From Nitrospira sp. (GTDB lineage Bacteria > Nitrospirota > Thermodesulfovibrionia > UBA6902): a stretch of 64,000 nt of DNA. The notes under the pieces are model-generated. The model searched no databases. It had not been told where the DNA came from and worked only from the letters and a program-made list of their open reading frames with translations. The stretch spans positions 8,746-72,745 of the forward strand of contig JADHUV010000009.1 in the NCBI GenBank assembly GCA_016784355.1, read 5' to 3'. How positions within the stretch are numbered: the first letter of the stretch is position 1; every line of letters begins with the position of its first letter. Positions 1 through 64,000 of the stretch are shown one piece after another. Position numbers and translations under genes: made by a program.

Positions 1-8507: not shown

Positions 8508-9992
8508 ATGAAAGTTACATTAGTCAATGCGCAGGTACTGGATGGCAACAATGTTGTTCCGCCATTGGGGCTTCTGTATGTGGCCGGCTCGCTGGAAGCT
8601 GCCGGACATGAGGTACAGATCTTTGATGCGGATCCCGAACACGAAACAACCATGCTTCAGCAGATCAAGGACTTTAATCCGGGACTGATAGGCATAAGCT
8701 TTCTGACGGTAGCATATGAACGTGCGGAGGGTCTTTGTAAGGCTCTGAAAAAAGTTCTTCCGGATGTAATGTATTGCGCAGGAGGCGTGCATGCCACGGT
8801 CAAGCCTGAAGAAACATTGAAGGCGTTTGACCTTGATTTGATAATTATGGGTGAAGGCGAGCACACCATGGTAGATTTATGTAACAGGCTCTCAAAGAAT
8901 GAGAGTATTGAGGATGCCCCTGGATTGCTTTATCAAAAAGACGGCGCGATTGTCAGGACTGAACCAAGAGAGCTTATTCAGGATCTTGACTCCATACCAT
9001 TTCCTGCCAGACACCTTATTGATATGACCCCGTATCTGAAGCCCCCGGGAATTATCAGGGGTTATGCTGATAAGAATCAGACAACAATAGTGACCAGTCG
9101 AGGCTGTCCTTTTAAGTGTATTTATTGCGGAAGTCATAATATATTCGGCAGAAAGACCAGGCGGCGCTCATATCAGAACGTTGTTGATGAGATTGAACAT
9201 CTTGCTAAAAATTTCGGTATCAGAGGTATATATTATTGTGATGACACCTTTACCCTTAGTTCCAGGTGGGTTAAGGAATACTGTAATGAATTGAAGAAGA
9301 GAAAACTTGATATTAAGTGGGGCTGTCAGTCGAGGGTTGATCAGACAGACAGGGCACTTATGATAGAGATGAAGTCCTCAGGTCTCGTGCAGCTTGATTT
9401 CGGTGTTGAGAGTGGTTCTGAAAAGATACTTAAGGTACTTGGTAAGGGCGGAGCAGGTGACAGGACATCCCAGATCAAGGAATCCTTCAAGCTTTGCAAG
9501 GAACTTGATATTAGGACTCTTGCTACGTTTATCATTGGTAATCCGACAGAGACAAAGGAGGATATCGATGAGAGCTTTGCGGTAGCAAAAGAAATACAGG
9601 CGGATTATACCGCATTTTATTTCCTGACTCCTTATCCGGGTACGGACATTTATGATCAGGCTATTGCAAATGGATGGCTTGATCCGAACCTGCCTTTCTC
9701 TGAGATATGGGCACACAGGCAGCCGGAACTGCCTCTGATGGCTATTACATTTAGTCAGGAAGATTTAAGGGATATCAGACGTAATCTGCAGAATCATTTC
9801 TTCAGAAAAAATTATCTCGTAAGATCAGGGAATATTAGTTTTTATTCCATCCTGTCTACGATATTTTTCAGGAATCCGGGAATATTCCTGACGGCCTTTG
9901 GGAAATTTCTCCGGACCCGTAGGATGGATTACATAGTTGAGACTTTGAATGCTGAGTACTGGAGAATTAAAAAGTATGAGGGTGCAGGTTAA
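8508..9992 (+). CDS. B12-binding domain radical SAM protein (class B rSAM, probable methyltransferase)
   Basis: N-terminal cobalamin-binding Rossmann-like region; CX3CX2C at aa 200-207 (CPFKCIYC, nt 9105-9128); 65-nt gap to upstream gene, same strand. Confidence 0.8.
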   Translation: MKVTLVNAQVLDGNNVVPPLGLLYVAGSLEAAGHEVQIFDADPEHETTMLQQIKDFNPGLIGISFLTVAYERAEGLCKALKKVLPDVMYCAGGVHATVKPEETLKAFDLDLIIMGEGEHTMVDLCNRLSKNESIEDAPGLLYQKDGAIVRTEPRELIQDLDSIPFPARHLIDMTPYLKPPGIIRGYADKNQTTIVTSRGCPFKCIYCGSHNIFGRKTRRRSYQNVVDEIEHLAKNFGIRGIYYCDDTFTLSSRWVKEYCNELKKRKLDIKWGCQSRVDQTDRALMIEMKSSGLVQLDFGVESGSEKILKVLGKGGAGDRTSQIKESFKLCKELDIRTLATFIIGNPTETKEDIDESFAVAKEIQADYTAFYFLTPYPGTDIYDQAIANGWLDPNLPFSEIWAHRQPELPLMAITFSQEDLRDIRRNLQNHFFRKNYLVRSGNISFYSILSTIFFRNPGIFLTAFGKFLRTRRMDYIVETLNAEYWRIKKYEGAG

Positions 9993-10016
9993 GGCCTGAG
10001 CTTAAACAGATAGAAG

Positions 10017-10050
10017 CCGGGGTGTGTTTTTACCGCCCCGGTTTTTTTAT
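10017..10050. terminator. GC-rich hairpin (GCCGGGG...CCCCGG) followed by T7; rho-independent terminator after the rSAM pair, lying between convergent genes
   Basis: inverted repeat read directly from sequence, followed by TTTTTTT. Confidence 0.5.
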
Positions 10051-10069
10051 CAGCTCAGTCGGTGATCTT

Positions 10070-11449
10070 TTATCGATGGGGCGGGTTTTTTTCGTTCAGA
10101 GCTCCCGCCAATGAATGCGCAAACTCTGAAAGACTTTCATCCCGTGCGCCGAAAATAACATAGGTGTCATGTAGTGCGGCCATATGCAGAATTTCATTTC
10201 TATTTGCAAGGTCAACTGTCTTATTATTTACCCTAATTCCTTCCGCCAGACTCCGGCTTGATATCTCTTTGCTGACAGTTCCCCCAGCGTAATATATCGG
10301 CAGCAGTATGAGCCTGTCGGATATCCTGAGATTAGTAGAAAAAGTTTTTATATACTCATCCTTCATCATCTTCGTAGGTGCATAACCATGGGGCTGGAAT
10401 ATATAGCATATATTGTCCCTGATAGCCGAAGCAGCGCGCATCATGGCCTCTATCTTGTGAGGGTTATGCGCATAATCATCAATGACAAGATGAACTCCGT
10501 CATTTAAGTGGATATCAAAGCGTCTCTCTATCCCCAGAAACTCAGGCAGCACATCGGCTATATCGGCGGCGGGGATTCCGATTTCACTCAGAAGGGCAAT
10601 GCATGACAGTGCGTTATATACATTATATTTTCCCGGGATGGAAAGTGAAAAAGTAGTCTTGTTAATGTTGAACTCAGAGCCAAATGCCATAAAATGAATA
10701 TTCTCTGCTCTGTAGTCAGAGGGCGCTTCGATGGAAAATCCTACAGCATCACTTCTTCGGATTCTGTCCAGGTATACATCATCATAATTGAGCAGGATTT
10801 TTCCCGTGGTATTGTCCATCAGGGTCTGAAACATAGAAGATGTGTGATTAATGGAATGGTGATCGAGGTCCAGATTTAGAATGATTGTATGCTCAGGCTT
10901 GTAATGTATAATACTCCCATCAGATTCGCAGGCCTCGATGACCAGTGTCTCTGAAACTCCGGAAAGTGAGTTGCCTGCACATGAGGGAGATCGGAATTGA
11001 CTTACCCTTCCGCCACCGAGGAAATTAGGAGACAGTCCCAGTCTTTCCATTAAAAAAGCCAGCATGCCTGATACAGTAGATTTACCGCTGGTTCCGGCCA
11101 CTGCAACAGTCCTGAAGGATCGGGTGATATCCGCCAGTAATTCCGGGCGCGTCATAAGGGGTATCCCTATTAATTTTGCCTTGAGTATCTCGGGGTGGTC
11201 AGCCTCGATAGCAGTACTAAACACTGCAAGATCAAGTGACTCATTAATTCCACTGCCGTCTTGTGGAAAGAGTGAAATGCCTTGAGAGGGGAAGAAAGAT
11301 TTCAGGGGGTGCTCGCCGTTATCAAAGGCCCTGTCCGAGCCGGTAATAATATGGCCCTTTTTTGCCATAAATCCGGCCAGTGCGGAGACGCCGCTGCCTC
11401 CTATGCCGGAAAAGAATATTCTGGAGTTCTTCTTAATCATATGAAGCAT
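10070..11449 (-). CDS. Mur ligase family protein, UDP-N-acetylmuramate:L-alanine ligase (MurC) or murein tripeptide ligase (Mpl); length favours Mpl
   Basis: 459 aa; GIGGSG N-terminal motif, AVAGTSGKST P-loop, C-terminal DDYAHNP motif shared by MurC/Mpl. Confidence 0.75.
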   Translation of the reverse strand: MLHMIKKNSRIFFSGIGGSGVSALAGFMAKKGHIITGSDRAFDNGEHPLKSFFPSQGISLFPQDGSGINESLDLAVFSTAIEADHPEILKAKLIGIPLMTRPELLADITRSFRTVAVAGTSGKSTVSGMLAFLMERLGLSPNFLGGGRVSQFRSPSCAGNSLSGVSETLVIEACESDGSIIHYKPEHTIILNLDLDHHSINHTSSMFQTLMDNTTGKILLNYDDVYLDRIRRSDAVGFSIEAPSDYRAENIHFMAFGSEFNINKTTFSLSIPGKYNVYNALSCIALLSEIGIPAADIADVLPEFLGIERRFDIHLNDGVHLVIDDYAHNPHKIEAMMRAASAIRDNICYIFQPHGYAPTKMMKDEYIKTFSTNLRISDRLILLPIYYAGGTVSKEISSRSLAEGIRVNNKTVDLANRNEILHMAALHDTYVIFGARDESLSEFAHSLAGALNEKNPPHR

Positions 11450-11668
11450 CTATTGTAACGCAATTTACTTATGAATACTCTGACATCTTGTGTATGATGA
11501 ACATCATATATACTTGTAGCTATATTTTTATAAAGTTAAGTCACAACATATGATAGTTCGTTCATAAAGAACGCAATGTTCTGGCAAATCGTGCATTCTT
11601 ATAAGTCTATATATAAGTGCAGGCAGAATATATTTTAATTCGGGAAGATCTACCACTGGAGATTCAAT

Positions 11669-12217
11669 ATGAATGAAGCAGATAATTTTTTTTCAAAGAT
11701 GCGAGGAGGAGCCAAGAGTCCTCCTGTAGTCAGTCTTTCAGAGATATTCCTGTCGTGGGTAGGGGCATTTGCGGGGATATCAGCGGTGGCCTTCATGAAT
11801 TATAATGTGTTTAATGAGTCTGACTTTGTAATGATAATCGGCTCATTCGGTGCGTCTGCCGTCTTGATATATGGAGCGATCAAGAGCCCTCTGGCACAGC
11901 CGAGAAATCTGATCGGTGGACATGTGATATCAGCATTGATTGGAGTAGCCTCTTATCAGATGCTGGGTAGTACTATGTGGCTTGCCTCCGCTGTCGCAGT
12001 GGCTACCTCCATAGCGGTGATGCATGCGACAAAAACCCTTCATCCTCCCGGAGGGGCAACGGCATTAATAGCCGTTATAGGAAGTGAAAAAATACATGCC
12101 CTGGGATATATGTATGCCCTTGTGCCGGTTGGGGCAGGCGCGATTATAATGCTTTTGGTAGCGCTCATAGTTAACAATTGTGCTAAATCCAGGAAGTACC
12201 CTGAGTTCTGGCTGTAA
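11669..12217 (+). CDS. HPP family integral membrane protein
   Basis: 182 aa, 4 TM, conserved HPPGGATAL motif. Confidence 0.7.
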   Translation: MNEADNFFSKMRGGAKSPPVVSLSEIFLSWVGAFAGISAVAFMNYNVFNESDFVMIIGSFGASAVLIYGAIKSPLAQPRNLIGGHVISALIGVASYQMLGSTMWLASAVAVATSIAVMHATKTLHPPGGATALIAVIGSEKIHALGYMYALVPVGAGAIIMLLVALIVNNCAKSRKYPEFWL

Positions 12218-12261
12218 ATACGGCGTCACATTATTATCGATTTATAAATATTAATTGTAAT

Positions 12262-12738
12262 CTATGAAACAGTTATTTTAACGGGTTCACTGATCCAGGT
12301 CCCGTGCAGATTACAGTCTTCTATTGCTTCTATAGTTGCTGATTTCTCAAGTTTTATTTTGAAGGTTGCTGAGGATGCTGTAGTTCCGCCCGCCTTGTAT
12401 TCAGTTCGCGCAATCTCGACTCCGTCTGAAAGCAGCAGTATCATTGTGATCCAATGCTTTGACGTAGTCGGATGCTCGCTCATAAAGCCTACATTAACCG
12501 TCACCTCAAACCATTCTTCTGCCTTGATGGATAATGGACTTTTGATACCCGGGACATGCTTTTTTTCCATGCCGCTGGGGTTGCCATGATTAGTCAGGCT
12601 TTTATAACTTTCTCTGTATGCTCCTGATGGTACTCCGCTGAAAACTGCCTCTGCCTTGTTAGCCGTCAGCAACGCTGCGGTGGTTGCGATCCCCTTTAAA
12701 AAAGTTCTTCGTTCCATTTGTTCTCCTTTTAATAACAT
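12262..12738 (-). CDS. Tat-signal desulfoferrodoxin/neelaredoxin-type superoxide reductase-like protein (probable start at Met8, nt 12717)
   Basis: RRTFLKG twin-arginine motif; complete SOR Fe-site ligand pattern EKKHVP / HPTTSKH / CNLHGTW. Confidence 0.7.
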   Translation of the reverse strand: MLLKGEQMERRTFLKGIATTAALLTANKAEAVFSGVPSGAYRESYKSLTNHGNPSGMEKKHVPGIKSPLSIKAEEWFEVTVNVGFMSEHPTTSKHWITMILLLSDGVEIARTEYKAGGTTASSATFKIKLEKSATIEAIEDCNLHGTWISEPVKITVS

Positions 12739-12787
12739 TATCTCAGTTATAAGTATGTGCCCTATTTCTTTATATGATTTTATACGT

Positions 12788-12817
12788 TATGAATTTAAAT
12801 CCTATGATTTAAATCAT
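12788..12817. promoter_or_regulatory. tandem 15-bp elements TATGAATTTAAATCC / TATGATTTAAATCAT (second is a perfect 14-bp palindrome ATGATTTAAATCAT) upstream of the SOR-like gene
   Basis: read directly from sequence; about 50-70 bp upstream of the SOR start on the minus strand. Confidence 0.3.
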
Positions 12818-13012
12818 GAATTCTCAGATATTATTCCTCGCCACTGTGACAAATTAATGACGGTACTATGATAAGCGGCTTGATTAGCTATAGGGTTTGC
12901 ATGAAGAGGATCTGTATTTCAGTCCCGTTTTTGGAAGTGAAAATTACAGTTTAGCAGCGGGTTGGCCGAAAAGATAATTGAATGCAAGGAAACAATGTGC
13001 TTATATGCCTGA

Positions 13013-13029
13013 TGGGCATGTAAGTTGCA
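13013..13029 (+). promoter_or_regulatory. sigma-54 (-24/-12) promoter TGGGCATG-N4-TTGCA (GG at 13015-16, GC at 13027-28, 10-nt spacing)
   Basis: near-perfect match to the TGGCACG-N4-TTGCW consensus, about 85 bp upstream of the CDS at 13112. Confidence 0.5.
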
Positions 13030-13111
13030 TGTACATAAATTGGAAGGTGAACTTAACTCAGGGAGGTAGTAATAGTGCTAATGGACGTTTTTTAAAAGGA
13101 AGGAGGTTGAC

Positions 13112-13450
13112 ATGGTAGATATTAATAACAAGCTGGAATTATGCAGTATTTGCCGGGATGAGTACACATCAATTAATAGCGAGGCTGCACCTGGAGTGAT
13201 ACTCCATGTATGTCAGAAATGCCTCGACCTTGCCAGGGACAATTTTATATGGATCTGCCTCGGATGCGGGCAGGTACACTTTAGATCGAAAAAACAGGTT
13301 ATTGCTGCAACAACAGATTTTGAGCTGAAGCGGGCTTATATGCTTTGCGAAGACCAGACCGTTATACAGGGCATTGATATTTGCATCAGTTGTGATCCTG
13401 AAGGAATTATGGAGTATGTAGAGTCCAATAGATCTGCAGTTGAGTGTTAA
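13112..13450 (+). CDS. small Cys-rich protein, four CxxC pairs (two zinc-ribbon-like modules)
   Basis: 112 aa; strong RBS AGGAAGGAGG 6 nt upstream; CSIC, CQKC, CLGC, CISC pairs; sigma-54 promoter upstream and terminator downstream. Confidence 0.55.
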   Translation: MVDINNKLELCSICRDEYTSINSEAAPGVILHVCQKCLDLARDNFIWICLGCGQVHFRSKKQVIAATTDFELKRAYMLCEDQTVIQGIDICISCDPEGIMEYVESNRSAVEC

Positions 13451-13455
13451 AGGTG

Positions 13456-13489
13456 TATGACCTGGATTATCATTGATGATTCAGGTCAT
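13456..13489. repeat. 34-bp palindrome TATGACCTGG-attatcattgatgat-TCAGGTCATA immediately after the stop codon
   Basis: perfect 9-10 bp arms read from sequence. Confidence 0.4.
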
Positions 13490-13509
13490 ATGTTTGTAAG
13501 TGTGAGAAA

Positions 13510-13545
13510 AAACAGCCGCTTGTTATAGCGGTTGTTTTTGTATGC
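13510..13545. terminator. hairpin CAGCCGC-ttgttata-GCGGTTG followed by a T-run; terminator between convergent genes
   Basis: stem-loop plus TTTTT read from sequence. Confidence 0.45.
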
Positions 13546-13566
13546 AGTGGATTTGCCCGATTAGAA

Positions 13567-15975
13567 TTAATTTTCTGCGGCAAGTTGTGCATTAATTTTT
13601 CGTAGTAGTTGTTTGGGTCCATCAGCTTCAGGGGCCAATGTAATAAGTTTTTCGGCATATGGTCTGGCAGGCAGCCACTTTTTCTCCTGCATATAAAAAA
13701 TTACCACAGCCTGGACAATGCCTGGATCGGTGGTATCAGTCTTATGAGCCAAAAGCATTTCTGAAAGTGCTTCGGTATTTCTGCCTGTATGTCGTAGTGC
13801 CAAAGCATAATTATACCGGATACGGGCGCGATCAGGTTGTAATTCAGTGGCCCGTTTCAGAGATGCTACTGCCTCAGACAGGCGTTTTGTCTCCGAATAT
13901 AATAGGCCGAGAGAGTAGTGGGCCTCCCCGTTGTCAGGCTCAAACTCAAGGATTGCCCCGTAGGTATGCTCAGCATCCTTAGAGCGGTCCTCTGAATTGT
14001 AGAGATTAGCAAGATTGAAATAAGCAGGCGTATAGTCATTGGCAAGTCTGATCGCGGTTTTATATGAAACTTCCGCACTTTCAAGCTGTCCGAGGTTTTC
14101 ATGCAGTATTCCGAGATTGAGGTGTGCTTCCGGGCGGTCTGCTATGGTCTCCTGTGATTCAATATATTGATCAAGGGCAATTTTAAAAGTGGAAAACACA
14201 CTTTCACTGAAAAACTCACGGGGTATCTCTGTAAGGGCACGGGCTACTTCGGTTCTTACCGCTCTTATTTCATCTTTAAGCAGGGGCACGAGCAGGGAGT
14301 ATTTTTTCTCAAGCCCCTCAGGATCCGCGTCTTTAGGTATAAGGATGGATAAACCTTTTACCGCCTCATAGCGCACCAGAGGATCCTCGGCATTAAGCGA
14401 AAGGGCGGTTATATCAATGGAGGCCTTGCCTCGGAAGCGTGAAAGTATATTCAGTGCAGTAGCCCTGATAATAGCCGGTCTGTTATCGTCTGTAATAATT
14501 TTAAATAAATCTGCCCTGACCCCGGGGTTTCCTTTTTGAGCAGCTGCAAATGTCTCTGTCACGTTGTCTTCCGAACGGGATTTTGCATAAGGATACCATA
14601 CATTCATCTGCGTAGCAGCCCATTGCGCAGTTTTATCTTTATGACATCTGTTGCAGGGGTTCGGAATATCCAGTTTGAGTGTGAGATCAGGTCGCGGGAT
14701 CTGAAACTTATGATCACGTCTCGGATCAACGATCATGTATGTAGTCTCCGGCATATGGCACTCAACACACTGTGCGCCTTTAGATCCCTCCTTGTGGAAA
14801 TGATGCATGGGTGAATCATAGTCCAGTTGCTGTACGCCTGTAATCTCTCTTTCGGGTGATGAAGCATGGCATTCTATGCAAAGGTCATTGCCTGGACTCT
14901 TCAGATCTGCGCTATGAGGGTCATGACAGTCCGTACATCTCACGCCCTTCTGATATTTTTTGGACTGGAGAAATGAACCATATACGTAGACCTCATCCCG
15001 TATTTGTCCATCTGGATAATAAAAAGGCTCAGTCAGAACCTGCGGCACATAATGGTCCATAAAGGGTTTGCTGAAAGTATATTCCTCCTGCAGGCCATTA
15101 CGCAGTGAATGGCATCGGGCACAGCCCTCTATTTGAACTCGGGAGGAAATGGCTGACAGGTTAATCGTAAGGCCGGTTTGATTATACGAGTGTTTAGTAT
15201 TCCTGTCAGCAGAACCTGCCCATTCTATATGGTTTGAACCCGGGCCGTGGCAGGCCTGGCAGCCGACATCTATGTCTGACCATGTTGTGCTGAAGGTGTC
15301 GCCTAGAAGATCGTAATTTTTTCGAATATTTGTTGAATGGCATTCAGCACACATATAGTTCCAGTTGAAAAAACGTTTTGTCCAGTGAAATGAATGAGCA
15401 GATGTTATTTTTTCATCAGGATGCAGATGGATCCACTTCTGACCGCCCATATTCCCGGGATGATTATTCCAGGCGATATCCAGTATTTGCATTCGTCCGT
15501 CCGGGAACTTGATCATGTACTGCTGAAGGGGTTCTACGCCGAATACATAACTGATCTCGTAATCGTGCAGCTTGCCGTCAGGTCCATCTGTTCTGGCAAA
15601 GAATTTTTTGTTTTTTTTATAGAATTTTGAGGTTATTCCCTGATGTGTAAATACGGAATCGTTGAAATCTCCCTTTACGGTGTCCTTGTATGCGATGTCC
15701 ATGGCAAGGTCATGATGCGAATTTCTCCATTTTCTGAATTGAGCAGCATGGCACCTGGAGCAAACCCTGTCACGGACATAGCCGGCTTTGGCTGTAAAGG
15801 TTGCCTGGGATGTCTGTTTTTGTAGCTGTTCAGTCTGTGCTGGTTTATCAATGTCAGGGCTGCAGCCTTGCAGGGATGCACCCATTATAAGTATGGTAAT
15901 TAAGAAATAGGATATAAAGTGATTTGACAGTTTGTTCGCCATGGCTTTACATTTTAGCACATTTAAAGAATGCAA
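13567..15975 (-). CDS. multihaem c-type cytochrome lipoprotein (8 CxxCH) with C-terminal TPR repeats
   Basis: CSRCH, CAECH, CQACH, CARCH, CTDCH, CIECH, CVECH, CNRCH motifs; lipobox-like LQGCS after signal peptide; TPR-like C-terminal third. Confidence 0.8.
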   Translation of the reverse strand: MHSLNVLKCKAMANKLSNHFISYFLITILIMGASLQGCSPDIDKPAQTEQLQKQTSQATFTAKAGYVRDRVCSRCHAAQFRKWRNSHHDLAMDIAYKDTVKGDFNDSVFTHQGITSKFYKKNKKFFARTDGPDGKLHDYEISYVFGVEPLQQYMIKFPDGRMQILDIAWNNHPGNMGGQKWIHLHPDEKITSAHSFHWTKRFFNWNYMCAECHSTNIRKNYDLLGDTFSTTWSDIDVGCQACHGPGSNHIEWAGSADRNTKHSYNQTGLTINLSAISSRVQIEGCARCHSLRNGLQEEYTFSKPFMDHYVPQVLTEPFYYPDGQIRDEVYVYGSFLQSKKYQKGVRCTDCHDPHSADLKSPGNDLCIECHASSPEREITGVQQLDYDSPMHHFHKEGSKGAQCVECHMPETTYMIVDPRRDHKFQIPRPDLTLKLDIPNPCNRCHKDKTAQWAATQMNVWYPYAKSRSEDNVTETFAAAQKGNPGVRADLFKIITDDNRPAIIRATALNILSRFRGKASIDITALSLNAEDPLVRYEAVKGLSILIPKDADPEGLEKKYSLLVPLLKDEIRAVRTEVARALTEIPREFFSESVFSTFKIALDQYIESQETIADRPEAHLNLGILHENLGQLESAEVSYKTAIRLANDYTPAYFNLANLYNSEDRSKDAEHTYGAILEFEPDNGEAHYSLGLLYSETKRLSEAVASLKRATELQPDRARIRYNYALALRHTGRNTEALSEMLLAHKTDTTDPGIVQAVVIFYMQEKKWLPARPYAEKLITLAPEADGPKQLLRKINAQLAAEN

Positions 15976-16002
15976 TTGGATTTATATCAGGGTTATGCGG
16001 CA

Positions 16003-16036
16003 TAAAAAAGCACCTGCATTATAAGCAGGTGCTTTC
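16003..16036. terminator. hairpin AAGCACCTGC-attata-GCAGGTGCTT, T-rich on the minus strand; terminator for apt
   Basis: 10-bp perfect stem; the minus-strand reading is followed by TTTTTTAT. Confidence 0.55.
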
Positions 16037-16106
16037 ATTATTACTAAATTACTAAATTTTCTATTGAGAACAGCTGGCTGCGCTGTATACTTCTACAAAG
16101 GTTAGA

Positions 16107-16640
16107 TCAATCTCCCTCAAATTCGGTAAGGCAGTAGATTTTGTAACCTTTTTCTTTTAACTTTGCCGCTCCGCCAACATCAGGGAGGTCTACAATAAAA
16201 GCCATTTCAGCAACTATCCCGCCAAGTTTCTCTACGAGAGCAGCCGCAGCAATTGCTGTTCCGCCTGTTGCAAGCAGATCATCTACGAGCAGGACTCTTG
16301 TGCCCTTTTCGAAGGCATCGATATGGATTTCCATTTTGTCCGTTCCGTATTCAAGCTGATATTCTTCAGTGATTACTTCTCCGGGGAGTTTTCCTGGTTT
16401 TCTGATAGGAACAAAGCCCTTGCCGAGTGTATAGGAGAGAGCACCTCCAATAATAAAACCACGGGCCTCAATGCCGATTACGATATCAAAATCAACTTCT
16501 TCAGTGATGTATCTCTGTGTGAAATTGTCTATCACAAGCCTGAAGCCGACCGGGTCCTTAATAAGTGTTGTGATGTCTCTGAACATAATCCCCTTTTTGG
16601 GGTGGTCAGGTATAGTTCTGATTTTTGATTTTATTGGCAT
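16107..16640 (-). CDS. apt: adenine phosphoribosyltransferase
   Basis: 177 aa; PRTase motif VLLVDDLLATGGT; typical Apt N-terminus. Confidence 0.9.
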   Translation of the reverse strand: MPIKSKIRTIPDHPKKGIMFRDITTLIKDPVGFRLVIDNFTQRYITEEVDFDIVIGIEARGFIIGGALSYTLGKGFVPIRKPGKLPGEVITEEYQLEYGTDKMEIHIDAFEKGTRVLLVDDLLATGGTAIAAAALVEKLGGIVAEMAFIVDLPDVGGAAKLKEKGYKIYCLTEFEGD

Positions 16641-16661
16641 AATAATCTCCTTAATATTGTT

Positions 16662-17426
16662 TTAGCTTGCGCAGATATCTTCATATTCCCGAATCTTCGG
16701 GATTACCTTTAGAAACAGATTTATGACATTACCGGAATTTTTACTCATGGTTGCCTTGATCATTTCCCAGGTTACCGGCTCTTCTTCCTCGTGCCAGCAG
16801 TCATAATCAGTGGACATGGCGATAGCAGCATAGTGAATCTTCTTTTCTCTTGCAAGTGGTGCCTCGGGAACCGAGCTCATGTTTATAATATCCGCATTCC
16901 AGCTTCTGAACATATGGCTTTCGGCCTTGGTAGAAAATCTTGGCCCCTCAATAGTTATAACCGTTTTATCACTGTGATATGTAAGACCCATTTCCCCGGC
17001 GGTCTCAGCCAGAAGGTTCAGGAGGTTCGGACAGAAGGGGTCAGCCATGGATGTATGTACCACCACATCTTCATTGAAAAAAGTCGTTTCTCTTTTTCTG
17101 GTATGGTCTATAAACTGGCTTGGAAATACAAGGTGTCCGGGAGCGATCTCCTGACGTAATGATCCCACTGCGGTGGCGGCAAGTATGTGGGTGCAGCCTT
17201 GTTCCTTTAGCGCCCATATATTGGCCCTGAAATTTACCTTTGATGGATAGATGGAATGGTCTTTGCCGTGTCTTGCGATAATGATGACTTCAGTGCCCTG
17301 TATCGAACCGCAGGTCAGCTCTGAAGAAGGAGCACCGTAAGGTGTTTCCATTGTAATTTCTTTGGCGTCTTTTAGGATGTCCGGGTTATCAAGCCCTGAT
17401 CCGCCGATAATTCCAATCTTGATCAT
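16662..17426 (-). CDS. mtnP: S-methyl-5'-thioadenosine phosphorylase
   Basis: 254 aa; IGIIGGSG N-terminus and PNP/MTAP family motifs; adjacent to apt (MTA gives adenine, which Apt salvages). Confidence 0.85.
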   Translation of the reverse strand: MIKIGIIGGSGLDNPDILKDAKEITMETPYGAPSSELTCGSIQGTEVIIIARHGKDHSIYPSKVNFRANIWALKEQGCTHILAATAVGSLRQEIAPGHLVFPSQFIDHTRKRETTFFNEDVVVHTSMADPFCPNLLNLLAETAGEMGLTYHSDKTVITIEGPRFSTKAESHMFRSWNADIINMSSVPEAPLAREKKIHYAAIAMSTDYDCWHEEEEPVTWEMIKATMSKNSGNVINLFLKVIPKIREYEDICAS

Positions 17427-17563
17427 AATAACTCCTTATCATGGGGATGTAATTTACAGAAAAAAGATGAACAGTTTTATCAGTGATATATATTTTAGTT
17501 AATTGAGCGCCTAAAAATCAAAGGAGTTTCTTCGGTCCCTGCGTTTGTCGGAAGGGCAGTATG

Positions 17564-18337
17564 CTATATCCGCTTGATCTCATGTGCCATGACCCATGCG
17601 AGCTTATTATCATCCCTTTTGATCTTAAACCAGTCTTTCTTTTCAGATATGATCCTGACTTTCATTCCCCTATATAGGGTGTAATGGGATGTAGCGCTTT
17701 TAAATGGCTCGAATCTCGCCTCAGCGATCTCTGTGATAACCACCGCCTCGCTGTTGAGCAGATTAATACGGTTCGTTATAGCATATAGCAGGGGCAGAAT
17801 AAGTATAAATACAAGAAAAATGAGAAATAGTGAGCGCTTCCTGAAGGCAAATATATACATACGTGCCAGAAATGCAGCAGCGGCCGCAAGCAGCAGAAAA
17901 GAGACTGATAGCGTTAGTTCGTTCAGGGAGAGAAAGCTGAAGAGGTTGAGGAAATGTCTGGACAGGGGGACCTTGTGCTCAGAGATATCAAACGTCAGAC
18001 CGCTTTTTGCATAGTTATAGTTTGAGTTAAGGTCGCTGTCTCTGGGCATAAGTCGTAATGCCCTTTCATAATACAATATGGCCATGCCCGGCTCGTTTAT
18101 TTTAAAATAGCTGTTGCCCATGTTGTAATAGATATTACCGCTCTCGTGGCCGGTCTGTTCCAAAGAGTCATACGCTTTTATAGCCTCAGTATAATTACCT
18201 TCTTCATAATGTGTGTTTCCCTTGTAAAAGAGGTAAGCGGGGTCGCTGCCGGCTTCTTGACAATTGCCGGTATCATATATGAAAACGGACATCATTATGA
18301 AAAAAAGCAGGATGTATTTATCAATATGTTTAAACAT
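17564..18337 (-). CDS. batE: BatE-like TPR + C-terminal SH3-like domain protein
   Basis: signal peptide, TPR repeats, TM, C-terminal SH3b-like; last gene of the bat operon. Confidence 0.6.
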   Translation of the reverse strand: MFKHIDKYILLFFIMMSVFIYDTGNCQEAGSDPAYLFYKGNTHYEEGNYTEAIKAYDSLEQTGHESGNIYYNMGNSYFKINEPGMAILYYERALRLMPRDSDLNSNYNYAKSGLTFDISEHKVPLSRHFLNLFSFLSLNELTLSVSFLLLAAAAAFLARMYIFAFRKRSLFLIFLVFILILPLLYAITNRINLLNSEAVVITEIAEARFEPFKSATSHYTLYRGMKVRIISEKKDWFKIKRDDNKLAWVMAHEIKRI

Positions 18338-20136
18338 TATTTCAGCCTTTCCAATCTCTCAATCACTTTTTTTAACTCTGTCAGGGACTTTCTCATTGTC
18401 TCCCCTGTTATGGTCGCAGAAGCGTATCTGGCCAAATCACATTGATCCAGTATTGCCTGCAGTTTCTGCATGGTTTCAGTATCAACATCTCTGCCTTGCA
18501 GGATTACTGGTGCTGACTCTGCAGTGATGCCAGCAGATACTATATTAAAACGGTCGCTGATATAGTCCTTTATTATGCTGAAAACAGAGTCATGAAATTC
18601 CGCCGTCATGTTTTTATCAATGAATTTGGCAGCCTCCTTTATGCTAGCCGCAGCCTGATCCGGTGCCTTGAGTCTCCGGGCATATCCGGTGTTATTTTTG
18701 AGGCGCTCAATCTTTTTCCGGTAGAAATAAAATGCGGCCAGGGCGATTAAGGCAGTCAGGTGAATACCGAGATATAGAGGGCTGTTATAAAGGTATTGTC
18801 CGGTTTTCCTTATATCTCCCGGTGACTCCTTGATATAGATAATATCGCGACCGATAGAGTCTTCTGCTGTGCGCTGTACAGTATCCTTCTGGGAATCTAC
18901 TATAACAGCCCTCTTACTGCCCACGGTTTTCGCAACATTTACAGAGAAAGGGCCTCTGACGATTGTCTCGTATTGTGAAGATGCAGGGTTGAAAAAGCTG
19001 AACCTGGCCTCAGGCAGGGCGGTAACTTCATGCGACAGCGGTATAAAAATCTGTTCAAATATTTTCGTGTTTCCGTCCTGCGTGACCTGTGGATCGTAGA
19101 CTTTTATATTGTCCGGTATTTTAATCAGGGGTGAAGTTACGGAAGTAGAATTACCGTTTCCGCTTATGCTGATTTTCATAGTAATCGGATCTCCTGTATT
19201 GACCGAGGCAGGGGAGATGCCTGCCTCCATGCTGAACCTGCCTACTGCGCCGTCGAATCCCTCGGGTCGGTCCTTTTCAGGGAGAGGCAGGACAGATATA
19301 GAGATCCTTTCCGTTGTCAGTTCAATCGGTTCTGCTTCTGACCGCCCGAAAAGATCATTCATGGGATCATTGCCGAAAAAATCATCCAGAGGTGAGCGTC
19401 CGCGCCCCTGGCGTTTTACTATTATACTTGCGCCAAGAACAGCCGGGCCAAGATCAAGAGTGCCTGTCTTGGTAGCATAAAACGTAGTATTGAACTCAAC
19501 TACATCATAGATAACCCCATTTTTTCTCTCCTGGTACTGCCTGGGCTTTCCGAGCTCTTCTACTGAAAAGCCTTCGTATTTAAGCTCCGGATATCTTATA
19601 TTGCGTACACTCAGACCATTTACATAAAGTTTTATTTTCAGGGGGATTTCTTCGTTAATGTAGAGCTCTGTCTTTTCCGGTTCCATAACAAGAAAGATGC
19701 GGTCCTGTGCCGCCTGGTTAGTGCTGCCGCTGCCAGGTGCTGCCAAGCTGGAGACCTCTACTTTCAGGGCATTTGAGGTAAAGGTATCGTTATTGTGTTT
19801 AAAGGAGAAGGGCCCTATAGCAAAGATACCTGTTTTCAGTGCCACTAGCCTGTACATATAGGTTATTGAGGATGTCATTTTACCGTTTACTATTGACATC
19901 TCAGTTGAGGGACCGAGGTATCGGGAGCTAAAACCCTCTATGTCCGGAAGCTCTATCACCGGGACATCGCGAATCTTGTCAAATTTAAAATTGAGCTGTA
20001 TTGCATCTCCCGTCTGAATTATATTTCTGTTTGCGCTTATCTGAAATGCCACATCCTCAGAAAAGGCTGTTGCAGATATCAAAAATATATATAGAAAGAT
20101 AAATATCGTTTTTTTATATTCAGCTATTAATTTCAT
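18337..20136 (-). CDS. batD: BatD-like oxygen-tolerance protein
   Basis: 599 aa, signal peptide, C-proximal TM helix; position between batC and batE. Confidence 0.6.
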   Translation of the reverse strand: MKLIAEYKKTIFIFLYIFLISATAFSEDVAFQISANRNIIQTGDAIQLNFKFDKIRDVPVIELPDIEGFSSRYLGPSTEMSIVNGKMTSSITYMYRLVALKTGIFAIGPFSFKHNNDTFTSNALKVEVSSLAAPGSGSTNQAAQDRIFLVMEPEKTELYINEEIPLKIKLYVNGLSVRNIRYPELKYEGFSVEELGKPRQYQERKNGVIYDVVEFNTTFYATKTGTLDLGPAVLGASIIVKRQGRGRSPLDDFFGNDPMNDLFGRSEAEPIELTTERISISVLPLPEKDRPEGFDGAVGRFSMEAGISPASVNTGDPITMKISISGNGNSTSVTSPLIKIPDNIKVYDPQVTQDGNTKIFEQIFIPLSHEVTALPEARFSFFNPASSQYETIVRGPFSVNVAKTVGSKRAVIVDSQKDTVQRTAEDSIGRDIIYIKESPGDIRKTGQYLYNSPLYLGIHLTALIALAAFYFYRKKIERLKNNTGYARRLKAPDQAAASIKEAAKFIDKNMTAEFHDSVFSIIKDYISDRFNIVSAGITAESAPVILQGRDVDTETMQKLQAILDQCDLARYASATITGETMRKSLTELKKVIERLERLK

Positions 20137-20171
20137 CTTACGCCCTGATTCATTTTGAGATAGTCACTGTC

Positions 20172-21014
20172 TTACCAGTCCTTTGCAACTTCCGGATAAA
20201 TTGCAGAGGTATTTTTTTCCAGGTTTCTATCCTCTTCTTTGCCAAACGCTTCAAGCAGTGCCTTGGCCTCATCCGGAGTCATTTGGTCAATTTCTTCTGC
20301 CTGCTCCCCGCTGCCCGTATCTTCTTTCCCGGCCTCATCTCTCTTGGCTGATTTATCATCGGCCTTTTCCTGCTGCTGAGAATCTTCGGAAGGATCCTTC
20401 TTCTCCTCCTCCCCGTTATCCCTTTGTTTTTCCTGATCGGCAGATTCCTGTTGTTCTTTTTCCTGATCTTTCTTGTCGGAATCTTTCTGCTCGTCATCTT
20501 GTGGCGGTTGGCTTTTCAGCTTTTCCATGAGCAGTTTCAACTCCTGCTCTACCAGCTCATAATTATACATGGCATCGGTGTTTTTCTGGTTAAGTTCGAT
20601 AGAGCGTTTGTAATAATCCAGTGCCTCGCCGTAAAATTCAAGAGCGGCCTTTGGGTCGCTTTCGGCAAGGCTGCTTCCGAGATTATATTTTGCATTGGCT
20701 ATGTTGTACGAGGCTTGCTCCTCAACGGATATGTTTTCTGTATTCAGGGCAAGGGTAAAGGCCTCGATGGATTCTTTTAGCTGACCTTTTCTATACAGGG
20801 CTGTCCCAAGGTTGAAATTTATGATCTCCGGGTCAGATTCTTTTATTCGGGCAGACTCGTACATGCTTATGGCTTGATCATAGTTTTCATTCTTGTAATA
20901 ATCATTGCCTCTTTTTACATCACTTGCGGCAGAGGCCGCGAGGCAGTTAGCAGGCGCAAAGGCTGCCAGTATAATGAAAAGCAGTGCGAATATTAAATTA
21001 AAGATCATGATCAT
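20172..21014 (-). CDS. batC: BatC-like TPR protein with acidic/low-complexity C-terminal tail
   Basis: TPR repeats; E/D/K-rich tail; operon position. Confidence 0.6.
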   Translation of the reverse strand: MIMIFNLIFALLFIILAAFAPANCLAASAASDVKRGNDYYKNENYDQAISMYESARIKESDPEIINFNLGTALYRKGQLKESIEAFTLALNTENISVEEQASYNIANAKYNLGSSLAESDPKAALEFYGEALDYYKRSIELNQKNTDAMYNYELVEQELKLLMEKLKSQPPQDDEQKDSDKKDQEKEQQESADQEKQRDNGEEEKKDPSEDSQQQEKADDKSAKRDEAGKEDTGSGEQAEEIDQMTPDEAKALLEAFGKEEDRNLEKNTSAIYPEVAKDW

Positions 21015-21021
21015 TTTTCAT

Positions 21022-22047
21022 TTAAAAGTTTAGCCTGTGCTGCTGATCTGCAGGCCCCCTCTCGCTTATAAACAATTCCAGGCATAGCAGTATTAAGGCA
21101 AAAATAAGCAGGATCTGGAAGCGGTCCTCATATTGTTTGGCCATTTTATTTTCAATATCTCTCTTTTCTATCTTAGAGAGTTTTTCATCATATAGAAGCT
21201 CCAGTCCGAATTCTGTTGAGGTGGCCCGGATATAACTGCCCCCGGTCTTCAGCGCGATGCTTTTAAGCGTAGCCTCATCAAGACGGGTTTTTACTACATT
21301 TCCGCTGCGGTCTTTAAGGAATGTCTGTTGCCCCTGACTGTTAATGATAGGGATAAGTTCTCCGTCTGCAGAGCCTATGCCTATCGTATATATCTTTAAG
21401 CCATCTGCACCGGCCTTCTCAGCCATCTCGATCGGCTTGCCCCCATGGTCTTCCCCGTCCGTTATAATGATAAGGATTTTATTTTCCTTGATGCCGCCTT
21501 CGTAACTTTTCATCGCTGTCTCTATAGCACTTGTTATAGAAGTACCTCCTTTTGGGATGGTTCCGATATTCAGGTCGTCCAATGACAACATGAACCCATT
21601 GTAGTCTGCGGTAAGAGGCGCCTGCAGAAAGGAACTTCCGGCAAAGGCAATCAGGCCTATTCGGTCGCCTCTGAGTCGTTTTATGAAATCTTTAACGGCA
21701 AGTTTTGAGCGCTCCATCCTGCTGGGCTTTACATCTGTTGCCAGCATGCTTTTTGAGGTATCAATGGCTATTATTATATCGAGACCGCTTCTTTTGACCT
21801 CACGCCACTGAAAGCCCCACTGCGGACGGGCAAGGGCTATTATCATAATCACAATGGCGCACACCGTAAGTGATATTTTTATTGCCTGTCTCCGCTCGCT
21901 TAATGATATGATGAGATGCCGCAGCAGTGAGCTTTCAGCAAATCTCTGAAGATCTGCGGCTCTTTTTCTACGGGCCCAGAATAAAAAAGCCAGCAGTGCT
22001 GCAATGCCCCATATGAAATGCATGGAATCAGGGCTGGCGAATTTCAT
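21022..22047 (-). CDS. batB: BatB-like von Willebrand factor A domain membrane protein
   Basis: 2 N-terminal TM; vWA MIDAS motif DTSKSM. Confidence 0.7.
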   Translation of the reverse strand: MKFASPDSMHFIWGIAALLAFLFWARRKRAADLQRFAESSLLRHLIISLSERRQAIKISLTVCAIVIMIIALARPQWGFQWREVKRSGLDIIIAIDTSKSMLATDVKPSRMERSKLAVKDFIKRLRGDRIGLIAFAGSSFLQAPLTADYNGFMLSLDDLNIGTIPKGGTSITSAIETAMKSYEGGIKENKILIIITDGEDHGGKPIEMAEKAGADGLKIYTIGIGSADGELIPIINSQGQQTFLKDRSGNVVKTRLDEATLKSIALKTGGSYIRATSTEFGLELLYDEKLSKIEKRDIENKMAKQYEDRFQILLIFALILLCLELFISERGPADQQHRLNF

Positions 22048-22075
22048 CGTTGGTCTCCCGGGCAGGTAGTGTGCA

Positions 22076-23071
22076 TTATGGCAATCTCCGTAACACAGTA
22101 TTTTTTAATATCATTTCCGCAATGAGCAGCAGTATTCCGGGAATAAGGAACAAGTGAAATATTTCACCGTAAACAGCATAGCCCTCTTCCTCGATATCTG
22201 TTTTTTCCATTTCATCTATCTCTTTGTATATCTCTCTCAGGGAATCTGTATCTGTCGCGCGAAAGTATCGGCCATTGGTCTTGTCGGCCACCTGCATGAG
22301 GATTTCTTCATCTACATCGATCCTCACATTTTTGTATATTGTCCTGCCGAAGGCACTCTTTACGGGGTAGGGTGCAAGGCCTCTGGTTCCGGCTCCTATA
22401 GTATAGACCTTTATGTTTAATGCATTGGCAGCCCCTGCCGCTGTGAGAGGTGAGATCCTGCCGGAATTATTTCTGCCGTCTGTCAACAGGATAACAACTT
22501 TGCTTTTTGCGGTGGAATCTTTGAGCCGGTTCAGGGCCGAACTCAGGCCGGAACCTATGGCGGTACCATCCTCAATCATCCCGGTTTCTATACGCTGCAG
22601 GTTTTGTATGAGCCAACTGTAATCAAGTGTCAGCGGAGCGACAGTATATGCCCTGGATGCAAATGCAACTATGCCTATGCGGTCACTGTAGCGATTGCCA
22701 ATGAATTCCTTTACCACTTCTTTTACAGCGCTCAGCCGGTTGGTCCGTCTGCCCTCAAGCTTGAAGTCTTCGGCCAGCATGCTTGTAGAGGTATCTATGG
22801 CCAGCACTATATCAATACCCTCAGCCTCTATCTTGGCATCCTCCAGCATTTCCTGCGGGCGGGCAAGAGCGATAACTATCAGCAGCAGGGCAAGTATACG
22901 TACGACTATAAGGCTTTTAGCCGTTCTGGTTCTCAGGGTTTGTCCCAGACCTTTAAACATCTTCCCGGAGGGAAAGAGAAGCGCCGGGTGATTTGTCTTT
23001 GTCCTGCTGTATATGCTCAGCGCAAGTACGACAGGTAGAAATAGCAGAAGCCAGGGATCATTGAAATGCAT
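22076..23071 (-). CDS. batA: BatA-like von Willebrand factor A domain membrane protein
   Basis: 2 N-terminal TM; vWA MIDAS motif DTSTSM. Confidence 0.7.
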   Translation of the reverse strand: MHFNDPWLLLFLPVVLALSIYSRTKTNHPALLFPSGKMFKGLGQTLRTRTAKSLIVVRILALLLIVIALARPQEMLEDAKIEAEGIDIVLAIDTSTSMLAEDFKLEGRRTNRLSAVKEVVKEFIGNRYSDRIGIVAFASRAYTVAPLTLDYSWLIQNLQRIETGMIEDGTAIGSGLSSALNRLKDSTAKSKVVILLTDGRNNSGRISPLTAAGAANALNIKVYTIGAGTRGLAPYPVKSAFGRTIYKNVRIDVDEEILMQVADKTNGRYFRATDTDSLREIYKEIDEMEKTDIEEEGYAVYGEIFHLFLIPGILLLIAEMILKNTVLRRLP

Positions 23072-24000
23072 CAGTCCTCACCCCTGCCTTTTGCACCCGT
23101 CTCCACAACGAGATGTTCAGCCGAGTCATAACTGCTGCGAATCTCGTCTTCCCCGGGCTGATGTTTAGCAAACTTAACCATATCGCATTGAACAAGAAAC
23201 TCACTCAGCAGTCCCTTATGTGCAGGCTTAAGCTGGTGGGCATTTTTCAGGTGAACAAGAAACTCTTCAGTCGTCATTTCAGGGGCCTTGAAATAAAAAC
23301 GATCCTCCAGGTAGTGCCTGACTATATCTGAAAGCTCGACATAAAACTCCTGCACCCTGCCGCTAGTGATATAGTCTTTTTCCATTAAAACTTTTAAGGA
23401 TTCCAGAGCTGTTTCATGCGGGGGAGGCGGTACGATTATCGGCTCTCCTGCATATTTTTTCTTTCTCAGCATGAAATAAATGATCAGGGCAATGATAAGT
23501 GCTGCAATAGCAAGGATAATATAAATATAACTGAGATCCCGTAAGGAAAGAGGCGGTTTGATATCTTTCAGCAGGGGTGTACCCTCAGTTGCCTGTAGCA
23601 GGCTGGTAACTGTTATATCGATATCAGGCAGGGTAGTTTTCTGCCATGTCTCGCTGTCTTTTTTGCGGAACCTGACGGTATGGCCTTTTAAGGTGTATGC
23701 GGCCGGCTTGAAAGTGCTCATCATATACCAGGCACGATGGGTCTTGGTGAACAGACCGTTGACCGAACTGCCGGATTTATTTATCTCAAGTCCTGCATCC
23801 TGATCTTCAGGCTCCTGAAATCTGATCTCATAACTTCTCGGGGCCGTGACCTCTATTGTATAAGTGATGAGCTCGCCCACATTGGCGGAGTGTTTATCGA
23901 CGGTTGCTGTTATCGCAGGTACGGCAGGCTCTTCGGCGTAGAGGTTACCGATAAAAATAAGGAGCAGACAGAGTATCAGGGGCGCAGTTTTTATCTCACA
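23071..24000 (-). CDS. DUF4381-like single-TM protein of the bat operon; annotated GTG start at 23880, but the open frame continues upstream through a signal-peptide-like segment with no canonical start
   Basis: ORF track 23071..23880; in-frame extension 23881-24000 encodes ...KTAPLILCLLLIFIGNLYAEEPAVPAITATVDKHSAN with no stop; only ATA/CTG as possible initiators. Confidence 0.5.
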   Translation of the reverse strand, partial: CEIKTAPLILCLLLIFIGNLYAEEPAVPAITATVDKHSANVGELITYTIEVTAPRSYEIRFQEPEDQDAGLEINKSGSSVNGLFTKTHRAWYMMSTFKPAAYTLKGHTVRFRKKDSETWQKTTLPDIDITVTSLLQATEGTPLLKDIKPPLSLRDLSYIYIILAIAALIIALIIYFMLRKKKYAGEPIIVPPPPHETALESLKVLMEKDYITSGRVQEFYVELSDIVRHYLEDRFYFKAPEMTTEEFLVHLKNAHQLKPAHKGLLSEFLVQCDMVKFAKHQPGEDEIRSSYDSAEHLVVETGAKGRGED

Positions 24001-24871
24001 CCCGCCTTTCCCTCATTCTGAAAAAAGAGTAGAGGGCACGTGTGTAGGGTTCATCCGTTTTCACAGCAATATGGTCTACATTGACTGAACGGAAGAGCGC
24101 CTGTCGCTCCTGAACCATCCTGGCCGCATTTGCCTCAAACCGGGTTCTGACGGCCTTATTTGAAGTATCGACAAGAAATCGTTTTCCTGATTCGGCATCT
24201 TCAAGCTCGGTTAAGCCCATATTCGGCAGGCTCAATTCCCTTGGATCGGTCACCGAAACAGCTATAAGGTCATGTCGTTTATTGGCGATTGAGAGGGCTT
24301 TTTTAATATCCTCGGTATAAAAGTCAGAGATTATAAAACATATGGATTTTCTGCTGGTAGTACGATTGAGATACTCCAGTGCCCCGGCTATGTCAGTGCC
24401 GGTACCTGTCGGCCTGAAATACAGCGCTTCCCTGATAATTCTTAATACATGACGCAGTCCTTTTTTTGGAGGAATAAATTGCTCTATGCGGTCTGTAAAG
24501 GATATCAGTCCTACCCTGTCGTTGTTTTTTATAGCGGACATGGCAAGAACTGAGCAGAGTTCTGCCGCCAGTCGGTTTTTCAGTCTATTTACGGTTCCGA
24601 ATGCTGACGATGCTGAGATATCAAGCAGGAGCATTATGGTCAGTTCCCTTTCCTCCATAAACTTTTTGATAAAGGGGTGACCGGTTCTAGCTGTTACGTT
24701 CCAGTCAATAGAGCGAATATCATCGCCGGGCTGGTATTCTCTGACCTCTTCAAACTCCATTCCATGTCCTTTAAACACGCTATGGTAATGGCCGGCAAAG
24801 ACATCTGTGGCCATACGGGAGGTAGTGATCTGAATCCGTCTTATGTTCTTCAGAATTTCTTTGGGTATCAT
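23996..24871 (-). CDS. DUF58 domain protein (MoxR-associated)
   Basis: 291 aa; DUF58 signature region IRSIDWNVTAR; directly downstream of moxR. Confidence 0.75.
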   Translation of the reverse strand: MIPKEILKNIRRIQITTSRMATDVFAGHYHSVFKGHGMEFEEVREYQPGDDIRSIDWNVTARTGHPFIKKFMEERELTIMLLLDISASSAFGTVNRLKNRLAAELCSVLAMSAIKNNDRVGLISFTDRIEQFIPPKKGLRHVLRIIREALYFRPTGTGTDIAGALEYLNRTTSRKSICFIISDFYTEDIKKALSIANKRHDLIAVSVTDPRELSLPNMGLTELEDAESGKRFLVDTSNKAVRTRFEANAARMVQERQALFRSVNVDHIAVKTDEPYTRALYSFFRMRERRV

Positions 24872-24902
24872 ATTATATAGCGGAACCTGTCATAACAATG
24901 AA

Positions 24903-25898
24903 CTATGGAACTTCCACTTCATCAAAAATCTTTTTAATTATGTCATCAGAGGTTTTCTCTTCAGCCTCGGCCTCATAGCTGATAATTACCCTGTGCCGCA
25001 GGACATCGGGACCGATTGTTTTTATGTCCTGAGGTGTTACATAGCCGCGTCCCTGAATAAAGGCATAGGCCTTGGCCGCGAGGTTCAGGTTAATGGTTGC
25101 CCTTGTTGAGGCACCGTAGGATATGAGGCCTGCAAGATCCTTGAGGTTATATTTAAGGGGATCTCTTGTTGCAAAGACTATATCTAGGATGTACTTCTCA
25201 ATTTTTTCATCCATATATATCTCATTTACTACCTGTCTTGCCCTTTTTATATCATCTGGAGAAATGACCGGCAGGACCTCATTGGTTTTGTCTGTAAAGG
25301 CCATGCGCTTCATGATCTCATGCTCCTCCTCCATGGTCGGATAGGTGACGTTCAGTTTAAGCATGAAACGGTCAACCTGTGCCTCTGGAAGCGGATAGGT
25401 TCCTTCCTGTTCTATGGGATTCTGGGTCGCCAGAACTAAAAAGGGATCATCAAGCGGAAAGGTGTTTTCCCCAATGGTGACCTGGCGCTCCTGCATGGCC
25501 TCAAGCAGTGCGCTCTGAACCTTTGCGGGTGCTCGGTTAATCTCATCTGCAAGTATGATATTGGCAAAGATAGGCCCCTTTTTAGTGGTAAATGTACCGT
25601 CCTTGGGGTTGTATATGAGTGTACCGAGCAGATCAGCCGGAAGCAGATCAGGGGTGAACTGAAGCCTCTGAAAACTGGTATTTAAAGCCCCGGCCAGGGT
25701 TTTTACTGAGAGGGTCTTGGCCAGACCAGGCACTCCTTCTATCAGGACATGGCCGTTTGCCAGTACTGCGACCAGGAGTCTTTCTATAAGATACTTCTGT
25801 CCTACTATTACTTTTTCCATCTCTGAGACAAGTGCATGTACAAAGGAACTCTCCTGACGCACCTTCTCGTTTATTGCAAGTATTCCGGCATCAGCCAT
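24903..25898 (-). CDS. moxR: MoxR-family AAA+ ATPase
   Basis: 331 aa; Walker A GVPGLAKT; MoxR-type AAA_3 architecture. Confidence 0.85.
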   Translation of the reverse strand: MADAGILAINEKVRQESSFVHALVSEMEKVIVGQKYLIERLLVAVLANGHVLIEGVPGLAKTLSVKTLAGALNTSFQRLQFTPDLLPADLLGTLIYNPKDGTFTTKKGPIFANIILADEINRAPAKVQSALLEAMQERQVTIGENTFPLDDPFLVLATQNPIEQEGTYPLPEAQVDRFMLKLNVTYPTMEEEHEIMKRMAFTDKTNEVLPVISPDDIKRARQVVNEIYMDEKIEKYILDIVFATRDPLKYNLKDLAGLISYGASTRATINLNLAAKAYAFIQGRGYVTPQDIKTIGPDVLRHRVIISYEAEAEEKTSDDIIKKIFDEVEVP

Positions 25899-26078
25899 AT
25901 ACTGTTACCTCCTTGAAAATAATTATATATTGAGTACCTGCAGCAGTATTTAGCCGTCAGTGACATTATTTTAGTTCATTTTAAAAAAAGACGTATCAAA
26001 TTTCAAGAGAGGACTGTTTGACATAGGTCTGGCCATATTTTAAACTTCATAATAATTTCTGAGGATTATCTATACTTT

Positions 26079-26792
26079 ATGAATAAGTCTGTCAAAGACC
26101 CTGAAAAAATACAGTCCATGTTTTCTACTATTGCCGGACGTTATGACCTTCTGAACCGTGTGTTGAGTCTCGGGATAGACAGGTACTGGAGAAAGCTTGC
26201 AGTCAGGCAGTTAAAGGGAGGCCCGGATGCGCATTTTCTTGATGTTGCAACAGGCACGTGTGATGTTACTTTGGAGATTATTAAGCAGTGTCCGCCAGGG
26301 GTAAAGGTGACGGGCGTGGATTTCAGTGAGGGCATGCTCGAGTTTGGACGGGAAAAAATCATCAATGCAGGTCTGCAGGAGAGAGTAAATATACGTTTTG
26401 CTGATGTGACGGAGTTACCGTTTGAGGACGGCAGTTTCGACAGCTGTATTATTGCCTTTGGCATAAGAAACGTCCAGGATTATAAAAAGGGGATATCAGA
26501 GATGGCAAGGGTGGTTAAAAAGGGCGGTAAGGTCGTGATATTAGAATTTACGACTGCTCAAAACAAATTTTTAAAGATGCCGTATGAATTTTATATAAGA
26601 AGGGTTCTGCCGTTTATCGGCGAGTTGATATCTGGTAAAAAAGGTGCTTATAAATATCTGCCTGCATCAATGCTTGAGTTTCCGCCACCGGAAGAATTGA
26701 AGATGGCCATGGAAGAGACAGGCCTGAAAGATGTTGTTTTCAATAAACTGACATTCGGTATTACGGCTGTACATGTGGGCACGGTAGTATGA
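26079..26792 (+). CDS. ubiE: demethylmenaquinone / ubiquinone biosynthesis C-methyltransferase UbiE/MenG
   Basis: 237 aa; class I SAM-MT motif plus UbiE-type N-terminus (MFSTIAGRYDLLNRVLSLG). Confidence 0.8.
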   Translation: MNKSVKDPEKIQSMFSTIAGRYDLLNRVLSLGIDRYWRKLAVRQLKGGPDAHFLDVATGTCDVTLEIIKQCPPGVKVTGVDFSEGMLEFGREKIINAGLQERVNIRFADVTELPFEDGSFDSCIIAFGIRNVQDYKKGISEMARVVKKGGKVVILEFTTAQNKFLKMPYEFYIRRVLPFIGELISGKKGAYKYLPASMLEFPPPEELKMAMEETGLKDVVFNKLTFGITAVHVGTVV

Positions 26793-27439
26793 CCGATACT
26801 CTGGCAGTTTTGACAAAAGGTCTCGAAGAGCTTGGTATAAAGTGCAGTGAAGATCGTTTGCCTATGTTTGATACCTATCTTCTACAATTAAAAAAATGGA
26901 ACAAGACATATAACCTGACCTCTCTTAATAGAGATGCGGACATTGTTATTAAACACTTTCTGGATTCACTGCTGTACTTAAAGGTAATTCCGGCCGGTGC
27001 CTTAGTCATAGCAGATCTTGGAAGCGGCGCCGGATTTCCCGGTATTCCCTTGAAGATCGCCAGGCCCGAACTTGATATCACCCTGATAGAGCCGACAGGT
27101 AAGAAAGCAATTTTTCTGAGGCATGTTGTCCGGGAGCTGGGGCTGGAGGGTATTCAGGTGTGTCAGGAGAGAGTGGAAAATCTTGGAAGTGTTCATTTAA
27201 ATCACTATGACATTATGGTGACTCGTGCTACCTTCGGCCTTAAGGAGTATCTGGAGCGTGCATCTATATATATAAAGCCGGGGGGATTTCTTGTGGTAAG
27301 TAAGGGACCGGCGGTCGAGCAGGAGATAGAGGACTCGGGCGTTCAGGAGATGATAATGGAAATCCTGCCGGTTAATCTGCCGGTGACAGGGGATCATCGA
27401 AGGCTTATCAGCCTTTCCTGTGCTAAAATATCTTCATGA
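26789..27439 (+). CDS. rsmG: 16S rRNA (guanine527-N7)-methyltransferase RsmG
   Basis: 216 aa; GidB family motifs (DLGSGAGFPGIPL); ATGA overlap with ubiE. Confidence 0.8.
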   Translation: MTDTLAVLTKGLEELGIKCSEDRLPMFDTYLLQLKKWNKTYNLTSLNRDADIVIKHFLDSLLYLKVIPAGALVIADLGSGAGFPGIPLKIARPELDITLIEPTGKKAIFLRHVVRELGLEGIQVCQERVENLGSVHLNHYDIMVTRATFGLKEYLERASIYIKPGGFLVVSKGPAVEQEIEDSGVQEMIMEILPVNLPVTGDHRRLISLSCAKISS

Positions 27440-28041
27440 AATCTTATGTAGTTGCCCTCTCAGGTGCGAGCGGAGCTGTACTGGGAGTACGGCTTGTAAG
27501 GGAGCTTCTGGCCTCTGGATGCAAGGTATATATCTGTCTTTCCAGGCAGGCCTTTTTTATTCTAAATACCGAGGCTGGAATTGATTGGGCCGGTTCTTCA
27601 ACTGCTGAGAGCGAAGAGAAAATAAGGGCGCATTTTGGTTCGGATAATATCTATTATTTCAGTGACACTGATCTGGCAGCTCCTTTTTCAAGCGGGTCCT
27701 TTATTACAGGCGGGATGTTCGTAGTTCCATGTTCAATGAAGACCCTTTCCGGAATTGCTCATGGTTACGCCAGTAACTTAATTGAAAGGGCGGCGGATGT
27801 GACTATTAAGGAGGGACGCAAACTCATCATTGCCCCTCGTGAGATGCCGTTTAGTGCCATACATCTGGAAAATATGCTTAAGCTTGCTCGGATTGGAGTC
27901 ACTGTTGCCCCGCCTGTTCCGGCCTTTTATCAGGGTCCTGAGCATATTGAAGACATCATTAGTTTTATAGTGGGAAAGCTGCTTGACAGTGCAGGAGTAA
28001 AAAATAATTTGTTTAAGCGCTGGAATCAGGAAAAGCGTTGA
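27436..28041 (+). CDS. ubiX: flavin prenyltransferase UbiX
   Basis: 201 aa; flavoprotein fold (ALSGASGAVLGVRL), UbiX/Pad1 family; ATGA overlap with rsmG. Confidence 0.8.
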   Translation: MKSYVVALSGASGAVLGVRLVRELLASGCKVYICLSRQAFFILNTEAGIDWAGSSTAESEEKIRAHFGSDNIYYFSDTDLAAPFSSGSFITGGMFVVPCSMKTLSGIAHGYASNLIERAADVTIKEGRKLIIAPREMPFSAIHLENMLKLARIGVTVAPPVPAFYQGPEHIEDIISFIVGKLLDSAGVKNNLFKRWNQEKR

Positions 28042-29107
28042 TGGTGCTGCCAGGTCCGTCCTGGTGTGAGTCATAAATCTCCCTGAACGTCTCTGAAAGT
28101 TCCGTAAATGCTGAAAGTATATCCGGATCAAAGTGTTTCGGCATTGTTCTGCCGTCACCCTCAATCAGGATTTTACAAACGTCTTCATGGGTTATTGCTG
28201 ATTTGTACGGTCTCATGCATCTCAGTGCATCATATTGATCGCATATAATAACAATTCTTCCTTCCAGCGGGATATCACTGCCTTTAAGTCCATTAGGGTA
28301 TCCGCTACCGTCCCACCTTTCGTGATGCTGCAGCGCTATGGTGGATGCCATTTGAAGGATAGGGTGAGGCGAGTCGGCCAGGATCTTGTGGCCTATGGTT
28401 GTATGAGATTTCATTATATCAAACTCTTCTCTGGTAAAGGTCCCGGGCTTTAAGAGTATATTGTCCGGTATTCCTATCTTTCCTATATCGTGCAGGGTGC
28501 TTGCATAGGTAATGGCATCAATGAAATCAACGTTTTTATTCAGGTACTCGGATATCTTGTTTGCATAGAGCCCAATTCTGGATATGTGGGAGCCCGTCTC
28601 AACGTCTCTGAACTCTGCTACCGAGGTCAGTCTTCTTATTACTTCTCTGCTGAGATTGAAGATTTCTCTTGTCTGTTTTCTGACGGTCTCTTCAAGGCGC
28701 TGTTTATAGTCCTGCTCTACCTGCAGGAGTTCGCAGTATCTGCGGGCCTTTTCCACGGTGTCTATCAGATATTCAGGATTGTAGGGCTTTGTGATAAAAT
28801 CAAACGCCCCCTTTTTGATAGCTGCGATTGCCACATCAAGTTCGGCATATCCGGTCATGAGTATAATCGGCATTGCCGGTAAAATGGCATGAACCTTTTC
28901 AAGCAGTTGAATGCCGGACATCCCCGGCATCTTTATATCAGTAAGAATAAGCCTGGTATCAAGAGTGAGAGCCTTTTCCACCGCATCCGGCCCGTTGTTG
29001 CAGGGAATTACATTATAACCGTACTCTCTTAGCAGTGCCGCCGCCGTCTCCAGTACATAGGGGTCATCATCTACGACTATGATAGTGCCTTCAATCTGAA
29101 CGGTCAT
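28013..29107 (-). CDS. response regulator with HD-GYP c-di-GMP phosphodiesterase domain (RpfG-like)
   Basis: REC domain with phospho-acceptor Asp; C-terminal HD-GYP (HHERWDGSGYPNGL). Confidence 0.8.
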   Translation of the reverse strand: MTVQIEGTIIVVDDDPYVLETAAALLREYGYNVIPCNNGPDAVEKALTLDTRLILTDIKMPGMSGIQLLEKVHAILPAMPIILMTGYAELDVAIAAIKKGAFDFITKPYNPEYLIDTVEKARRYCELLQVEQDYKQRLEETVRKQTREIFNLSREVIRRLTSVAEFRDVETGSHISRIGLYANKISEYLNKNVDFIDAITYASTLHDIGKIGIPDNILLKPGTFTREEFDIMKSHTTIGHKILADSPHPILQMASTIALQHHERWDGSGYPNGLKGSDIPLEGRIVIICDQYDALRCMRPYKSAITHEDVCKILIEGDGRTMPKHFDPDILSAFTELSETFREIYDSHQDGPGSTINAFPDSSA

Positions 29108-32100
29108 TTAACTGAGCACCTCTCTGATTTTGCGAACGAGCGTATATGGAGAAACCGGTTTAGATATGAAATTATGATCGTCTTCAAGAATGCCTTTTGC
29201 ATGTATCATGGCCTCTGTATAGCCGCTTGTAAATATGGCCTTAATAGCCGGTGAGTGTTTTTTAATTTCATCATAGGCATCTTTACCGCTTTTCTTGGGC
29301 ATGACAACATCGAGCAGCAATAGATTTATAATATCGCTGTGTTCTTTGAACTTGTCAATGGCATCCTGCCCGTTAACCGCTTCAATGACGGTAAACCCGA
29401 ACTCTTGCAGTATTGCTTTTTGGGCAACTCTGACATTTTTATCATCTTCCGCCAGCAGTATTGTCTCGCTGCCCTGCAGGTTGTTCATTGAAGAGAGTTC
29501 TGTAGCAATCTCAGACTTTTCCTGCATAAGAGGGATATATATTGTAAATAATGCCCCTTTTCCAGGCGAACTGTTTACATCAATATAGCCTTTATGCTGT
29601 TTAATTATACCATAAGACATTGCCAGTCCCAAACCGGTCCCTGTTCCTGAGGGTTTGGTTGTGAAAAAGGGTTCAAAGATCTTCGAGATATTTTCTTTTT
29701 TAATTCCTTTGCCTGTATCTTTGATTGTTATAAGTGCATATTCTCCTGATTTGCATACTGTGTCTGAATGTTCATAGGTTGCCTCGATTTTGTGTCGTTT
29801 TGTTTCGAGAGTTATGGTTCCGCCTTCCGGCATTGCATCTCTGGAATTGGAGGCCATATTGATAAGGATCTGTTCTATCTGTCCGCTGTCACCGAGCACC
29901 GTAAGGGGTAACATGGATATATTCGTAATGATATCGATGTCTTCCCCTATGAGTCTGGGCAGCAGTTTTGCTGTCCTGCTGAGCAACTCATTTAGATCAA
30001 GAGGCTTAAGGGAAAGTGTTTGATCTCTGCTGAAGATAAGAAGTCCCTGGGTCAGTGAAGCACCACGCTCTGTCATTGCCAGAATCTGATTAACATGGTA
30101 TAGCAATGGATCGTCCTGGTTAAGCTTCATGCGGATAAGGTTGCCATATCCTATTATAGCGGTCAGCAGGTTATTGAAATCGTGGGCGATGCCCCCTGCA
30201 AGTTGTCCGACTGCTTCCATCTTTTGAATGTGACGAAGCTGGTCCTCAAGCTTTTTATGCTCGGATATGTCCTCTATCAGGGCAAAGCTGTATTTAAGTT
30301 TATTTGCCGCATTGCGGACGGCCGTGACAGAAAGTTTTGCCCATAGAATGCTACCGTCTTTTCTTATATAACGTTTTTCCAGCTTATAGCTATCCTGTTT
30401 TCCATCAAGCATATCTTTTAATGCAACAATATTTTCATCTCTGTCTTCGGGGTGTGTTATGGCGGCGAAATTTGTCTGCAGCTCTCCCTCGTCATAACCC
30501 AGCATATTATGTAAAGCCGGATTTAATTCGATCAGGGTGCCATCCGGACTTGTTGTACACATACCTACAGGCGAGGACCTGAAAATAGTACTGAACCTTT
30601 CTTCTGCTGCCTGTGCCAGTTCACGGTCGCTGATATCGCTTACGATGCACATAATCACATGGCGCTGGTTAATTTCCATTATGCGCATATTGATTTCTAC
30701 GGGAAATACAGCCCCTGTCTTTCTTCTTTGGTGCAGGCCAATAATTGGTGTATCGCGATTTTTCTTCAGAGATTCCCTGAGTAATACGGAGAGCTGTTCT
30801 GAATCACTTAAAGGATGAAGTTGCATGAAAGGCATGCCCTTAAGCTCATCCTCGGAATAAGTGCTCATCTTAGAGGCCTTGCGGTTGCAGTCTATAATGA
30901 TCATTGTATTATCGTCTAACAGGTATACGGCATCATTTGATTCTTCAAATAATAGGCGGTATTTATTTTCTGACTCTTCCAGGAGTTTAATAGTCTGAAG
31001 CCTGTCTATCTCTGACTCGGCACGGTGTGAGAGCAGCTTGAAAAGAGATCTCGCCATCTGTTCATCTTTCATCGGCTTATCATCCATGACGGCAAGGATG
31101 CCTGTAATCTGACCGGAATTATTATATAGTCGGGTTCCTATGTAACTTTCTACCTCCATGTCAAAAAGGAGATAGTCTCCTGGAAATAACTGCTGCACAT
31201 TCTCAGGAAAAAAACAAAGAGACTCTTTCAATACCTTTTCGCAGGGGGTGTCTGCGAGCTTGTACTCAAAATTATCAATTATGCTGCCGCGCGCATATAC
31301 CGCGATAGTGCGTACTGTATCCGGTCTCTCGGGAACTATATTGCCAATGAGGGCATAGCGGGTATCCAGAGTTTCAGCTATAAATGTTGTCATGGAGTGG
31401 AAAAGCTGCTCACCTGTTTTTGTTGATATATGTTCCGCGACATGCCGCAATATGTCTTCGGCCTTTTTCCGTTCGGTGATATCTCTGATAATGCCCAGTA
31501 AATATTTTTTGCGGTTCAGTTCAATAAGTGAGTTGTGTATATCCGCATAAAAGATGCTGCCGTCTTTTCTTTTAAACGGAATATCCCGGGCCGCGAAGAT
31601 TTCATTTCTGGCCTGCTTCTCAAATTGCTCCAGTACAAACGGCAAGTCATCAGCCGGGTGAATATCATGTATTTTCAGGTTCAGGAGTTCATGCATACTG
31701 TAACCAAGCATATGAAGCATTTCTGTGTTGCAGGTATGGAATTTTTTCGTATTTATGTCGACAGCCAGTATCCCGTCCATTGCATTGTCAAAGATGGCCC
31801 TGAACTTGCCTTCTGAGTCGCGAAGTTCCATCTCTGATGCCTTCTGCCGGGATGTATCTTCTATAGTGCCTACATGAGTTCTGCTGCCAGGTGTCTCCCC
31901 CTGGAGTGTAATTGCACGTGCATGAATCCATTTGATCTCTCCCCCAGGGGTAACCACCCTTCCTGTATGGGAAAACTCTTCTTTGCTACTCAGGTATGCA
32001 CTCCATGCAGCCAGAGCATGCGGCCGGTCATTGGGATGGAAGGAATTGCACCAGCCGTTTTGGGTAATCTCCTGGAGGCTGAGTCCCGATATTTTCTGCC

Positions 32101-33076
32101 ACAGCCTGTTGGCATATATAGTATTGCCGTCCTGGTCTGCCAGGAATATTCCAATGGGCGCAGCCTCACTCAGCATCCTGAATTGTGCTTCACTTTTAAT
32201 CAGCTGCTGCTCTATCTGCTGGCGCTCAGTAATATCTCTGATAATGCCGATATTGCCGATCGCATTACCTTGTTCATTTAAGAGTTTCAGTGCATACATC
32301 TCACCGATAAAAATTTCCGAGTTTTTGCGTCTTAGCCTGACCTCTATGATCTCGCCCTTATGGTTTTCGTTTATATCAAAAACGGTATCGCCAGCACTGG
32401 CATAACTGTGGTCATCGGCATAAATTATTCTGGCGCTTTTCCCTAAAATATCATTTGCAGAATATCCGAAAACGTCAAGAAGTGCTGGTTCATTTACATT
32501 CACAATTATCCTGTCTTTGTCAGAAACTATTATTACGTCCCTGAAACTCCTGAACAAATTTTCGCCTAACTGCTCGCTTGCTGAAAGACTATTGTGTAGT
32601 GTCTTGTCCGTCTTATCAGGTGCAGCGGCATGAAGTGCCGGATCTTTTTCATTGGATTGTTCAGGTGGAGTTACCGCTTCAGGGCTATGTGGTGAGGTAA
32701 GGGTTGTATCATGCTCTGCCATTACTTCATCTAAAAGGGTCAGCAGTTGGTCCTCTGAGACCGGTTTAATTATAAAACGGGAAGCACCGAGAGAAAGTGC
32801 GAGAAGTTCATTTTTTGAATCTGTATAGGCAGCTGTATAAAAAATAAATGGAATGCCCCGGAGCTGTGTGTTAGACTTGAATTTCTGACAGAGCCTGAAA
32901 CCGTCAAGCTCCGGCAAAAGAATATCCGATATAATCATGTCAGGTTGTGATGCCTTGGCAGACTTAAAAGCCTCATCTCCGCTGGAGGTTTCGGTTACCT
33001 GATGGCCGCCTTTTTTTAGTCTGGCCTTTAGTTTTGATCTGGAGGTTGTGTTTGCATCTGATATTAATATGTGCAC
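29108..33076 (-). CDS. hybrid sensor histidine kinase (REC - multiple PAS/GAF - HisKA - HATPase_c - REC)
   Basis: 1322 aa; H-box GIAHDFNNLLTAIIGY; G1/G2 boxes; REC domains at both ends. Confidence 0.85.
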   Translation of the reverse strand: MHILISDANTTSRSKLKARLKKGGHQVTETSSGDEAFKSAKASQPDMIISDILLPELDGFRLCQKFKSNTQLRGIPFIFYTAAYTDSKNELLALSLGASRFIIKPVSEDQLLTLLDEVMAEHDTTLTSPHSPEAVTPPEQSNEKDPALHAAAPDKTDKTLHNSLSASEQLGENLFRSFRDVIIVSDKDRIIVNVNEPALLDVFGYSANDILGKSARIIYADDHSYASAGDTVFDINENHKGEIIEVRLRRKNSEIFIGEMYALKLLNEQGNAIGNIGIIRDITERQQIEQQLIKSEAQFRMLSEAAPIGIFLADQDGNTIYANRLWQKISGLSLQEITQNGWCNSFHPNDRPHALAAWSAYLSSKEEFSHTGRVVTPGGEIKWIHARAITLQGETPGSRTHVGTIEDTSRQKASEMELRDSEGKFRAIFDNAMDGILAVDINTKKFHTCNTEMLHMLGYSMHELLNLKIHDIHPADDLPFVLEQFEKQARNEIFAARDIPFKRKDGSIFYADIHNSLIELNRKKYLLGIIRDITERKKAEDILRHVAEHISTKTGEQLFHSMTTFIAETLDTRYALIGNIVPERPDTVRTIAVYARGSIIDNFEYKLADTPCEKVLKESLCFFPENVQQLFPGDYLLFDMEVESYIGTRLYNNSGQITGILAVMDDKPMKDEQMARSLFKLLSHRAESEIDRLQTIKLLEESENKYRLLFEESNDAVYLLDDNTMIIIDCNRKASKMSTYSEDELKGMPFMQLHPLSDSEQLSVLLRESLKKNRDTPIIGLHQRRKTGAVFPVEINMRIMEINQRHVIMCIVSDISDRELAQAAEERFSTIFRSSPVGMCTTSPDGTLIELNPALHNMLGYDEGELQTNFAAITHPEDRDENIVALKDMLDGKQDSYKLEKRYIRKDGSILWAKLSVTAVRNAANKLKYSFALIEDISEHKKLEDQLRHIQKMEAVGQLAGGIAHDFNNLLTAIIGYGNLIRMKLNQDDPLLYHVNQILAMTERGASLTQGLLIFSRDQTLSLKPLDLNELLSRTAKLLPRLIGEDIDIITNISMLPLTVLGDSGQIEQILINMASNSRDAMPEGGTITLETKRHKIEATYEHSDTVCKSGEYALITIKDTGKGIKKENISKIFEPFFTTKPSGTGTGLGLAMSYGIIKQHKGYIDVNSSPGKGALFTIYIPLMQEKSEIATELSSMNNLQGSETILLAEDDKNVRVAQKAILQEFGFTVIEAVNGQDAIDKFKEHSDIINLLLLDVVMPKKSGKDAYDEIKKHSPAIKAIFTSGYTEAMIHAKGILEDDHNFISKPVSPYTLVRKIREVLS

Positions 33077-33136
33077 GTTTTTAAATATCCTTTATCGACC
33101 CCTGTTAACACAAATAAGGCAAAAGTCTGTTGAATA

Positions 33137-35548
33137 TCAGCTTTGTTCATGCATTACCATTTTTATCATTTCCAGCAGGGCACTGGGTGATACCGGTTTT
33201 GAGAGAAAGTGCAGTCCGTTGTCTAGCAGCTCTTTTTTCTTAATATTATCTGCTGTATAGCCGCTTGTGAAGATAATTTTTATATGAGGATCCAAGGTCT
33301 TGATTTCTTCATATGCCTCTTTGCCATTTTTAACCGGCATTATTACATCAAATAAAAGAAGCGTTATATTGTCCCTGTTAATCATGAATTTAGCGATAGC
33401 ATCCTGTCCATCTGCTGCCTCGATAACAGTGTAGCCGTACTCTTCCAGGATGAACTTTAAGGCCTCTCTAACTTCATCTTCATCCTCAGCAAGAAGTATT
33501 GTGCCGGTACCGTTGGGCGGGTCAGGCAATGTCTTTGTTTGTTCAATATGCTTAGGTTGTTTTGCTGCCGGGATCAGTATCCTGAAGGTAGTGCCGCCTT
33601 TAGGCTCGCTGTATACATTTATATAGCCCTTATGCTGTTTCATTATCCCGTATGCCATGGAAAGGCCGAGCCCTGTGCCCTGACCGACATCTTTTGTGGT
33701 AAAAAAAGGCTCAAATATTTTTTCTTTTGTGTCGGTGGTCATGCCGGAGCCTGTATCACTGACGGATATAAGGGCGTATTTTCCTTCCCTGCCGTATCCG
33801 TGAGTCTGTTTAAACATACTGTCAATAGTAAAGAGGGAGATTCCAATGGTAAAAGTTCCCCCGTCAGGCATGGCATCACGGGCATTGGAAGCAAGGTTGA
33901 TAAGTATATGCTCGATTTGACTGATATCAGCCATTACATAGAGTTCGTCTTCAGGGATCTGGATTTTCATCTCAATGTTTTCACCGAGCATTCTTTTTAG
34001 CAGTTTCTCCACTCCTGCCAGCAAAAGGCTGAGCGAGACAGGCTGTATATTCATGACCTGTTTTCTGCTGAATGCAAGAAGACTCTTTGTCAGTAATGCC
34101 CCGCGATCTGAAATTGTCAGTATCTGATTAATGTAGTGCATCATATTATCATTTTCTGGAAGTTTCATTCGCAGCAGGCTGCCGTAGCTTATAACAGCGG
34201 TCAGCAGGTTGTTGAAATCGTGGGCGATACCCCCTGCAAGCTGGCCGACCGCCTCAAGCTTTTGAGAGTGTTGAAGCTGCGTTTCCAGCTTATTCTGTAT
34301 TGTAATATCCTTTATATTGATCAAAGCTACTGCCTGCTGATCTATTTCTATCGTAACATAGCTAATATCTGCCTGGAATACAGTGCCGTCGTGTCTTATA
34401 ACAGAAATGTCATGAATTATTACGGGACTGCTATTGTCGCTTGCTGCACGCTCAGCTTCTATAAACTTAAGGTCCTCTGGTGTATGAATATCACTAAGCA
34501 TCAGTGATGTAAGTTCTTCCGTACTGTAGCCAAGCATCTCAGTAAGAGTACGGTTACCGGTTATGGTCTTATTTATCTCAGGATTGATCAGCAGTATTCC
34601 GTCTGCTGCATTATCAAAGATTGCCCGGAATCTGGCCTCTGACTCTTTTAAATCTCTGTTTGCCTTTTTGTACTGGGTCGTGTCATGTCCGATAGCTATG
34701 GTGCCTATTATCCTGGAGTTATTGTCGGTCATGGGACTGATATTCCATATAATGTGCCGTGGCTCTTCCGAGGGGGTGAAGACCGGGCATTCAAAGTCCT
34801 TAACTTCCGCCCCGGATATAGCTTCATCGACCTTAGCTGTAAATGCCTTTGAGTATTCGCCTTTAAGGCATAAATTGAAAAAATTCTTTCCGAGGACATC
34901 TTCTTTTTTTCTGCCGAATATTTTTTCCGCCTCTTGATTGAACTCGGTAATCGTCTGGTCCGTTGATATGCAGACTATGGAGCAGGCAGCATGCTCAACC
35001 AGGAGCCGGAAGCGTGCTTCGCTGGCCTGCAGTTCGCTTTCTTTTTGCTTCAGGGCGCGGTGCTCTTTCTCAAGCTCTTTCAGCTTTTTATCAAGTTTGT
35101 TTGAGAGGCGATTATCGTACATTTCCATCAATACGGGTGTTGGGTTACTTGGATGTTCCGGGACCTTCAGCGAATTGTTTTTAAACGTTAGAATAATCTC
35201 ATTTATTATCTTGAGAAACTGGTCATTTTCAAGCGGCTTGATTAAAAATTTTGATGCCCCGAGTGAAAGTGCAAGCTGCTCGTCTTTAGGATCAGTATAG
35301 GTGGCTGTATAGAAGACGAAGGGCACTTTGCTGAGAGTGCTGTCCTGCTTGGCCATGCGGCAAAATGTGAAGCCGTCCATTTCAGGCATGAGTATGTCTG
35401 ATATAATCATTTCCGGAAGGAACTCTCTCGCTATCTTCAGGGCTTCTGCACCATTTGCTGCACCCCTGACTTCATAGCCGGCAGATTCCAGATTTTTTTT
35501 TAGTATAATCCTGGAGTCTTCAGTGTCTTCCGCGATAAGAATTCTCAT
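33137..35548 (-). CDS. hybrid sensor histidine kinase (REC - PAS x2 - HisKA - HATPase_c - REC), paralogue of the downstream kinase
   Basis: 803 aa; H-box GIAHDFNNLLTAVISY; N-terminal REC shares the ...MIISDIL.P..DGF...A...TYTD motif with the neighbour. Confidence 0.85.
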   Translation of the reverse strand: MRILIAEDTEDSRIILKKNLESAGYEVRGAANGAEALKIAREFLPEMIISDILMPEMDGFTFCRMAKQDSTLSKVPFVFYTATYTDPKDEQLALSLGASKFLIKPLENDQFLKIINEIILTFKNNSLKVPEHPSNPTPVLMEMYDNRLSNKLDKKLKELEKEHRALKQKESELQASEARFRLLVEHAACSIVCISTDQTITEFNQEAEKIFGRKKEDVLGKNFFNLCLKGEYSKAFTAKVDEAISGAEVKDFECPVFTPSEEPRHIIWNISPMTDNNSRIIGTIAIGHDTTQYKKANRDLKESEARFRAIFDNAADGILLINPEINKTITGNRTLTEMLGYSTEELTSLMLSDIHTPEDLKFIEAERAASDNSSPVIIHDISVIRHDGTVFQADISYVTIEIDQQAVALINIKDITIQNKLETQLQHSQKLEAVGQLAGGIAHDFNNLLTAVISYGSLLRMKLPENDNMMHYINQILTISDRGALLTKSLLAFSRKQVMNIQPVSLSLLLAGVEKLLKRMLGENIEMKIQIPEDELYVMADISQIEHILINLASNARDAMPDGGTFTIGISLFTIDSMFKQTHGYGREGKYALISVSDTGSGMTTDTKEKIFEPFFTTKDVGQGTGLGLSMAYGIMKQHKGYINVYSEPKGGTTFRILIPAAKQPKHIEQTKTLPDPPNGTGTILLAEDEDEVREALKFILEEYGYTVIEAADGQDAIAKFMINRDNITLLLFDVIMPVKNGKEAYEEIKTLDPHIKIIFTSGYTADNIKKKELLDNGLHFLSKPVSPSALLEMIKMVMHEQS

Positions 35549-36050
35549 TGATACAGATCCCTTTACCCTTTTGATTGGATATATAAGGCGTCGATTAAAT
35601 AAATGGGTTTAATAAAGCCGCTACATTCTATGACCGGAAGATTTTTTCAAATCTAACGGTATCCTGTTTTTGCCCATTATAAACGTTGTGTTGTTCCCGG
35701 TCCCTTTGCGTCTAACAACATTGCCTTATATAATATTGGTTCAGATATATATATCATATGTAAAATCATAGCAGAAAATTTCGAGAATTCATATGGCTAT
35801 TGAAACTATTTATATATAACAGAGGCTTCGCCTGACATGCCTGTAATTTTAATGTTTCCTTTTATAATCTGATACTAAGGGGTTTGCATTAAACAGTGGA
35901 TATCTGAAGTAGAGTTGAATATATCGATCTAATATGGTTAAATACTCAACCTGAGAGCCGGTTCTATATTTACAGAGTATGGCGGCTTATACCAATAGAA
36001 GAATACAGATGCAAAAATTAATATCGTGATTACTGAAAGGAAATTTAACT

Positions 36051-37127
36051 ATGTATAACGTAACTCTAATACCCGGTGACGGCACCGGACCAGAAATTTG
36101 TGAGGCTGTAGTAAGGGTGCTTGAGGCAACGGGTGTTTCATTTAGCTGGGATGTCCAGAATGCCGGCGAGGAAGTTTACCATAATGAAGGCAATCCGCTG
36201 CCGGCCAGAGTGCTTGATTCAATAAGAAAAAACAAGATTGCGATCAAGGGTCCGATTACTACACCAGTCGGTACAGGGTTCAGGAGCGTAAATGTAGCCC
36301 TCAGGCAGGAACTGGATCTGTATAGCTGTGTGAGGCCATGCAAGACTTATGAAGGGGTCAGGACAAGGTTTGATCATATTGATCTTGTTATATTCCGGGA
36401 AAATACGGAAGACCTGTATGCAGGTATAGAGTACGAAAAGGGCTCCGAGGGAGTTGCTGCTATGATTGATTTAGTAAAAAAACATTCCGGAAGGGATATT
36501 CGTCCTGATTCCGGCATAAGCATCAAGCCCATATCTGTTTTCGGGACTGAACGCATTGTCAGAGCGGCCTTTGAGTATGCAAGGCAGAACAACCGCAAGA
36601 AAGTCACATCGGTTCATAAGGCTAATATTATGAAGTACTCTGACGGACTGTTTCTTGAGGTCTCAAGAAATGTTGCAAAGGACTACCCTGATATTGAGTT
36701 TGATGATAAGATTATTGATAATATGTGCATGCAGCTTGTTCAAAAGCCAGAGCTTTATGATGTATTGGTACTTCCTAATCTATATGGTGATATCGTATCT
36801 GATCTGGCGGCCGGCCTGGTTGGCGGGCTTGGAATGGCACCTGGTGCCAATATTGGGAAAGACTGTGCTGTATTTGAGGCAACCCATGGAAGTGCGCCTA
36901 AGTATAAAGGGCTGAATAAGGTAAATCCCCTTGCCGTACTCCTGAGCGGAGAGATGATGCTCCGTCATCTGGGGGAGATCGAGTCAGCCGACAGGCTTGA
37001 TAAGGCAATTGCAGATGTCATAAGAGAAGGGAAGGATGTCACCTATGACATGAAGCCTTCCCCTGATGACCCGGGCGCAGTGACAACTTCGGGTATGGCA
37101 GATGCGATAATTGCAAAAATGAAATAA
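36051..37127 (+). CDS. icd: isocitrate dehydrogenase (isocitrate/isopropylmalate DH family, short homodimeric type)
   Basis: 358 aa; [16 protein letters not shown] signature of IDH. Confidence 0.75.
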
Positions 37128-37130
37128 TAC

Positions 37131-38393
37131 ATGGATCCCGACTCGTTAAGTTTTATAGTCATAATAATTTGTATTGTTTTTATAGCACTTCTTTCTAGTT
37201 CTGAAGTTGCGTTTATATCCATTAATCGGATAAGGCTCAGGCATCTTGTAGAAACAGGGGATAAAAATGCCGAAATTGCCCAGAAAATCAGGGATGAGCA
37301 TGACCGCCTTTTCAGCGCTGTAATTCTTTCCGGGAATCTGTTTACTGTACTTGCAACCTCTATAGGCACCGCACTTGCGATCAGGCAGCTTGGTCCGGAT
37401 ATCGGTATTATTGTAGCTACGGTTGTGATGACAGTGCTTACGGTAATCTTCGGTGAACTTGCCCCTAAGACCTTTGCTGTAACTCATGCAGAAAGCATTT
37501 CTTTGAAATTTGCCAAACCCATACTCTTTTATATCAAGCTGATCTCTCCTTTGGTTTTTATTTTTAATAAAACTTCTAATGGCATTATCAGAATTATCGG
37601 GGGCGAGGTTAAGCCTACTCCTCAGATGCTCACAGAAGAGGAGATGAAGTCCATGATAAATTTGTGCGGAGAAGAGGGTACACTTGAGAAAGAAGAGACC
37701 GCGATGCTGCACAATGTTTTTGCGTTTGGAGATAAAAAAGTCACAGAGGCAATGGTCCCGAGGACGGAGATTACAGCTATATCAGAAGATGCCGAGGTCA
37801 GCGAGGTTCTTTATCTTGTAAGTGAGCAAGGTTATTCACGCTACCCTGTAATAAAAGAAACCATGGATAATATAATAGGCCTTGTGTATGTCAAGGATAT
37901 TGTGCGCAAAATGGCAGTGGAAAATGTCCCCTCAGATACCAGGATTAAAAAATTTATACGTGATGCATATTATATACCTGAGAGTAAGATGGTTACAGCT
38001 TTGCTTGATGATATGCAGAAGGACAAGTTTCAGATAGCAATAGTTGTTGATGAGCATGGTGGTACGGCCGGACTGATTACCCTGGAGGATATAATGGAAG
38101 AGATAGTCGGGAGTCTGCAGGATGAATTTGAGGCTCTGGAGGCTGAAAAAGAAGTTGAGATCGTTGATGAAAGAACATTTGTTGTTTCGGGTAATACCGG
38201 GATTGATGAGATTAATGAGTTGATCGGAATTGAGCTGGATGATGAAGAATTCCATACGATTGGCGGCGTATTATTTGGGCTGTTCGGGCATCTTCCGAAG
38301 GTTGGAGAACAACTGCGTTATCACGGTTTAAGGTTTTTAATCCTGGAGATGGACAGCAAAAAGATTGAAAAAATCAAAATAACCAAGCTTTAG
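37131..38393 (+). CDS. HlyC/CorC family transporter (DUF21 - CBS pair - CorC_HlyC)
   Basis: 420 aa; 4 N-terminal TM, CBS pair, C-terminal transporter-associated domain. Confidence 0.8.
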   Translation: MDPDSLSFIVIIICIVFIALLSSSEVAFISINRIRLRHLVETGDKNAEIAQKIRDEHDRLFSAVILSGNLFTVLATSIGTALAIRQLGPDIGIIVATVVMTVLTVIFGELAPKTFAVTHAESISLKFAKPILFYIKLISPLVFIFNKTSNGIIRIIGGEVKPTPQMLTEEEMKSMINLCGEEGTLEKEETAMLHNVFAFGDKKVTEAMVPRTEITAISEDAEVSEVLYLVSEQGYSRYPVIKETMDNIIGLVYVKDIVRKMAVENVPSDTRIKKFIRDAYYIPESKMVTALLDDMQKDKFQIAIVVDEHGGTAGLITLEDIMEEIVGSLQDEFEALEAEKEVEIVDERTFVVSGNTGIDEINELIGIELDDEEFHTIGGVLFGLFGHLPKVGEQLRYHGLRFLILEMDSKKIEKIKITKL

Positions 38394-38440
38394 CTTCCGG
38401 TTTAATTATGACTGTATGTCTCTATATAGTTACTGCAATA

Positions 38441-39166
38441 CTATTTAATTCGATCTACCCATAACGCAGTTGCGCCTGAAATCGCTGCCGGCATTGCTAT
38501 GAAGTTGATAACTGGTATAATCGCCAGAATTGTCACGGCAGCACCAAATCCCATAACCAGACTTTTTCGCGATCGCAGTTGATTCCTGCCCTCGGAAAAG
38601 TATATCCGGTTGTTCTCCATGGGATATGAGGTGAACTCAAGCGCAAGCATCCAGGATGTAAATAGAAACCACACAGCAGGAAAGAAAAGGCTCGCAAACG
38701 GCAGGAGCAGAAGTAAGAGTACTGCCAGGCTGCGTAATACAAAGTATCCCAGCTTCTTTGACTCATTGATAATGGAAGGGATAATGGTGCTTAAAAAACC
38801 GATATTATCTGAATCCGAGTGAGTCCTGCCTTCAAGTATAGCCTCTGTTTTTTCTGCCAGGAGACTGTTAAATGGTGAGGCAATAAGATTGGCGAGCAGC
38901 AGAAATGTGAAAAATATCACGACCATTATCAGTGTATAGAATAGGATCCATAGAAAAATTGCAGTGATGTCTGTCCACCAGCTGTTTTGAGGCAGGAGCC
39001 AGTTTAGAAAAACCTCATACTGGATATAACCTGTATAGATTGCAGCGGTGAAGAGTATGGCATTGATAATAAGCGGTATGTAAACATAGGGTCGCAGTTC
39101 GGGTCTTGAAATAAGTTTAATTCCCTTTAATCCATAGCGAAACCCTGCAAAAAAATCAGTTAACAT
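38441..39166 (-). CDS. cysZ: sulfate transporter CysZ (EI24 family)
   Basis: 241 aa; closely matches the E. coli CysZ blocks (SPFNSLLAE, WFLFTSWMLA, MPAAISGATALWVD). Confidence 0.8.
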   Translation of the reverse strand: MLTDFFAGFRYGLKGIKLISRPELRPYVYIPLIINAILFTAAIYTGYIQYEVFLNWLLPQNSWWTDITAIFLWILFYTLIMVVIFFTFLLLANLIASPFNSLLAEKTEAILEGRTHSDSDNIGFLSTIIPSIINESKKLGYFVLRSLAVLLLLLLPFASLFFPAVWFLFTSWMLALEFTSYPMENNRIYFSEGRNQLRSRKSLVMGFGAAVTILAIIPVINFIAMPAAISGATALWVDRIK

Positions 39167-39182
39167 GAGAGGCGAAGGCTGT

Positions 39183-39506
39183 TTATTGGAAGTGTCCCAG
39201 GCATTTCATATAAGACTCAGGCGGGTTGATTATCGAGAGTCCCACACTTGTAGTAAAGCCGTGCGGAGGTGTTACATAGGACCACTTGATTTTGCATTCA
39301 AGAAGTTGTGTTTCTCCGGAAGGAAGAACAAATTTAAGGCTGGCCTGTGTGTCACTGGAAAAAGTAATAGGTTTTTTTGCCGGGGCAGTGATGAGGTATA
39401 TTCCCTCGTCAGAAAGATTTTCAATCGAGCTTGCAAAGCTTTCCTCTCCTACCTTCAGTCTGGCATCGAGGTTAACTATTTTTCTTTTGGCTTTTCTGGT
39501 GTCCAT
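39183..39506 (-). CDS. PilZ domain protein (c-di-GMP receptor)
   Basis: 107 aa; RKAKR (RxxxR) and NLSDEG (D/NxSxxG) motifs. Confidence 0.65.
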   Translation of the reverse strand: MDTRKAKRKIVNLDARLKVGEESFASSIENLSDEGIYLITAPAKKPITFSSDTQASLKFVLPSGETQLLECKIKWSYVTPPHGFTTSVGLSIINPPESYMKCLGHFQ

Positions 39507-39564
39507 TTTTATATTCTAACATATTATTTTTACTATGAAGCAAGGGTGGGAAGGAATAGGGGGG

Positions 39565-40449
39565 TTAGGGGTTAGGGAAGTATTTTTTGCAGTTTTGTAA
39601 TTCCTGGTGCAGGGTTCCCTGGAGAAAACCTTCGGTGATGGCTTTTGTACTGTTTAAAGAGACATCGGCGGCCCGGGGGGCGGGGGTGTTTATATCTCTT
39701 TGGAGGCACTTGTGAATTTGGACCTCCGGCATATGGAAGATATCCTTTATGAGTAAGCCGAAGTCGTATCTTGAGATTCTCTCAGCGCCTCCGAGATGAA
39801 ATATGCCTCCATTAAATTCGAGAGCCAGCAAGAGTCCATCGGCCGCCCTGTTAACGCATAGCGGGGTTCGAAACTCATCTGTAAATATTTTCAGGACTTT
39901 GCCCTGCCTCATTGCATTAACCATAGATAAAAGTGCTGAAGATCCATGGGGCGAGGGAGGGCCGAACATTAGCGGCATTCTGCAGACCACGGACTTTGGA
40001 TATGCTCTGAGTACTTCCTGTTCCGCCCTGACTTTCTGTTCTCCATACACGCTAAGCGGATCTGTGGGGGCATCTTCAGAATATGGCGCACTGCGGCCAT
40101 TAAATACCAGATCGGTAGATGTGAAAATATAGGGAATATCTTTTTCGCAGCATAGTTTTGCAAGCATAACCGGTACTGAAGCATTGATCTCTGCGGTCTC
40201 GTGTACATACTGCTGGCAGTAATCAGGGTTAGTGGCAGCAGCGGTGTGAATAACAGCATCCGGGCGGATAGTGTGGAATAAAGAGTTAAGTTCACGGTAG
40301 TTGCACAGGTTTATATTGGAGATATGTGCTCCGGGAATATCTATGTCATTGGAACCTGCAAGGCCGAATACATCCCATTTGTCAATGGCAGACCGGATTG
40401 TGTGCCATCCCAGAAATCCGCTGGCACCTGTGATAAGGAGCTTTTTCAT
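39565..40449 (-). CDS. NAD(P)-dependent SDR, dTDP-4-dehydrorhamnose reductase (RmlD)-like
   Basis: 294 aa; TGASGFLG Rossmann motif; RmlD-like length and YxxxK region. Confidence 0.5.
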   Translation of the reverse strand: MKKLLITGASGFLGWHTIRSAIDKWDVFGLAGSNDIDIPGAHISNINLCNYRELNSLFHTIRPDAVIHTAAATNPDYCQQYVHETAEINASVPVMLAKLCCEKDIPYIFTSTDLVFNGRSAPYSEDAPTDPLSVYGEQKVRAEQEVLRAYPKSVVCRMPLMFGPPSPHGSSALLSMVNAMRQGKVLKIFTDEFRTPLCVNRAADGLLLALEFNGGIFHLGGAERISRYDFGLLIKDIFHMPEVQIHKCLQRDINTPAPRAADVSLNSTKAITEGFLQGTLHQELQNCKKYFPNP

Positions 40450-40465
40450 AAGAGTGATTTATTGA

Positions 40466-40879
40466 TCATAGTTTGTTCAGGGTGAAATAGCCGAGAAACA
40501 ACTGTCTCTTGCCAAGCTGGTAATAAAATCTGCCTATATATGACCTGCCTGAATGCAGGCATCTCAGGTAGTCCCGGATTCCCCGGAGGGGAGGGAAATT
40601 TTTCTTGATCCCATAATTTATCACTACTGCATCACAGAAATCCAGATCTCTGCAACTTCCTTTTGAAATGACAAAGTGCCCCCATGTAAGACCGAAAATT
40701 TTATTATAACCAAAGGCACTGCTGCCGTTTTGCGAAAATACTTTAATGTGAGAGAGAAATCTGTAACCCGGGATCAGCAGGATGTCCACAAGGTATCGTC
40801 CTGAAAGTTCGTTGATATCTACGGGCGCAGCATCGATAAACTTTGCTCGCAAAGCGGGATAATTACTGGACCTAAACAT
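40466..40879 (-). CDS. hypothetical protein
   Basis: 137 aa ORF, no recognisable motif. Confidence 0.3.
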   Translation of the reverse strand: MFRSSNYPALRAKFIDAAPVDINELSGRYLVDILLIPGYRFLSHIKVFSQNGSSAFGYNKIFGLTWGHFVISKGSCRDLDFCDAVVINYGIKKNFPPLRGIRDYLRCLHSGRSYIGRFYYQLGKRQLFLGYFTLNKL

Positions 40880-40898
40880 GGTCTCTATTATATAGAGC

Positions 40899-41636
40899 GT
40901 GATGGAAAATGGTACAATACTGTCCGGGTTGATGAGTCATGCCCAATCGTTTAAATTTCTTAATGGAGAGTGTCTTGAAATGTTAAGTCAGATCCCGATG
41001 GATAAAATTGAATACGTACTTTTGGACATGGACGGCACCCTGCTGGATCTATATTTTGATGATTATTTCTGGGGTCATCTGGTGCCGGAAAAATATGCGG
41101 AAAAACATGAGATAACATTTGGTGCTGCAAAGGAATATCTTTACAGTACATATAAGTCTCATGAAAAAACCCTGAACTGGTGTGATATTGATTTCTGGTC
41201 ACGGGAGCTTAAACTGGATATCCCGGCCTTGAAAGAGCAGATAAGGCATTTAATAGAGGTGCATCCGAATGTAATAGATTTTCTTAAACTTATGCGCAAG
41301 AGAAAGAAGAAAATCTATATACTGACGAATGCACATTATAAGACAGTAAAAATAAAGTTTAGAAAGACGCAAATAGGGGAGTACTTTGATGAAGTGCTTT
41401 GCTCTTTTAATGTAGGTCACCCCAAGGAAGACCTGCAGTTTTGGGAAAAGGCACAGAAAAAGCTAGGGTTTGGCAAGGCAAATTCGGTCTTTATAGATGA
41501 TACTGAGGACGTGCTGAAGACCGCCAGAGAGTATGGTATGAAATATCTTTTATTTAAGTCCCGGGCCAGTTCAAAACTCAAGCCCAAGGAGACGACAGAG
41601 TTTTTGACAATCAATAATTTCAGCGAACTTATGTAG
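40899..41636 (+). CDS. HAD-superfamily hydrolase (probable true start at Met34, nt 40998)
   Basis: DMDGTLLD motif I; HAD motifs II/III downstream. Confidence 0.7.
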   Translation: MMENGTILSGLMSHAQSFKFLNGECLEMLSQIPMDKIEYVLLDMDGTLLDLYFDDYFWGHLVPEKYAEKHEITFGAAKEYLYSTYKSHEKTLNWCDIDFWSRELKLDIPALKEQIRHLIEVHPNVIDFLKLMRKRKKKIYILTNAHYKTVKIKFRKTQIGEYFDEVLCSFNVGHPKEDLQFWEKAQKKLGFGKANSVFIDDTEDVLKTAREYGMKYLLFKSRASSKLKPKETTEFLTINNFSELM

Positions 41637-41669
41637 TCTTTAAGTTGCCGCTCAGGCATACTGGCTTTA

Positions 41670-41696
41670 AAACCCGGCTTTTACGGCCGGGTTTTT
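41670..41696. terminator. bidirectional rho-independent terminator AACCCGGC-ttttacg-GCCGGGTT flanked by T/A runs
   Basis: 8-bp GC-rich stem; TTTTT on plus and AAAA on minus flank. Confidence 0.6.
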
Positions 41697-41722
41697 GCCT
41701 TATTAATTATATAGTGGGGGCG

Positions 41723-41932
41723 TTAAACTTTTTTCATGAGGAGAAAGGTTGCACCTTCTTCTGTCTTTATCGCCTTAAATACTTCACAGGACATACATGA
41801 TGCCTGCTTCATAGCAAAATCGCCCTGGACCTTGCCTCCACAGAATGTGCCTGCAACTGCCCAGCATATTCTGCCGCCGTTTTTGCCGCTGTTTGCACCA
41901 TTGCACGAGGTGTCTGTTGCCGCAGGGCACAC
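41723..41932 (-). CDS. small Cys-rich hypothetical protein (GTG start; 6 Cys), possibly a real small gene
   Basis: 69-aa ORF with GGAG 11 nt upstream of GTG; terminator 27 nt downstream; no known family. Confidence 0.3.
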   Translation of the reverse strand: MCPAATDTSCNGANSGKNGGRICWAVAGTFCGGKVQGDFAMKQASCMSCEVFKAIKTEEGATFLLMKKV

Positions 41933-42027
41933 CCCTAACTCCGCTGTTTTTTACCGCCGGCTTCTCGCCCGCAATCCTTTGATTCCCAACAATTTTTTTT
42001 TGCCATTTCCATCCCTCCAATTTAATT

Positions 42028-42044
42028 TATATATATATATATAT
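42028..42044. repeat. (TA)8 dinucleotide microsatellite
   Basis: tatatatatatatatat read from sequence. Confidence 0.8.
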
Positions 42045-42133
42045 CGGCAAAAAAATGAGAAACATTAGGCCGTTGAGTAGAAAGATTAAAATAAGATTAA
42101 AGACGTTGTGAAAAAAGGGGGGGCATAAGAAAT

Positions 42134-42168
42134 AACAGCAGGGCAATCGATATAGAAGCCCTGCTGTT
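42134..42168. terminator. hairpin AACAGCAGGGC-loop-GCCCTGCTGTT downstream of rho (minus strand)
   Basis: 11-bp perfect stem; U-rich tract about 15 nt downstream on the minus strand. Confidence 0.4.
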
Positions 42169-42181
42169 ATATTTAAATAGG

Positions 42182-43462
42182 CTATTTATTCATTCGGTCA
42201 AGAAATTCCTTGTTGTTTTTTGTTCCAGTGATCTTGTCCAGAAGGAATTCCATGCTCTCGATTGTGCTGAGTGAGTGCAGGACCTTTCTGAGTATCCACA
42301 TTCTCTGAAGCATCTTCTTCTCTACAAGCAGCTCTTCTTTACGTGTGCCTGAGGAATTGATATTTATAGTCGGGAAGATGCGCTTGTCAACGAGTTTTCT
42401 ATCGAGGTGCAGTTCCATGTTTCCGGTTCCCTTGAACTCTTCAAATATGACATCGTCCATACGGCTGCCTGTATCAACAAGGGCTGTGGCCATGATAGTA
42501 AGACTGCCGCCTTCCTCGATATTACGGGCAGTTCCAAAGAATCTTTTTGGTTTCTGAAGTGCATTTGAGTCCAGTCCGCCTGAAAGTACTTTACCACTTG
42601 CGGGAATTACAGCATTGTAGGCCCTGGCAAGTCTAGTGATTGAGTCCAGCAAAATTATAACATTCTTACCAGTCTCAACCAGACGTTTTGAACGCTCTAC
42701 AACCATTTCCGCAACCTGCAGATGTCTCTGAGGCGGTTCATCAAAGGTAGAGCTTATTATCTCTGCATTTACCTGTCTGCTCCAGTCAGTTACCTCTTCC
42801 GGTCTCTCATCAATCAGAAGAATTATCAGGTGCGCATCCGGGTGGTTTGTTGTTATTGCTTTTGCGATTGACTGCAGCAGCATGGTTTTACCGGTTCTTG
42901 GTGCCGCAACGATCATCCCACGCTGGCCCATACCGATCGGACTTACAAGTCCCATGATCCTTGTGCAGTACTCATCCTTGTCATATTCAAGGTCTATGGG
43001 TTCTGTAGGATAGTATGGAGTAAGGTTGTCAAATAGTGGTCTCTCAATGCTCTCGTCCGGCGGTTCATGATTGACTGCCTCAACTTTTAGAAGGGCGAAG
43101 TATCTTTCACTTTCCTTAGGAGGTCTGATCTGGCCTGTTACAAGGTCTCCGGTGCGAAGTGTAAACCGTCTTATTTGAGAGGGAGAGACATATATATCAT
43201 CCGGCCCCGGCAGATAACTGTAATCAGGTGAACGGAGAAATCCAAAGCCGTCCGGCAGGATTTCTAACACGCCTTCCCCGAAAATAAGCCCCGTCTTTTC
43301 TGTCTGCGCCTGTAAAATAGCAAACATCAGTTCCTGTTTTCGCAGGCCTCGGGCACCCTCTACGTTGAGTTCCTTGGCCAGTTTGGCCAACTCATCCGGA
43401 GTTTTATCTTTAAGTTCCGAAATGTTCATACCATCTCCTTGCTTCTTACGTTTGTTCACCAT
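42182..43462 (-). CDS. rho: transcription termination factor Rho (alternative start at MNISELK, nt 43429)
   Basis: 426 aa; N-terminal Rho_N plus CSD-like RNA-binding domain; RecA-type ATPase (AAPRTGKT); long leader upstream. Confidence 0.9.
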
Positions 43463-43928
43463 GGAATTGTACCGTCCTATTTAGCGGGAATAAATAATTT
43501 TTGAAATATGTTGTGGAGGTTTTAACCTTTCATTGCAATAAAGATTGCAGGAAAAGCAGAGTAGTTAATTACGAATACTATATCAGATCTAAGATTTTTG
43601 TCAATACCTCCGTATGGCTACAGTATTAAGTATCTTTCTGTTATTAAGAAAGATACATTGCTACTGCAAGTAAGGCAAATATCCCCTCGGTGAATAGTTG
43701 CTTTAATAGTCTGTGAAAAAGTGGTTCTGCTTCCGGGGACTTTCAGTTGTATTTCTTTTTCGTATTCTCATCCGTATGTATTAGCAGGCGGACTTTACTT
43801 TCAATGTTATTATTTTATTTCAGTCAGCCTCGCTTGTCAAGGGGGTAAGCTGCTGAACATGATTGATTTTTTAAGGACACTTTGTAACAATATACAGCAT
43901 GTCCAATCAGTCTGCAAGTGAGTATATA

Positions 43929-44255
43929 ATGGTATTTATAACCGCGCCTAATGAGGGTGAGGCCGAGAAAATCTCATATGCCCTGCTTGAGGCAGGTCTT
44001 GCCGCATGTGTAAATATCGTCCGGAATATACGTTCAATATATCGGTGGCAGGGCAAGATTGAAGATGAGACTGAGATTCTTATGATCGCCAAGACTCAGA
44101 AATGCAGGTTTGGGGAGTTAGAGGAAATGGTGCGTCAGCTTCATAGTTATGAAGTTTCGGAAATTATTGCGGTCTCGATCGCGGAGGGTTCAGCGCCCTA
44201 TCTTCAGTGGATCAAGGAGCACACAAATTTAGACACCGGAGGTATGACACGATGA
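43929..44255 (+). CDS. cutA: divalent-cation tolerance protein CutA
   Basis: about 108 aa from the internal Met; CutA1 fold motifs (VFITAPN...AACVNI...W.G.IE). Confidence 0.75.
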   Translation: MVFITAPNEGEAEKISYALLEAGLAACVNIVRNIRSIYRWQGKIEDETEILMIAKTQKCRFGELEEMVRQLHSYEVSEIIAVSIAEGSAPYLQWIKEHTNLDTGGMTR

Positions 44256-44728
44256 GTGACAATGAATCAGAGGGCCTGGAGAAGGAACTGGACGGCTATA
44301 AAAAGAATATACTTGAGGTAAATAAGGGATGGCTTGAGTGGGAGAAGGACCTTATTTTTAATGTAAGGACTCAGATGGGTTATGAGATAGAATATGATGC
44401 CAAGATGCAGTGGGGATGTTCACCCACTGAAACCCTGCTGGCAAGTGTCGCCGGATGCATGGCTATAGATGTTTTTTATTTTCTTCAGAAGATGCGTGCA
44501 GAGATAACGGAGTTTAAGATAGATTACTCCGGTGTAAGGAAGGCCGATCCACCCCAGTATTACAAATCCATTGATCTGTTGATAAAAGTAAAGGGTGAGG
44601 GCCTTACCCCTAAAAAGCTTGACCGCGCCATAGCCCTGTCACATGATAAATACTGCTCTGTTTACAATGCACTGAGAAGTGATATTGACGTTAATGTCAG
44701 GTATGCCTTAAATGACGAAAATTCCTAG
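44252..44728 (+). CDS. osmC: OsmC/Ohr family peroxiredoxin-like protein (start overlaps cutA stop, ATGA)
   Basis: about 158 aa; OsmC motif GCSPTETLLASVAGC. Confidence 0.7.
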   Translation: MSDNESEGLEKELDGYKKNILEVNKGWLEWEKDLIFNVRTQMGYEIEYDAKMQWGCSPTETLLASVAGCMAIDVFYFLQKMRAEITEFKIDYSGVRKADPPQYYKSIDLLIKVKGEGLTPKKLDRAIALSHDKYCSVYNALRSDIDVNVRYALNDENS

Positions 44729-45075
44729 GGCGATATCAATTCGCTTTTCAGCCATGCTTTAAAGTCTTCTGTAAGGGTGTACATCCCTGAATTAGTCTCG
44801 GCTGACTGAGTATCGAGAACACCCTGGAAAAACTTTTCCGGGATGTCATAGATATAGCCTACTGTCTTGCAGATAATTGCTCTCAGCTGCATTATTACCA
44901 GCGCAGGCTTGTCATTTACATGGTCAACATACAACATATACCCGTAGGTGATATCTGCGGGATTGTCCTTGTCAACTGCACGAGGATCAATAAACATTGC
45001 AGGTGTAATATCCCACCGTATTTCATTGATTATATTGGGACTGTCTTTTAGTGTTTCAAATTTTATATTATCCAT
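44725..45075 (-). CDS. hypothetical protein
   Basis: 116-aa ORF, convergent with osmC; no family recognised. Confidence 0.35.
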   Translation of the reverse strand: MDNIKFETLKDSPNIINEIRWDITPAMFIDPRAVDKDNPADITYGYMLYVDHVNDKPALVIMQLRAIICKTVGYIYDIPEKFFQGVLDTQSAETNSGMYTLTEDFKAWLKSELISP

Positions 45076-45238
45076 GGGGTCTATTATATACTGTTTTTAT
45101 CATCTATGGATGATATCGGTGAAAAGCTGATATAATTCTTTGAATCGGCCCGCCTTTCTCCGGGAGTGGATGCTTCCCGCGCTGCAATAGAAAGCCGGTC
45201 TGCCTAATAATATCCTGATATAAAAAGGAGCTTTCATT

Positions 45239-45580
45239 ATGGACTGCCTGTTCTGCAAAATTGTCAGAGGGGACATCCCCGTAAAAAAGGTGTATGAAGA
45301 TGACAGGGTGCTTGCATTTGAGGATTTAAATCCGCAGGCCCCGGTGCATATTCTGGTAATACCCAAAAAGCATATCTCAACCTCGCTCGACGTAACTGCT
45401 CAGGATAATGAGACTATCGGGCTTATGCTGCAGGCGGCCAACCTGATTGCCAGAGAGAAAGGGGTTGCGGAAAAGGGGTTCAGGCTAGTCATAAACTGTA
45501 ACTCGGATGCCGGGCAGACGGTCTTTCACATTCACCTTCATATGCTTGCTGGTCGTAAGATGCAGTGGCCGCCGGGCTAG
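45239..45580 (+). CDS. HIT family (histidine triad) nucleotide hydrolase
   Basis: 113 aa; HIHLHML histidine triad. Confidence 0.85.
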   Translation: MDCLFCKIVRGDIPVKKVYEDDRVLAFEDLNPQAPVHILVIPKKHISTSLDVTAQDNETIGLMLQAANLIAREKGVAEKGFRLVINCNSDAGQTVFHIHLHMLAGRKMQWPPG

Positions 45581-45616
45581 TAACTAGTCCATATGCTGAA
45601 TTAACAGGAGCTTTAT

Positions 45617-46300
45617 GTGTCCGAAAAAAAAGATTATCGCGGGATACTGCTCAGGATGTTTGAGGCCGCTGAAAGGAAATTTGGTCAGCTGAACTGGTGG
45701 CCTGGAGATACCCCTCTTGAGATATCAGTGGGTGCGATTCTGACCCAGAACACAAACTGGGGTAATGTAGAAAAGGCCATAGCGGCATTGAAAAAAGCAG
45801 GGGTCATGAATGCGGCGGCCCTGCACGGGATGCCTGTGGAGAGACTTGCGGTTTTGATTCGCCCTGCAGGTTATTACAATATTAAGGCAGCACGTCTGAA
45901 AAATTTCCTTAAGTTTCTGCATGACAATTATGGCGGACAGCTTGAAAATATGAGAGAAAATAATCTACCTGTACTGCGCAGAGAACTGCTTAGTGTTAAT
46001 GGAATAGGCCCTGAGACAGCTGATTCCATACTCCTTTATGCGCTTGAGAAACCGGTTTTTGTCATAGATGCCTATACCATGAGGATCTTAAAGAGGCACG
46101 GCCTGACATCTGAGGCTGGATCTTATCATGGACTACAGTCACTGTTTTATAACTGCCTAGAGCCGGATGTGAAGATTTTTAATCAGTTTCATGCCTTTTT
46201 CGTGATGCTCGGCAAGGAATATTGCCGCCCTAAGCCTCAGTGCGAAGGCTGCCCTCTAGTGGATTTGTCCGGTGCTCCGGCTCAGCCGGGCCGGGCATAG
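45617..46300 (+). CDS. HhH-GPD base-excision glycosylase, endonuclease III-related, with C-terminal [4Fe-4S] loop
   Basis: 227 aa; HhH motif LLSVNGIGPETAD; C-terminal C-x6-C-x2-C-x5-C-like (CRPKPQCEGCPL). Confidence 0.7.
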   Translation: MSEKKDYRGILLRMFEAAERKFGQLNWWPGDTPLEISVGAILTQNTNWGNVEKAIAALKKAGVMNAAALHGMPVERLAVLIRPAGYYNIKAARLKNFLKFLHDNYGGQLENMRENNLPVLRRELLSVNGIGPETADSILLYALEKPVFVIDAYTMRILKRHGLTSEAGSYHGLQSLFYNCLEPDVKIFNQFHAFFVMLGKEYCRPKPQCEGCPLVDLSGAPAQPGRA

Positions 46301-46306
46301 TTTTCC

Positions 46307-49012
46307 ATGGGAAAGACTCGCCTTTACATATCACCCCCCGGGACCTCACAAAAAGCCAGTAATATATTTAAGGAGTTACTTTCGCGGATTAGCGGAAATG
46401 ATTTTTCACGTGTACTTTATCTGGTGCCTGATATGCACGTGATGTCTGATGTGAAAGACCAGTTTCTGGAGTTTATGAAAGATGCCGGCAGAGGAGATGC
46501 ATATATACCTTTTAAGTTAATCACGCCCGGCCGTCTCGCACTTGAACTGCATGATGATTATGCTTCTTCAAAGAGGGTTATCTCAGATGAGATAAGGACA
46601 CTGATGCTCAGTGAGTATCTAGGGGATACCGGCATGGGTTACGCCCGGATACTGTCCGGGCTGCTTAGAAAAATCCGGTATTATGCAGCAGATGATCTGC
46701 TGGTAGTTCGGGATAAAATTGCAGAACTGATTATCGAGGATATGGCCCGTGAGAGAGCAATCGGCGCGATTGATCTGCTTTTGCGATATACGGAACAGCT
46801 TAGGGTTATGGGACTGATGGATACGGAAGATGTATTGCTAGAAAGCATTAGTCTTATTTCCGGGCATCTGGCACCTGAGATACTTATCATTGGCGGTTTT
46901 TATGATCCTGCCCCTCTGGAAATGAGGCTTATCAGCGCCTTGATAGCCAGGGCAGGCGCGGCGCTGATCATGTCTGAAGAAGGAACCGGTATTGAATATC
47001 ATGTGCGTGAGTCCTTCAATGCGGATATCAGAAGGCTTGAGTCTGCGCAACGTGGTGCCAGTCCGTATTTTTATACATTTCCTTCCAGGGAGGAGGAAGT
47101 TGAGGGTATTGCCAGAGAGGTAAAGAGTCTTATTCTGCAGGGTGCTTTACCATGGAAGATAACTGTCTGCTTTCCAGTATCGCCTGCCTACACCTCGATG
47201 GTGCGAAGGGTGTTTGCGCGCTATAAACTACCTTGCAGCACAGGGGAGATGAATGCCGCTTCTGCCGGCATAATAGCCGCTTTAAAGGATCTGATAATCT
47301 GTGTGGAAGAGGATTACCCGAGAACCGCATTTTTGTCTTTATTGATTGCTCCGTGTTTCAATGCGATCTCTGCTGAAGTTAAGGACCATGCACTTAATTT
47401 TGCGTACAGGGCGGGTATTGTCAAGGGCCGGAAAGGCTGGCTTTCTGCACGGGAAATCATAATAAATACGGGAGCCGGGGAAGACCTCCGGGAACTGGAG
47501 ATCCTGGATGCCTTTCAGAGGGAAACAGGGCTGTTGATAAAGATGATTGACGGGCTTAAGGCCACAAGAGATCTGAATTCTTTTATTGCTGCATTTGAGG
47601 AAACCCTTGGCCGCCTGGGTTTTTTCACCTGTCTGCGTGATATGGAAAGTGAAAAGCAGGGTGAGGGACTGACACAGGCTCTCGCACTAAAGCTGCTGGA
47701 GCTTCGCTCTATGGCGCATTATTATAATAATGATTTGCGCCGTTCTCAGACACCATGGTTTTACCTTAAAAACCTTCTCTCAGGCATTACGATAAACAGT
47801 GATTCCAGAGACGGGGTAAGGGTGCTGCCCTTTGAAGCCGCCGCCGGAATAGAGACAGATACCCTGTTTTTAGGCGGGCTGGTTGAAGGGGATCTGCCGT
47901 GCAGCCCTGAGATGGATCCGGTACTGCCGGAGTGGGTCAAGAAGAAGCTTGGACTGCCTAATGTAGATTTTTATATGGATCGGCAGAGGGCTTATTTTAA
48001 GCGACTCTTAAACCTTCCGGCAAGAGAGCCGTACCTGTCTTGTCCGGCTGCTGAGGGTGAGAAGGTGTTTTTGCCGTCACCATATCTTGACTGGGAGCAG
48101 GTCCGTCCGGCCCCGGAACTTGATATTTATACAGAGGAAGATGTTCTTGTCAGCATAGGCGCCTCTAAAAAAATGTCTGCGCCTCTTCAGGAGATGGGTA
48201 ATGACGGGGTATCAGATATTAAAACACAGGAGCTGCTTACGCAAAGAATAAAAGGTATGGCGCGCGGGAGCCTTCGTGTTACGGATCTGGATTTTTACAG
48301 GAAATGTCCTCAGCGTTTTTATATTGAAAAAGTTTTAGGGCTTGAAGTTGAGCTCCCGCCGAAATTTGAGGTTGAGGCTAGATTGTGGGGCAGTCTGGCT
48401 CACACTGTCATGGAAAATACTTTTGCAAAGGGCGATGTAAAGATGAGTGCCCTTGAGGCCGGACTGAGCGCTGGCCTTGATAAAGCACTGCTGCGTTTTC
48501 CTCTCGGACACTTTTGGGAGCTCGTTGCCAGGGCCGTCTTCAGTAAGCTGGCACCTCTTATCATAGAGCGTGAGGCTGCCCTGAGGGAGGAAGGTTACAG
48601 TCCCTGTGCCGTGGAGCAGAAGGTGAAAACCGGTTTAAGTGAGATGCAGATTATCGGCAAGGTAGACCGTGCTGACCGTCTCGGGCAGGATGGCCGTAAA
48701 ATTGTTGAACTGATTGATTACAAGACCGGGGCTGTAGATCGGGACAGTCTTCAGATCCCCCTTTATATTCATATGTGGAAAGAGCAGTTCGGGGAAGAAG
48801 TCAGCAGGGCGGGATATTATTCTTTAAAGGACGGTTCAGTTCAGTGGTATCCGAAAAAGGGCTCTATGGATGAATACGTTCAGGCGGCAATGCAAAAAGT
48901 GGACAAAGTTATTAGCGACATATTAAATGGCTATTTTCCTTCCGTGCCTGCCGGACCCGGGGAATGCAAATTTTGCTGTAATGCTTCGATTTGCAGGGTT
49001 GGGGCTGAATAA
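46307..49012 (+). CDS. addB: AddB-like helicase-nuclease subunit (inactivated helicase N-domain + PD-(D/E)XK nuclease with Fe-S cysteines)
   Basis: 901 aa; C-terminal RecB-type nuclease (IDYKTG) and CKFCCNASIC cluster; followed and coupled to addA-like gene. Confidence 0.65.
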   Translation: MGKTRLYISPPGTSQKASNIFKELLSRISGNDFSRVLYLVPDMHVMSDVKDQFLEFMKDAGRGDAYIPFKLITPGRLALELHDDYASSKRVISDEIRTLMLSEYLGDTGMGYARILSGLLRKIRYYAADDLLVVRDKIAELIIEDMARERAIGAIDLLLRYTEQLRVMGLMDTEDVLLESISLISGHLAPEILIIGGFYDPAPLEMRLISALIARAGAALIMSEEGTGIEYHVRESFNADIRRLESAQRGASPYFYTFPSREEEVEGIAREVKSLILQGALPWKITVCFPVSPAYTSMVRRVFARYKLPCSTGEMNAASAGIIAALKDLIICVEEDYPRTAFLSLLIAPCFNAISAEVKDHALNFAYRAGIVKGRKGWLSAREIIINTGAGEDLRELEILDAFQRETGLLIKMIDGLKATRDLNSFIAAFEETLGRLGFFTCLRDMESEKQGEGLTQALALKLLELRSMAHYYNNDLRRSQTPWFYLKNLLSGITINSDSRDGVRVLPFEAAAGIETDTLFLGGLVEGDLPCSPEMDPVLPEWVKKKLGLPNVDFYMDRQRAYFKRLLNLPAREPYLSCPAAEGEKVFLPSPYLDWEQVRPAPELDIYTEEDVLVSIGASKKMSAPLQEMGNDGVSDIKTQELLTQRIKGMARGSLRVTDLDFYRKCPQRFYIEKVLGLEVELPPKFEVEARLWGSLAHTVMENTFAKGDVKMSALEAGLSAGLDKALLRFPLGHFWELVARAVFSKLAPLIIEREAALREEGYSPCAVEQKVKTGLSEMQIIGKVDRADRLGQDGRKIVELIDYKTGAVDRDSLQIPLYIHMWKEQFGEEVSRAGYYSLKDGSVQWYPKKGSMDEYVQAAMQKVDKVISDILNGYFPSVPAGPGECKFCCNASICRVGAE

Positions 49013-49014
49013 TT

Positions 49015-52000
49015 ATGAGTGATTATCTGGATACAGGCAAGAGCATAATGATTTCTGCGCCGGCCGGTTCAGGCAAGACCGAAAAGCTTGCGAGGCGTTA
49101 TATCTCATTGCTTGGCAGCGGGGTTCCGGTGGAGAGAATCCTGGCGGTCACTTTTACGGATAAGGCAGCGGCAGAGATGAAGCAGCGCATTCTAAGGATT
49201 CTCGGTCGTGAGGATAAGGTTTTGTTTGCCAGTCTCAGAGAAAGGCTGCCAATGATGCGGGTTTGTACTATTCACTCTTTCTGCGGTTCATTGCTAAGGC
49301 GTTTTGCCTTTGATGCCACTGTCGATCCAGGGTATACAGTAAGCGATGCTGTTGAAGCGGAAATGATCTGGGAGGGGGTGCTCTATGATGTCCTGATGCA
49401 GGCAGAGTCTGATCCGCAGCAGAAAGTATTCTTTCAGCATATTCTGAGCGAAAAGGGCTTCCGGGGTCTGCATTATTTCAGAGACACCATGAATGGCCTG
49501 TATGCTAGAATGCCGTTCTCTCTGGAAGCAGGGCTATGTGAGATATCCGATGAGATCTCTGAATCTGATATTGAGGAGTTACGGTTATGGGAGGGAGTAA
49601 GCAGTACGCTTGACTGGTATGAGGGCTATATAACCGGCGCCTCCCCCGGTCTTACATCGACAATGGAGGGCATGTTTCTGACATCTGTGAAAGAACCCCG
49701 AAAAAGGGCGGTAGCAGAATTAAAGCATGTACCTGATTACGGTGCCTGGGCGGAACTTATGCACAGGTTTTGGCGTGATGCGCAAACTAAGGTAAACCGT
49801 GTAAGGGCCGCAGAGATGCTGGATATTTTCCATAAGTGTCTCTCACGCTACACGGCATTTAAAAAGTCACGGAGTATCCTGGATTTCAGTGACCTGGAAT
49901 ATCTGGCCTGCCGGATGCTGATGGATAACCCGGAGTGGGCCAATATTCTCTATGCCTTTGATGAAAACACAGACCATCTTCTGGTAGATGAGTTTCAGGA
50001 TACGAACAGTTTCCAATGGGCCATTATAGACCGCCTTACCGAGGAGTGGAGGGCCGGGATGGGTTCTAAGCGGGAAGGGGGAATAAGGCCGACAGCTTTT
50101 TTTGTTGGAGATGTAAAGCAGTCAATATATTTCTTCCGTGGTGCCAATGTAGAGATATTTCACGGCGCCAGGGAGAAAATGGAAAAATGGCTCGCTGATG
50201 AATTTAACTACATTGAGGTAAAGGAAAATTACAGGAGCAGGCCGGCCATTATAGATTTTACGAACAGGGTTTTTTCCAGGATCATGAAGACCGGAGACAG
50301 CGGTGCCCCCTGGGAGTCCCGTTATACGGAGTTTGTGGCATGCAAGCCGGGTTCTGGTGAAGCCGGCAGTGTGGAAATTATTATTTTGCCTGAGGAGAAA
50401 ATTCCTGTTGCAGAGGCAAAAAAGAATGAGGGAGATTTAATCGCACGCCGCATAAAAGGATTGGCCGGTACTCACATGGTAGCGGACAGCGCTTCTGGCA
50501 GACAACGGCCCTGTACATATTCTGATATTGCAATATTGCTGAGTAAGAGGACTCATTTAAGTGGATATGAGCAGGCTCTGAGGAAACATAATATCCCTTT
50601 TGTAGCGGTCAAGGGAGTCGGGTTTTATCAGGAGTATGAGATAGGTCTGCTGAGGTCACTGATTTATTTTTTGACCAATCCCTCTGATGATTACAGCTTA
50701 TATGTACTATTGAAGGGGCCGTTTTTTGTGATGAGGGAGAAGACTGTTCTTGGTCTGGTAAATATTCAGGGTGGCTCTTTGTATGACAAGATATGCAGTG
50801 CGGATGGACTGGAGGCAGCCGGGATATTGCAAAAGTGGCGTGCCTGGCTGAAAACCAGATATCTCTCAGAGATTATCGGGACTGCAATGGTTGAGACAGG
50901 AGCCTGGCGTTATTTCCATACTCCTCAGCAGCGGGCTAATATAATAAAGTTCATAAGTATACTTGAGGGGCTTGAGTCAGATGGGAAGTCCATGATAATG
51001 ATCAGGGATTTTCTTGAAAAAACGGAAAGCAAAAATCAGGAGCCCAAGGCTAATGTGAGCGTCAGGGGAATGGAGGCTGTAAAGATAATGACCGTGCATG
51101 CCTCTAAAGGCCTTGAGTTTCCTATAGTTATATTGCCGGGACTGGAGGAGGCGTTTTCGGCCAGGGCGGGCGAGAGTCTTGTATTTGAGCGGGAAGGCAG
51201 CTTTTTCTATAAGTATGAATCGGAAGCCTCGCTGAGAAAACTGGATGAGGATTATATATTACAGGCCGCACGGGAGATGGAGGAGCAGAAGAGGCTGTTT
51301 TATGTCGCGGCAACAAGGGCGGAAGAGGCGCTGGTCCTGGTCGGACGGTGGACTGAAAGGGACAATAATTGCATGGCATATCTAAGAAAGGGGCTTGGCC
51401 TTCAGCTTAATGATGGCGGGGTTACAGTGTCTGATGACTTTGAGGGTCTATCGATATTGAGTGAAGAAGATGTGGCAATGCTGTATAGTCACAGCACTGT
51501 ATCCGGGGAATCTGCCCGGCCTGAAAAGACCATAGCCGTGCTTGCTTCTCCTGTATCAGTGCGCACACCCTGGGTCAGCGTGACGGCGGAACAGGAGATC
51601 ACGAATGCACTCGACAGCGATTCCGGAGGGCTTGGTGATCTTATACATCGATTACTGGAAAAGGTCTCCCTGGGCTTGCTTCAGGAAAAGGATATTTTGT
51701 CAGACGCTGGTATTATGCTGGAATTAACGGGTTATTTTTCTGAGCTGAAAGAAAAGAAACTGTGTATCATTTCTAATGAGATTAAGGTGATGAAGGCAAG
51801 CGGTGCGTGGGAAGAAATAGTAGTACCGCGTAAAGATTCTTTTGCTGAGCTTCCATTTGTTCTGCGCAGCGGAAGCGTAGTATACAGCGGCAGAATAGAC
51901 CGCGTGATACGCTCGGGAAGTACATACAATATTTATGATTATAAGACGTTTCCGGTGAACAAGGCAGATTTAAAAGAGGTAAGCAAGGCATATAGTGAAC

Positions 52001-52104
52001 AGCTTCGGATATACAGGATGGCGGTTGAGAGACTCTTCGGTGTGTCCGGGGTGAAAACCTTTTTGGTCTTTACCGGCAGCGGAGATGTACTGGAGGTGAA
52101 ATAG
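49015..52104 (+). CDS. addA: AddA-like UvrD/REP helicase with C-terminal RecB-type nuclease
   Basis: 1029 aa; Walker A APAGSGKT; UvrD motifs; C-terminal nuclease DYKT. Confidence 0.7.
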   Translation: MSDYLDTGKSIMISAPAGSGKTEKLARRYISLLGSGVPVERILAVTFTDKAAAEMKQRILRILGREDKVLFASLRERLPMMRVCTIHSFCGSLLRRFAFDATVDPGYTVSDAVEAEMIWEGVLYDVLMQAESDPQQKVFFQHILSEKGFRGLHYFRDTMNGLYARMPFSLEAGLCEISDEISESDIEELRLWEGVSSTLDWYEGYITGASPGLTSTMEGMFLTSVKEPRKRAVAELKHVPDYGAWAELMHRFWRDAQTKVNRVRAAEMLDIFHKCLSRYTAFKKSRSILDFSDLEYLACRMLMDNPEWANILYAFDENTDHLLVDEFQDTNSFQWAIIDRLTEEWRAGMGSKREGGIRPTAFFVGDVKQSIYFFRGANVEIFHGAREKMEKWLADEFNYIEVKENYRSRPAIIDFTNRVFSRIMKTGDSGAPWESRYTEFVACKPGSGEAGSVEIIILPEEKIPVAEAKKNEGDLIARRIKGLAGTHMVADSASGRQRPCTYSDIAILLSKRTHLSGYEQALRKHNIPFVAVKGVGFYQEYEIGLLRSLIYFLTNPSDDYSLYVLLKGPFFVMREKTVLGLVNIQGGSLYDKICSADGLEAAGILQKWRAWLKTRYLSEIIGTAMVETGAWRYFHTPQQRANIIKFISILEGLESDGKSMIMIRDFLEKTESKNQEPKANVSVRGMEAVKIMTVHASKGLEFPIVILPGLEEAFSARAGESLVFEREGSFFYKYESEASLRKLDEDYILQAAREMEEQKRLFYVAATRAEEALVLVGRWTERDNNCMAYLRKGLGLQLNDGGVTVSDDFEGLSILSEEDVAMLYSHSTVSGESARPEKTIAVLASPVSVRTPWVSVTAEQEITNALDSDSGGLGDLIHRLLEKVSLGLLQEKDILSDAGIMLELTGYFSELKEKKLCIISNEIKVMKASGAWEEIVVPRKDSFAELPFVLRSGSVVYSGRIDRVIRSGSTYNIYDYKTFPVNKADLKEVSKAYSEQLRIYRMAVERLFGVSGVKTFLVFTGSGDVLEVK

Positions 52105-52865
52105 TGGGAAGACCGCTTGGGCAGCATTTTCTTTTTGATAAAAATATACTGAAAAAGATAATCAGGTATTCGGGAATAACAAAAAAAGATACGGTTGTTG
52201 AGATCGGGCCTGGACTCGGTCCGCTGACAGCCCTGCTTGCTGAAAGTGCGGGGAGGGTGGTGGCGCTGGAAAAGGACCGGAAGCTCATAGACCGGCTTTC
52301 TGAAAATCTTAAGGGGTATGACAATGTCGAGATCGTAAGCACGGATGCCCTGAAGTATCCATACGAAACACTTGGTGATAGTTTCAGGGTGGTTGCAAAT
52401 ATACCCTATTACATTACCACTCCGATAATCTTTAATCTGCTTGAATACCGGGCCTCGCTTAAAAGTATGACCCTGCTGATGCAGAAGGAGGTAGGGAGGC
52501 GAATTGTTGCAGTGCCGCCCGGCCGTGAGTACGGTGTACTCTCGATTTCTACGCAGCTATATACCCGTCCTGAGCTTAAGTTTACGGTCTCCAGGAAGGC
52601 CTTCTCTCCGCCGCCGGCAGTTGATTCTGCTGTTGTTCATTTCGATGTTTCGCCGGTGCCCTTGTATGATGTGGGGGATGCACAGTTGTTTCGCTCTATA
52701 GTGAAGGCCTGTTTTTCTCAGCGCAGAAAAACCATTCTCAATGGTCTGAAGGCCTTTGAGGGAATCAGGGAGGCACTGGATGCAGCTGGTATTGATCCTG
52801 TTGTCAGGCCGGAAACGCTCTCCATAGACAAGTTTGCAGATCTTGCCCGATGTCTGCGTAAGTAA
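52104..52865 (+). CDS. rsmA: 16S rRNA (adenine1518/1519-N6)-dimethyltransferase RsmA/KsgA
   Basis: 253 aa; LGQHFL N-terminus; SAM motif EIGPGLGPLT. Confidence 0.9.
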   Translation: MGRPLGQHFLFDKNILKKIIRYSGITKKDTVVEIGPGLGPLTALLAESAGRVVALEKDRKLIDRLSENLKGYDNVEIVSTDALKYPYETLGDSFRVVANIPYYITTPIIFNLLEYRASLKSMTLLMQKEVGRRIVAVPPGREYGVLSISTQLYTRPELKFTVSRKAFSPPPAVDSAVVHFDVSPVPLYDVGDAQLFRSIVKACFSQRRKTILNGLKAFEGIREALDAAGIDPVVRPETLSIDKFADLARCLRK

Positions 52866-53101
52866 ATTTTTTTTACAGCCTCTCGAGAACACTTTTTGTG
52901 TATAATTGTCATAGCAAATTCAATGCCTGATTACTGTAAATATGTTTTACAGTAGGCGTTTTATGTCCCTGTAACCTACGCTTTTATTGGTTTTGCGAGA
53001 TATATTTATGTGTAAATATCCTTTACAATCAAGCAGGAACCCCCTCTGTGTGCTGTTTTTGAAACTTTTTTAACACCCCCTAAAGTAAATTTCTTTTACA
53101 G
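52862..53101. promoter_or_regulatory. array of four phased palindromic operator-like sites (W)GTAAA-N5-TTTAC(A) at 52862-76, 52932-54, 53011-27 and 53085-99, about 74-bp spacing, upstream of the S8 protease
   Basis: read directly from sequence: TACTGTAAA-tatgt-TTTACAGTA; TGTAAA-tatcc-TTTACA; GTAAA-tttct-TTTAC; GTAAA-ttttt-TTTAC. Confidence 0.5.
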
Positions 53102-53177
53102 CCGAAGAAGAGTTACTAAGAGCCTGAAAGCCGGAAAGGCCTCAAGGCAAATGAGATGAAATTAGGGAGGTAGTCCT

Positions 53178-55367
53178 GTGTATAATCGAATGGTTCGTGT
53201 ACTTTCTTGTATGGCAGTTGTGCTGATACTGGCCGGTTATTTTTCATTCGCTTATGCAGAGTATGTGCCGGGTGAGGTTCTGGTTAAGTACAGGGACGGC
53301 AGCATGATATCTGAGAGTACGCTTTCCGAGGATGCCGGAATACAGCAGAAAAAGGATTTCCGTGCGATCCGGCTGCATCACATGGCGCTTCCGGAAAATA
53401 TGTCAGTGCAAGAGGCAATAGCAATTTATCAGCAGGATCCCAATGTTGAGTATGCAGAGCCCAATTATATTGTTGAAATAAATACTATTCCGGATGATAC
53501 TGATTTTACAGGTTTGTGGGGCATGCACAATGAAGGACAGACTGGGGGAGCAGTAGATGCGGATATTGATGCCCCTGAGGCCTGGGAACTTACTGTCGGA
53601 TCCGAAGATGTCATTGTGGCGGTAGTTGATACAGGGGTGGTTTATACACATCCGGACCTTAGTGCAAATATATGGACGAATTCCGGAGAAACCAGCTGCG
53701 TCGATGGTATTGACAATGATGGTAACGGCTATATTGATGATTGTAATGGCTGGGATTTTGTCGGCAGTGATAATGATCCTACAGACTATAATGGACATGG
53801 CACGCATGTAGCCGGAACTATTGCTGCGGTAGGAAATAATGCAGACGGCGTTAGCGGTGTGATGTGGAGAGCAAAGATTATGCCTCTTAGATTCCTGGGT
53901 GTAAATGGCACAGGCACTACCGCAGATGCTGTATCAGCGATACTTTATGCCTCTGCCAATGGCGCTCATGTTATAAACAATAGCTGGGGCGGCGGTGGAT
54001 ATAGTCAGGCATTGAAGGATGCTATAGATGCATCAGATACGGTGGTGGTATGCGCTGCCGGCAATAGTGGCAGTAATGTTGAGAGCACTCCATTTTATCC
54101 CGCCAGTTACACGAGTTCCAATATTATCTCTGTTGCCGCTACAGACCACAATGATCAATTGGCTGCTTTTTCCAATTATGGCATTACGTCCGTAGATATA
54201 GCCGCCCCCGGCGCTGGTATATACAGCACTGTACCGGTAATTGGCTATGGGGCACCGGTTACTGTTTACAGTCAACAGAGTTTTGAGGGTGCCTCCGGTG
54301 AACTTCCGCTGCTGGGCTGGAACCGGGGCGGAGCAAATTCCTCCTGGTCAGTTACGAGCGGTACCGGTACAGATGGAAGTAACAGCCTTGAGGACAGTCC
54401 CGGGGCTGACTATAGTAACAGCACTGGCTCCTGGGCAGGTTATATGACCCCGATAACCTCGGTGAAGGACAATATATACACTCTAACATTCAGCTGGAAG
54501 GGTGAGCTGGAAAATTATTTTGATTATCTGGATATTAACTATTCTCTGGACGGAAGCTCCTGGGACTGGGTTGATTACCGTACGGGCAGCACCAGTGGAG
54601 ATTTTGAGTCAGACTCCTCTGAGGATCTTACAAGCATTGCGGAGTCTTATGATGAATTTTATTTTGGCTTCGGTATTACTGCTGATAGCTCCGTAACCAG
54701 CGAGGGTGTGAGCATTGATGATATTGAATTAACTAGAACTCCTCTGCGGATTAGCAGTTACGGCTATTCAAGTTATAACGGGACATCCATGGCCGCTCCT
54801 CATGTGGCCGGGGTTGCAGGGCTTGTCAAGGCGCTGCATCCGGAATTTTCCAATCTGCAGATTCGGAGTGCGATAATAAACAGCGTAGATGTAAAAGCGG
54901 ATCTGGTGGGAAGTATCGCAACCGGAGGCAGACTGAATGCCTATGGGGCCCTTGTTGAAACGAATATCGATGTTATCAGTGATGGCAGCGGTGACAGTGA
55001 AACTGTTGTAGTGCCGGGAAGCAACTCAGGTATAGTTGAGGCAGCAGCCGGCGGTGGCGGCGGCGGTGGCGGCTGTTTTATCGCAACTGCGGCATACGGA
55101 AGTTTTATGCACCCGTATGTCAGGGATCTCAGAGAGTTCAGGGATGATTATTTATTGAGCAATTATCCGGGCAGGCTTTTTGTATATATGTATTACAAGT
55201 ACTCACCGCCTGTAGCGAATATTATAAAAGACAGCGAAGGCCTGCGGTTTGCATCAAGGATATTGCTGGCTCCAGTTGTTGCAGCAGTTACGATGCCTTA
55301 CCATGTACTGACATTAATGCTTGCAGGGGGTTTCATCTATATGCTCCGCCGCCGCAGAGTCCGGTAG
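53178..55367 (+). CDS. secreted subtilisin-like serine protease (S8) with inserted domain and Gly-run / CFIATAAYGS / TM / RRRR C-terminal tail
   Basis: signal peptide; catalytic D (VAVVDTGV), H (HGTHVAGT), S (GTSMAAPHVAG); about 170-aa insert between oxyanion Asn and Ser; C-terminal GGGGGGGGCFIATAAYGS...TM...RRRRVR. Confidence 0.85.
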   Translation: MYNRMVRVLSCMAVVLILAGYFSFAYAEYVPGEVLVKYRDGSMISESTLSEDAGIQQKKDFRAIRLHHMALPENMSVQEAIAIYQQDPNVEYAEPNYIVEINTIPDDTDFTGLWGMHNEGQTGGAVDADIDAPEAWELTVGSEDVIVAVVDTGVVYTHPDLSANIWTNSGETSCVDGIDNDGNGYIDDCNGWDFVGSDNDPTDYNGHGTHVAGTIAAVGNNADGVSGVMWRAKIMPLRFLGVNGTGTTADAVSAILYASANGAHVINNSWGGGGYSQALKDAIDASDTVVVCAAGNSGSNVESTPFYPASYTSSNIISVAATDHNDQLAAFSNYGITSVDIAAPGAGIYSTVPVIGYGAPVTVYSQQSFEGASGELPLLGWNRGGANSSWSVTSGTGTDGSNSLEDSPGADYSNSTGSWAGYMTPITSVKDNIYTLTFSWKGELENYFDYLDINYSLDGSSWDWVDYRTGSTSGDFESDSSEDLTSIAESYDEFYFGFGITADSSVTSEGVSIDDIELTRTPLRISSYGYSSYNGTSMAAPHVAGVAGLVKALHPEFSNLQIRSAIINSVDVKADLVGSIATGGRLNAYGALVETNIDVISDGSGDSETVVVPGSNSGIVEAAAGGGGGGGGCFIATAAYGSFMHPYVRDLREFRDDYLLSNYPGRLFVYMYYKYSPPVANIIKDSEGLRFASRILLAPVVAAVTMPYHVLTLMLAGGFIYMLRRRRVR

Positions 55368-55521
55368 GGCGTTACCTTTAATCACAGACATACTCACGTT
55401 TGAATTGGCATACACTTTTTGCGTATATTAGGTGCTGCAGAATGATACTGCATTCATTTAATTAGTCCTGAATTGCGGGTGGCCAACATTCAAATGCTAG
55501 CCATATTACTTTATTACTTTT

Positions 55522-57393
55522 ATGAACATAGATAAAAAATACGATATTCTTGTCATTGGTGCCGGACATGCCGGATGTGAAGCGGCCCTTGCCTCTGCAC
55601 GCATGGGACTGAAGACGGCTATTTTTACTATAAATGCTGATAATATCGGGCAGATGTCCTGCAACCCCGCGATTGGAGGTCTTGCCAAAAGTCATCTGGT
55701 CAAAGAGATAGATGCACTGGGCGGTGAGATGGCCAGGATCACTGATAAGGCCGGCATACAGTTTAAGGTATTAAACCGTAGCAAGGGCCCGGCGGTCTGG
55801 GCTACTCGCGTGCAGGCTGACAGGGCTCTTTACCGCAGGCATATGAAGGACTCGCTTGAGCAGCAGGAGAGGCTTGATATTGTTTCGGAGAGCGTGGAGG
55901 AGATCCTGGTTGCGGATGGTCTGATAACTGGTATCAAAAGTTCACTTTGTCAGTACAGTGCCGAAGCGGTGATTATTGCAACCGGTACATTTTTAAATGG
56001 ACTGATTCATATTGGAAGAAAGAGTAAGCCTGCTGGCAGGGCAGGTGAGCCGCCTTCGCTGAATCTCTCAAAAAGTCTTTCGGAAAAAGGTTTCCGCATC
56101 GGTCGATTAAAGACCGGAACTCCACCCAGGATAGCCAGAGATTCTATAGATTTTTCAGTGATGGAGGTGCAGGATGGTGAGGTTCCGCCTCCGCCAATGT
56201 CATTGTTTACGGATGAGATTGTAAACACCCAGCTTCCCTGCTATATGACTTTTACTAATGAGAATACGCACAGGATCATAAGGGATAATCTTGACTCCTC
56301 ACCATTATACAGCGGAGTTATTAAGGGTATAGGTCCCAGATACTGCCCGTCCATCGAGGACAAGATAGTGAAATTTTCCGATAAGTCCCGTCATCAGGTA
56401 TTTCTAGAGCCGGAGGGTATTGATAGTGATGAATACTACGTCAACGGCATATCCACAAGCATGCCTGAAGAGGTTCAGCTGCAGATGGTCAGGAGTATCA
56501 GCGGGCTTGAAAATGCAGTGATAAATAAACCCGGTTATGCGATTGAATATGATTTTGTCTATCCGACTCAGCTGCACCTGACGCTCGAGACAAAACTCGT
56601 TCAGGGGCTTTATCTGGCCGGGCAGATTAATGGGACCTCCGGATATGAAGAGGCCGCAGCTCAGGGCCTGCTTGCCGGTATAAATGCGGCGCTTAAGATT
56701 AAGAAAAAAGCCCCCTTTATCCTTGGCCGGGATGAGGCATATGCCGGAGTGCTTATAGATGATCTGGTTACAAAAGGGACGAGTGAGCCCTATCGTATGT
56801 TTACCTCCAGGGCAGAGTACAGGCTTCTGCTAAGGCAGGATAATGCAGATCTTCGTCTTCTGGAAAAAGGACACGGACTCGGTCTAATCAGCGATGAACA
56901 GTATGAGCAGTTTCTATCCAGAAAGGACGCAATATTCCGTGAGCTTTTGAGGATAAAAAAAGTTATGGTCAGGCCGGAGCAGATTAATCCTTTGCTTGAT
57001 GCCAGGGGCGGCTCTATTATTAGTGAGAGCGCTGCTTTTTATAAGCTGCTGAAGCGGCCTGAATTATCTTATGCAGACATCGCTTCTGTGGTGAACACGG
57101 AGGAATTGGCGCCCGAGGTGATTAATCAGGTAGAGATACAGGCGAAATACAGCGGTTATGTCAGAAAGCAGGCAGAGCAGGCGGAAAAGTTCAGAAAGGT
57201 GGAGGACAGGATTATTCCTGAGGAAATTAATTACTCAGAAGTAAGCGGATTGTCCAGAGAGATCCTCGAAAAACTTCTGGAGGTCAGGCCTCTTAATATA
57301 GGTCAGGCTGGCAGGATTCCTGGTGTGACACCTGCGGCCGTATCTGCATTGATGATAGCTGTCAGCAGGATGAGTCGAGAAGAAAAGAAGTAA
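55522..57393 (+). CDS. mnmG: tRNA uridine-5-carboxymethylaminomethyl modification enzyme MnmG (GidA)
   Basis: 623 aa; FAD motif [12 protein letters not shown]; GidA family throughout. Confidence 0.9.
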
Positions 57394-57416
57394 GCGCCAG
57401 ATTTGTTAATAAAAAA

Positions 57417-57459
57417 AGCCGGCATTTTCTTGTTATTGGTCAAACAGAAAATGCCGGCT
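57417..57459. terminator. bidirectional terminator: 13-bp stem AGCCGGCATTTTC...GAAAATGCCGGCT, A-run upstream and T-rich downstream
   Basis: perfect 13-bp inverted repeat; minus-strand reading is followed by TTTTTTTATT. Confidence 0.65.
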
Positions 57460-57468
57460 TCATATTAT

Positions 57469-58041
57469 TTAATGCTCGTGTTTAAGCGGGAAATGTTCAT
57501 GAACATTCTTTAGCCTTTCTTTGAAATCAAACTTGTACTTTGGATCAAGTTTTTCATTGAAAGGACTTTTGCCGCCGTGACATCGCAGGCAGATTGCTTC
57601 ACTTTCAGAAGGAATCTGCAGCCCTGCAGCCTTTACATCAGCCAGTTTATGCTTTTTGTCTTTCTTCATTATCTTGGAATAATCGCTGCCTGCACCATGA
57701 CATGATTCACACTGAACTCCCGCGAGTTTTGGAGTTGCCTCGATGCTGGTAAAGCCGGTGGCCTCGCCGTAGCCGGTTGTATGGCATTCAAGGCACTCAG
57801 GATCTGCGGTGTAATCCTTTGCAGGATCGAGCCCTGCCTTTGTCTTTTCCTCTGCTTTTATTCCGGGTTTCAGGTTTTCAAAGCTGTTAGCCATGGAAGT
57901 TTCATTCCATGACTTAAACTGCTTTATGTGACATGCCTTGCATTTTTTTGCTCCGATATAATCGGCATTAGCGTCTACGGCTGAAAAGTACAGCGATAAA
58001 ATGAATACGGATACTGCAATTGATAATAATTTTTTCACCAA
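57469..58041 (-). CDS. periplasmic tetrahaem c-type cytochrome
   Basis: 190 aa; signal peptide; CKACH, CLECH, CESCH, CLRCH. Confidence 0.8.
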   Translation of the reverse strand: MVKKLLSIAVSVFILSLYFSAVDANADYIGAKKCKACHIKQFKSWNETSMANSFENLKPGIKAEEKTKAGLDPAKDYTADPECLECHTTGYGEATGFTSIEATPKLAGVQCESCHGAGSDYSKIMKKDKKHKLADVKAAGLQIPSESEAICLRCHGGKSPFNEKLDPKYKFDFKERLKNVHEHFPLKHEH

Positions 58042-58129
58042 TTCACCTCTTTAAGATAGATTTTTTTCTTAATTTACAATAGCAATTAATTGTGAATTAT
58101 CTGTGAATAGCATATGGACAAGAAAAAAA

Positions 58130-58199
58130 TGGCGGCGGAGGCAGGATTCGAACCCACAGCCTTGCGGCCAATGGTGTTCAAGGCCCGGCACTTCCTCCA
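58130..58199 (-). pseudogene. decayed class-II tRNA (tRNA-Ser-like) copy: intact T-arm, long variable arm and 3' acceptor, but D-arm largely deleted and acceptor/anticodon stems mismatched
   Basis: reverse complement ...GCCGCAAGGC-T-GTGGG-TTCGAAT-CCTGC-CTCCGCC-G-CCA; 5' GGAGGAAG cannot pair with CTCCGCC; about 16 nt missing relative to tRNA-Ser at 59736-59821. Confidence 0.5.
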
Positions 58200-58418
58200 T
58201 GATCACCTAACCCGCTGATTCCTTTATGTTTTAAAAATTTGGCTTTTCTCTTGCATCATCTGGTGTCGGCTTAAATTAGAAAAAAATGTCTGCAGACATT
58301 TTATATGTTAAAAAGATGTGCTTTAGCCAATATATACAACGGCTATTATATTATCATGAAAGATGAAATATTTACAATCGATTGCGCCCTTCCCGCTGCC
58401 TGCTGCAGTGTACTGTCC

Positions 58419-59315
58419 TTAAGAGGGAGTGCGTAAATCTTTTATCTCGGCAGCGAACTCAGCATTGACCGCTGTCCCTGCGTCAACGGCCTCTTCGTGC
58501 CGGGCCGGCTTGATGTGTTCGCCCGGGCTGCCGCAGTAAATACAGCAATTATTCTCAAAAATTTTTTTCCTCAGTTCATCAGAAAAGCCGGACGCAAGGA
58601 CCCCGGCGGGCAGCGCAAACATCGCTATCCCGAGCATCGCTATAAATGCACCGACAATTTTTCCGGTAATGGTAATCGGATAGATATCGCCGTAGCCGAC
58701 AGTGGTCAGGGTGGCGACTCCCCACCACATTGCCGCCGGAATACTCGAAAAAGCCTCCGGCTGGGACTCGTGTTCAAGAAAGTAAATGAGGCTTGATGAG
58801 ATAATCAGAAGCATAAACAGGATAAAGGCGTTTACTGCCAGCCCCTCTTTTTTTGCTCTAAGTACATTGTTAAGCGTTTTAAAAGACTCAGAATAACGGC
58901 CGAGTTTAAACAGACGGAAAAGTCTGAACAGCCTTACAGCCCTGAGTATCCTTCCGTCAAGGTCCGCAAACAGCAGGAAGAAGGGAACTATAGCCAGCAG
59001 GTCTATTATGGCCATGGGTGTAACCATAAACCTCAGTCTTCCTATAACAGGCCTGCTGAACTTCTCGTGCACTGTGCAGGACCATACTCTCAGGATATAT
59101 TCTATGATGAAGACGGCTATGGATATAGTGTCAAGAATTATAAACAGGTGATAGTATTCAGCGTGAATGCTCTGAACCGTCTCGAGTATTACGCAGACGA
59201 CATTTATAGCGATAAGAGTGACGATGAATATGTCAAATATCCGGCTCGGAAAATCATTGTCCGAGGACTTATCCAGTATTTCGTTTACTCTCTTTTTGAT
59301 TTTGTTCTTATTCAT
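58419..59315 (-). CDS. voltage-gated K+ channel (6TM, S4 sensor, TVGYGD selectivity filter)
   Basis: S4 RAVRLFRLFRLFKLGRY; pore TTVGYGD. Confidence 0.85.
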   Translation of the reverse strand: MNKNKIKKRVNEILDKSSDNDFPSRIFDIFIVTLIAINVVCVILETVQSIHAEYYHLFIILDTISIAVFIIEYILRVWSCTVHEKFSRPVIGRLRFMVTPMAIIDLLAIVPFFLLFADLDGRILRAVRLFRLFRLFKLGRYSESFKTLNNVLRAKKEGLAVNAFILFMLLIISSSLIYFLEHESQPEAFSSIPAAMWWGVATLTTVGYGDIYPITITGKIVGAFIAMLGIAMFALPAGVLASGFSDELRKKIFENNCCIYCGSPGEHIKPARHEEAVDAGTAVNAEFAAEIKDLRTPS

Positions 59316-59453
59316 ATTTTCATATATACAGACACGGTCAATGGCCTGTATAAATATATCGAGTCAGTTTGCGATTAACTTTAATGCTCCCTGCGTTCAT
59401 CCCCATGCAAGATTGCTCAAATATCACTGGACTTCCCCCGCTTTTGTAGACAC

Positions 59454-59624
59454 TCACCCGGTTGCATTTTCAGCTAATTCGTAGTCCTGCGGGCTGATGT
59501 ACCCGAGATAGCTGTGACGCCTCTTTGAATTAAAGAACATTTCGATATAATCGAAGATGTCACTCTTTGCTTCATCACGGGTATCGTAGATCCTCCAGGC
59601 GGGATGATCTAATTTTGCATGATC
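59454..59624 (-). pseudogene. IS3-family transposase (OrfB/rve) C-terminal remnant, about 55 codons
   Basis: minus-strand frame encodes ...HPAWRIYDTRDEAKSDIFDYIEMFFNSKRRHSYLGYISPQDYELAEN*, the canonical IS3 OrfB C-terminus; upstream part absent. Confidence 0.6.
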
Positions 59625-59735
59625 TCAGGACATAAAGCCCGATCTGCCTTTGACCGCTGCACTATAGTTAATGAAGAAAATTTTAAGAATCCATCGGGAA
59701 AGGTTTTTAAGCGCCTTGAAGGCAGAAGAAAAAAA

Positions 59736-59821
59736 TGGCGGAGGAGGTAGGATTCGAACCCACGGATCTTTCGATCAACGGTTTTCAAGACCGCCGCCAT
59801 CGACCACTCGGCCACTCCTCC
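59736..59821 (-). tRNA. tRNA-Ser (anticodon UGA), class II with long variable arm, encoded CCA
   Basis: reverse complement folds as GGAGGAG-TG-GCC..GGC-G-GCGGT-CTTGAAA-ACCGT-T-GATCGAAAGATC-C-GTGGG-TTCGAAT-CCTAC-CTCCTCC-G-CCA. Confidence 0.85.
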
Positions 59822-59872
59822 GTAATTTTTTCTTATTTTACAGTTACATGATAAAACTGTGTATCTATATAA

Positions 59873-61195
<1,323 letters not shown>

Positions 61196-61302
61196 TTAGA
61201 CATGTACTAAGGTAAGAGAAAATATTCTAAAAATCAATAGCGTGATAAAAAAAGCAGGCATTGCCTATGCATTTAGGTGTTTTTATAGTAATATGAATAA
61301 TT

Positions 61303-62148
61303 ATGACTCAAACCATTAAAAAACTATTTCAGGCAATTATCCTGCTGTTTCTTTTAATCCCTGCTGTGTCTAATGCCTTTACCGTAACTTACCAGCCAGC
61401 AGAGCCGAGGCAGGGGGATGTACTCTTTGTGAAAATTGTTACTGAAAATGCCGGTTCTGCCGAGGCTGAGTTTCAGGGTAAAAAATATAGTTTCGGAAGG
61501 GTTGATCAGAAGCACCTGATTGCGCTGCTGCCGATTGATATTTATACATCGGCCAAAGAATATGATCTTCAAGTGGTTCATAACGGGGCTAAGAGTGTTG
61601 TAAATATAAAGGTGCATGCCCGCGAGTTTGATACTATTGAACTGACCCTGCCTGAGGGCAAGGTTGATCTGAGCCCTGATAGTCATAAACGTGCAGCTAA
61701 GGAATCGGTGATGCTGAAGAAGGTATGGGAAAGCGAGTCTGAAAGGACCTGGAACACCAGGTTTGAAAGGCCGATTAATACTGAGATTTCCACGCATTTC
61801 GGTACAAAACGCATTATGAATAAAAAGAGAACCAGTGTTCACAGGGGTATGGATTTTCGCGGAAAAACGGGAACCCCTGTTCAGGCCATTAATAACGGGA
61901 CGGTTATTTTGACTGACGATCTTTTTTTCGGCGGCAATACAGTGGTACTAGATCATGGTATGGGACTGTACTCAGTTTATATGCATCTTTCCAAGTTTAC
62001 CGTAACCAGCGGGGATATCATTAATAAAGGTCAGGAAATCGGTCTTATCGGAAATTCCGGGCGGGCTACAGGGCCTCATCTGCATCTAAGCGTAAAGCTG
62101 CACGGCACCAGTGTTGATCCTCTGTCTCTTATTGATCTTGACCTCTAA
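61303..62148 (+). CDS. secreted M23 family metallopeptidase (LytM domain)
   Basis: signal peptide; HRGMDF...HLHLSV M23 zinc-ligand motifs. Confidence 0.8.
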   Translation: MTQTIKKLFQAIILLFLLIPAVSNAFTVTYQPAEPRQGDVLFVKIVTENAGSAEAEFQGKKYSFGRVDQKHLIALLPIDIYTSAKEYDLQVVHNGAKSVVNIKVHAREFDTIELTLPEGKVDLSPDSHKRAAKESVMLKKVWESESERTWNTRFERPINTEISTHFGTKRIMNKKRTSVHRGMDFRGKTGTPVQAINNGTVILTDDLFFGGNTVVLDHGMGLYSVYMHLSKFTVTSGDIINKGQEIGLIGNSGRATGPHLHLSVKLHGTSVDPLSLIDLDL

Positions 62149-62196
62149 TTTTTTTCATATCCCCTGACGGATATCTTTTGGATAGTAAATGAAAAT

Positions 62197-63456
62197 ATGG
62201 ATTTATATTTAATAATTATTATTGCGGGCTATTGCCTTGTCTCAGGATTCGGATACTGGCTTGATTACCTGAATCTTGTTCACCTGGGTAAATTCGGGGC
62301 TGTTATCCCTGAAGAGTTCGAGGGGCATATTGATCAGGATCTGCTCGTAAAAACCAGTGCCTATAACATCGAAAACGCGCGGTTTGGTTTTGTATCATCC
62401 ATATTTAACAATGCAGCGGTGCTTACGTTTATGCTGGTGCTGCTCAATATATACAATAACTGGATCAAATCCTTAGACCTTTTCTTTATAGCATCGGGCA
62501 TAGTTTTTTTTCTGCTAATGACATATGCGGAAACTTTAATCTCAATGCCGTTTAGCCTGTATCACACGTTTAGAATAGAGAACCGGTATGGTTTTAATAC
62601 TATGACTTTCAGGCTCTGGATTATTGATGCCTTAAAATCATTGGCGGTTTCCACCATTCTTCTGGCACTTTTAGTATCTGCAGGTCTGTATATTATTCAG
62701 AAGAGTCCGGATCTTTGGTGGTTATGGCTTTGGAGCTTTTTTCTGTTTTTCAGCATCGTTATGATGTATGTAGCTCCATATGTTATTGAGCCTCTTTTTC
62801 ACAAGTTCAGCCCGATCGGCGATGAATCGCTTGAGTCTGATATCAGGGGGCTTATGGAGAAGGCAGGGATTAAGGTGAGTCGGGTGTTTAAGGTAGATGC
62901 CTCCCGCCGGACGCGACATACCAATGCTTATTTCACCGGTATTGGAAGGGTGAAGCGTATTGTTTTGTATGATACGCTGCTTGAGACTATGGACAGGGAG
63001 GAGATCCTGGCAGTTTTGGCCCATGAGGCAGGTCACTGGAAGAAGAAACATCTGCTGAAGCACCTTGTTACAAGTGAGGTGTTCGCACTGGTGATTTTGT
63101 ATATTGCCTGGCACGTGCTGAAGAATGATATGCTGTCCGGTATTTTTCATTTGACAAACGGGACCTTTTTTTCCGAGGCAGTGCTTCTGGGTTTTGTGGC
63201 CTCCATACTCGCCTTTCCTCTGGGGCCGGTATTTAATTATATTTCGAGGAGGCATGAAGAAGAGGCGGATAGATATTCGTATGAAATGACGGGCAGCGGT
63301 GAGGGGATGACAGGCGCATTGGTAAAGCTGTCTACGGATAATCTTTCAAATCTTCATCCTCATCCACTGTATGCGCTTTTCCACTATTCTCACCCTCCAG
63401 TTCTTCAGAGGATCAGAGCAATAAAGGGGTTTAGCCGGGCGGACTCTCCGGATTAA
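62197..63456 (+). CDS. M48 family zinc metalloprotease, Ste24/CAAX-prenyl-protease-like
   Basis: 419 aa; multi-TM N-domain; HEAGH zinc motif (LAHEAGHWKK). Confidence 0.8.
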   Translation: MDLYLIIIIAGYCLVSGFGYWLDYLNLVHLGKFGAVIPEEFEGHIDQDLLVKTSAYNIENARFGFVSSIFNNAAVLTFMLVLLNIYNNWIKSLDLFFIASGIVFFLLMTYAETLISMPFSLYHTFRIENRYGFNTMTFRLWIIDALKSLAVSTILLALLVSAGLYIIQKSPDLWWLWLWSFFLFFSIVMMYVAPYVIEPLFHKFSPIGDESLESDIRGLMEKAGIKVSRVFKVDASRRTRHTNAYFTGIGRVKRIVLYDTLLETMDREEILAVLAHEAGHWKKKHLLKHLVTSEVFALVILYIAWHVLKNDMLSGIFHLTNGTFFSEAVLLGFVASILAFPLGPVFNYISRRHEEEADRYSYEMTGSGEGMTGALVKLSTDNLSNLHPHPLYALFHYSHPPVLQRIRAIKGFSRADSPD

Positions 63457-63494
63457 GATTGTAATTAGAATATCGTTTTGTTATATTTCTGAAG

Positions 63495-64000
63495 ATGACG
63501 AACTGGATACTGCAATCAAATGTTCATACTTTTGATGGAAAAGTCCTGCTGACAGCGGGTACTGAACTGACAGATTCCGTGTTTCAGGAAGTTATCAGGT
63601 CCAATTCTGATGCTCCCTATAAAAGTTATAACCTGCTTCAGTATAGTGGGATAAAAAAAGATCTCCTGGAATATATGGCAACCCCCCCGTATGACCGGAT
63701 ATTTGATGTAGGGGATAAATATGCAGAATTTATACAGATCGTGGAAAGCATATCTTTGATAGAACCGGTCCTGCAGTCTCTGGATTTTTTGAAGGTCCAT
63801 GATCCGTATACTTACAGACATACACTTACGGTATTCGCCCTTTCCTCTCTTGCCGCTTTATACCTTATAGATGATTTTCATGAACGTGTAAGAGAGGCAT
63901 CGTCAAGTCCATCGCATGATATAGGAAAGATGTGTGTGTCACAAGTTATCTTACAGAAAAGCACACCTATGACAATGAAAGAAAGAGATATACTTGTTCA
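63495..64000 (+). CDS. HD-GYP / HD domain protein, N-terminal part (runs off window end)
   Basis: open frame from ATG 63495 to window end; HD motif HDIGK at about aa 150. Confidence 0.5.
   Translation, partial: MTNWILQSNVHTFDGKVLLTAGTELTDSVFQEVIRSNSDAPYKSYNLLQYSGIKKDLLEYMATPPYDRIFDVGDKYAEFIQIVESISLIEPVLQSLDFLKVHDPYTYRHTLTVFALSSLAALYLIDDFHERVREASSSPSHDIGKMCVSQVILQKSTPMTMKERDILV

Follow-up and report, generated by a model that had tools for sequence, protein, structure and literature searches.

A four-palindrome array and a sigma-28-like promoter upstream of a CFI-box subtilase gene in an uncultured Nitrospirota species

Four similar palindromes stand at nearly even intervals between the 16S rRNA dimethyltransferase gene rsmA (ksgA; 52104..52865, plus strand) and the gene of an S8 subtilase (53178..55367, plus strand), which raises the question of whether they act as operators of the protease gene or arose in some other way. 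The window analyzed here is the whole 64-kb stretch of DNA in which this locus lies. The genes addB, addA, and rsmA are located upstream of the subtilase gene and mnmG downstream, and the window also holds genes typical of anaerobes, including those encoding multihaem cytochromes and desulfoferrodoxin. Homologues and source names assign the organism to the Nitrospirota. The subtilase gene has a GTG start codon at 53178 and a ribosome-binding site, GGGAGG, at 53165-53170 (start region 53165..53180, plus strand). Its product of 729 aa, a length also obtained when genes were called independently on further assemblies of the strain, contains a fervidolysin-type N-terminal prodomain, an inserted middle domain, a glycine-rich linker, and a CFI-box-CTERM sorting or anchor domain.

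The palindrome array and its departure from chance

The pattern GTAAA-N5-TTTAC had exactly four exact matches on both strands of the window, all of them between rsmA and the subtilase gene, with cores at 52862-52876, 52936-52950, 53012-53026, and 53085-53099 (centres 52869, 52943, 53019, and 53092). The start-to-start distances from site 1 to site 4 were 74, 76, and 73 bp, placing sites 3, 2, and 1 upstream of site 4 by 73, 149, and 223 bp. All four sites are given here on the plus strand, with their centres counted from a transcript start predicted near 53115. Site 1 (52860..52880, centre at about -246) has the core GTAAATTTTTTTTAC inside a 21-nt repeat, AAGTAAATTTTTTTTACAGCC, and overlaps the end of rsmA, whose last codons, AAG TAA (stop codon 52863-52865), form its left arm. 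Site 2 (52932..52954, about -172) reads TACTGTAAA-TATGT-TTTACAGTA with perfect 9-bp arms, and site 3 (53011..53027, about -96) reads TGTAAA-TATCC-TTTACA. Site 4 (53083..53103, about -23) has the core GTAAATTTCTTTTAC inside the repeat AAGTAAATTTCTTTTACAGCC. The original prediction was thus confirmed in the number, centres, and spacings of the palindromes, the arms of site 2, and the sequence of site 3, as well as in the overlap of site 1 with the rsmA stop codon and the 312-bp length of the intergenic gap (52866-53177). The core that it had proposed, TGTAAA-N5-TTTACA, had its full left arm in sites 2 and 3 only, whereas sites 1 and 4 read AGTAAA.

GTAAAT-N4-TTTACA is common to the four sites, in identical orientation. 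Both arms, together with the T at position 6, were constant across the sites and the centres variable, and the 57-61 bp separating the sites had no mutual similarity, so that the units share the 17-nt site only. This pattern of invariant arms, variable centres, and unrelated intervening DNA suggests selection on the sites, since a recent tandem duplication would have left similar DNA between them. The half-site centres are 10 bp apart, that is, one helical turn, a fitting distance for a dimer that contacts successive major grooves. In these respects the anatomy appears to be that of sites for a dimeric regulator, as had been proposed. Additionally, sites 1 and 4 belong to a common 21-nt repeat with the consensus AAGTAAATTT(T/C)TTTTACAGCC, in which 20 of 21 nt (95%) are identical (53083-53103 against 52860-52880), including flanks outside the palindrome. 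This likeness indicates that part of the array came about by copying rather than by independent origin. The flanks of sites 2 and 3 were not common to sites 1 and 4.

The array is real, highly non-random, and statistically solid. Four matches to GTAAA-N5-TTTAC were observed in the window against 0.04 expected, and no shuffle reached four; allowing one mismatch added two further matches in the window, both within coding sequence. We also applied a look-elsewhere test for any palindrome with 5-nt arms and a spacer of 0-10 that was present in at least three copies within 400 bp. Apart from a trivial (TA)n run at 42028, this cluster was the sole one to qualify in the real window, and 40 dinucleotide-preserving shuffles yielded no qualifying cluster. 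Among about 107 fetched loci, excluding copies of this strain's own locus, the pattern occurred a single time. No further copy was detected elsewhere in the 64-kb window or in the 10 kb past its end; with no copy outside the gap in about 74 kb of this genome, no regulon can be demonstrated.

The spacing was examined separately. The palindromes had been predicted to lie seven helical turns apart and to face the same side of the DNA; at 10.5 bp per turn, the gaps correspond to 7.05, 7.24, and 6.95 turns, so this description is approximate. The chance that all gaps fall within a quarter turn of a whole number of turns is about P = 0.15, whereas three gaps differing by no more than 3 bp are expected by chance with P of about 0.002. 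Even spacing is therefore the informative feature, and helical phasing alone is weak evidence.

A sigma-28-like promoter and the array in relatives

A promoter was found by lining up the DNA 5' of subtilase starts at homologous loci. Scanning metagenomes with the middle domain of the subtilase, which is specific to this family, yielded 24 of these loci, and close-homologue look-ups added three more, none of them carrying the palindrome motif; a scan of genome contigs with the full-length subtilase alignment returned mostly unrelated subtilases, its patterns being too generic. The window and nine homologous Nitrospirota loci (L086, L089, L090, L092, L094, L104, L110, L111, and L112) carried a two-box element, T(A/T)AAG(T/A)-N15-CCGA(A/T), 36-106 nt before the start codon. 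The ten upstream regions aligned without gaps, with the T-AAG and CCGA columns constant and the spacer variable. In the window, the -35 box TAAAGTAA (53081..53088, plus strand) and the -10 box GCCGAAGA (53101..53108, plus strand) contain these constant columns.

The strict pattern TWAAGW-N15-CCGAW matched once in the whole 64-kb window (53081-53106). It had ten matches in the fetched loci after removal of this strain's copies, eight of them upstream of a Nitrospirota subtilase homologue, although the pattern was derived from the very sequences tested and the count is partly circular. The two remaining matches were in L027 and on the minus strand of L089; the promoter of L089 itself carries TCAAGA, which falls outside the strict pattern. 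Despite the partial circularity, the uniqueness of the element at each locus and its fixed position would be hard to explain otherwise.

The sigma-28/FliA consensus is TAAAGTTT-n11-GCCGATAA (PMC2859248), and its boxes TAAAG and CCGA are also present in the window and at the nine homologous loci. The spacer between the octamers differs, being 12 nt in the window and all nine loci and 11 nt in the Escherichia coli consensus, and the -10 box at these loci reads CCGAAAT or CCGAAGA instead of the CCGATAA of the consensus. Within the set, the -10 box of the window (GCCGAAGA) differs from the CCGAAAT or CCGATAA of the relatives. The element in the window thus resembles a sigma-28/FliA promoter, and from this resemblance we infer that sigma-28 is used. 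A simple promoter scan had proposed a sigma-70 promoter, TTGAAA-16-TAAAGT; relatives have kept the downstream CCGA but not its TTGAAA box, and TAAAGT is therefore better read as a -35 box. No sigma-54 promoter facing the subtilase gene was found, and a sigma-54-like sequence on the other strand, running from 52928 to 52913, points into rsmA in antisense and was judged to be a chance match.

The conserved sigma-28-like promoter before CFI-box subtilases in several Nitrospirota lineages appears to be the better-supported and more general result of this study. Its conservation across lineages suggests that these surface proteases belong to a motility or late-flagellar programme. No flagellar genes were present in the roughly 74 kb of this genome examined. 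A gene for a CheR-CheB fusion was observed just outside the window.

Two of the four palindromes relate directly to the promoter. Site 4 occupies its spacer, with the left arm over the -35 box and the right arm ending one base before the -10 box. Site 1 reads as a copy of the -35 box and spacer (GTAAGT-N15-CC) that has no -10 box, TCTCG replacing GAAGA, and it stands in the same register to the rsmA stop codon as the promoter of L094, whose -35 box, TTAAGT, coincides with the codons AAG TAA. Site 1 thus gives the impression of a promoter fragment, either old or copied, in which the palindrome seems to have been kept and promoter function lost. The term "leader", which had been applied to the 312 bp before the subtilase gene, does not fit most of this DNA: the conserved promoter and the start predicted near 53115 imply that the gap is mostly upstream regulatory DNA rather than transcribed leader, and all four sites lie upstream of or within the promoter.

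Footprinting in relatives had been set beforehand as a test of the original prediction, and it did not bear the prediction out, as neither the motif nor a comparable palindrome array was present in any of the 21 homologous upstream regions examined. These regions include nine syntenic rsmA-subtilase loci (L091, L092, L094, L098, L099, L101, L103, L111, and L112), in which the gap between the two genes is mostly 68-180 bp, compared with 312 bp in the window. Two of them have expanded in their own ways, L098 with about 215 extra nucleotides between inverted repeats and L094 with a second GCCGAATTA. The collections searched held no closer relative, the best subtilase homologue being 65% identical. 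Because the relatives are distant (at most 65% protein identity) and such sites turn over fast, the absence confines the claim to a single species without counting as disproof of a function there. As far as the data reach, the array appears to be specific to one species.

The same strain is represented in more than ten assemblies of a single sample series, all with an unchanged array. The SNPs among these assemblies were few and located in addA, the 5' untranslated region (53133), and the subtilase gene. Since all array-bearing assemblies represent one strain and their SNPs are few, the invariance of the array is uninformative with respect to constraint.

Proposed repression and the competing explanations

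We propose, with somewhat less than even confidence, that the four palindromes constitute a primary operator in the promoter and three auxiliary operators, all bound by a repressor that is a dimeric DNA-binding protein. In this model, the subtilase gene would be driven by a sigma-28/FliA-type promoter, TAAAGTAA-n12-GCCGAAGA (53081-53108), and one dimeric protein, probably of the helix-turn-helix type, would bind all four sites and control the gene in this species. On site 4, between the -35 and -10 boxes, the protein would compete with RNA polymerase, and repression is expected from this position in the promoter spacer. Sites 3, 2, and 1, at intervals of about seven turns, would raise the occupancy of site 4 as auxiliary operators, either through cooperative contacts and DNA looping or through wrapping into a larger protein-DNA complex. 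Repression is further favoured over activation in the MerR style, because the n12 spacer is also present in relatives that have no palindrome and thus offers no abnormal spacing for such an activator to correct.

Several observations count against the operator reading, namely the absence of the array in relatives, the lack of a regulon, the lack of a nearby regulator gene, and the lack of an exact fit to an operator family. The search for a regulator consisted of Pfam scans of 44 window proteins (four neighbours and 40 more), among which no plausible nearby regulator gene was found. The sole transcription factor among them was a canonical sigma-54 activator with a GAF domain and an intact GAFTGA motif, encoded 48 kb away.

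Alternatively, the array could be a by-product of evolution, functionless or nearly so, in which pieces of the promoter (the -35 box and spacer) were copied locally as the gap grew from about 70-130 to 312 bp, starting from an ancestral promoter that abutted the rsmA stop codon. The 20/21 identity of sites 1 and 4, extending into flanks beyond the palindrome, is what such copying would leave, and site 1, in the register of the L094 promoter, has kept GTAAGT-N15-CC and lost the -10 box. The short gaps of 68-180 bp in most syntenic relatives, the insertions and duplications at this place in other lineages (L098 and L094), and the restriction of the array to one species are also in line with local growth. 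Neutral decay, however, would not have spared ten arm positions in each of four copies while the promoter boxes and the inter-site DNA diverged; sites 2 and 3 have no flanks in common with sites 1 and 4, and neutral copying does not predict the even spacing of 73-76 bp. Furthermore, Tandem Repeats Finder reported no repeat in this DNA, and a tandem repeat was accordingly rejected, the units having only the 17-nt site in common. We consider a by-product unlikely.

The same sites could also be bound by an activator or an architectural, nucleoid-type protein, such as one with an NtrC/Fis-type helix-turn-helix or one that wraps DNA in the manner of Lrp, which would shape the upstream DNA and stimulate a promoter with a weaker -10 box, GCCGAAGA. 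NtrC-type sites have a 6-5-6 geometry, the same as that of TGTAAA-N5-TTTACA, and site 1 matches the loose Fis pattern G-N3-A-W5-T-N3-C. Three of the sites stand at the usual distances of upstream activators (-96 to -246), the -10 box of the window is unlike the CCGAAAT or CCGATAA of the relatives, and wrapping would suit the regular spacing. In contrast, site 4 differs little from site 1 and lies in the promoter spacer, a position from which bound proteins normally shut out RNA polymerase. No sigma-54 promoter faces the gene, the G or C at the centre of sites 2-4 disfavours Fis-like binding, and no such protein was identified. We consider this explanation rather improbable.

If the palindromes acted as RNA, they would form hairpins in a transcript reading through from rsmA or starting at TATAAT (52901-52906), and serve as signals for processing, stability, or attenuation. 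Read-through is possible, as no intrinsic terminator was found after rsmA, a -10-like TGTGTATAAT lies between sites 1 and 2, and the 9-bp stem expected from site 2 as RNA has an energy of -9.0 kcal/mol. Three of the four sites, however, reached only -2.3 kcal/mol, the fold of the region was not significant (z = -1.5), and no Rfam family matched, either at the gathering score or below E = 0.29. On the same grounds, together with the lack of any terminator-like site, a structured RNA element or intrinsic terminator was rejected. Invariant arms with no compensatory changes indicate that the sequence is read rather than the structure, and sites 1-3 are located upstream of the conserved promoter. 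We regard an RNA function as very unlikely.

Core sites of a site-specific recombinase, or the remnant of a small mobile element, would account for inverted arms with a spacer at each site, and sites 1 and 4, as nearly identical 21-bp direct repeats around 223 bp, would permit excision of the DNA between them. Nevertheless, no recombinase or transposase gene was present among the annotated neighbours, at least ten assemblies of the strain contained no excised or inverted variant, no further copies occurred in 74 kb of the genome, and the plasmid collection held no similar DNA. The arms measure just 5-9 bp, and a 5-bp spacer is short for tyrosine recombinases; we regard this origin as highly unlikely. 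Three further candidates were rejected: a REP/BIME or MITE repeat (no exact copy outside this gap in 64 kb, none in the extra 10 kb, and no plasmid match), a CRISPR-like array (a common unit of 17 nt, where repeats of at least 23 nt would be expected, and no cas genes among the annotated neighbours), and a replication origin (cumulative GC skew rising through the whole window).

Comparison with known operators and regulated proteases

The closest likeness in half-sites is to the TyrR boxes of Escherichia coli, TGTAAA-N6-TTTACA, which occur several to a promoter with one over the promoter itself, and at which an oligomer must bind cooperatively for repression to occur. Their half-sites, TGTAAA and TTTACA, are the same as here, as is the arrangement of several sites including one in the promoter. 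The TyrR boxes, however, have an N6 spacer, are adjacent to one another, and act on a sigma-70 promoter, whereas the present sites all have N5, are 73-76 bp apart, and accompany a sigma-28-like promoter in a Nitrospirota host. Membership among the TyrR boxes was rejected, since it requires a 6-bp spacer (an 18-bp site) and all four sites have 5 bp. No TyrR-like gene was found among the scanned proteins, the one sigma-54-type activator in the window retaining GAFTGA. Sites of the NtcA or CRP-FNR type, GTA-N8-TAC, have an even length and were rejected as well, because the sites here read GTA-N9-TAC with an odd length of 15-17 bp, one base off. A BirA site was excluded as a match by its different spacing.

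The sites of TnrA and GlnR, TGTNA-N7-TNACA, are likewise 17 bp long, and TGTAA-N7-TTACA is matched by sites 2 and 3, whereas sites 1 and 4 read AGTAA-N7-TTACA and do not have the TGT end. These regulators are known from Bacillota, a phylum other than that of the present host. The link to MerR-type nitrogen regulators that the shape had suggested was not sustained: two of the four sites have no TGT, the neighbouring genes are unrelated to nitrogen metabolism, and none of the 44 scanned window proteins belongs to the MerR family, which leaves a resemblance of shape. In Listeria, several TTTT-N5-AAAA sites of MogR are needed together for the repression of flagellar promoters. These sites resemble the present array as multiple AT-rich palindromes with a 5-bp centre, but their arms have the polarity TTTT..AAAA in place of AAA..TTT, and the phylum is unrelated. 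A literature search found no description of an operator with N5-spaced TGTAAA and TTTACA. The sites fit no tested operator family exactly. To our knowledge, almost no transcription factor of the Nitrospirota has a known binding site, and if the palindromes are real operators, they would provide a defined 17-bp bait for pulling out their regulator.

In its proposed mode of action, the array would be comparable to the systems of lac (O1, O2, and O3), gal (OE and OI), and deo, in which repression uses auxiliary operators and DNA looping. An operator in the promoter is accompanied there by extra copies at whole helical turns, and the array is proposed to work likewise. It differs from these systems in the number of its sites, four, and in their short, constant interval of about 74 bp, and looping and cooperativity are here a proposal. 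Features of this kind are ordinary, and the array was observed in a single uncultured species. Promoters with multiple operators and sigma-28-dependent proteases are already known, and the current understanding of them is not overturned by this locus; if the operator reading is true, the locus would show a promoter of the sigma-28 type placed under the additional control of a repressor.

The subtilase Epr of Bacillus subtilis is a member of the SigD (sigma-28) regulon and is also under the control of several repressors (PMC8767453). A bolder extension, which we regard as improbable, is that a previously undescribed regulator of uncultured Nitrospirota gates the sigma-28-class promoter of the surface-anchored CFI-box subtilase, with the four sites wrapping or looping about 220 bp. 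Degradation of a secreted anti-sigma factor would then be one route by which the protease could act back on the motility circuit, an idea modelled on Epr and WprA of Bacillus. For the more general arrangement proposed here, epr of Bacillus subtilis offers a precedent, as a subtilase gene placed under both a flagellar sigma factor and repressors.

Sigma-28/FliA-like promoter of the subtilase family

A sigma-28/FliA-like element, T(A/T)AAG(T/A)-N15-CCGA(A/T), lies in the window at 53081-53108. At least ten Nitrospirota lineages keep it ahead of their CFI-box subtilase gene, at a distance of 36-106 nt. In the homologous subtilase loci of relatives it was located at 1077 (L086), 1839 (L089), 1840 (L090), 1468 (L092), 450 (L094), 1767 (L104), 1439 (L110), 9944 (L111), and 9954 (L112). 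This conservation upstream of the gene suggests that the CFI-box subtilase family is part of a motility or late-flagellar programme. Additionally, a gene encoding a CheR-CheB fusion was identified about 7 kb past the window end, adjoining large hybrid sensor kinases (10659-12191 of L113, same-genome DNA that continues beyond the window). Given this fusion and the neighbouring kinases, the organism possesses at least a chemosensory-type pathway. No flagellar genes were seen in about 74 kb of this genome, comprising the window and 10 kb beyond its end.

Promoter and gap changes in other lineages

In the syntenic rsmA-subtilase locus L094 (440-540), the final codon of rsmA and its stop (AAG TAA) together make up the subtilase -35 box TTAAGT. 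A second copy of GCCGAATTA is found 45 nt downstream, which is a promoter-element duplication in another lineage. The promoter-proximal sequence is common to two other syntenic loci, L098 and L091; L098 (700-900) carries about 215 additional nt relative to L091, with the inverted repeats ACAGGGGAGCCTGT and ACAGGCTCCCCTGT at the flanks, 144 bp apart. Judged from this extra sequence and its flanking repeats, the comparison shows that the rsmA-subtilase gap is insertion-prone in this clade.

Other sequence matches in the window

The 9-mer TTATACACA (on the other strand TGTGTATAA, usually TGTGTATAAT) occurs five times in the window (4128, 5732, 52897, 53177, and 53642) and fits the DnaA-box pattern TTATNCACA, for which seven matches were found against 2.5 expected. 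Two copies are in the rsmA-subtilase gap, one between the palindromic sites 1 (52862-52876) and 2 (52936-52950) and the other overlapping the start codon of the subtilase gene; a further copy precedes the gene for the sigma-54 activator by 46 nt. The 9-mer may represent a -10-like promoter element or a DnaA-box set, or it may be due to chance.

Between the same two sites, a sigma-54-like -24/-12 match, aGGCAt-N5-TTGCt (52913-52928, minus strand; 8/11 consensus positions), is directed into rsmA antisense, away from the subtilase gene; it is probably due to chance, because no gene is found downstream of it. The sequence TTAAATATCCTTTAT (33081-33095) has 13 consecutive bases in common with palindromic site 3 (53012-53026), and is positioned in the 60-bp gap that separates a pair of hybrid histidine-kinase/response-regulator genes. 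There it overlaps what is likely the ribosome-binding site of the second gene of the pair, the downstream one. With a BLAST E-value of 0.24, this likeness is also probably fortuitous. The gap that precedes the rho gene contains a short (TA)n microsatellite (42028-42044).

Subtilase protein and assembly breaks

Three independent Logan assemblies of the window's own strain (L119, L120, and L121) have an identical break point inside the subtilase gene, at about 54231 in window coordinates and about 351 codons into the gene. This is a hint that the strain is heterogeneous or that the inserted middle domain contains a repeat. The C-terminus of the protein (55180-55367) consists of an 8-glycine run followed by CFIATAAYGS, a hydrophobic helix, and an RRRR tail. 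It matched CFI-box-CTERM (NF041770, E = 9e-27), a putative sorting signal that is near-invariant over 36 aligned homologues.

Follow-up and report, generated by a model that had tools for sequence, protein, structure and literature searches.

The closest described systems are tDNA-integrated genomic islands, as defined in Islander (Hudson, Lau and Williams 2015, PMC4383910), which range from 2 to 200 kb in length, and cis-mobilizable elements (CIMEs), which arise when an ICE or IME undergoes deletion (ICEberg 2.0, PMC6323972). We analyzed a window of 64,000 nucleotides (that is, the whole stretch of DNA considered here) from an uncultured Nitrospirota lineage, and found a locus that is best read as a new instance of this well-known kind: probably a tDNA island remnant that resembles a CIME. 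The features of the locus are listed in the table.

As in the Islander islands (PMC4383910), an intact tRNA is accompanied by a fragment in the same orientation that reaches the tRNA's 3' end, the fragment is downstream, and foreign DNA lies between them. Also, the repeated sequence covers the region from the T-arm to the acceptor stem, which is a known sublocation for crossovers, and the insert is absent at the same site in the eight relatives that can be read through it. Unlike those islands, the locus has no tyrosine integrase gene, and at 1,606 bp it falls short of the 2-kb floor. Furthermore, the islands have a clean 3' fragment, whereas the displaced copy at this locus resembles nearly a whole tRNA, with divergence in its 5' two-thirds. 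The likeness to CIMEs lies in the small insert, the att-like repeats that bound it, the lost genes for integration and transfer, and the retained cargo gene. However, a CIME by definition has intact attL and attR sites that a related ICE could use, while the repeats at this locus have 2 mismatches in 38 nt and no known cognate ICE or integrase.

Features of the locus, in order of position within the window
Feature	Position	Strand	Evidence or remarks
c554-like multiheme cytochrome, host gene	57469-58041	minus	Pfam Cytochrome_C554 1.7e-26
Direct repeat, copy 2	58120-58157		
tRNA-Ser(UGA)-like non-functional sequence, putative attR position	58130-58198	minus	Alignment to intact copy; non-cloverleaf fold
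AT-rich spacer, 220 bp, from channel stop to tRNA-like copy	58199-58418		~37% GC
Voltage-gated-type K+ channel gene (6TM), intact, 298 aa	58419-59315	minus	Pfam Ion_trans 2.6e-37, Ion_trans_2 5e-15
IS3-family remnant: right terminal inverted repeat and last 39-52 OrfB codons	59428-59612	minus	Pfam rve_2 7.7e-11
IS3 right terminal inverted repeat	59428-59455		20/28 identical to Pseudomonas IS3 end
Stop codon of OrfB stub	59457-59459	minus	
Spacer, 113 bp, between tRNA trailer and IS stub	59613-59725		No family-matched open frame
Direct repeat, copy 1: 10 nt trailer and last 28 nt of tRNA (T-arm, 3' acceptor strand)	59726-59763		
Intact, native tRNA-Ser(UGA)	59736-59821	minus	ARAGORN call; Rfam tRNA 57.6 bits, E 3e-11; cloverleaf minimum-free-energy fold
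serS (seryl-tRNA synthetase), host gene	59873-61156	minus	Pfam tRNA-synt_2b 2.7e-48, Seryl_tRNA_N 1.1e-23

A sequence-only reading of this window had described an intact tRNA-Ser(UGA) beside serS, and both ARAGORN and Rfam identify it. That reading had placed the tRNA upstream of serS, but as both genes are on the minus strand, the tRNA lies downstream of serS, 51 nt past its stop codon. Twelve relatives have, at the same place, a tRNA that is 90-97% identical to this one; where the acceptor stem is shared, so is the exact 3' end (CCTACCTCCTCCGCCA). From these comparisons, the intact copy is the native tRNA-Ser, and it would be in the position of the regenerated tDNA (the attL side).

The ancestral arrangement is bounded on the left by serS, whose orthologs (77-80% identical) adjoin tRNA-Ser in the relatives, and on the right by the cytochrome gene, whose orthologs are 60-67% identical. 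Six Nitrospirota MAGs (L002, L005, and L007-L010; serS 77-80% identical) have the order serS, a single tRNA-Ser(UGA), cytochrome, with the cytochrome gene 80-440 bp downstream of the tRNA. In all of these except L007, gidA comes next after the cytochrome. Two other relatives (L003 and L004) have the order serS, tRNA-Ser, gidA. None of the eight relatives that are readable through the region (L002-L005 and L007-L010) has the channel, the IS, or the second tRNA fragment at this place, and no second copy or fragment of the tRNA was found in any of 12 relatives. Thus, the 1.6 kb is an insertion, specific to this lineage, at the tRNA's 3' end. Our search with serS returned nothing between 81% and 100% identity. 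In other samples of the same species, every assembly that extends beyond the tRNA carries the insert, which is 100% identical, and we saw no polymorphism. Alignments of the tRNA-cytochrome spacers of the relatives were not clearly above those of shuffled sequences, and these spacers are too diverged to locate the boundaries between host and insert independently; an apparent match to L010, noticed by eye, was dropped.

The second tRNA-Ser-like sequence had been reported as lying about 1.6 kb from the intact copy, as lacking about 16 nt of the D-arm and having mismatched acceptor and anticodon stems, and as non-functional for these reasons. All of this holds: the spacing is 1,606 bp, and in the alignment of the two copies there is a 16-nt gap at the D-arm, the T-loops are identical, and both have a class-II variable arm. 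The anticodon stem is broken and the acceptor stem has two mismatches. ARAGORN did not call this sequence, it had no match to the Rfam tRNA family even at E ≤ 10, and no cloverleaf forms in its minimum-free-energy fold. The features of a functional class-II tRNA-Ser (a cloverleaf with a D-arm and a call by a detector) are therefore found at 59736-59821 and are missing at 58130-58198. Overall, the tRNA-like copy diverges by about 19%. It matches any tRNA-Ser(UGA) from the clade at only 53-58 of 69 positions and is about equally distant from the tRNAs of all of the relatives, whereas between the clade's genes and the intact copy, 78-83 of 86 positions match. In L015 and L016, tRNA-Ser(UGA) is followed by tRNA-Ser(GCU), and we considered whether the second copy might be a remnant of that gene. 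We rejected this because the tRNA-like copy retains the UGA anticodon loop.

The similarity between the two copies is concentrated at the 3' end. A search for repeats identified 38 nt in the same orientation with 95% identity (36/38) and a start-to-start spacing of 1,606 bp; within the window, blastn gives this pair an E value of 4e-12. [quoted passage not shown] On the 5' side of the 38-nt block, the similarity is weaker, and still above that of shuffled sequences (8-19 of 2000 shuffles reach it). Identity is 36/38 in the 3' block as compared to 19/30 in the block from the anticodon loop to the variable arm (P = 0.0015, Fisher exact test). Also, two pairs in the variable arms (GGCC-GCAA-GGCT versus GATC-GAAA-GATC) show compensatory changes, one from A-T to G-C and the other from T-A to C-G. 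Because of the uneven identity and the compensatory changes, uniform decay of a local duplicate is a poor fit, and the description of the second copy as a decayed tRNA is too simple. A hybrid att site, with the near-identical block joined to a tRNA-like arm borne by an element, fits better; the 5' two-thirds would then be foreign and would come from a different, once-functional tRNA-Ser. The tRNA-like fragment sits 3' of the intact tDNA in the direction of transcription, and both are on the minus strand.

The insert contains just two coding features, the channel gene and a 52-codon IS3 stub. We found no gene for an integrase, excisionase, transfer function, or phage protein in the insert, and no other frame in its spacers is open beyond about 43 codons. 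What had been read as the last 55 or so codons of an IS3-family OrfB is indeed from IS3, but the demonstrable homology is limited to 39 codons (59478-59594) within the 52-codon frame, and the right end of the IS is present as well. The stub corresponds to positions 332-369 of the 369 positions of NCBIfam transpos_IS3 and is 67% identical, over 39 amino acids, to an IS3 OrfB from Pseudomonas (residues 260-298). DNA matches to the stub lie under annotated IS3 transposases on plasmids. Both the C terminus of OrfB (rve_2) and the inverted repeat, which ends in ...GTCCA (5'-TGGAC... on the plus strand), are similar to those of the Pseudomonas member of the family. There is no homology to IS3 beyond 59594 (no OrfA, DDE [rve] core, or left end), and no second copy of the inverted repeat in the window. 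At about 185 bp, as compared to roughly 1.2-1.3 kb for a full IS, the remnant cannot transpose. Nor can it explain the duplicated tRNA: when an IS3 element transposes, a few bp of the target are duplicated, as compared to about 80 nt at this locus, and we rejected such transposition as the cause. In islands, the integrase gene is normally next to the tRNA trailer; the corresponding spacer (59613-59725) has no similarity to the spacers of the relatives.

The channel gene lies between the tRNA copies, as had been claimed. The sequence shows a TVGYGD filter and an S4 motif (RAVRLFRLFRLFKLGR), both of which are conserved in the alignment. Together with the Ion_trans domain and the regularly spaced arginines of S4, these identify it as a predicted voltage-gated K+ channel. 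Among relatives with solved structures, the best matches (E ~ 1e-36) are Kv7 and Kv1 channels. The protein resembles prokaryotic 6TM voltage-gated K+ channels of the KvAP/MVP type in having the six-TM layout, an arginine at every third position of S4, and TVGYGD. It differs from them in having a 40-amino-acid tail and, specific to its family, a CxxCG motif at the C terminus, and it scores far below the cutoffs of the NCBIfam equivalogs for named channels (52 versus 300 bits for the Methanocaldococcus MVP model).

The nearest homologs of the channel are 55-61% identical and are named as being from archaea (Theionarchaea and Methanofastidiosia), WOR-3, or unclassified bacteria. There were no cluster names among the top matches. 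No Nitrospirota name appears among these nearest homologs, as compared to 13 among the best 120 matches for serS. The nearest homologs are found in unrelated housekeeping neighborhoods, with no conserved island, tRNA, or integrase around them, and relatives in viral contigs are only 29-38% identical. Of 45 open reading frames, the channel has the highest GC3 (0.542; z about +2.4), but its overall GC content and its synonymous codon choice are native-like or average, so composition gives only a weak hint of foreign origin. The names and gene contexts of the nearest homologs and the GC3 favor the suggestion that the channel was acquired horizontally; the overall GC content and the codon choice count against it.

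We propose, with a probability of about 0.6, that the locus is the remnant of an island that integrated at tRNA-Ser(UGA) by Campbell-type recombination and was later reduced by deletion. A circular mobile element with a tRNA-Ser-like attachment sequence would have entered the chromosome by one crossover of the Campbell type, in which the target was the 3' end of tRNA-Ser(UGA). As with genomic islands that target tDNAs, the catalyst would most likely have been a tyrosine integrase. The outcome would be a functional tRNA beside serS (the attL side) and a hybrid, non-functional copy beside the cytochrome gene (the attR side), with the near-identical block of 38 bp in common. A later deletion, with one endpoint inside an IS3-family element, would have taken almost everything, including the integrase. 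It would have left about 185 bp of the right end of the IS and one intact, presumably selected, Kv-type K+ channel gene as cargo. The predicted empty site is ...GGTTCGAATCCTACCTCCTCCGCCATTTTTTTCTTGTCCATATGCTATTCACAG..., and the parent element would be recognized by GGCCTTGAACACCATTGGCCGCAAGGCTGTGGGTTCGAATCC next to a tyrosine integrase.

That the locus is the scar of a decayed integrative element had also been the sequence-only reading, and both the repeat and the absence of the insertion in the relatives support it. Two observations would have counted against that reading, a functional tRNA call at 58130 and relatives with the channel at this place but no tRNA duplication; both were looked for, and neither was found. 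The mechanism of integration is one that we infer, as no integrase or mobility gene survives, no donor was found, and the base composition is almost native. In particular, the diagnostic part of the tRNA-like copy had no exact-pattern matches in viral contigs or JGI metagenome contigs, which might have revealed a donor tRNA, an attP-like sequence, or a related intact element. Also, there is no integrase next to tRNA-Ser in the three relatives with differing downstream genes that we scanned (L011-L013). The presence of a mobile-element fragment (the right end of IS3) inside the insert supports an island; the insert's size of only 1.6 kb, and a displaced copy that spans nearly the whole tRNA and not just a 3' fragment, count against it.

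Could the second copy have arisen locally? Tandem duplication of tRNA-Ser(UGA) and its trailer, followed by decay of the redundant copy and the separate arrival of the channel and IS3 between the two, would explain why nearly all of the second copy, the 5' acceptor strand included, resembles the tRNA, why this copy is closest to tRNA-Ser(UGA) genes from its own clade, and why the insert's composition is native-like; the lack of exact matches in the viral and metagenome collections also fits. However, at least three independent events would be needed at one spot, and 0 of 12 relatives have a second copy or fragment. Neutral decay should spread the differences evenly, yet they are clustered (P = 0.0015), and two pairs in the variable arm changed in a compensatory way. 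The ~19% divergence of the copies also sits uneasily with an IS fragment that retains a 52-codon frame and 67% identity to a distant IS3. We consider a local origin rather unlikely. We also doubt that the DNA was captured without an integrase, by homologous or homology-facilitated illegitimate recombination of the host that used the 38-bp block to anchor foreign circular or linear DNA with a tRNA-Ser-like stretch. In favor of such capture, no remnant of an integrase is detectable anywhere in the insert, the IS fragment shows that there was other rearrangement activity at the locus, and the near-identical stretch (38 nt, 95%) is roughly as short as RecA-dependent exchange allows. Nevertheless, recombination works very poorly when it has only one homology of 38 bp to use, and the repeat covers exactly the sublocation, from the T-arm to the 3' end, that is used by tyrosine integrases, whose canonical targets are tRNA 3' ends (PMC4383910). 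Once the integrase is lost, the two models predict the same scar, so sequence cannot separate them.

It is far less probable that the tRNA-like sequence without a D-arm still has a function. The 1.6-kb unit might be a living, cis-mobilizable mini-element without an integrase, whose attR is recognized in trans and which moves the Kv channel between tRNA-Ser sites, or the tRNA-like copy might have taken on a new role where the channel transcript ends, before the cytochrome gene, as a signal for termination or for processing by RNase P/Z. The copy does retain a T-arm, a variable arm with a GNRA loop, and the CCA end, and it is on the same strand as the channel, 220 nt downstream of its stop; CIMEs that have att sites but no integration genes are documented (PMC6323972). 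But its folding energy is no better than that of shuffled sequences (z = -1.27) and its fold is not tRNA-like, no Rfam family matches it, and it has no homolog in the relatives or in the collections that we scanned. We give either of these possibilities very little weight.

If the locus is an eroded island, then it documents the entry of a Kv-type K+ channel into a region of the core genome (AddAB, RsmA, MnmG, the cytochrome, and serS). The channel gene would have outlived the element that carried it, which would make this a clean, small case of erosion to a single selected cargo gene, and scars with tRNA fragments would be recognizable after the integrase is lost. No new mechanism or system is revealed. 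For annotation, the locus would be described as a pseudo-tRNA, an IS3 fragment, and a horizontally acquired channel, which helps explain why assemblies break here. Two minor features were also noted. Within the pore/S6 coding region of the channel, 58587-58700 resembles Rfam's K_chan_RES (30.1 bits, as compared to a gathering score of 51); we read this as similarity of the coding sequence and not as an RNA editing signal. The AT-rich spacer downstream of the channel contains a 20-nt palindrome (58283-58302), followed by a T-run on the minus strand, which was not called by a scan for consensus terminators but could be a weak terminator.

Immediately downstream of serS, an intact tRNA-Ser(UGA) and a tRNA-Ser-like sequence enclose an ion-channel gene and the remnant of an IS3-family transposase. 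The conserved housekeeping surroundings of this insert also hold AddAB, RsmA, and a subtilase.

Gene order around the tRNA-Ser site. All listed features are on the minus strand except mnmG/gidA, and "downstream" refers to the direction of transcription.
Feature	Coordinates	Strand	Length	Identification or remark
serS	59873-61156	minus		Seryl-tRNA synthetase by Pfam/NCBIfam
Spacer, serS to tRNA			51 nt	
tRNA-Ser(UGA)	59736-59821	minus		ARAGORN and Rfam
Trailer of intact tRNA			10 nt	T-rich
tRNA trailer to IS3-family remnant			113 bp	Unassigned sequence
IS3-family remnant	59428-59612	minus		
Spacer, IS3-family remnant to channel gene			112 bp	
Ion-channel gene	58419-59315	minus	298 codons	Ion_trans 2.6e-37
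Spacer, channel gene to tRNA-Ser-like sequence			220 bp	AT-rich
tRNA-Ser-like sequence	58130-58198	minus		10-nt trailer same as intact tRNA's
Gap, trailer of tRNA-like copy to cytochrome gene			78 bp	
c554-like cytochrome gene	57469-58041	minus		Cytochrome_C554 by Pfam/NCBIfam
mnmG/gidA	beyond cytochrome gene	opposite		MnmG by Pfam/NCBIfam

The intact gene is the sole ARAGORN tRNA call in the 64-kb window and scores 57.6 bits with the Rfam tRNA model; that model gave no match at 58130-58200, even at E ≤ 10. The sequence-only reading had described a second copy that lost its D-arm and kept a variable arm and the T-loop, and pairwise alignment bears this out: a 16-nt gap removes the D-arm, the class-II variable arm has a GNRA-type loop, and both copies share the T-loop and the anticodon-loop core CTTGAA. 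Their 3' ends are identical onward through 10 nt of trailer (CCGCCATTTTTTTCTT). A repeat search found a 38-nt direct repeat with 95% identity (58120-58157 and 59726-59763, spacing 1,606), which blastn within the window scores at E = 4e-12. On the 5' side of this block, the similarity is weaker but real: 19 of 25 positions agree from the anticodon loop to the variable arm, and just 8 to 19 of 2,000 shuffles reached the observed local score. The second copy is not predicted to fold into a cloverleaf, and its folding energy (z = -1.27) is unremarkable.

To compare relatives, we scanned species-representative genomes for serS, which gave 13 loci from Nitrospirota/Thermodesulfovibrionia metagenome-assembled genomes (MAGs; 72-80% identity). 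At loci L002, L005, L007, L008, L009, and L010, serS is followed by tRNA-Ser(UGA), by the cytochrome (80-440 bp from the tRNA), and, except in L007, by gidA; L003 and L004 have serS, tRNA-Ser, and gidA. Each of these loci has one tRNA, and tblastn found no channel homologue or IS3 match at any of them. Nor did blastn-short find a second tRNA fragment at the relatives' loci. These absences identify the ~1.6 kb between the repeat copies as an insertion restricted to the window's lineage. Where other, independent assemblies of this organism extend past the tRNA, they carry the insert at 100% identity. A collection of 5.8 billion proteins contained no serS of 81-100% identity, so a strain with an empty site was not found; the intergenic spacers of the relatives have diverged too far to give an independent host/insert boundary.

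Of the two copies, the intact one is clearly native: it shares 90-97% identity with the corresponding tRNA of 12 relatives, and its 3' end is identical to those of relatives with the same acceptor stem. The second copy matches the tRNAs of clade members at 53-58 of 69 positions, about equally poorly for all, and it has bases of its own in the T-stem and acceptor strand. Two points add to the sequence-only reading. Identity between the two copies is sharply uneven, with 2 mismatches in the 38-nt 3' block versus 11 in the adjoining 30 nt (Fisher P = 0.0015). The variable-arm stem goes from GATC/GATC to GGCC/GGCT by two double changes (A-T to G-C and T-A to C-G), which would not be expected under neutral decay. 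These structure-preserving changes suggest that this part of the second copy evolved inside a working tRNA-Ser other than the neighboring one.

Islander maps tyrosine-integrase islands by an intact tDNA and a same-orientation 3'-end fragment downstream, with foreign DNA between them (PMC4383910). Similarly, our site has an intact tDNA and a same-orientation downstream fragment that reaches the 3' end, and the DNA between them is foreign and absent from relatives. The uneven identity fits a hybrid attR, in which the near-identical T-arm/3'-end block would be joined to an element-borne tRNA-like arm; the block's T-arm and 3' end are one of the known crossover sublocations. Given this anatomy and the fit to a hybrid attR, we favor Campbell-type integration of a circular element, probably via an integrase, followed by deletion that would have left one selected gene (probability about 60%). 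The end state resembles a CIME, which lacks integration and transfer genes but still has att sites (PMC6323972). No integrase remnant was found in the insert, and pattern scans of viral and metagenome contigs gave 0 matches to a donor or parent element.

Recombination through the 38-bp homology without an integrase would leave a scar identical to that of integrase-mediated integration; we consider it unlikely. Local tandem duplication, with decay in place and with the channel and the IS acquired separately, is also improbable: it requires more events, and it leaves the clustered, compensatory differences unexplained. That the second copy is a functional tRNA-like RNA is very improbable; no counterpart that would show conservation turned up in the relatives or in the contig collections scanned. 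The alignment, the 38-nt repeat, and the profile matches to the channel and IS3 confirm what had been noticed at this site from sequence alone, and its interpretation as a relic of tRNA-targeted insertion is supported by an insert that is lineage specific and absent from relatives. We read the site as an ordinary remnant of an eroded tDNA island, of a kind already known.

The IS3 remnant includes a 52-codon frame (59457-59612) that matches rve_2 (Pfam, 7.7e-11) and positions 332-369 of 369 of transpos_IS3 (NCBIfam), and that aligns with residues 260-298 of a 308-residue Pseudomonas IS3 OrfB (67% identity). IS3 homology ends abruptly at 59594, and the IS lacks ~1.1 kb. The stretch that follows the stop codon, GAGTGTCTACAAAAGCGGGGGAAGTCCA, shares 20 of 28 positions with the terminus of the Pseudomonas element, so we placed the right end of the IS at 59428; the window has no further copy of this end. 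The truncation point is 113 bp from the tRNA trailer. Island integrase genes are usually located next to the tRNA trailer, and the truncation is consistent with a deletion that would have taken out most of the IS along with the integration module.

The channel is full length, aligns with its family along its entire length, and has a regular S4 (RAVRLFRLFRLFKLGR) and the filter sequence TVGYGD; among solved structures, Kv7 and Kv1 channels match it at E ~1e-36. Its closest homologues are just 55-61% identical, and those with names are from Theionarchaea, Methanofastidiosia, WOR-3, or unclassified bacteria. Besides the window's own, no Nitrospirota names appear among the top 120 channel matches, as compared to 13 of the top 120 for serS. 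Three homologues that we examined have unrelated contexts, with no tRNA or integrase beside them. The channel's GC content is 46.5% (window, 44.8%), its GC3 of 0.542 exceeds that of every other ORF among the 45 (z about +2.4), and its synonymous codon choice is average; composition gives only a weak hint of foreign origin.

At the channel's C terminus (58419-58560), its family has a conserved Cys-x-x-Cys-Gly after S6 (CIYCG in the window, CPHCG in homologues), followed by a tail of variable length that is among the longest in the window's protein; this tail may sense metal or redox state. Rfam's K_chan_RES, a eukaryotic K+ channel RNA-editing signal, matches the pore/S6 coding region (58587-58700; 30.1 bits, E = 0.003, under the gathering score of 51), which most likely reflects conserved coding sequence and not an RNA element. 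Another assembly of the same organism (ENA; L082) matches the window at 100% identity as far down as 59185, a position inside the channel gene. The last 49 nt of that contig (7973-8021; TGTCGAGTTCCAGCACAAATCCCC...) are entirely unlike the window and occur nowhere in it; this end may reflect an error of assembly, or else a subpopulation in which the channel gene carries another insertion.

L003 and L004 have no c554-like cytochrome between tRNA-Ser and gidA (L003:7593-8100, L004:1748-2271), and the more distant relatives L011-L013 have wholly different genes after the tRNA. These differences indicate that the 3' side of tRNA-Ser is a recurrent breakpoint in the clade, independent of the insert studied here. 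Of the 80 loci L002-L081, 39 have a same-strand tRNA-Ser within 400 nt downstream of serS (several others end at a contig edge). These 39 include Nitrospirota, Desulfobacterota-like MAGs, and many Bacillota; the pairing of the synthetase gene with that of its cognate tRNA recurs widely. In L015 and L016, Ser(GCU) comes next after the Ser(UGA) gene.

At 58283-58302, 117 nt past the channel's stop codon, there is a perfect 20-nt palindrome (AAAATGTCTGCAGACATTTT), with a T-run after it on the minus strand. It is a possible weak terminator, but a consensus terminator scan made no call there; the sequence CATTTTTTTCT at this spot also resembles the tRNA trailers (repeat family D2). A subtilisin-like protease of 729 amino acids (53178-55367) is separated from the insert by two genes, those for gidA and the cytochrome, and is unrelated to it; its C terminus has a Gly-run and then a CFI-box-CTERM sorting domain (NCBIfam NF041770, 9.3e-27). 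Finally, an A/T-rich motif of 17-19 nt (minus strand TGTAAA[A/T]TAAGAAAAAA; 94% identity) occurs just upstream of the intact tRNA (59824-59842), near a promoter-like site called at 59863-59835, and just upstream of the cytochrome's ribosome-binding site (58060-58078). The motif may be a promoter-like element common to the two sites, or a chance match in AT-rich DNA.
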